A DNA stretch of 35,916 nucleotides from a virus: the IMG/VR virus record IMGVR_UViG_3300045988_120569, one strand, 5' to 3'. Numbering within the stretch: position 1 is the first letter of the stretch; the number at the start of each line of letters is the position of its first letter. Of the stretch, positions 1 through 35,916 are shown piece by piece. The notes below the pieces were generated by a model that was given only the letters and a program-made list of their open reading frames with translations, was not told where the DNA came from and did not search any database. A program made the translations under genes and the position numbers.

Positions 1-7800: not shown

Positions 7801-8046
7801 GACTCGGCATTGCCTGAGGATTCGCTAAAGATATACCTCGAGAACTCGGACTACTTTTTGGGTTATGTGAGAAGCGTACGTTTTAAACAGATTATTCACG
7901 GCATTAAGCAGGTGGTGGTGACGGGCGATGGACATACACGAGACAAAGAGCAGGTGTTGCAAGCGATGTGCTTTAACTATGAAAAGATTGTGGAAAGGTA
8001 TGGCATTGAACTTGAAGATCAACTGAGTGGTGGATTTACTGACTGA
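4876..8046 (+). CDS. DNA primase (CHC2 zinc finger + Toprim) fused to a P-loop NTPase/helicase domain
   Basis: CCPFHEEKTPSFHV...WHCFGGC zinc finger. Toprim motifs YLVEGAPDAMK and NDAD. Walker A GPKGSGKT and Walker B VHLDEY in the C-terminal half. Confidence 0.85.
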   Translation: MISQETIDQVLDRTNIEDVVRESGVTLTKAGKDLVACCPFHEEKTPSFHVSPGRQLWHCFGGCQEGGNAIKYVMKREGLTFVEAVKRLAARVGIEVEQDEPEDANTKQQRLKREAMMRLNERVAEFYGSLLHDGGNADAVTALNYAHLRFGKDYVTEAKMGYAPDKWDTLAEWARKNGESQELLIELGLLKRKEENGRVYDFMRGRLVIPIVDRRGNVVGFTARNLVDNVDAAKYVNSQESEVYHKGASVFGMNEAFAQARREERMYLVEGAPDAMKMHSVGINNVVATLGGNWTEEQFKLVRRAAANVCFINDADPVPVGKRYGTGIGYVLRNGELAMKLGLNVTVRELPCKEGNLKQDPGDFFESSARLAELKEEDFVTWAAQKIVDKDAPSDRLSAQFKQVATLASYVTDDTLLEMLLDGLNKVRRGKEFWRSLIQKVRWDREKTNKRENGEIDLREYGFYKEAGGYWGQTEKGSDIQWSNFTMRPVFHIKDADQPKRIFYIKNNKGAEDVVEMAIEDLVSLSKFRQRIESIGNYMWMAGDRELMKLKTYLYENTETSRLVKQLGWNQAGFYAFGNGVWMDGSFRKADDFGVCRLQSGENWYIPAASKLYREDRKKFERERKFIHQTLQNVPFRQYMKDFVMVYGNNGIVGLCYWVAALFRDVVTDSTRSFPLLNLFGPKGSGKTELGAALMAFFVSDNKAPNLRNSTATALNDDVAFASNALVHLDEYKNDIRPDKIEFLKGLYDGVGRVKMSGASFDARIMTSVKSGVIVSGQEMPTADPALFSRCLFLSFPRSEFTTEECRRFAALREVQKFGLSFLTIEVLKHRKHFAANFADNYALVRDEVNRMTDYARLDTRIVENWCKVAAAFKVLEAKLDFPFHYAEVLRLCVDGIKTQNDILNTGNELAMFWTAVAYLKNTGEVFATADYKISTQQTLRTTKQNYDFGAPRRVIYVNKSRLFSLYKRAALQTGDSALPEDSLKIYLENSDYFLGYVRSVRFKQIIHGIKQVVVTGDGHTRDKEQVLQAMCFNYEKIVERYGIELEDQLSGGFTD

Positions 8047-8126
8047 AAAGAAATGAGCGAACTGGCTGACGGCTTGGTTTGCTTATGCACAATAATTATC
8101 TAACATTTAAAAAAAACATCAAGACA

Positions 8127-8513
8127 ATGGAAAAGAATTTAGAAGCATTTGGTATTAGAGTTGCTGACGCGGATTTTAAAGATGAGCGTAAGGACGCTGT
8201 GGAAAGTTTAAAGGATTGGCAGAGTAAGGATAAAAGTAGCCGCTGTTTCTTTATGCTTGCTGCTGAACAAAGTGACAGTGACAAAGATAATGTTGATATT
8301 ACGCATGCACGCGGAAATACAAGTATAAGGAGACTTGCTGGATTGCTCACGGCTGCTGCATTTGCTGACGAGGTGGTTGCTGCTGCTTTATTTCGAGCTA
8401 ATGAAAATGTTTTGAATGCTATTAAAGAGGAATTTCCCGAAGAATTTAAGGGATCGGACTTTCGGAGAGCGCAAAGCATTATTAAGAAATTAAACGAAGA
8501 ACGCAATGAGTAG
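8127..8513 (+). CDS. Hypothetical acidic protein
   Basis: ORF-track frame 8079-8513. ATG 8127 follows an A-rich leader. Confidence 0.5.
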   Translation: MEKNLEAFGIRVADADFKDERKDAVESLKDWQSKDKSSRCFFMLAAEQSDSDKDNVDITHARGNTSIRRLAGLLTAAAFADEVVAAALFRANENVLNAIKEEFPEEFKGSDFRRAQSIIKKLNEERNE

Positions 8514-8560
8514 AAAATGAGTAGAAATTATGATTGAATTGGGTTGATTATTTGAGTGTA

Positions 8561-8597
8561 CCCCGTGCAGTCCGTGAGGATAGCACGGGGCTTTTTT
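8561..8597 (+). terminator. Rho-independent terminator ending the early/replication block
   Basis: CCCCGTGC / GCACGGGG stem followed by CTTTTTT. Confidence 0.8.
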
Positions 8598-8690
8598 GTA
8601 CCCCAACAAGTAATAAGGATGGGATATTTTTGAGGAAAAAGGGGAAGAAAGGCGAATTTTGTGCAACTTTCTCTCACGACCCCTTATTTC

Positions 8691-8882
8691 GTGACTACAT
8701 TGACTACATTTGACTACAATTTTATAATTATCTGATTATTAAGGAGTTACAAGAAACAAAAACGGGCAAAATCCTTACTACATTTGACTACAAGTGACTA
8801 CATTGTAGTAAAGGCTGACTACAATGTAGCAAGGTTGTAGTTGCGTAAGTTATTGATAATCAATGATGTAGTGTTGTAGTCA
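8691..8882. repeat. Iteron cluster: about 12 copies of TGACTACA in both orientations around an AT-rich core
   Basis: Direct copies at 8692, 8701, 8711, 8775 (TTACTACA), 8785, 8795 and 8816. Inverted TGTAGT(CA) copies at 8804, 8825, 8836, 8867 and 8875. AT-rich spacer 8719-8760. Confidence 0.8.
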
Positions 8883-8972
8883 ATGCGATAACGAAAAAAA
8901 AACTCATGTGTGCGCGAGAGAAGAATCTTTTTTTATTGCAGTAAGAAACATTCGCAAATGAATTAAAATCTG

Positions 8973-8980
8973 TATATTTG
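8973..8980 (+). promoter_or_regulatory. TAtaTTTG -7 box upstream of the packaging genes
   Basis: Perfect TAnnTTTG match 41 nt before ATG 9021. Confidence 0.4.
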
Positions 8981-9020
8981 TATAAGATCCTTTTCACTTT
9001 CTCTATAAACTTTCTGATAG

Positions 9021-9518
9021 ATGAAAGACATTACCGTGCTTCTGCATCTAAAACCTTATCTACGCCAATGGCTTGTTCACGCATTTGGAGAGCCAGTTCG
9101 TTTTCCTTCACAAAGTTGCGAAAACCATCTGTTGCACAAACTGCTGCAACGTACTCCTGACGATTGTGCAACACAACATGCACTAAAGATGAAGCCTGCA
9201 ACGTGTGTGGCTGTTGTTATAACCGACAATGCACACCGACGACCTGAATACTATCACCACCTTTCACGCAGGGGAAATGCTAAAATGGCTGGAGCCATCG
9301 AAACGTTATTCCGTATACACATTTGGAGCGACCTTGCTCCTATGATTCATGCTAACGAACCTCTTAATAATGCCATTGACCAATGGTGTCAAAAACATGG
9401 CATTGACAATGACTTTCGTGAAGGGGTGCGACAGAAGTTTTACAGAATGCGACGCTCGTATGAAGACTTTGGCATAATTTTGGGTAAAAAACACTGCCAC
9501 AAGCGTGGTAAAAAATGA
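9021..9518 (+). CDS. Hypothetical protein directly upstream of terL (small-terminase position, not recognised by sequence)
   Basis: 165-aa ORF with a basic C-terminus. The suggestion rests on position only. Confidence 0.5.
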   Translation: MKDITVLLHLKPYLRQWLVHAFGEPVRFPSQSCENHLLHKLLQRTPDDCATQHALKMKPATCVAVVITDNAHRRPEYYHHLSRRGNAKMAGAIETLFRIHIWSDLAPMIHANEPLNNAIDQWCQKHGIDNDFREGVRQKFYRMRRSYEDFGIILGKKHCHKRGKK

Positions 9519-9539
9519 ACAGACTAAACGAGATAAACT

Positions 9540-11144
9540 ATGGAGGTATTTTTTAACCGCATGCAGCGCGAAGTGTGTGCCATAGATGCACATACTAACG
9601 TGATAGTAGCAGGACGTGGTACGGGTAAGAGTGTGCTGCATGCGTGGATTAACTTGCGCAACTTTCAACAAATGCCACGCAGTACAACCGCATTTGTAAC
9701 TCCTACTGCCATACGTGCTAAAACTAATACACTACCCTCAATGTTTCAACATTGGGAGGATTGGGGATACCATCGTGGGGTGCATTGGGACATCGGACAC
9801 AGACCATCTCGTGCACTTGGTTGGCCCGACCCTATTGTTGTGCCTGATAATTGGGAAAACGTGATATCGTTTTACACGGGAGCTATAGGACAAATTATCA
9901 GTCAAGACCGCGTAGGTACGAGTAATTCAAAGAGTTTTGACTTTATAGACATTGACGAGGCGAAATTTGTGAACTTTGAACGATTAAAGGATGAAACATT
10001 TCCTGCTAACCGTGGACAGCAAAGAGAATTTGGGGATTTGCCTTTTCATCATGGCATGCTCATTACAAGTGATATGCCCGTGACTAAAACAGGTTCTTGG
10101 TTTATGCGCTACGAAAAAGACCTTGACACTGAACTCATTGAAACCATTGAAGCCCTAACAGCCGAAGAACTCTCAGTGGGTTGGCGAATTAAGCAAGGAG
10201 ATTCAACTCCTTACTTACCACGCAAACTCGCAGAAGTGCAACGTGTGCTTAGTAACTTGCGCAAACATGCCACATTGTTTAGACGATACTCATCACTCAC
10301 AAACATTGAAGTTCTTGGAGAAGCTTGGATTCGACAAATGCGACGCGACTTGCCACCTATGGTTTTCCGCACGAGCATTCTGTGTCAGCCCGTGAGTATA
10401 CTGAAAGATGGCTTCTACTCGTCGATGCAACCGCGCAACAAGTACACCGCCACCGACCATAGCAAACTCGATGCCCTAGGCTACGACTTTAAAGCCATAG
10501 GCACAGCTGCCAACACCTGCAGGCTCGACTCCGACCTTATGGCCACTCACCCCCTCATCATAGCCTTCGACTTTAATGCCAACATCAACTGGCTTGTGTG
10601 CGGACAGGTAGACGAGGACCGACGAAGGCTCAATGTGGTGAAGAGCTTCTACGTGAAGTACGACCGCAAGTTGCCTGAACTCGTGGCAGACTTTTGCCAA
10701 TATTACGCACCCTTCCCACTGCACGAAGTGGTGTTTTATTACGATTCAACGGCTTTAGGGTCGAACTATGCGGTGAACGATCAAGACTTTCAGTGGGTGA
10801 TTACGCATGAGTTGCAAAAGCACGGATGGCGTGTGCGCCCTGTGTATATAGGTGCCCCTATGCGCCACATGGAGAAGTACACACTCATTAACCGAGGCTT
10901 TGCAGGTCAAGCCCGATTGGTGCCCTACTTTAACGAGGCGCAGAACCAAGACCTATTGGTGTCGGTTCAAACCGCAGGCGTGTATAATGGCAAGAAGGAT
11001 AAGCGAGGCGAGAAGTTGGCAGAGACCGAGGAGGACAAACTTGAGAGTCGTACGGATGGTAGCGATGCCTTCGATACCCTTTACATCGGTTGCGAGCGAT
11101 TCCCGCAACAAGTTTTTGTGTTACGAGTGACAGGCGGTGGATAA
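9540..11144 (+). CDS. terL: Terminase large subunit
   Basis: Walker A VAGRGTGKS, Walker B FDFIDIDEA. Size and a C-terminal nuclease-like half are typical of TerL. Confidence 0.85.
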   Translation: MEVFFNRMQREVCAIDAHTNVIVAGRGTGKSVLHAWINLRNFQQMPRSTTAFVTPTAIRAKTNTLPSMFQHWEDWGYHRGVHWDIGHRPSRALGWPDPIVVPDNWENVISFYTGAIGQIISQDRVGTSNSKSFDFIDIDEAKFVNFERLKDETFPANRGQQREFGDLPFHHGMLITSDMPVTKTGSWFMRYEKDLDTELIETIEALTAEELSVGWRIKQGDSTPYLPRKLAEVQRVLSNLRKHATLFRRYSSLTNIEVLGEAWIRQMRRDLPPMVFRTSILCQPVSILKDGFYSSMQPRNKYTATDHSKLDALGYDFKAIGTAANTCRLDSDLMATHPLIIAFDFNANINWLVCGQVDEDRRRLNVVKSFYVKYDRKLPELVADFCQYYAPFPLHEVVFYYDSTALGSNYAVNDQDFQWVITHELQKHGWRVRPVYIGAPMRHMEKYTLINRGFAGQARLVPYFNEAQNQDLLVSVQTAGVYNGKKDKRGEKLAETEEDKLESRTDGSDAFDTLYIGCERFPQQVFVLRVTGGG

Positions 11145-11176
11145 CAGAGGTAGTGCATATTCCGCTAAAAAAAAGA

Positions 11177-11196
11177 GGGGGTGGCCCCCCGGGGGG
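11177..11196. repeat. G5-TGG-C6-G6 homopolymer palindrome
   Basis: GGGGGTGGCCCCCCGGGGGG read directly. C6G6 is self-complementary. Confidence 0.7.
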
Positions 11197-11320
11197 TGCA
11201 GGGCGTTGGTGGGTGGGAAAGGTGTGACACCGCACATTTTTAGCCTTCGGCTCCTGCCGAGATGCGTAAAAATGGGAAGAGTGAAGAAACTTAGAGCGGA
11301 AAAACTGAAGTAAGGTTTTG

Positions 11321-11441
11321 GGGCGGTATTTGGGCGGTATTTGAGTGGTATCGGGATGGTATTGAGGTGGCATTGGGGTGACATTGGGGTGGTATCGGGG
11401 TGACATCGGGGTGGTATCGGGGTGGTTTAGGGATGGTTAAA
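11321..11441. repeat. Eleven tandem copies of an 11-bp G-rich unit (consensus GGGTGGTATYG)
   Basis: Units begin at 11321, 11332, 11343, 11354, 11365, 11376, 11387, 11398, 11409, 11420 and 11431. Confidence 0.85.
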
Positions 11442-11520
11442 AAAATGGGGAATGATGTGCGGTTTTGATGCCTTTTGGCTGAGAATTGAGTTTTTTTGTG
11501 GTGTGTTTTATGTGTGTGCA

Positions 11521-11559
11521 AGGTGTGTTTGAAAGGTGTGTTTGAAAGGTGTGTTTGCG
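11521..11559. repeat. Three tandem 13-bp repeats AGGTGTGTTTGAA upstream of the head operon
   Basis: 11521-11533, 11534-11546 and 11547-11559 (the last ends GCG). A related GGTGTGTTTTA lies at about 11500. Confidence 0.8.
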
Positions 11560-11639
11560 TGTCTTTTTATTTTTTTAGTTAAAGGTGTATCTTCGCCCTT
11601 GCAACATGCTACGTGGGGTGTTGTTACGAAAAAGAAGAT

Positions 11640-12731
11640 ATGGCACGAAATTATAACATTGAAATTGACTCTTACATTGGGTATCCTATTTCGAAGGGGT
11701 ATGTGAAGAGTAAGCTTGAGCCGTTGAAGGGGAAGCCTTGCACGGTGCGCATTAACTCGTATGGGGGCGATGTGATGACGGCACTTGATATTCGCCAACA
11801 ATTTTTGGACCATGGGGATGTGACGGTTTACATTGTGGGCATGACAGCGAGTGCAGCAACGATTCTCGCCATGGGCGCTAAGAAGGTGGTGATGAGCCGT
11901 TATGCACTGATGCTTGTTCACCAGGCTTCGGGCTTTAGTGAGACTTGGGGGTATTACAACAAGGAGCAACTTGAAGGCAAGATTGCAGAACTTAGAAAGA
12001 GCCAGGCTAAGCTTGACACGATTGACCGCGTGATTGCTTCGATTTATGCGGTGCGAAGTAAACGCGAAGCTAAGGACATGGCTGCGCTGATGAGCGAAGA
12101 ACGATGGATCACTGCTGAAGAGGCTTTGAAGTATGGGTTGATTGATGAGATTGACCCCGACGAAGAAGAACAGCAACCCAAGAACCTGAGTGCTTCGGAT
12201 CGCGAACTTTTTGTGGCTTGTGGTTTGCCTTTGCCACAAATTGGTGGGGGATTGTCTACTCCAGGTGGTAATGGTGCGCATGGTGGTAATGGTGCGCCTA
12301 ATGGCTTAAGCTCAGGTATGGGAGATTCGGCATTGGAGAAGGTGGTGAGCTTTTTGCGCTCGCTCTTTGGTAGTGTTGCTAATGACAGTGAGGTTGCGAC
12401 CCCGAAAAATAACTTAAACAACGAGAACGAAATGAACAAGAAGACAACAACGATTGCGCTTGCTTTGCTTTGCGCTACTCTTGGTGTGGAAAACTTAACA
12501 GCTGCTGAAGATGGCAGTGTTACTCTTAGTAAGGAACAACTTGAGGCAGTAGAGGGTGCTCTTGCCTCATTTAAGAGCGAGAAGGAAGCAGCCGAAGCCA
12601 AGGTGAAGGAACTTGGCGGTATGGATGGCGACACTACAGGTAAGGCATCACCTACTGCTGACACAGAGGAAATGAACCTTGCAGGTGCGGAAGCCGTGAA
12701 CTTCTACCAGAAGTTTAAAGATGTGATTTAG
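11640..12731 (+). CDS. ClpP/S14-family prohead protease with a C-terminal coiled-coil (scaffold-like) extension
   Basis: INSYGGDV...GMTASAATILAMGA...MLVHQASG (Ser/His motifs). The C-terminal Gly-rich linker then KEQLEAVEGALASFKSEKEAAEAKVKEL. The track start at 11613 is GTG; the ATG is at 11640. Confidence 0.8.
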   Translation: MARNYNIEIDSYIGYPISKGYVKSKLEPLKGKPCTVRINSYGGDVMTALDIRQQFLDHGDVTVYIVGMTASAATILAMGAKKVVMSRYALMLVHQASGFSETWGYYNKEQLEGKIAELRKSQAKLDTIDRVIASIYAVRSKREAKDMAALMSEERWITAEEALKYGLIDEIDPDEEEQQPKNLSASDRELFVACGLPLPQIGGGLSTPGGNGAHGGNGAPNGLSSGMGDSALEKVVSFLRSLFGSVANDSEVATPKNNLNNENEMNKKTTTIALALLCATLGVENLTAAEDGSVTLSKEQLEAVEGALASFKSEKEAAEAKVKELGGMDGDTTGKASPTADTEEMNLAGAEAVNFYQKFKDVI

Positions 12732-12807
12732 GCGTTGCGACGACATTTGTTGACGCTGTGAGGATAAGAAAGAAAACGGGAAGAAAAGAATATTTATAGA
12801 TAACGAC

Positions 12808-13782
12808 ATGGCAAATACGATTACTACTATTGGCGCATTACAGAAGAGCGCCACTAAGTATGAGAAAGACCTTTTGATTATGCCTGTAACCGCTGCTCAG
12901 GCAACTTTGCAGCACATGCAAGGCATTCCAGGGTTGAAGGGAAATCATGTGTTCGGTCAACTTGATGGCGATGCAGAACTTGGTCCTTACAAGAATACGC
13001 GTAAGGCAGATGGCGACTTTAAGATTGCTCCTCGCGAGCTTGAGTTGTTCTTGGGCAACTGCGCTTATGGTTTTGACCCCAACGAGGTGTGGGGAACAAT
13101 TTATGGTTCGCTTGTGACTCAAGGCGAAGGCTTGAAGGGAGTTGATGTAAACAAGAGTATCTTGATGCTTGTAGCGGGCAAATTGGGCCGTAAACTCAAT
13201 ATGGCTATTTGGAACGCTAAGCGCGATGCCGATGGCGACTCTACGAAAGACCTCTTTAATGGCTTCGACACCATTACCGACACTGAGAAGATCGCGGGTA
13301 AACTTGCGGTTGCTAAGGGCAACTATATGGAACTTGCCGAAGCTATTACCAGTGCAAACGCAGTGGACACTTTCAACTCAATCTTTGATGCTGCCAGTGA
13401 TGAGTTGAAGGAACAGCATGTGAAGATTTATTGCTCGAAAGAGTTGTACACGGCTTATAACCGCAACTACCAGATGTTGCATGGTGCTTTGCCCTATAAC
13501 AAGGAGTTTAAGAAGACCTTCCTTGATGGTAGCGATAACCTTTGGGAATTCTGCCCATTGGCTTCGAAGAAAGGTTCATCTTACATTCACGTTGCACCGC
13601 AGAGCAATATGGTATACGGCTATGGCGCAGGTGAGAATCCTGCTGAGAAGTTGGCGATCGAGAAGTATGACTCTTGGAAACTGACGCTTGAAGCTGCAAT
13701 GGCATTTGGCGTACAGTTTAAGACCCTTAGCTCTGAAATGCTGATGGTGGCAAAACTGAAGGCTGCTACTGCATCTGTGTGA
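12808..13782 (+). CDS. Major capsid protein candidate
   Basis: 324 aa, immediately after the protease/scaffold gene. Position and size only; no motif recognised. Confidence 0.55.
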   Translation: MANTITTIGALQKSATKYEKDLLIMPVTAAQATLQHMQGIPGLKGNHVFGQLDGDAELGPYKNTRKADGDFKIAPRELELFLGNCAYGFDPNEVWGTIYGSLVTQGEGLKGVDVNKSILMLVAGKLGRKLNMAIWNAKRDADGDSTKDLFNGFDTITDTEKIAGKLAVAKGNYMELAEAITSANAVDTFNSIFDAASDELKEQHVKIYCSKELYTAYNRNYQMLHGALPYNKEFKKTFLDGSDNLWEFCPLASKKGSSYIHVAPQSNMVYGYGAGENPAEKLAIEKYDSWKLTLEAAMAFGVQFKTLSSEMLMVAKLKAATASV

Positions 13783-13790
13783 GCGTAGAT

Positions 13791-13873
13791 GCGCGAACTC
13801 GCGGGTTAGCGCTTGAGAGTGAGGCTTGAGGCAATGGACTTGAGGGCGCGACCGCGCGGGTTAGTGCGTGAGA
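13791..13873. repeat. Intergenic repeat element (degenerate copy pair with the GCGCGACCGCGCG box)
   Basis: GCGCGAACTCGCGGGTTAGCGCTTGAG (13791-) and GCGCGACCGCGCGGGTTAGTGCGTGAG (13846-) are direct repeats. CTTGAGG recurs between them. Confidence 0.7.
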
Positions 13874-13921
13874 AAAGATAGAGAGAAGATAAGAACGATA
13901 ACTATAAAAAAAATAATTGAT

Positions 13922-14524
13922 ATGGCAGATAATGCTGGTACTGCAGGCGCACAATGCGCTGCAGGCGCTCCTTATGATAGCTTGCGCTTTTGCCAAGGAC
14001 AACGTGTGATTCCTGGTATTAAGAATAAGTCTTACTATATTGCTAAGCGCGATATTGTGAAATGGCCTACCCTACCCGACCCTTCGGCTACAGGAACTAC
14101 GCTGAAGACGGCTGCGGTGTATGCAGGCGACTTTACGCTTGCTGCTGACAAGAAGTGGAAGAGCATAGACTTGGCTCTGAACAAAGGCAACTTGGAGTGG
14201 GAAACACAAGGTGAGCACCCATCGTGCACGGTTCTTAACAAGGTCACGCTTTCGTACCCAGGCACCACTGCAGAGGCTGCAGCCTTCTGTGGCATGGCAA
14301 TGAACGACGATTTGGTGTACTTGGTGCAGCAACGTGATGGTCAGTACCGCGTGTTGGGTAATGACATGTTTAACACCGTGACGAAACCCAAGGGTAGTAC
14401 GGGTGAAGGTGCAAGCACGAATGGTGGTACCGACTTGGAGATTGAGGTAACCGACCTCTACCCTGCTCCCTTCTATAGTGGTAAGATTGAGACGGATGAT
14501 GGTACCATTAACGAGACCATGTAA
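13922..14524 (+). CDS. Hypothetical virion protein
   Basis: ORF-track frame 13868-14524. The GTG start lies inside the repeat element, so ATG 13922 after an A-rich leader is preferred. TAATG overlap with the next gene. Confidence 0.55.
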   Translation: MADNAGTAGAQCAAGAPYDSLRFCQGQRVIPGIKNKSYYIAKRDIVKWPTLPDPSATGTTLKTAAVYAGDFTLAADKKWKSIDLALNKGNLEWETQGEHPSCTVLNKVTLSYPGTTAEAAAFCGMAMNDDLVYLVQQRDGQYRVLGNDMFNTVTKPKGSTGEGASTNGGTDLEIEVTDLYPAPFYSGKIETDDGTINETM

Positions 14525-15057
14525 TGATTGATAAGATTAAAGCTTATTTAGATACTCCCGCTGCCGAACGCGATGTGGCGGCGGGAGCATTGCTTTTGCT
14601 GCAGTTGAACCGCAACCGCATTCTTTATAATGGCGCTTGTATTGCTCCGCAACGTTATGCTCCTGTGATAGAGCATGAGTTGAAGAAACATTTGCGCATT
14701 TTGCTTGATGGGCTGACGGCTCAGGGCATTGTGGAGATGGAGCATGAAGTTGTGCCTGTGGCAGAAGAGAGTTTGGAAGAAGGTGCTCCTGTTGTGAGCA
14801 CAGATGTTGATCACCCTGAAGGAACCCACCGAGGCCGTAGAACCGACCATGAGAGTTTGCCAGCCGAGATCCAAGCGTTGTATGAGAAGAATGGGGAGAT
14901 TTACTTTAAGATGAAACAGACGTTTGAGACGCTGAAGACGCTTGAAGAGGCTGCTCCTTGTGACCGCTATGAACACTTGAAGGTGCTTAAGAGCTTAGAT
15001 GACCAGTATCGGAAGAACTGGAAGAAGTATGATGGGTTTGAGAGAAAGGAGAGCTAG
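14524..15057 (+). CDS. Hypothetical virion-module protein
   Basis: 177-aa ORF, translationally coupled. It ends in the first TAG of a TAG ladder. Confidence 0.55.
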   Translation: MIDKIKAYLDTPAAERDVAAGALLLLQLNRNRILYNGACIAPQRYAPVIEHELKKHLRILLDGLTAQGIVEMEHEVVPVAEESLEEGAPVVSTDVDHPEGTHRGRRTDHESLPAEIQALYEKNGEIYFKMKQTFETLKTLEEAAPCDRYEHLKVLKSLDDQYRKNWKKYDGFERKES

Positions 15058-15115
15058 AGGGGCTAGAGAGGCTAGAGGAGCTAGAGAGACTATGTGGGCT
15101 GGAAGGGCTGGAGGC
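15053..15115. repeat. 9-bp tandem array GCTAGAGGG/GCTAGAGAG/... (7 units)
   Basis: TAG at 15055, 15064, 15073 and 15082, all in the frame of the upstream gene. The units decay to GCTGGAAGG and GCTGGAGGC. Confidence 0.85.
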
Positions 15116-15139
15116 TTTTAAAAAAAAGAAGGAGGAAGA

Positions 15140-15733
15140 ATGAAGGCTGAATTTGTGGAGAGGGCACAACGGTATTTGCTTGCTTCGGTTGAGGAGATGC
15201 GGGAGGCAAAATTGGCTCCAGCTGTACAAGCGCGGATGTTGCGACTGCGCGAGTTGTATGCCTATTGGCTCCAGAACCCGCGGTTGGTGGATAAGGACAT
15301 TGTGGGTGAGCTGCAAAAGCGACATGGGATTGGCGTGTCGCAGGCTTATGAGGATGTTCGCATTATAAAGATATGCTTGGGCAACTTGGGACGCTTGACA
15401 CGCGATTATGACCGCTACCTATTTCGTTGTAGATGTGAGGAAGGGTGGCAGATGGCACGAGAGCAAGAAGATGCAAAGGCATTTGCTGCTGTTACTGCAA
15501 CCTACTTAAAAGGCACTCAGCTTGACAAGGAAGAACACAATGCTCCCGACTACTCAGTAATCGTTCCTCAGCACTTTACGATTAGCACCGACCCGAGTGT
15601 GGCAGGCTTTAGAGTTGTGCCAGGCATTTTGGAAAAGGCTAAGAAACTTGAGGCTCGCTATGTGCAAGAGGTTGAGGAGCAACTGATGGAAGAAGCAGAC
15701 AGTGAGCTTGAAGCCGAAAAAAATGAGAAATAA
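15140..15733 (+). CDS. Hypothetical protein with a possible HTH (HGIGVSQAYEDVR) and an acidic tail
   Basis: 197-aa ORF after an A-rich leader. Confidence 0.55.
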   Translation: MKAEFVERAQRYLLASVEEMREAKLAPAVQARMLRLRELYAYWLQNPRLVDKDIVGELQKRHGIGVSQAYEDVRIIKICLGNLGRLTRDYDRYLFRCRCEEGWQMAREQEDAKAFAAVTATYLKGTQLDKEEHNAPDYSVIVPQHFTISTDPSVAGFRVVPGILEKAKKLEARYVQEVEEQLMEEADSELEAEKNEK

Positions 15734-15736
15734 GCT

Positions 15737-16135
15737 ATGCGCTATATAAACAAAATAGAGAAGGCTGCAGCCAAGCACTTGGCAATGTTGCAGATTATGC
15801 CCGATGGTGTACACGCCTTTATGCCGTCGTATGTGCCTTGGGAGGTAGTGCCGATTGTAGGGTTGGCAGGGCTTGAAGTGAGTGATGAGCGTACTGATGG
15901 CGTGCGAACGTTCACTTCGAAGCTCACCGCTACCCTTGCGGATAGTCCTATGGTAGATGCAGAGCCTATGGCTTGGTTGTTGACTCAGGTGGATGGATCG
16001 AAGTTGTTGTTGGGATGTGCAGAACGACCTATGGCAATAGCCACGATAACCGACACCCGACCCGACCGTGCTGCAGAGAAATGCGCTTGCACCCTGACGG
16101 TGAGTGTAGGGCTTGCTCCTTTTTTGCTTGTTTAA
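15737..16135 (+). CDS. Hypothetical virion-module protein
   Basis: 132-aa ORF, 3 nt after the previous stop. Confidence 0.5.
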   Translation: MRYINKIEKAAAKHLAMLQIMPDGVHAFMPSYVPWEVVPIVGLAGLEVSDERTDGVRTFTSKLTATLADSPMVDAEPMAWLLTQVDGSKLLLGCAERPMAIATITDTRPDRAAEKCACTLTVSVGLAPFLLV

Positions 16136-16153
16136 AACCTTAGAAATTACTTT

Positions 16154-17917
16154 ATGACTACTGAAGAGATTAAGAGAGCTGCTGCAGAGGTTCGCGATGA
16201 GCGAAATGAGAGCGCCAACACTGCCACACGTGTGGGTAAGGTGTTGGTGGATCTTTGCGAAGCGATAGATGCAGCAAGCAGTGAGGCTGCTGCGACGAAT
16301 GGTGCTACCAACCAGTTGATGAAGAAATATTCGGAATACTTGGAGGTGCTGAAGCCTTGGCTTGTTGGAAAGTTGCGGGAAGCCGACTTCAAGGATTTTG
16401 CCGCATTTAATAGTTACATGGATTCACTGAGACCCGATGGTCCTTTGAAGAGTGGTCGCTATCGTGCCGTGGTGAGTGGTGTTCCTCTTTTTGTGACCTA
16501 TGTTGTGCTTAGTGTTGCCAATCAGATTGCTGTTGTATGGGTTGAAGGTTTCTTTGCGGTGACTAATAATGCGCTATCCATCAATCATGAGAAAGGATTT
16601 ACAATTGCCTCACGCTATTTTGGGGAGAATAGTGTTTGGCATAGATGGAAGAGTATTCGTGGAGACTGGGAAGATGCCTTGAATGATTTGAAGGGACAAC
16701 TCCCAACTGCGCAGAGTTCTGCTTATGGAAGCAATAAGAACTATATTTACTCGAATTGCAATGACGCGATGCACCTTGCGCTAAGCGGCCATATTTGGAT
16801 TTATCATCATAAAACGGATGGCAACTTATTCTTGCGCTTTAAGAATTGGGGTGCTAACAAGGATGAAAAGGAAGAAAGTTATAGCCAAGTGATGCTACCG
16901 AATGTTAGTAGTAGCCAGCGTGGTCTGATGGACAAGGATGTTTTTAGACGCATCAATAACCAGACTTTTTCGGAAGTTAATAGCACAACGGACGCGGTGA
17001 ATATTAACTACACAAATTTTGGGGCTGATGGTAATAAGACGCTGACTATTAGCAAGGCAACGAGTGCGAAGGCTGGTGTAATGACGGCTGCTGATAGGAC
17101 TTATCTTGACGTGCTGAAGAAGTGGAACATTGGCTTGTTGGGAGAGTTCAAAGATGATGCAGCCTTTAATGATCACTTGGATAATAACATTGGGTCTCAT
17201 AGTTTGGATAGTGGACGCTATGTGGCAACTGTGGGCGGTGTTCCTCTTTTTGTGACTTTTGTTTTGAACCATTCAAAAACTAAGCGTGCAGCTCTTTGGG
17301 TTGAAGGCAGTTTTTGGTTGACGGATGGTAAAATTTCGATCAATAGTGACATGGGCGTTACCATTGCTTATCGAATTTGTAACAATGACGTTTGGGGCAG
17401 TTGGAAGACTATACGTGGGGAATCGAATGGTGGAACGGTTGCCGATGTTCCAACCGTGCAGACTTCGGCTTCGGGAAATAATAAGAATTATATTTACTCG
17501 AATAGTTCAGACGCGATGCACCTTGCACTATGCGGTAAAATTTGGATTTATCGGCATGGAACGGATGGTAACATGTTTTTGCGCTTTAAGAATTGGGGAG
17601 CTAATAACGACGAAAGGGAGGAAGCCTACAGCCAAGTGATGTTACCCAATGTTAGTAATAGTCAGCGCGGACTGATGGACAATGATGTTTTTAGACGCAT
17701 CAATAACCATACCTTATCGGAAGTTAATAGCACAACGAACGCGGTGAATATTAACTACACGAATTTGGGCGCTGATGGTAATAAGCAGCTGACTATTAGC
17801 AAGGCGACGAGTGCGAAGGCTGGCGTGATGACGGCTGATCAATATAACAATTTGAACCAGGCTGTGAAGGATATAGCATCTCTTAGAGCTCGAATTGAAG
17901 CACTTGAAGCTAAATGA
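16154..17917 (+). CDS. Fibre-like protein with an internal tandem duplication of about 249 aa and a C-terminal coiled coil
   Basis: Two homologous halves. Fibre-type motifs AKAGVMTAADRTYLD, AKAGVMTADQYNNLN and QRGLMD(K/N)DVFRRIN. Terminal LRARIEALEAK. Confidence 0.6.
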   Translation: MTTEEIKRAAAEVRDERNESANTATRVGKVLVDLCEAIDAASSEAAATNGATNQLMKKYSEYLEVLKPWLVGKLREADFKDFAAFNSYMDSLRPDGPLKSGRYRAVVSGVPLFVTYVVLSVANQIAVVWVEGFFAVTNNALSINHEKGFTIASRYFGENSVWHRWKSIRGDWEDALNDLKGQLPTAQSSAYGSNKNYIYSNCNDAMHLALSGHIWIYHHKTDGNLFLRFKNWGANKDEKEESYSQVMLPNVSSSQRGLMDKDVFRRINNQTFSEVNSTTDAVNINYTNFGADGNKTLTISKATSAKAGVMTAADRTYLDVLKKWNIGLLGEFKDDAAFNDHLDNNIGSHSLDSGRYVATVGGVPLFVTFVLNHSKTKRAALWVEGSFWLTDGKISINSDMGVTIAYRICNNDVWGSWKTIRGESNGGTVADVPTVQTSASGNNKNYIYSNSSDAMHLALCGKIWIYRHGTDGNMFLRFKNWGANNDEREEAYSQVMLPNVSNSQRGLMDNDVFRRINNHTLSEVNSTTNAVNINYTNLGADGNKQLTISKATSAKAGVMTADQYNNLNQAVKDIASLRARIEALEAK

Positions 17918-17938
17918 TGAAAAAGAGAGGGGGAAGGT

Positions 17939-18460
17939 ATGATTAAGACGGTATCGACGAGTGAGGCGAACCCAGTGTTGACTGCGAGTGGAGCCATTAT
18001 AGGTGGAACCTTTTATGCAGAGCTGCTGCAAGTGCTGTTTGACCTGCGGTGGGCCGTGTTGTTTATCATTGTACTGGTAATAACCGACTTTTGGAGCGGA
18101 CTGACGGCAAGCGTGGTGGTGCGCAAGGAAAACTTTAGATTGTCGCGTGCTTTGCGTAGGACGATCTGTAAGTTTTTGGAGTATGTGAACTTTATTATAT
18201 TTGGTTTGCTGCTTGCTAAGGCTACGCTTGAGCCCTTTGGTTTGGGTAGTGATGTGATGGGAGGCGCGATAGGTGTTGGTGCTGCTCTGCTGATAGAGTT
18301 TGACAGCATCTATGGACATGTGTGCGACATTCATGGCATAAAGAAGCGTTTTTCGGTGAAACGGCTTTTTGTGGCTTACTTGAAACGAAAGAACGCGGAT
18401 GTTGGGGAAGCTGTGGAAGAAGTTATGAAGGAGAAGGATGGCGATGAGAGAAAGGGCTAA
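17939..18460 (+). CDS. Holin candidate (multi-pass membrane protein)
   Basis: Hydrophobic segments AIIGGTFYAELLQVLF, WAVLFIIVLVITDFWSGL, FLEYVNFIIFGLLLA and GGAIGVGAALLIEF, with a charged C-terminal tail. It lies one gene cluster upstream of the amidase. Confidence 0.6.
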   Translation: MIKTVSTSEANPVLTASGAIIGGTFYAELLQVLFDLRWAVLFIIVLVITDFWSGLTASVVVRKENFRLSRALRRTICKFLEYVNFIIFGLLLAKATLEPFGLGSDVMGGAIGVGAALLIEFDSIYGHVCDIHGIKKRFSVKRLFVAYLKRKNADVGEAVEEVMKEKDGDERKG

Positions 18461-18463
18461 ATG

Positions 18464-18498
18464 AAAAAAACAGCCACACGGCAAACTCGTGTAGCTGT
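18464..18498 (-). terminator. Intrinsic terminator for the minus-strand hicAB operon
   Basis: ACAGCCACACG (18470-18480) pairs with CGTGTAGCTGT (18488-18498) with one mismatch. The A-run 18464-18470 gives a U-tract on the minus strand. Confidence 0.65.
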
Positions 18499-18551
18499 TA
18501 GGTGTTCTAATAAATCTTTATTCGGAAATGGCTAAAAGTTTGCAGCCTTTT

Positions 18552-18947
18552 TCAGAATTGAACAGATTGCAAGTGATTAACCATTTGCCCAATGCCACTT
18601 TGAATAATAGAAAGTTGCTTGGGGGATGCGGTTGCAAGACCTTGTTTGTACTTTCTCATTAAAGATGGGTTGATGCCAACAAAGTTTGCAAATTGTGACA
18701 CGTTGATGAATGGGAATGCAGCGAAGAAAGCAGCAATATCATAAGTATATGAGATTTCTGCATTTTCCCATTCGGGAGATTTGCCATGTTTGCTGCGATA
18801 GTATTCCACTTGTTCGTTGTACACCTCGAGAAAATTAGCTTTAGCTTCTTCTTCGGTTAAGCCGTAGCCAAGTAACCCTGGCATTTCTCGAACGCAGATG
18901 GCAAAACCTCCATCTTGTCCACGCTCAATAACTGCATTAAGTTTCAT
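18552..18947 (-). CDS. hicB: HicB-family antitoxin with a C-terminal HTH
   Basis: N-terminus MKLNAVIERGQDGGFAICVREMPGLLGYGLTEEEA is typical of HicB. The C-terminus VSQFANFVGINPSLMRKYKQG is HTH-like. Confidence 0.75.
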   Translation of the reverse strand: MKLNAVIERGQDGGFAICVREMPGLLGYGLTEEEAKANFLEVYNEQVEYYRSKHGKSPEWENAEISYTYDIAAFFAAFPFINVSQFANFVGINPSLMRKYKQGLATASPKQLSIIQSGIGQMVNHLQSVQF

Positions 18948-19028
18948 GCTTTGTGTGGTTTAAATGGTTTAAAAATCGTTCTAATAACCGCTCCACTTTA
19001 ATGTGGAGCGGAGAACTAAAAAAGTTCT

Positions 19029-19226
19029 TTACTTTTTAGGTTGTTTGAGTCCTGCTGCCTTTAAAATGGCATTTAGTGTTCCTGTAGGAACCTCTGCAGA
19101 ACTATGCCTGCCGACTGGTATGAAAAAATCGAAATCGGGATGAACATATTTTGTATGCCGTTTCCCTTTTGATTTAATCCATCCATTGGATTCTAACAAC
19201 CTATACAACTCTGAAAATTTTACCAT
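19029..19226 (-). CDS. hicA: HicA-family mRNA interferase toxin
   Basis: MVKFSELYRLLESNGW...GKRHTKYVHP...IPVGRHSSAEVPTGTLNAILKAAGL matches the HicA pattern. It lies upstream of hicB, as in hicAB operons. The track start at 19259 is further upstream. Confidence 0.75.
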   Translation of the reverse strand: MVKFSELYRLLESNGWIKSKGKRHTKYVHPDFDFFIPVGRHSSAEVPTGTLNAILKAAGLKQPKK

Positions 19227-19270
19227 AGTTATATATAAAGTATTATTAGAACACTGCAAAGGTAACGAAA

Positions 19271-19738
19271 ATGTTCCAAAAATACAAGAGTTTTACAAGA
19301 AAAATTTTAAAGATTATGGCAACTTTATATCCTGAGAAAGTGAAGTTTATTATTGTGCATTGCTCGGCTACGGCTGAGGGAAAGGATTTTTGCGCTAAGG
19401 ACATCGACCGATGGCACCGTGCTAAGGGATGGGACGGTATTGGGTATCACTATGTGGTGAAACTTGATGGTACCGTGGAGAAAGGACGCAATGAAACTAA
19501 GGTGGGCGCACACTGCGCTGGCGTGAACAGCTTGAGCATTGGGGTGTGCTATATTGGGGGACTTGCTGCGGACGGACGCACGCCTAAGGACACACGAACT
19601 GTGGCACAAAAGGCTGCGCTGGTGGCACTTGTGAAACGGTTGAAGAAGAAGTATCCAAGAGTTCGAGTGGTGGGACACCATTACTTTAATAAGGGGAAGG
19701 CTTGCCCTTGCTTTGAGGCGGAGAAGGAGTTTAACTAG
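19271..19738 (+). CDS. N-acetylmuramoyl-L-alanine amidase (Amidase_2/PGRP-type endolysin)
   Basis: IIVHCSAT...DIDRWHRAKGWDGIGYHYVV...GAHCAGVNSLSIGVCYIGG...GHHYFNKGKACPCF. An alternative ATG start is at 19316. Confidence 0.85.
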   Translation: MFQKYKSFTRKILKIMATLYPEKVKFIIVHCSATAEGKDFCAKDIDRWHRAKGWDGIGYHYVVKLDGTVEKGRNETKVGAHCAGVNSLSIGVCYIGGLAADGRTPKDTRTVAQKAALVALVKRLKKKYPRVRVVGHHYFNKGKACPCFEAEKEFN

Positions 19739-19777
19739 AGGAGCTAGAGGGGCTAGAGGGGCTAGATGGACTAGAGG
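19734..19777. repeat. 9-bp tandem array ACTAGAGGA/GCTAGAGGG... (5 units)
   Basis: TAG at 19736 (the amidase stop), 19745, 19754, 19763 and 19772, all in the amidase frame. An in-frame TGA follows at 19784. Confidence 0.85.
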
Positions 19778-19814
19778 ACTACTTGAATGGTAACTTGGAA
19801 AAAAAGTGAATGGT

Positions 19815-20234
19815 ATGTGGAAATGGACTTTGTTGTTGGTGTGGGGGGTGCTGATGTGCTCTTGCGCAACACGGGTGGAATATGTGCCTGTTGTGAGGGT
19901 GCGGACGGATACGCTGAAGGTGACGGAGGCTCGCATTGATAGCGTGGTGAAGCATGACAGTGTGTTTGTGCTGCAGGAGAAACGGGGCGACTCGGTGTTT
20001 GTGATGCAAACGAAGGTGAGATATAGAGACCGCTTGCAGGTGAGATGTGACACAGTGTATAAGGTGAGAGTTGACACGCTCCGCATTGACAACGGGAAAA
20101 AGAAGGCAGAATCGAAGACTGTTTGGGAGAAAAAAGAGAAACGCATAGGAGCGAGCTGGTGGTGGTTCGTTGTGGGGATTATTGCTGGGTCGGGACTTTT
20201 TTGCGCTCTAATAACTAATAAAAAAACTTGCTAA
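19815..20234 (+). CDS. Unimolecular spanin candidate (N-terminal lipoprotein signal plus C-terminal TM helix)
   Basis: MWKWTLLLVWGVLMCSCA signal with Cys. C-terminal WWWFVVGIIAGSGLFCALI. It lies directly after the endolysin. The track start at 19806 is GTG. Confidence 0.5.
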   Translation: MWKWTLLLVWGVLMCSCATRVEYVPVVRVRTDTLKVTEARIDSVVKHDSVFVLQEKRGDSVFVMQTKVRYRDRLQVRCDTVYKVRVDTLRIDNGKKKAESKTVWEKKEKRIGASWWWFVVGIIAGSGLFCALITNKKTC

Positions 20235-20249
20235 ATTTGACTTGAAAGT

Positions 20250-21332
20250 ATGAATGCAACGCTGAAGGGTGTGTGGCGCTATTGGATGTTTCCATCGGAA
20301 CTGAATGTGGTGGAGGTGGAACTTGCGCTTAATCAGGGGGAGGTGGTGAAGGCTGTGACGGTGGAGTTGAAGCTTGGTGACAAGACGCTGCTGAACGTTT
20401 CGCTGACGCCTACTGATGGTGTGGTTAGGCTGGATAACCTTATGCCTTTGCTTCGGGACGCCACGACAGATGCCATGGATGGGGTTGCTCCGCAAACGCT
20501 TACGCTGAAAGTGGGAGACAATACGTGTGGCAGTTGTAAGCTTGTGCCTTGCCGTGTGCGTTTGGCACGCGCTACGGCTGAGGATGTGGTGCGGAAGTCG
20601 TTTTTGAACTTTACGGGACGCGAGGTGAAGCTTTTGCCACCTGATGCCCGGGAGGTGTTGTATTGGTACTTGACAGATGATTGGAGCGCAGGGACCCAGG
20701 CTTGTGTGGATGCTTGCTGGTGGAACGCTGCTACTAAGGAAGTGAGAGCAAAGCAACAGTTGCTGGAAGTGGAGACTACGGAGAGTGGCGGACTGCTGAA
20801 GGTGGATGTTTCGCCTAAGGTGCTTGAGGCTCCTGCTGATGGAGAATGGAGCCTGGTGAGCTACTCGGTGCGCGTGAATGCGAGAGTGATGCGCTACAGA
20901 ATGGTGCAGCAAGGACGGAACTTGGCTCCTGTGACGGGGGTACGGTATAGGAATGCTTTGGGGGTGGATGATTCGTTCTACTTTTTTGGATCGGTGGAAG
21001 AGAAGTTGAAACCTACTTATAGTGCAGCTCGGATTGGGGGTGTGACTCGGAATTACTTGATTACGGCTCAGGCTGAATGGGAAGCAAACACGGGACACAT
21101 GACGCTCGCCATGGAACGATTGCTAAGAGACTTGGCTGTGGCGCGAAGGGCTTGGCTGATGGATGATGACGAGGAGATTGTGTTGACGGGGTGTGATGTA
21201 AAACAGAGTAATGAATGGTGCGTGGCTCCTGTGGCGACCGTGAGCTGGCGTGAGGCTGGAGACGGTGCGAGACTTGCAAGCCCAGTTGGCGTGAGGACGT
21301 TTGACGGGAGCTTTGACGAGGCGTTCTTTTAG
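20250..21332 (+). CDS. Hypothetical structural protein
   Basis: 360-aa ORF ending in the first TAG of a ladder. Confidence 0.55.
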   Translation: MNATLKGVWRYWMFPSELNVVEVELALNQGEVVKAVTVELKLGDKTLLNVSLTPTDGVVRLDNLMPLLRDATTDAMDGVAPQTLTLKVGDNTCGSCKLVPCRVRLARATAEDVVRKSFLNFTGREVKLLPPDAREVLYWYLTDDWSAGTQACVDACWWNAATKEVRAKQQLLEVETTESGGLLKVDVSPKVLEAPADGEWSLVSYSVRVNARVMRYRMVQQGRNLAPVTGVRYRNALGVDDSFYFFGSVEEKLKPTYSAARIGGVTRNYLITAQAEWEANTGHMTLAMERLLRDLAVARRAWLMDDDEEIVLTGCDVKQSNEWCVAPVATVSWREAGDGARLASPVGVRTFDGSFDEAFF

Positions 21333-21402
21333 GAGAAGTAGATTAACTAGAGGAGCTAGAGGGGATAGAAGGTGGGCGCGACCGCGCGGGGCTGGCGCTT
21401 GA
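21330..21402. repeat. TAG ladder plus GCGCGACCGCGCG (21376-21388) plus GGCGCTTGA (21394-21402) composite element
   Basis: In-frame TAG at 21330, 21339, 21348, 21357 and 21366. The boxes were read directly. Confidence 0.85.
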
Positions 21403-21452
21403 AAAATGGAAAAGACAAGAAAAACGAAATAAATAAAAGGAGGGTTGAGAGG

Positions 21453-22793
21453 ATGACAACTTCGGAGATATTTGACATACCGCAGACGCCGTTTCAGGCG
21501 GTGATGCAGGAGGTGGCGGACACTACTGCGGTGTTTGACTCGCCTAGTGGACGGTTGCTTGTGAGACCTGTGCCTGGGTTTGAGCATGAACTGTATGTGC
21601 CTTATGGCGATGACAACCAACTGCCCTATGAACTGATTGCGTTGGTGGGGGGAGACGAAGTGACGGCACAGAATAAACTGTTTAATGTGCTGACTTGCTA
21701 TGGGGCAGGACTGCGCATGGTGGATGCTGCATCGGGCGAGGTGACGCAAAACGCGGACGTGAAACGGTGGATGCGTAGGCAGTTTATGCCCAGATATATG
21801 CTTGACCAAATGACGGACATGAAATATTTTTACTACTCGGTGTGTGTGATTATCTTGAATCGTGAGGGTACACGCATTAACCGTTTGGTGCATAAGGAGG
21901 CTTGCTACTGCCGATTGGAGCAAGCTGATAAGCGTGGACGCATTGGGCATGTGTATTATGCGAATTGGCAGGACTACCAAGAAACGCTGTCGGGTGTGGA
22001 AAGGATTGAGTTGTTGGATCCTGACGACCCTTATGGGGATTTGTGCCAACGTATGGGGATTGACCCTGACACGCACGAGCCGAATGGGAGACCTAAACAG
22101 CGGTGCAGAAAGTTTGCGATGCTGATGCGTTTCCCGACGGCTGGGTGCCAATATTACCCCGTTCCTTACTGGAGTGCGGTGTTGCGAGGTGGATCGTATG
22201 ACGAGAAGCGTTTGATTTCGACTGGTAAGCGTGCGAAGCTTAGAAACACGACGAGTGTGAAGTATCAGGTGGAGATTGAGCGTTCGTATTGGCAACGTAT
22301 TTGCACTGAGGAGAACATTACGGACCCTGTGGAGATGCAGGAACGTGTGAAGCGCGAGAAGGAGAACATTAAGAACTTTGTGTGCGGTGTGGAGAACTCG
22401 GGCAAGGCTTGGATTAGTGGCTACTATGTGAACCCTGATGGGCACGAGGTGCGCGATATTCGCGTGACGAATATTGAGGGACAGAAGGAAGGTGGCGACT
22501 GGAACGAGGATGTGCAGGCTGCTGCGAACACGATTTGCTATGCTGACAATGTGCACCCTAACCTTGTGGGTGCTGTGCCTGGTAAGACGCAGACGAATAA
22601 CTCGGGGTCGGATAAGCGAGAGTTGTTCACGATGAAGCAGGCTTTGGAGATTGCTTTTCATGATATGCTGCTTGTACCCTTGCATGTGGTGTGCTGGTTT
22701 AATGGGTGGACGGATGTGGTGCCACAGATACCGATGATTCAGCTGACTACGCTGGATAAGCACAGGGATGCTGAAGTAATAAGTAATAAGTAA
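21453..22793 (+). CDS. Portal protein candidate
   Basis: About 446 aa, with a conserved-looking core (YYPVPYWSAVL..., NNSGSDKRELF). The call rests on size and context. The track start at 21372 (GTG) runs through the repeat element, so ATG 21453 is preferred. Confidence 0.45.
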   Translation: MTTSEIFDIPQTPFQAVMQEVADTTAVFDSPSGRLLVRPVPGFEHELYVPYGDDNQLPYELIALVGGDEVTAQNKLFNVLTCYGAGLRMVDAASGEVTQNADVKRWMRRQFMPRYMLDQMTDMKYFYYSVCVIILNREGTRINRLVHKEACYCRLEQADKRGRIGHVYYANWQDYQETLSGVERIELLDPDDPYGDLCQRMGIDPDTHEPNGRPKQRCRKFAMLMRFPTAGCQYYPVPYWSAVLRGGSYDEKRLISTGKRAKLRNTTSVKYQVEIERSYWQRICTEENITDPVEMQERVKREKENIKNFVCGVENSGKAWISGYYVNPDGHEVRDIRVTNIEGQKEGGDWNEDVQAAANTICYADNVHPNLVGAVPGKTQTNNSGSDKRELFTMKQALEIAFHDMLLVPLHVVCWFNGWTDVVPQIPMIQLTTLDKHRDAEVISNK

Positions 22794-22809
22794 GAAGTAA
22801 TAAGTAATA
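22775..22809. repeat. Five tandem heptamers AGTAATA (one is AGTAAGA) spanning the portal stop
   Basis: AGTAATAAGTAATAAGTAAGAAGTAATAAGTAATA. TAA occurs in all three + frames. Confidence 0.8.
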
Positions 22810-22828
22810 GGCCTGGCGGGAGGAGGGG

Positions 22829-22902
22829 GATAGAGGAGCTAGAAGGACTAGAGGGGATAGAGGGGATAGAGAGGCGCGACCGCGCGAGGGGGTGGCGCTT
22901 GA
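22829..22902. repeat. 9-bp array (GATAGAGGA, GCTAGAAGG, ACTAGAGGG, GATAGAGGG, GATAGAGAG) plus GCGCGACCGCGCG (22874-22886) plus GGCGCTTGA (22894-22902)
   Basis: Read directly. TAG at 22831, 22840, 22849, 22858 and 22867, not in the portal frame. Confidence 0.85.
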
Positions 22903-22953
22903 AAATGGAGAAAACGACCGAAAGGAACGAAATAAATAAAAGAAAGAGAGACT

Positions 22954-23850
22954 ATGATGGATATTGGGAGAGAGAGCTTTGAGCGGGTGGTGCCTGCTTT
23001 TAAAACGCCTACGGGTGAGGTGTTTAAGAAGGTGGAGCGGTTTGTGAAGGAGGCTGCTGCTGAATGGGACTCGGTGATGGTGGAGGGAGCTAAACTCTCG
23101 GCTGTTATTGAGGAGAAACTGAAGGTGGCAATTTGCTCGAGAGCTGCTTATAATGCTGTGCCTCACTTGGACCTTGTGCTTACGCCTACGGGATTTGGCA
23201 TTGTGAGTAACCAAAACACGGCTCCTGCATCGAAGGAACGTGTGGGGGCGTTGCGTGAACAGTTGCGCATGGATGCCAGCCGTATGGAAGATGATGTGAT
23301 GGAGTATTTGGCCTGGGAGAACCTGATGGTGGACAGACAACTGCGCGTGAGAAACTTGCTTTGGACTGCCAGCCTGATGGACCGCTATGGCATTAGACCG
23401 AATGACAATGTGCTTGAGCGATTGTTTCAGCGCAATGTGTTGTGGCAAACTCCTTACTTTTACGGCTATGGTGCGAGAACTAAGGACTCTCGCAGGGTAT
23501 ATGCGGAGGAGAGGCAGGAGCTTATGACGGCTATGCACGATGCGAATGCAAGACTTGTGGACGTGATTTCGCCTGAACTGAATGAGGCTTTGATAGCCTT
23601 TCAGTATGGTGGGCTTAAGCCTAAGCCTGATGACGCGATACTATACGCTATGTTGCTTGAAAAAACGCGTTATTTGCTTGCTGCATACGTGATGCAACAG
23701 CCGACGGCTCACTTTGAGCGACAGCTGCTTGACATGCTAATGAAGCATGCTGCGGAGATTCCTGAATTTTACAATAGTAGGACTTATGAGGCCTACAAGG
23801 TGAAGGCTTATGAAAATGAGAAAGATGATGCGTGCTACTTCTTCTGTTAA
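22954..23850 (+). CDS. Hypothetical virion-module protein
   Basis: 298-aa ORF after the conserved leader CGAAATAAATAAAAG. Confidence 0.55.
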   Translation: MMDIGRESFERVVPAFKTPTGEVFKKVERFVKEAAAEWDSVMVEGAKLSAVIEEKLKVAICSRAAYNAVPHLDLVLTPTGFGIVSNQNTAPASKERVGALREQLRMDASRMEDDVMEYLAWENLMVDRQLRVRNLLWTASLMDRYGIRPNDNVLERLFQRNVLWQTPYFYGYGARTKDSRRVYAEERQELMTAMHDANARLVDVISPELNEALIAFQYGGLKPKPDDAILYAMLLEKTRYLLAAYVMQQPTAHFERQLLDMLMKHAAEIPEFYNSRTYEAYKVKAYENEKDDACYFFC

Positions 23851-24538
23851 GAACGGAGAGGTGGTTGTGGAGGTTCCGTTGCGCTGGACTGCCTTGACGG
23901 ATGGGCAAAGACGCTATGTGTGTGAGTTGCTGAGTGCTGAACAATGGAGCCTGGAGGAGGTGAAGGCGCTGCTGATGGTGCGCCTTGTGGGTGATGGTGC
24001 GAAGCTTTGGCGTGGTGCGAAACGGCAGGGTGACTTGGCGATGCAGGTTGCTGAGGGCATGGCTTTGCTTGACTGGATGGATACTCCACCTGAGGAACCA
24101 GCTTTGCTTGGTGAGATTGATGGGTGCAAGGCTAAAGACGCCATGCTGCATGGTGTGGCGTTTAGGGACTATTTGGCGATTGAGAATTTCTATCAGGGAT
24201 ACTTGATGAGCCAAAATGATGCAGCCTTGGACGCTATGGGCGGTGTGGTGTATGGTGGACTTGGCAGACCGTTGACACGCGGTGAGCGCTACATGCTGCT
24301 GCTTTGGATGGTTGGGCTGAAGGCTTGCTATGCACGGTTGTTTCCGCACTTGTTTAGCCATACGGCTGAGGATGGTGGCGAAGCGCCTGATGCGCGTGAG
24401 GTGATGTGTGCTGAGATTAGAGCTTTGACGGGTGGAGACATTACGAAGCAGGAGGCAGTGCTGAATGCTGACACGATTGATGCACTGACTGAGCTTGACG
24501 CTAAGGCTAGGGAGAGTGAAGAATTAAGTAATAAGTAA
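23810..24538 (+). CDS. Hypothetical protein
   Basis: 242-aa ORF overlapping the previous gene by 41 nt. The true start may be a later Met (23816-23828). It ends ...ELSNK in an AGTAATA repeat. Confidence 0.5.
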   Translation: MKMRKMMRATSSVKNGEVVVEVPLRWTALTDGQRRYVCELLSAEQWSLEEVKALLMVRLVGDGAKLWRGAKRQGDLAMQVAEGMALLDWMDTPPEEPALLGEIDGCKAKDAMLHGVAFRDYLAIENFYQGYLMSQNDAALDAMGGVVYGGLGRPLTRGERYMLLLWMVGLKACYARLFPHLFSHTAEDGGEAPDAREVMCAEIRALTGGDITKQEAVLNADTIDALTELDAKARESEELSNK

Positions 24539-24547
24539 TAAGTATTG

Positions 24548-25054
24548 ATGGGTGAAAGCGTGGATAAGCAGCCTTTTGACTTTGTGAGTTACATGGGGCG
24601 CGTTGTGGCTGAGAACCGATTGGCACAGAAGGAGGGCTTTGCGGTGACTACTTGCTCGGGAATTGAGCATTTGGAGGGTATGTTGGATATGTACCAGACG
24701 GGGGCGAACTTTGTGTGTACGAGTGATGTGTGCCAAGAGAGTTTGTTCACTTCGAGCGGTGGATGGTTTAAGCGCAGGGTGTTCACTGTGTTTGTGTTGG
24801 CACGGTATGCGTATGGCGATGGTGCGGACTATGCTGCAAAGATGGGGCTTTGCCGTGAGTTGTTCAGGCAGATGTGTGCGAGGTTTATTCGTGACAGTGA
24901 GGAATTGCAGACTCGGTTGCTTTACTTGAACACGGGGGATATTCGGAGTAATGAGTTGGGTGGTATGTTTTTGAATGGTTGCACGGGGCTTTATTTTATG
25001 CTGTCAATGGATGAGCCTACGGACTTGGTTTATAATGCGGAGGAATGGTTATGA
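24548..25054 (+). CDS. Hypothetical protein
   Basis: The track start at 24545 is TTG; the ATG is at 24548. ATGGTTATGA overlap with the next gene. Confidence 0.5.
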   Translation: MGESVDKQPFDFVSYMGRVVAENRLAQKEGFAVTTCSGIEHLEGMLDMYQTGANFVCTSDVCQESLFTSSGGWFKRRVFTVFVLARYAYGDGADYAAKMGLCRELFRQMCARFIRDSEELQTRLLYLNTGDIRSNELGGMFLNGCTGLYFMLSMDEPTDLVYNAEEWL

Positions 25055-25290
25055 AGATGCGTAAGATTTGCTTAAAGGATGCGCTGCGACTGCTTGAGGA
25101 TAAGGAGGCGCATGACTTGAAGGTGTGGAAGTTGAGCACGGGGGACATTTTGCACTATAAAGGGGCAGTGTGTGTGGGTGGCTGGAACCGCGGTGGCACG
25201 CATAGGGTGAGGCTGCCTCAGAGTGCGCTGATTAGGGAGTTTCGGGATGTGACGTTGTTTGAGGTGGATGGTATGGAGGTGTATTGGTGA
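25045..25290 (+). CDS. Hypothetical small protein
   Basis: 81-aa ORF, translationally coupled. Confidence 0.5.
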   Translation: MVMKMRKICLKDALRLLEDKEAHDLKVWKLSTGDILHYKGAVCVGGWNRGGTHRVRLPQSALIREFRDVTLFEVDGMEVYW

Positions 25291-25310
25291 GAAGAAATGG
25301 GGAGTTTTAG

Positions 25311-25400
25311 GCTAGAGGAGCTAGAGGGACTAGAGGGGCTAGAAGGGCTGGCGCTTGAGGAGATAGAAGGAGGGCGCGACCGCGCGGGGCTGGCGCTTGA
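25311..25400. repeat. 9-bp CTAGAGG array (4 units) plus two GGCGCTTGA boxes (25350-25358, 25392-25400) flanking GCGCGACCGCGCG (25374-25386)
   Basis: Read directly. TAG at 25313, 25322, 25331 and 25340. Confidence 0.85.
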
Positions 25401-25459
25401 GGGAATATAGAAAGGGCTGGCGCGATGGATGGTTTAAAAAAAGAAAATGATTGGGAGTG

Positions 25460-25891
25460 ATGGGGAATGAACGGAGCAAGGATTCGGAGCTTTACTTGAA
25501 GGCTTGGCGAATGAAGATGGTGCAGATTTGGCAGGACCGATTGGACTTGCTTGGGGTGCATGATACGGGGGCTTTGAGACGGAGCGTGAAGGCTGGTGAA
25601 CTGAACTTGCGCGACGCGGAGGCGGATATGGCTTTTAAGTTTTTGGAGTATGGCATTTATGTGGACTTGGGCGTTGGTAATGGGTACCGGCATGGGAATG
25701 GTGGTGACTTGGCGTTTTTGGGCAAGGCGTATAGGGCTGAACATCATTTGGGTAAGGCTCGTGAACGTAAGCCGTGGTTTAACAAGTCGTGGTACATCTC
25801 GGTGGAGGTGCTGAAGAATAGACTTGCAGAGATTTTGGGGGATGACTTTGCGGGGGCATTTGACTCGCTGACGGATAAGGAAAGGGGGTGA
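25460..25891 (+). CDS. Hypothetical virion-module protein
   Basis: The track start at 25451 is TTG; the ATG is at 25460. 143 aa. Confidence 0.5.
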   Translation: MGNERSKDSELYLKAWRMKMVQIWQDRLDLLGVHDTGALRRSVKAGELNLRDAEADMAFKFLEYGIYVDLGVGNGYRHGNGGDLAFLGKAYRAEHHLGKARERKPWFNKSWYISVEVLKNRLAEILGDDFAGAFDSLTDKERG

Positions 25892-25907
25892 AGAACTCCC
25901 TTTTTTT
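25883..25907 (+). terminator. Rho-independent terminator overlapping the stop codon
   Basis: AGGGGG (25883-25888) pairs with CTCCCT (25896-25901), followed by T7. Confidence 0.6.
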
Positions 25908-25972
25908 GTTCTTTTTTGGAGTTAACGGTGTTACTTTTGGGGAAAAGGTTTGGATGATTGGGAGGGAAGGAG

Positions 25973-25980
25973 TATATTTG
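25973..25980 (+). promoter_or_regulatory. TAtaTTTG -7 box with TTTG (25949-25952) 20 nt upstream
   Basis: Both Bacteroidota promoter elements are present at consensus-like spacing, 27 nt before ATG 26007. Confidence 0.55.
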
Positions 25981-26006
25981 CGGTAGGAAACTTAAAATGA
26001 ATGGTT

Positions 26007-26162
26007 ATGCTTGAGATTATATTTATATTGGCTGTTCTTTATTTTGTTGGCTGGAGAGGTAGGAATAAACTCAAAACAGGAAAGTATTCAAGAGAAAGAC
26101 AAAGAAAAAGATATTTGGAAACAGGCAATAGACGCTATCTAAGCGATCGAGATTTAGACTGA
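26007..26162 (+). CDS. 51-aa single-pass membrane protein with a basic tail (absent from the ORF track)
   Basis: Hand translation: MLEIIFILAVLYFVGWRGRNKLKTGKYSRERQRKRYLETGNRRYLSDRDLD. Confidence 0.45.
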   Translation: MLEIIFILAVLYFVGWRGRNKLKTGKYSRERQRKRYLETGNRRYLSDRDLD

Positions 26163-26241
26163 TTGTTGTTTGTCTTTTTGCGAGGTGTAGGTTATACTGA
26201 ACTGCTTGGTTGAATGTTGAACTAATATTAAATTATATGAT

Positions 26242-26463
26242 ATGGATGGTATAGATATTGCTTTTATAGTGTTTGCTGTGGTTTGTTGCTTGTTTTTTAT
26301 GTTTCTCGCTTGGAATAGTTCTTCTGCAGAAACGAAAGAACAAAAGAAACCTAAGGCTCCACAACAAACATTGACACCTGCTGAACGCGAAATGCAAGAA
26401 CAGACGAAGATGTTGAGAAGGCTTTATTGGCTAACTTTTTGGAATAGTTTAAGAAAGAAATAG
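26242..26463 (+). CDS. 73-aa single-pass membrane protein with a basic/Gln-rich tail
   Basis: IDIAFIVFAVVCCLFFMFLAW TM segment. Looks AT-richer than its neighbours by eye. Confidence 0.5.
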   Translation: MDGIDIAFIVFAVVCCLFFMFLAWNSSSAETKEQKKPKAPQQTLTPAEREMQEQTKMLRRLYWLTFWNSLRKK

Positions 26464-26495
26464 CGTTTGCTTTGTCTTTTTATGAGGCATAAGAA

Positions 26496-26536
26496 TGTGT
26501 TACTTTTGGAGAAAATCTAAAAGTAACACATTTTTT
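26496..26536 (+). terminator. Strong hairpin plus T6 ending 4 nt before the tape-measure ATG
   Basis: TGTGTTACTTTT (26496-26507) pairs with AAAAGTAACACA (26519-26530), followed by TTTTTT. Confidence 0.75.
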
Positions 26537-26540
26537 GTAT

Positions 26541-29500
26541 ATGAGCAACATAAACATTAAGACCGTGACGCTTGCAATAAACTCGGAGCAAGCGCAACGC
26601 AAACTTGACGAGATTAACAAAAAGCTTGAGGAGGCACGTAAGAAGAAGTCGGAGGCTTTTGACCGTGGCGACGGTAAGGCTTTGCAGGCTTATGCGAAGG
26701 AGATTAAAAGTCTGGAAGCTCAAAGCGCACGTTTGCAAAGCCGTGCATCGACGGTGGAGAAAGTGTTGAACAACTTGGACAAAGCGACTCCGCGTGAACT
26801 GAAGGCTACGATTAAGGAGATTAACCGAGAACTGAACAGCGGAAATGTGAAACGTGGCGAGGAACAATGGAAAGAACTTACACGTGCACTGCAGGAGACG
26901 AAAGCAGAACTGAAGAAAATCAGCGATGAGCAGAAGGCTGCAGAGGGTGGCTTTGGATGGGGAATTCGTAAAAGCTTAATTGATTGGGGCAACGATTGGA
27001 ACGGTTTAACCGTTGTGTTTGACAGCATTTTGGGCAAACTGAGTGCAGCCAAAGAACTCGTGGGTGAGTTTGTTAACGAATATGCTGAGATGGCTGAGCA
27101 CACATCGGGGGTGTCAAAATATACGGGACTTGCTAAGGATGAGGTGGATGCGCTGAACGAAAGCTTTAAGCAGTTGGACACTCGAACGCCACGCGAGAAG
27201 TTGAACGATCTTGCTGCGGATGCTGGGCGACTGGGCATTCAGAGTAAGGGGGCTGTGCTTGGCTTTGTGGAAGCTGCAGACCAAATAAATGTGGCTCTTG
27301 GCGAGGACTTGGGCGAGGACGCTGTGAAGAACATTGGTAAGTTGGCGCAGATGTTTGGCACTGACAAGACGATGGGACTGAAGCAAGCGATGTTATCGAC
27401 TGCAAGTGTGATTAACGAGTTGGCACAGAGCTCGAGCGCGAGTGAGGGGTACATTATGGAATTCACGAACCGCTTGGCTGGTGTGGGTAATCAGGCAGGA
27501 ATGTCGCAAGCGCAGTTGATGGGTCTTGCCTCGGTGATGGACCAAAACCAAGTGGCAGTGGAGAAAGGTGCTACGGCATTGCAGAATGTGTTGACGGCAC
27601 TGTTCAAGGATCCTGCAAAGATGGCAAAGGCTGCAGGGCTTGAGGTGGAGGCATTCACCAAGAAACTTTCGGTGGATGCGAATGGTGCACTGTTGGAGTT
27701 TTTGCAAGCACTGAATAGTGCAGGAGGCATGGACAGACTGACGCCTATGCTCGCTGAGATGGGACTGAATGGTGCAGGTGTGACGCAAACGCTCTCGACG
27801 CTTGCAGGAAAGCTGAGCGATGTGAAGGTGGCACAGACTGAGGCTGCAAGAGCTTTTGAGGAGGGCACATCGTGCACGAATGAGTTTATGGCATCGAACA
27901 AGACGGCTAAGGCTGAACTGGAGAAGGCACAGAAGAAGGTGAAGGACTTGCGCGTGGAACTTGGGGAGAGATTGTATCCTGTGTTTACGAGCATGAATAA
28001 CGCTGTGGTGGTGGCTGCTCCTGTTCTGAGAGGGCTTATCAGTTTGCTTGGTACGGTGGTGAGCTTTGTGGGCGAGAATGCGCGTGCGATAGTGACTGCT
28101 ACGGTGGCTGTGGCAGCTTATACGGCTGCAATAAAGATACACTTGGTGTGGCAAGCCCTTTGCAAAGCAGGTACGGTTGCATGGACTGCTGCTACAACGG
28201 CTTTGACGACTGCACAGAATGCGCTGAATATTGCGACAAAAGCCAATGGTTTTGCTGCACTTGCTTCGCTCATCTTATCGGCAGTTGCTGCGCTTGGCAC
28301 TTGGCTTTTTATGAGCAATAGTGCAACGGAGGCTGAGGAGAAGAACACGAAGGCTAAGAAGGCTAATGCTTCGGCTACGGACGAACAACGCCGTAAGCAA
28401 GAATTGCTGAACGCTGTGAAGAAGGCTCAAGCTGACAGCACGAAGGATGAGCGTGCGCAGATAGAGATGTTGACGGGAATTATTCGTGATAACTCTGCGA
28501 GCATTGATGACAGACGTGCTGCGATAGCTAAGTTGCAACAGATTGTGCCAGGGTATCATGCCTCGATTAGCTCGAGCGGTGTGTTGATTGAGAAGAACAC
28601 TAGGGCGATTGATGACTATATTGCTCAGCTTGACCGTTTGGCTTTGGCGCAAGCGGTGTTTGAGAAGTTGCAGGAGAATGCGAAAAAGCAGATAGACATT
28701 GACAGAGCCATTGATGCTTGGAATAAGGCTATTGCTTATCGTGATGAGCAGATGAAGAAGCCTGGGCATGAGAGTCGCACTGAGGGGCCTGGTATGACCT
28801 TGACTGGTCCTGATGGCAAGAAGATTACGAGCAACATTGAAGGTAACTTTACGAGAATTGAAGATGAGCGCATACAGAGAGAAAATAAGCGGAAATATAA
28901 TTTTTATGTAGAACAAGGAAAGCAGATCCAAAAAGATAATCAAGACCTACTTGACTACTTGAAAAAGAAAGGTGCTTGGGGTGAATATACTAAGATAGTA
29001 GCAAATGGTGGTGTGACTTCTCCGTTGAGGGGTGTGCCGACGTTTAGCCCTACTGCAGGTGGCAAGGGTACAGGGGGAAGCCATGGCGGTGGAAATGGTG
29101 GCAGCCATGGTGAAACGGACTTGAAGAAGAAGGAGCGTGAGAAGTTGGAGAAAAAGGCAGAAAAGCAGCGCTTGGTGGCAAAGACGCAATATGATGCGGG
29201 ACTTATTGACCATCGTGAATATTCAGCCCAAAAACTGGATATTGACGCGAAGCTTTATGCTGATGAACGCGACCTATACGACAAAAACTCTGATGAATGG
29301 GTGAAATTGGAGCAAAAACGACTTGATGTGAAGAATGAAACACGCAAGGAGAACCATGCTTGGAGCATCCACGAATTGGACGTGGAGGAGAAGGAAGAAT
29401 TGGAGGTTGCTAAGAAGAATTATATTGACGGCACGGTGACGGAGGAGCAGTATGAGAAGACGAAGAGTGAAATAAAGCTGAACTACCTGAAGCGTCGTGC

Positions 29501-30755
29501 TGCGATGAGTAAACTGTATGGTCAAGAGGAGGATGCTGCAAAGTATGAGAGCGAATATAACGAGGCGGTAGAGGCTGATGCTTTGCAGAGAAGAAAGGAA
29601 TTTTGGGAGAAGGTGAGCAAGATGCGCGATGAGTATTTGGCTCTTGACTTGGAGAAACAGAAGGCTGCGGAGTTGGCTTTTTTGGAGGAGTTGCACAATA
29701 AGCATGATGATGCTTTGCTGAGTGAGGAGGAGTATCAGAAGGCGAAGAAGGCGATTGAAGAAAAGTATAAGAAGAAAGCGGAGAATGAGAAAAATGGGAA
29801 AGGTGATGGAGACGATGAATGGAAGATTAAGAACCCATTAGGCAGTTCGACGGACACGTGGAGCCAGGGCGTGGAGAAGTTTGCACGGGTGCTGGCTTCG
29901 CTGAAAATGAAGTTGAAGGATGGTGAGGCATCGTGGGAGGACTATGCTGCTGTGGGTGTGGCTTCGATTGCGATGCTATCGGCTGTTATGGACACGATGT
30001 CGCAAGTGTTCCAGGTGCAACAGCAAGAGGAAGAGGCTAAGGTGACGGCTAAGTATGATGCTGAGATTAAGGCTGCTGGACAGAACTCTGCGAGGGGTAA
30101 GCAGTTGGAGGAACAGAAGCAGAAGGACTTGGCTAAGGTTAAGAATAAGTATAACAAGAAGATGATGACCGTGGAGATTGCTCAGGCTGTGGCGCAAACT
30201 GCGATGAATGCTATTATGGCTTATGGCTCGGTTGTGAAGATTCCGATTGTTGGTCCTGCCTTGGCTGTGGCTGCTGCAGCTGCTGCTACGGCTGCGGGTA
30301 TGATTCAGATTGCTACGATTAAGAAACAGCATGCTGCGCAGAGTGAGGGCTACTATGAGGGTGGCTTTACGGGTGGTAACAGATGGAGACGCTCGGCTGG
30401 TGTGGTGCATGAGGGTGAGTTTGTGGCGAACCATGAGGCGGTGAGGAACCCGAATGTGTTGCCTGTGTTGCAGCTGATTGACCATGCGCAACGGACGAAC
30501 CGTATTGCTAGTTTGACGGCTGCGGATGTGAGTAGGGCTATTGCTGCTCCGCTTGCTACGTCGGCTAACACGGCGGCTACGGCGAGTGTGGCTGCTCTGC
30601 AGGTGGCTGACGGGGGAGCGAATGGCGCGACGAATGAGGTGTTGACGAGACTGACGGAGCAGATGGACCGAGGCATTAAGGCTGTGGTGGTGATTGATGG
30701 TCCTGAGGGATTGGACAGACAATGGACTTTGTATAACAAAATGAAGAGGCAATGA
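26541..30755 (+). CDS. Tail tape measure protein
   Basis: About 1400 aa with long coiled coils, an internal TM cluster (aa ~490-600) and a tape-measure core (LAQSSSASEGYIMEFTNRLAGVGNQAGMSQAQLMGLASV). The track start at 26535 is TTG; the ATG is at 26541. Confidence 0.85.
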   Translation: MSNINIKTVTLAINSEQAQRKLDEINKKLEEARKKKSEAFDRGDGKALQAYAKEIKSLEAQSARLQSRASTVEKVLNNLDKATPRELKATIKEINRELNSGNVKRGEEQWKELTRALQETKAELKKISDEQKAAEGGFGWGIRKSLIDWGNDWNGLTVVFDSILGKLSAAKELVGEFVNEYAEMAEHTSGVSKYTGLAKDEVDALNESFKQLDTRTPREKLNDLAADAGRLGIQSKGAVLGFVEAADQINVALGEDLGEDAVKNIGKLAQMFGTDKTMGLKQAMLSTASVINELAQSSSASEGYIMEFTNRLAGVGNQAGMSQAQLMGLASVMDQNQVAVEKGATALQNVLTALFKDPAKMAKAAGLEVEAFTKKLSVDANGALLEFLQALNSAGGMDRLTPMLAEMGLNGAGVTQTLSTLAGKLSDVKVAQTEAARAFEEGTSCTNEFMASNKTAKAELEKAQKKVKDLRVELGERLYPVFTSMNNAVVVAAPVLRGLISLLGTVVSFVGENARAIVTATVAVAAYTAAIKIHLVWQALCKAGTVAWTAATTALTTAQNALNIATKANGFAALASLILSAVAALGTWLFMSNSATEAEEKNTKAKKANASATDEQRRKQELLNAVKKAQADSTKDERAQIEMLTGIIRDNSASIDDRRAAIAKLQQIVPGYHASISSSGVLIEKNTRAIDDYIAQLDRLALAQAVFEKLQENAKKQIDIDRAIDAWNKAIAYRDEQMKKPGHESRTEGPGMTLTGPDGKKITSNIEGNFTRIEDERIQRENKRKYNFYVEQGKQIQKDNQDLLDYLKKKGAWGEYTKIVANGGVTSPLRGVPTFSPTAGGKGTGGSHGGGNGGSHGETDLKKKEREKLEKKAEKQRLVAKTQYDAGLIDHREYSAQKLDIDAKLYADERDLYDKNSDEWVKLEQKRLDVKNETRKENHAWSIHELDVEEKEELEVAKKNYIDGTVTEEQYEKTKSEIKLNYLKRRAAMSKLYGQEEDAAKYESEYNEAVEADALQRRKEFWEKVSKMRDEYLALDLEKQKAAELAFLEELHNKHDDALLSEEEYQKAKKAIEEKYKKKAENEKNGKGDGDDEWKIKNPLGSSTDTWSQGVEKFARVLASLKMKLKDGEASWEDYAAVGVASIAMLSAVMDTMSQVFQVQQQEEEAKVTAKYDAEIKAAGQNSARGKQLEEQKQKDLAKVKNKYNKKMMTVEIAQAVAQTAMNAIMAYGSVVKIPIVGPALAVAAAAAATAAGMIQIATIKKQHAAQSEGYYEGGFTGGNRWRRSAGVVHEGEFVANHEAVRNPNVLPVLQLIDHAQRTNRIASLTAADVSRAIAAPLATSANTAATASVAALQVADGGANGATNEVLTRLTEQMDRGIKAVVVIDGPEGLDRQWTLYNKMKRQ

Positions 30756-32596
30756 TTAAATTGATGATTGACGGGAAGGTGGCTGTGTTGAAGGCTGGAA
30801 CGTCGTTTAAGTTGACACGCATGAATCCTTATTTTGAGGATCAGGGGGACTTTACGTTTGAGGTGCAGCTGCCCTTGGATGGGTGTGCTGAGAACTTGGC
30901 GATTTTTGGTGCTCTGCATCGGACTGAGGTGGGGGTGGCTGGTTGGGCTAATGTGGAACTGCCGATGCACTTGATTGCTCCACCCGTGGACGTGGTGGGT
31001 GTGGCTAAGGTGATGACGGTGACGGATGCGGAGGTGAAGGTGCAGTTGCTTGCGGGTAAGAGTGCGGTGAATGACTTTGGGAAGGATGCTAATGGGAATG
31101 ACTTGTACATTGATGAATTGGACTTGGGGCTGAAGCTGGAGAACCCGAACACGCCTGTGGGATTTCAAGAGGGGTATGATAAGGATCATTTGTTTGTGAC
31201 GTTCCCTGTGAGGGATGGTGAGGGGATGATTGTGAATTACCCGAAGTGGAAGTATTGGACGAAGAATGATGTGGTGACTGAGAAGGTGTGTAAGTATATG
31301 AACTATGCTGTGCAGCCTTATTTGACAACGGTTATAAATGCCATTTTTAAGGCTTTGGGTTATGTTAAGAAGTGTAGTGTGTTTGACACTTCGTGGCTTA
31401 AAGGTGTGTTTGTGGCGAATAATGCGCAGACGAGTGACGTGAATGATGTGTTGCCTCATTGGACTGTTGCGGAGTTCTTTAAGGAGCTGCAGCGGACTTT
31501 TGGTGTGTACTTGGAGGTGAAGGAGTCGGTGGACGTGAGAGGCAAGGTGTTTAAGACGGTGAACTTGATTGGGCTGAGTTCGCACTATGAGGAGAGTGCT
31601 GATGCGGTGCTGACGAGGGTGACGGATGAGCTGACGACTGACATTGACCATGATGAAGGAAAGACGACGCTGGAGGGGAACACGGACTATGAGCATGGGA
31701 GTATTCCTGGTGTGGTGCGATTGCCTGATGAGGTGTGGGAGAAGGCTATTGTTATGACTTTTAACAATGAGACTTTGCTGCGCCAATGGGTGGGACAGCA
31801 TGTTGTGAGTGATGAGGAGAAAGCGACTTCGAAGTGGTTGTTTGTGGACTTGAATTTGAAGCGTACGCATGCTTTTTTGAAGTCGGCAAAGGATGGTAAG
31901 TTTTATTTGGCTGAGGTGGATTTGTTTCCGCCTTTGATTAAGAATGGTCCTTTTTATGGGGCTACAACGAAGCGAGATATTAACACGCGGTTGCGCATTG
32001 TGCCATTGCAGATGGGGTATCAGAGTTTTGAGTATGAGTATGTGCTTCATCCCACTGGTGGCGGGGAGGATGTTCTTCCTTCTACATTTGACGGATATCC
32101 TGTTTTGGTGAGCCAAACGCAATCGGTGGTGGTGCCTAAGAAGGTGGCGTATTCGGTGAATGATGCTGTTTGCGGTGATGGTGGCAGCGGTGAGAGCAGA
32201 ACGAAGCCTGACAAGTTGGAGGTGGCTTTGAACTCGTGTGTGGCATGGGGAAAGCAGCCTGATTTGTTTCCCTATAAATTGGCTCTTGGGGTTAACCTTT
32301 TGCCGACGGATGATGGTTTCTACTTGCCTTTGTCGGTGGCAACAAATGCGGCTCAACCGTTTCGCTTGCGGCCTTCTGCGCATGATGATGTGTGTGTGGG
32401 AAGGAACTTGGCGTTTGCTGAACGGATTAAGACGGCTGCTGAACACCAATTTGTGTTTTTGGACGATGTGGAGCTTGATCCTACGGCTACGTATGTGATT
32501 AAGGGGAAACGATATGCTTGCCATAAGATGGAGGTGACGATTGACACGAATGGGGTGCAACCTTTGAAGCGTGGGTATTTTTATGAGATTGAATGA
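30752..32596 (+). CDS. Distal tail / baseplate-type protein (by position)
   Basis: 614-aa ORF with an ATGA overlap on the tape-measure stop. Confidence 0.55.
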   Translation: MIKLMIDGKVAVLKAGTSFKLTRMNPYFEDQGDFTFEVQLPLDGCAENLAIFGALHRTEVGVAGWANVELPMHLIAPPVDVVGVAKVMTVTDAEVKVQLLAGKSAVNDFGKDANGNDLYIDELDLGLKLENPNTPVGFQEGYDKDHLFVTFPVRDGEGMIVNYPKWKYWTKNDVVTEKVCKYMNYAVQPYLTTVINAIFKALGYVKKCSVFDTSWLKGVFVANNAQTSDVNDVLPHWTVAEFFKELQRTFGVYLEVKESVDVRGKVFKTVNLIGLSSHYEESADAVLTRVTDELTTDIDHDEGKTTLEGNTDYEHGSIPGVVRLPDEVWEKAIVMTFNNETLLRQWVGQHVVSDEEKATSKWLFVDLNLKRTHAFLKSAKDGKFYLAEVDLFPPLIKNGPFYGATTKRDINTRLRIVPLQMGYQSFEYEYVLHPTGGGEDVLPSTFDGYPVLVSQTQSVVVPKKVAYSVNDAVCGDGGSGESRTKPDKLEVALNSCVAWGKQPDLFPYKLALGVNLLPTDDGFYLPLSVATNAAQPFRLRPSAHDDVCVGRNLAFAERIKTAAEHQFVFLDDVELDPTATYVIKGKRYACHKMEVTIDTNGVQPLKRGYFYEIE

Positions 32597-32597
32597 G

Positions 32598-32631
32598 GAA
32601 AGGCTCCAGGCTGATGGCTTGGGGCTTTTTT
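32598..32631 (+). terminator. Terminator AAGGCTCCAGGC-loop-GGCTTGGGGCTTTTTT (family copy 1)
   Basis: Imperfect long stem with G-U pairs plus a T-run. The same hairpin recurs at 33371-33404 and 34101-34134. Confidence 0.7.
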
Positions 32632-32686
32632 GAAAAATAATTTCAAATTTGTTATTATATTTCTTGGTTATTTACAAATTTGTTAT

Positions 32687-32694
32687 TATCTTTG
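32687..32694 (+). promoter_or_regulatory. TAtcTTTG -7 box of cassette 1
   Basis: TTG at 32664-32666, 20 nt upstream. A 15-bp direct repeat CAAATTTGTTATTAT occurs at 32644 and 32675. Confidence 0.5.
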
Positions 32695-32729
32695 TAGTGT
32701 AAATAATAAAAGAAAGGAGGTGTATATGA

Positions 32730-35916: not shown

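What the first reader, a model, noticed from the sequence alone, without database searches (positions are those of the whole stretch)
15053..15115. Ladders of 4-5 in-frame TAG stop codons at exact 9-nt spacing terminate three late genes
Seen: the stop codon of gene 14524-15057 is the first of four TAGs at 15055, 15064, 15073 and 15082. The amidase stop is the first of five at 19736, 19745, 19754, 19763 and 19772. The stop of 20250-21332 is the first of five at 21330, 21339, 21348, 21357 and 21366.

In every case the TAGs are in the frame of the upstream gene and exactly three codons apart (TAG-AGG-NGC units of a CTAGAGGNG tandem repeat). At 21330-21347 the first two units (TAGGAGAAG, TAGATTAAC) do not match the repeat consensus yet keep the in-frame TAG. 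This hints that the stop itself is what is conserved.

Established: some gut Bacteroidota phages (crAss-like, Lak) reassign TAG and carry suppressor tRNAs. CTAG is generally avoided in bacterial genomes. Tandem short boxes can be cooperative operator arrays (for example met boxes).

Inference: either fail-safe termination against amber suppression or read-through, or a tandem protein-binding array that happens to start at the stop codon. I know of no description of such TAG ladders.
Basis: partly seen in the sequence, partly recalled or inferred. Interest (0 to 1): 0.7.

Follow-up and report, generated by a model that had tools for sequence, protein, structure and literature searches.

The report
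Variable TAGA repeat arrays between phage genes
The "ladders of stop codons" are real, but they are a side effect of 9-base tandem repeats (core TAGA) that fill five gaps between late genes of a gut Prevotella-type prophage; relatives show the reading-frame phase is not conserved, so they are not back-up stops, and their real role is unknown.

Summary
All 14 reported TAGs are at the stated positions, 9 nt apart and in frame. Both are detached from the upstream stop and out of frame.

The window is a temperate Bacteroidales (Prevotella-type) siphophage. All five arrays lie inside one long late operon, on the coding strand.

In about 25 related contigs the arrays sit at the same five junctions:
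- Copy number ranges from 3 to 19.
- The core (C)TAGA is almost invariant, while the other four positions vary.
- 8- or 10-nt steps, or separate TAA/TGA stops, put many ladders out of frame. Of 59 distinct contexts, 30 are fully in frame and 24 at most half.

TAG is an ordinary stop elsewhere in the phage, and no suppressor tRNA was found. The in-frame ladder follows automatically from a TAG-containing unit, a period of 3x3, and how ORFs are called.

Sister lineages (portal 64-78% identical) lack CTAG. They carry different 8-9-nt arrays at the same junctions, often as hairpin arms. Most other relatives have no arrays.

My best reading is a lineage-specific junction element whose selected TAGA core is a multivalent recognition site. 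A function-less slippage satellite remains a serious rival. Fail-safe termination is not supported.

The parts
15054..15115 (+). Array 1. Four CTAGA units (TAG at 15055/64/73/82), then decayed units CTATGTGGG, CTGGAAGGG, CTGGAGGC. The first TAG is the stop of ORF 14524-15057. The next gene starts at 15140.
   Evidence: 4-11 copies at the same place in relatives
19735..19780 (+). Array 2. Five units. The first TAG is the stop of the amidase gene 19271-19738. The next gene starts at about 19815.
   Evidence: 4-19 copies in relatives, out of frame in group B
21330..21371 (+). Array 3. Units TAGGAGAAG, GTAGATTAA, then CTAGAGGAG, CTAGAGGGG, ATAGAAGGT. The first TAG is the stop of ORF 20250-21332. 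The array lies upstream of the portal gene (21453-22793).
   Evidence: in group B the stop is TAA and the array has 6-11 copies, in frame
22830..22872 (+). Five (A/C)TAGA units starting 40 nt after the portal stop TAA 22791-22793; out of frame.
25312..25349 (+). Four CTAGA units starting 25 nt after TGA 25288-25290; out of frame. Followed by CTGGCGCTTGAGGAG and ATAGAAGGA relic units.
21372..21405 (+). GC box GGGCGCGACCGCGCGGGGCTGGCGCTTGAAAA following array 3. Predicted small hairpin GGGCGC...GCGCUU. Part of a roughly 90-nt junction cassette shared with sites 4, 5 and the post-capsid junction.
22871..22906 (+). GC box copy following array 4.
25370..25402 (+). GC box copy following array 5.
13789..13872 (+). 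Same cassette after the putative capsid gene 12808-13782, identified only by its position after the protease gene (no family match). Two GC boxes pair into a long hairpin, and the units here read CTTGAG rather than CTAGAG.
   Evidence: (-43 kcal/mol, z -5)
22774..22809 (+). 7-nt repeat AAGTAAT x5 spanning the portal stop codon, giving TAA in all three frames. A second, unrelated stop-containing repeat at a gene end.

Best explanation
**What it is.** The ladders are five copies of one lineage-specific junction element in the late operon of a temperate Bacteroidales siphophage. Each is a hypervariable head-to-tail array of 9-nt units, (C)TAGA-N-R-R-R, always on the transcribed strand. It fills the untranslated gap that begins at or just after the upstream stop codon. 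At three junctions it is followed by a conserved GC-rich box.

**Why the TAGs are in frame.** This is a by-product of three things: the unit contains TAG, the period is 3x3, and an ORF that enters an array in the TAG frame is ended by it.

**What is actually conserved.** Only the TAGA core, the strand and the junction position are conserved. Copy number and phase are not.

**Inferred mechanism.** I infer that the array is a multivalent recognition site: many identical short sites, read cooperatively by a phage or host factor. That factor would set processing, stability or translation of the flanking cistrons.

I lean slightly towards action on the transcript (repeated UAGA, as ring or filament RNA-binding proteins read repeated (U/G)AG). 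Action on the DNA is treated as rival 1.

**Shown here:** anatomy, distribution, variability, core constraint and loss of phase.

**Inferred only:** that there is a binding factor, and the level at which it acts.
For: **Same arrays at the same five junctions.** They recur in about 25 related contigs that differ by 15-20% in DNA sequence, with 3-19 copies, all on the + strand.

**Core constraint.**
- 251 of about 300 steps between successive TAGA are exactly 9 nt.
- Only about 7 of 260 internal units carry a substitution in TAGA.
- Position 6 takes all four bases, and positions 7-9 vary among purines.
- A-to-G decay (CTGGA, CTGGC) is seen only at the 3' edges.

**Rarity of the motif elsewhere.** CTAG is nearly absent from the rest of the phage (6 sites against about 127 expected for the whole window) and from relatives (0-13 per 17 kb). 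The arrays are therefore a highly distinctive signal.

**Position inside an operon.** No host-type promoter (TTTG...TAnnTTTG) and no strong terminator lies on the + strand between about 9 kb and the terminator at 25873-25911. The arrays are therefore internal to one transcript.

**Asymmetric motif.** T never occurs before the C, and TCTAG occurs 0 times in the window.

**Positional homology with sequence turnover.** Sister lineages have other 8-9-nt arrays at the same junctions: AAGTTGAA/TTCAACTT, AAGGTTAA, AAGTTTAAT, CATTTGCA, AATCGAAWG. Each unit recurs at many junctions of its own genome, often as arms of -49 to -60 kcal/mol hairpins.

**A different motif for the evident DNA operators.** GACTACA occurs 7 times, all within 8693-8881 and on both strands.

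**Precedents.** TRAP reads 11 (G/U)AG repeats (PMC3064811), and HutP reads XAG-rich sites (PMC2425495).
Against: - No binding protein was identified. Pfam and PHROG scans of about 40 ORFs found no TRAP-, HutP- or RHH-like protein.
- All genes near the arrays are on one strand, so co-orientation with transcription cannot separate RNA from DNA action.
- Arrays end 35-100 nt before the next start codon, so they do not occlude it. They show no significant RNA structure or alternative hairpins (z about -1).
- A copy number of 3-19 is odd for a ring protein with a fixed number of subunits.
- Arrays are absent from most related phages: 70 of 80 portal-related loci have none. They are therefore dispensable for the basic life cycle.
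- L153 has four different unit families, which would need four factors.
- Part of the apparent TAGA invariance comes from how I defined units.
Confidence: 0.4

Rival explanations
1. Function-less, slippage-prone satellite. Tandem duplications that span or follow a stop codon are neutral, because nothing downstream is translated. They therefore accumulate and expand in the post-stop gap, and a junction cassette carrying them has been copied or gene-converted to several junctions. TAGA would persist through recent expansion and concerted evolution rather than through function.
For: - Extreme copy-number polymorphism among near-identical genomes, and 18- and 27-nt higher-order duplications.
- Arrays are present in only three lineages and absent from 70 of 80 portal-related loci, including close ones.
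- Junctions 3, 4, 5 and the post-capsid junction share one alignable cassette of about 90 nt.
- Other stop-spanning duplications occur in the same genome: AAGTAAT x5 at the portal stop, and AATGAGTAGAA x2 at the stop of 8079-8513.
- L153 carries four unit families.
- Decay is seen at the 3' edges.
Against: - Concerted evolution should homogenise whole units. Instead positions 6-9 are diverse within every array while TAGA is almost invariant.
- The same core is kept at five loci across two sub-lineages that differ by 15-20% in DNA.
- The core holds despite an evident A-to-G pressure that has converted edge units.
- CTAG is otherwise strongly avoided in this genome.
Confidence: 0.3
2. DNA-level operator or roadblock arrays. 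A small phage DNA-binding protein would coat the direct repeats on double-stranded DNA and silence or pause transcription through the late operon in the lysogen. Candidates are a ribbon-helix-helix-type protein binding contiguous short repeats, or a stoperator-type repressor.
For: - The phage is temperate: integrase at 256-1548, a CI-like repressor at 1863-2279, a Xis-like HTH at 2649-2846, and a tmRNA 3' end at 1-29.
- Spacing is strict at 9 bp.
- The asymmetric sites sit in one orientation in short intergenic gaps next to stop codons, as described for stoperators (PMC9283540).
- Contiguous 7-bp repeats are bound by an RHH protein in pSM19035, which needs at least 4 contiguous repeats (PMC9499535).
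- From memory only: Arc operator half-sites contain TAGA, and MetJ binds tandem 8-bp boxes.
Against: - There is no CTAG or TAGA array anywhere in the early or immunity region (1-9 kb), where a repressor's primary operators should be.
- The visible operator-like cluster uses GACTACA.
- No RHH domain was found.
- HicB, the one candidate family that often carries an RHH domain, is absent from group B, which still has arrays.
- Stoperators are single 13-bp sites, not arrays.
- Sister-lineage elements at the same junctions are hairpins, which points to single-stranded nucleic acid.
Confidence: 0.2
3. Fail-safe termination. Repeated in-frame UAGs would catch ribosomes that read through the first UAG, for example under amber suppression by co-infecting recoded phages.
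For: - In the window, three arrays start with the genuine stop and are fully in frame.
- Site 3 is in frame in both sub-lineages, 13 of 14 contexts.
- Among 48 intergenic arrays of the wider family, 20 of 23 that start within 10 nt of a stop contain a stop triplet, against 14 of 25 farther away.
Against: - Phase is lost at sites 1 and 2 in group B, and at sites 4 and 5 in the window's own lineage. 24 of 59 contexts are at most half in frame.
- Up to 19 copies far exceeds any back-up need.
- The conserved A after TAG and the C before it are not explained.
- TAG stops without ladders are used at five other genes.
- No suppressor tRNA was found.
- 8-nt periods occur in sister lineages.
- The excess of stop triplets near gene ends is an ascertainment effect of ORF calling.
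- Bacteria show no selection for additional in-frame stops (PMC6764699).
Confidence: 0.04
4. Self-pairing RNA or single-stranded-DNA structure. Because CUAG is its own complement, a direct array can fold back on itself into a ladder of 4-bp helices. This would be the C-poor-strand equivalent of the array-built hairpins of sister lineages (a processing site or stabiliser).
For: - Predicted folds of arrays 1 and 2 are exactly such nested CUAG:CUAG helices.
- Sister lineages have long hairpins built from inverted arrays at the same junctions.
- Other lineages also use palindromic cores such as TCGA, TGCA and GTTAAC.
Against: - Folding energy is not better than shuffles (z -1.3 and -1.1).
- 8% of units have A or G instead of C, which breaks the palindrome, while the non-palindromic A after TAG is invariant.
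- The 5x5 purine internal loops are destabilising.
Confidence: 0.05

Closest known systems
Tandem or additional in-frame stop codons (ASCs) as read-through back-ups
   Same: Several stop codons lie in the frame of, and shortly after, the real stop in three genes of this window.
   Different: - ASCs are single codons at +1 to +3, not 4-19-unit repeats with a conserved flanking C and A.
- Phase is not conserved in relatives here.
- Bacteria show no selection for ASCs (PMC6764699); the documented conservation is in yeasts (PMC1088959).
Stoperators of cluster A mycobacteriophages (L5-type repressor sites)
   Same: Asymmetric short sites sit in short intergenic gaps of a temperate phage. They are oriented with transcription, occur many times per genome, and often lie at stop codons (PMC9283540).
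   Different: - Stoperators are single 13-mers bound by a monomeric repressor, and the same motif is the operator at the early promoter.
- Here the sites are tandem 9-mers, at only five junctions, with no copy in the early region.
- No binding was tested here.
Start-associated sequences (SAS/ESAS) of cluster K mycobacteriophages
   Same: A lineage-specific, asymmetric, one-orientation intergenic repeat of unknown function. Its consensus GGGATAGGAGCCC contains a TAG that can be the upstream gene's stop, and it is sometimes paired with inverted repeats (PMC3203893).
   Different: - SAS is a single 13-mer 3-7 bp before the start codon, in the non-structural half of the genome.
- Here the arrays are anchored at the stop, lie 35-100 nt before the next start, and are in the structural operon.
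TRAP and HutP RNA targets (repeated (U/G)AG triplets)
   Same: Evenly spaced UAG-containing repeats in a transcript, read by multi-subunit proteins (PMC3064811, PMC2425495).
   Different: - The spacer is 6 nt instead of 2-4.
- Copy number is not fixed.
- There is no adjacent terminator/antiterminator or overlapped start site.
- No homologous protein was found.
- The host phylum is different.
Contiguous short-repeat operators or centromeres of ribbon-helix-helix proteins (omega/ParB of pSM19035 heptads; MetJ met boxes)
   Same: Contiguous head-to-tail short repeats with a 4-5-bp conserved core and a variable copy number of at least 4 (PMC9499535).
   Different: - The period is 9 rather than 7-8 bp.
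- Only one orientation is used.
- The arrays are not at promoters.
- No RHH gene was detected.
Bacterial VNTRs / minisatellites
   Same: Head-to-tail short units, strong copy-number polymorphism between near-identical genomes, and higher-order duplications.
   Different: The same unit occurs at five positionally conserved junctions, with a near-invariant core beside freely varying positions. This is not expected of a neutral VNTR.

Membership tests
Fail-safe tandem stop codons | Additional stops are in the reading frame of the upstream gene, and this phase is conserved among relatives | tested here: not met
   30 of 59 distinct contexts are fully in frame and 24 are at most half in frame. Site 2 in group B is out of frame in 8 of 8 contexts; sites 4 and 5 in group A are out of frame.
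Fail-safe tandem stop codons | A read-through or suppression context (suppressor tRNA, reassigned TAG) | tested here: not met
   No tRNA in the window or in 16 related loci. The two tRNA-like elements found at a relaxed threshold do not read as a CUA anticodon. TAG ends 8 of 35 genes normally.
Fail-safe tandem stop codons | Back-up stops lie within a few codons of the primary stop | tested here: inconclusive
   True for arrays 1-3 of the window. Arrays 4 and 5 start 40 and 25 nt downstream.
Stoperator-type repressor sites | Asymmetric site in one orientation relative to transcription, in short intergenic spaces | tested here: met
   All arrays are on the + strand, and T never precedes the C. 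All arrays are intergenic.
Stoperator-type repressor sites | The same motif serves as operator at the early lytic promoter | tested here: not met
   There is no CTAG between 1 and 10475, and no TAGA array outside the five junctions.
Stoperator-type repressor sites | Bound by the immunity repressor, blocking elongation | not testable with these tools
   A CI-like protein is encoded at 1863-2279, but binding cannot be tested in silico.
RHH contiguous-repeat operators (omega, MetJ) | A cognate ribbon-helix-helix protein encoded by the element | tested here: not met
   Pfam and PHROG scans of about 40 ORFs found no RHH family. Small ORFs without any hit remain.
RHH contiguous-repeat operators (omega, MetJ) | At least 4 contiguous short repeats with a conserved core | tested here: met
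   3-19 contiguous 9-bp units with a TAGA core.
TRAP/HutP-type RNA targets | Evenly spaced (U/G)AG triplets in the transcript | tested here: met
   UAG occurs every 9 nt on the coding strand, inside an operon.
TRAP/HutP-type RNA targets | The repeats overlap a terminator/antiterminator or a ribosome-binding region | tested here: not met
   Arrays end 35-100 nt before the next start. Fold z-scores are about -1, and no competing hairpins are seen.
TRAP/HutP-type RNA targets | A TRAP or HutP homologue is present | tested here: not met
   No such family appears in the phage ORFs scanned. The host genome was not examined.
VNTR / minisatellite | Head-to-tail repeats with copy-number polymorphism among close relatives | tested here: met
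   For example, site 2 has 5, 6, 7 and 9 copies in near-identical group-A genomes and 4-19 in group B.
Start-associated sequences (SAS) | Located 3-7 bp upstream of the start codon of the downstream gene | tested here: not met
   The distance from the last unit to the next start is 35-100 nt.
MITE/REPIN-like mobile intergenic repeats | Terminal inverted repeats and target-site duplication | tested here: not met
   No inverted partner exists: TCTAG occurs 0 times on the + strand and no inverted repeats were found. Sister-lineage elements do have inverted arms.

The most novel reading that the evidence does not exclude
A group of Bacteroidales temperate siphophages uses stop-anchored, lineage-specific 8-9-nt repeat arrays as a previously undescribed kind of operon punctuation. 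Examples of the units are TAGA here, and AGTT/AACT, GGTTA, TTTGCA and ATCGA in sister lineages. Each lineage's core would be read by its own, still unknown, cooperative RNA- or DNA-binding factor to tune expression across the long late transcript. Copy number would be hypervariable enough to generate expression diversity within a phage population.
Probability: 0.3. Interest if true: 0.7.

Novelty: new variant of a known kind. Interest (0 to 1): 0.45.

Why it matters
If the arrays are functional, they would be a new cis-regulatory device for polycistronic late operons in phages of Bacteroidota. These hosts do not use Shine-Dalgarno initiation, and their phage gene regulation is almost unstudied. 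The arrays would also point to an unidentified factor that reads repeated TAGA.

If they are not functional, they document how neutral post-stop duplications can mimic designed stop-codon ladders. That is a useful caution for sequence-only scans, and for claims about stop-codon reassignment in gut phages.

Either way, the arrays are a convenient hypervariable marker for strain-tracking this prophage lineage in gut metagenomes.

Tried and rejected
- **Known RNA families.** Rfam on the whole window, and more permissively on 3950-4900, gave nothing at the arrays.
- **Close isolated phages.** Megablast of 21 kb against GenBank phages found no match. The best portal hit by tblastn is 27% identical.
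- **RNA structure of the arrays.** Not better than shuffles.
- **Arrays as mosaic or recombination breakpoints.** Identity blocks between the window and five relatives do not break at the arrays.
- **Promoters at the arrays.** There is neither a sigma-70-like nor a Bacteroidetes -33/-7 pattern next to them.
- **Suppressor tRNAs.** None found.
- **Collagen-like or other coding reading of the arrays.** Rejected by inspecting the unit variants; this was not run as a separate test. The other two frames give L-E/D-G/E and R-G/W/R-A/T without a consistent Gly. No upstream ORF ever reads through an array.
- **A ribosome relay of AUG-X-UAG mini-ORFs.** Seen in group-B site 2 units (CTAGATGGG), but only 36% of units have T at position 6, and group A has none.
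- **HicB as the binder.** HicAB is absent from group B, which still has arrays.
- **IMG/VR scan for CTAGA(N4)x4.** It returned mostly unrelated coding 3-residue repeats and giant-virus TCTAGA repeats, so it was not informative.
- **Literature search.** No description of such arrays in Prevotella or Bacteroides phages was found.
Full report
**1. The observation**

All 14 TAGs are at the stated coordinates, exactly 9 nt apart. Each first TAG is the stop of the upstream ORF: 14524-15057, 19271-19738 and 20250-21332. Tandem Repeats Finder reports all three as period-9 arrays.

The motif is far above chance:
- CTAGAGG occurs 12 times against 2.65 expected. No shuffle reaches 12, and all 12 are on the + strand.
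- CTAG as a whole is strongly avoided in the window, at 23 against about 127 expected from base composition. Seventeen of the 23 lie in the five arrays.

The two missed arrays start 40 and 25 nt after the upstream stops (TAA 22791, TGA 25288). They are out of frame with those genes.

**2. What the window is**

It comes from human-gut metagenomes. Contigs carrying it have been binned with Prevotella, Alloprevotella and other Bacteroidales MAGs, and a portal homologue sits in the complete genome of Pseudoprevotella muciniphila.

It encodes:
- a tyrosine integrase next to a weak match to the 3' end of tmRNA;
- a CI-like repressor and a Xis-like HTH protein;
- a primase-helicase, large terminase, ClpP-type prohead protease and an amidase;
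- a portal and a tape-measure protein;
- a HicAB pair.

It is therefore a temperate siphophage. Nearly all genes are on the + strand, which has an unusually strong G-over-C skew of +0.2 to +0.45.

On the + strand, Bacteroidetes-type promoter motifs and strong terminators are found only outside roughly 9.0-25.9 kb. All five arrays are therefore internal to one long late transcript.

TAG is an ordinary stop for 8 of 35 genes, five of them without a ladder. No tRNA is predicted in the window or in 16 related loci. Two tRNA-like elements found only at a relaxed threshold do not read as amber suppressors.

**3. Relatives**

I gathered about 25 related contigs. They fall into two sub-lineages:
- group A, which is window-like;
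- group B, which is about 80-85% identical in DNA.

All of them carry arrays at the same five junctions, always on the + strand.

Copy number ranges from 3 to 19. It differs even between near-identical genomes. Site 2, for example, has 5, 6, 7 and 9 copies in group A and 4-19 in group B.

Across 246 units from 56 distinct arrays, the consensus is C(92%)-T-A-G-A-N-G/t-G/a-R. Position 6 takes all four bases, and T never occurs at position 9.

Of about 300 steps between successive TAGA, 251 are exactly 9 nt. Only about 7 of 260 internal units have a substitution in TAGA (CTGGA, CTATA, CTAGG). Part of this invariance reflects my TAGA-based definition of a unit. The count of 18-nt steps is the unbiased part of that estimate.

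Decayed units (CTGGA, CTGGC, CTTGA, CTATG) are concentrated at the 3' edges.

**4. The phase test**

| Site | Group A | Group B |
|---|---|---|
| 1 | in frame | first step is 10 nt in three relatives and after the second unit in a fourth, so the ladder leaves the frame |
| 2 | in frame | gene ends in TAA, a TAG follows directly, the next step is 8 nt, and the remaining 3-18 units are out of frame in all eight distinct contexts |
| 4 | detached, out of frame | anchored and mostly in frame in four relatives; detached in two |
| 5 | out of frame | out of frame, except one sub-array |

Overall, 30 of 59 distinct contexts are fully in frame and 24 are at most half in frame. That is about five of ten site-by-lineage states, which cannot be told from one in three.

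No upstream ORF ever reads through an array. This gives the simple explanation for the ladders:
- A unit that contains TAG ends any ORF that enters in that frame.
- A period of 9 then keeps all later TAGs in frame.
- Arrays in another phase are tolerated only if a separate stop precedes them, which is what is seen.

Published analysis also finds no selection for additional in-frame stops in bacteria (PMC6764699).

**5. The wider family**

Eighty contigs with portal homologues of 53-98% identity show that the TAGA arrays are confined to the close clade. All others have 0-13 CTAG per 17 kb and no such arrays.

Two sister lineages have different 8- or 9-nt arrays at the same junctions, each unit recurring at many junctions of its own genome:

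| Lineage | Portal identity | Units |
|---|---|---|
| L151 | 78% | AAGTTGAA / TTCAACTT |
| L153 | 78% | GAGTTAAC, AAGGTTAA, AAGTTTAAT, CATTTGCA |
| L157/L158 | 64% | AATCGAAWG / CGCTTCAAC |

[quoted passage not shown] Arrays often come as inverted pairs that fold into hairpins of -49 to -60 kcal/mol.

In a systematic count, only 10 of 80 loci, from three lineages, have intergenic arrays of this kind:
- Twenty-three of 48 arrays start within 10 nt of a stop, against about 16 expected.
- Twenty of those 23 contain a stop triplet, against 14 of 25 farther away.

These numbers are not independent, and they carry the same ORF-calling bias.

The array-bearing TAGA clade also differs from its nearest sister in strand skew, +0.3 against -0.13 to -0.27.

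**6. Anatomy around the arrays**

At sites 3, 4 and 5, and after the putative capsid gene (12808-13782, placed only by position), the arrays or their CTTGAG relics are followed by a conserved GC box, GGCGCGACCGCGCGGGGCTGGCGCTTGA. There are four exact cores. Together with an A-rich leader, this forms one alignable cassette of about 90 nt.

The box folds into a small hairpin. After the capsid gene, two boxes pair into a strong one (-43 kcal/mol, z -5).

The arrays themselves have no significant structure (z about -1). They end 35-100 nt before the next start codon.

Group B lacks the box at site 3 but keeps the array.

The phage's obvious operator-like cluster uses a different motif. GACTACA occurs seven times, all within 8693-8881 and on both strands.

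**7. Interpretation**

*Secure.* The ladders are tandem-repeat arrays, and the in-frame property is a by-product. What is conserved is the TAGA core, the strand and the junction.

*Inferred.* The contrast between a near-invariant core and freely varying neighbours is kept at five loci over 15-20% sequence divergence, in a genome that otherwise avoids CTAG. This argues for selection on the core, and hence for a multivalent recognition site.

I lean slightly to action on the transcript, for four reasons:
- the arrays lie inside an operon;
- the motif is asymmetric;
- the arrays are anchored to the end of translation;
- sister-lineage elements at the same junctions are hairpins.

TRAP and HutP are precedents for reading repeated (U/G)AG (PMC3064811, PMC2425495).

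Action on DNA is a serious rival, in the manner of stoperators (PMC9283540) or RHH proteins on contiguous repeats (PMC9499535). No binder was identified at either level.

A neutral, slippage-driven satellite carried by a duplicated junction cassette is the other serious rival. It best explains the patchy distribution, the extreme copy-number variation, and the several unit families in L153.

The closest published analogue in spirit is the start-associated sequence of cluster K mycobacteriophages. That is an oriented intergenic repeat of unknown function whose consensus also contains a TAG that can serve as the upstream stop (PMC3203893). It is, however, a single 13-mer next to the start codon.

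**8. Verdict**

| Aspect | Verdict |
|---|---|
| Observation | confirmed and extended |
| Fail-safe termination | not supported |
| Binding-array alternative | plausible but untested |
| Novelty | a new variant of a known kind (short tandem-repeat or iteron-like arrays), of moderate interest |

The lineage-specific, stop-anchored arrays across a phage family are the part worth following up.

Noticed in passing
window 1-29 and 256-1548: The first 29 bases match the 3' end of tmRNA (weak, 13.7 bits) next to a tyrosine integrase. The window probably starts at a prophage end integrated in ssrA.
   Followed up: partly
window 4490-4585 and 4665-4753: Two tRNA-like elements with canonical GGTTCGA(C/G)TCC T-arms and long variable arms sit in the 900-nt non-coding stretch before the primase gene. 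ARAGORN finds them only at a relaxed threshold, reading Ser/Phe? and Pro(GGG), not CUA. Rfam finds only a weak tRNA-like (mascRNA) match.
   Followed up: partly
window 8693-8881: All seven GACTACA sites of the window cluster here (six +, one -). The cluster lies between a terminator (8571-8589) and a Bacteroidetes-type -7 box (TATATTTG, 8973) upstream of the packaging genes. It looks like the operator or control region of the late operon, or an origin.
   Followed up: partly
window 11320-11557 (and L023 5100-5700): The 470-nt gap between terminase and protease genes holds an 11-nt array (GGGGTGGTATC x10.7) and a 13-nt array (x3.6). In a relative the same gap holds several other 11-nt arrays. 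The period, close to the helical repeat, suggests a DNA-level site (pac or origin?).
   Followed up: no
window 13789-13872, 21372-21405, 22871-22906, 25370-25402: The GC box GGCGCGACCGCGCG occurs four times, always after a late gene. After the capsid gene, two boxes form a strong hairpin (-43 kcal/mol, z -5). Four junctions share one cassette of about 90 nt.
   Followed up: partly
window 22774-22809 and 8505-8527: Other stop-spanning duplications occur. AAGTAAT x5 over the portal stop gives TAA in all three frames and encodes the last residues of the portal. AATGAGTAGAA x2 lies over the TAG stop of 8079-8513.
   Followed up: partly
whole window; L151-L153: GC skew is very strong (+0.2 to +0.45) along the whole phage. 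The nearest sister lineage (portal 78% identical) has the opposite skew (-0.13 to -0.27). This is a large compositional flip between related phages.
   Followed up: no
whole window: Short palindromes are strongly avoided: CCGG 4 against 90 expected, GGCC 16 against 90, GATC 33 against 127, and CTAG only 6 outside the arrays. This is consistent with restriction avoidance.
   Followed up: no
window 18552-19259 (- strand): A HicA toxin / HicB-like pair is the only clearly minus-strand module. It is absent from group-B relatives such as L023, so it is an accessory insertion.
   Followed up: partly
L151 4376-4539; L153 1801-1901, 5648-5744, 7819-7975; L157 7850-7954 and 9363-9442: Sister lineages carry their own 8-9-nt arrays at homologous junctions, often as inverted pairs forming long hairpins. 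Several cores are 4-6-bp palindromes (TCGA, TGCA, GTTAAC).
   Followed up: partly
window 32951-33247, 33664-33972, 35303-35545: Three paralogous small DUF5053 genes lie at the right end of the window, separated by long non-coding gaps.
   Followed up: no
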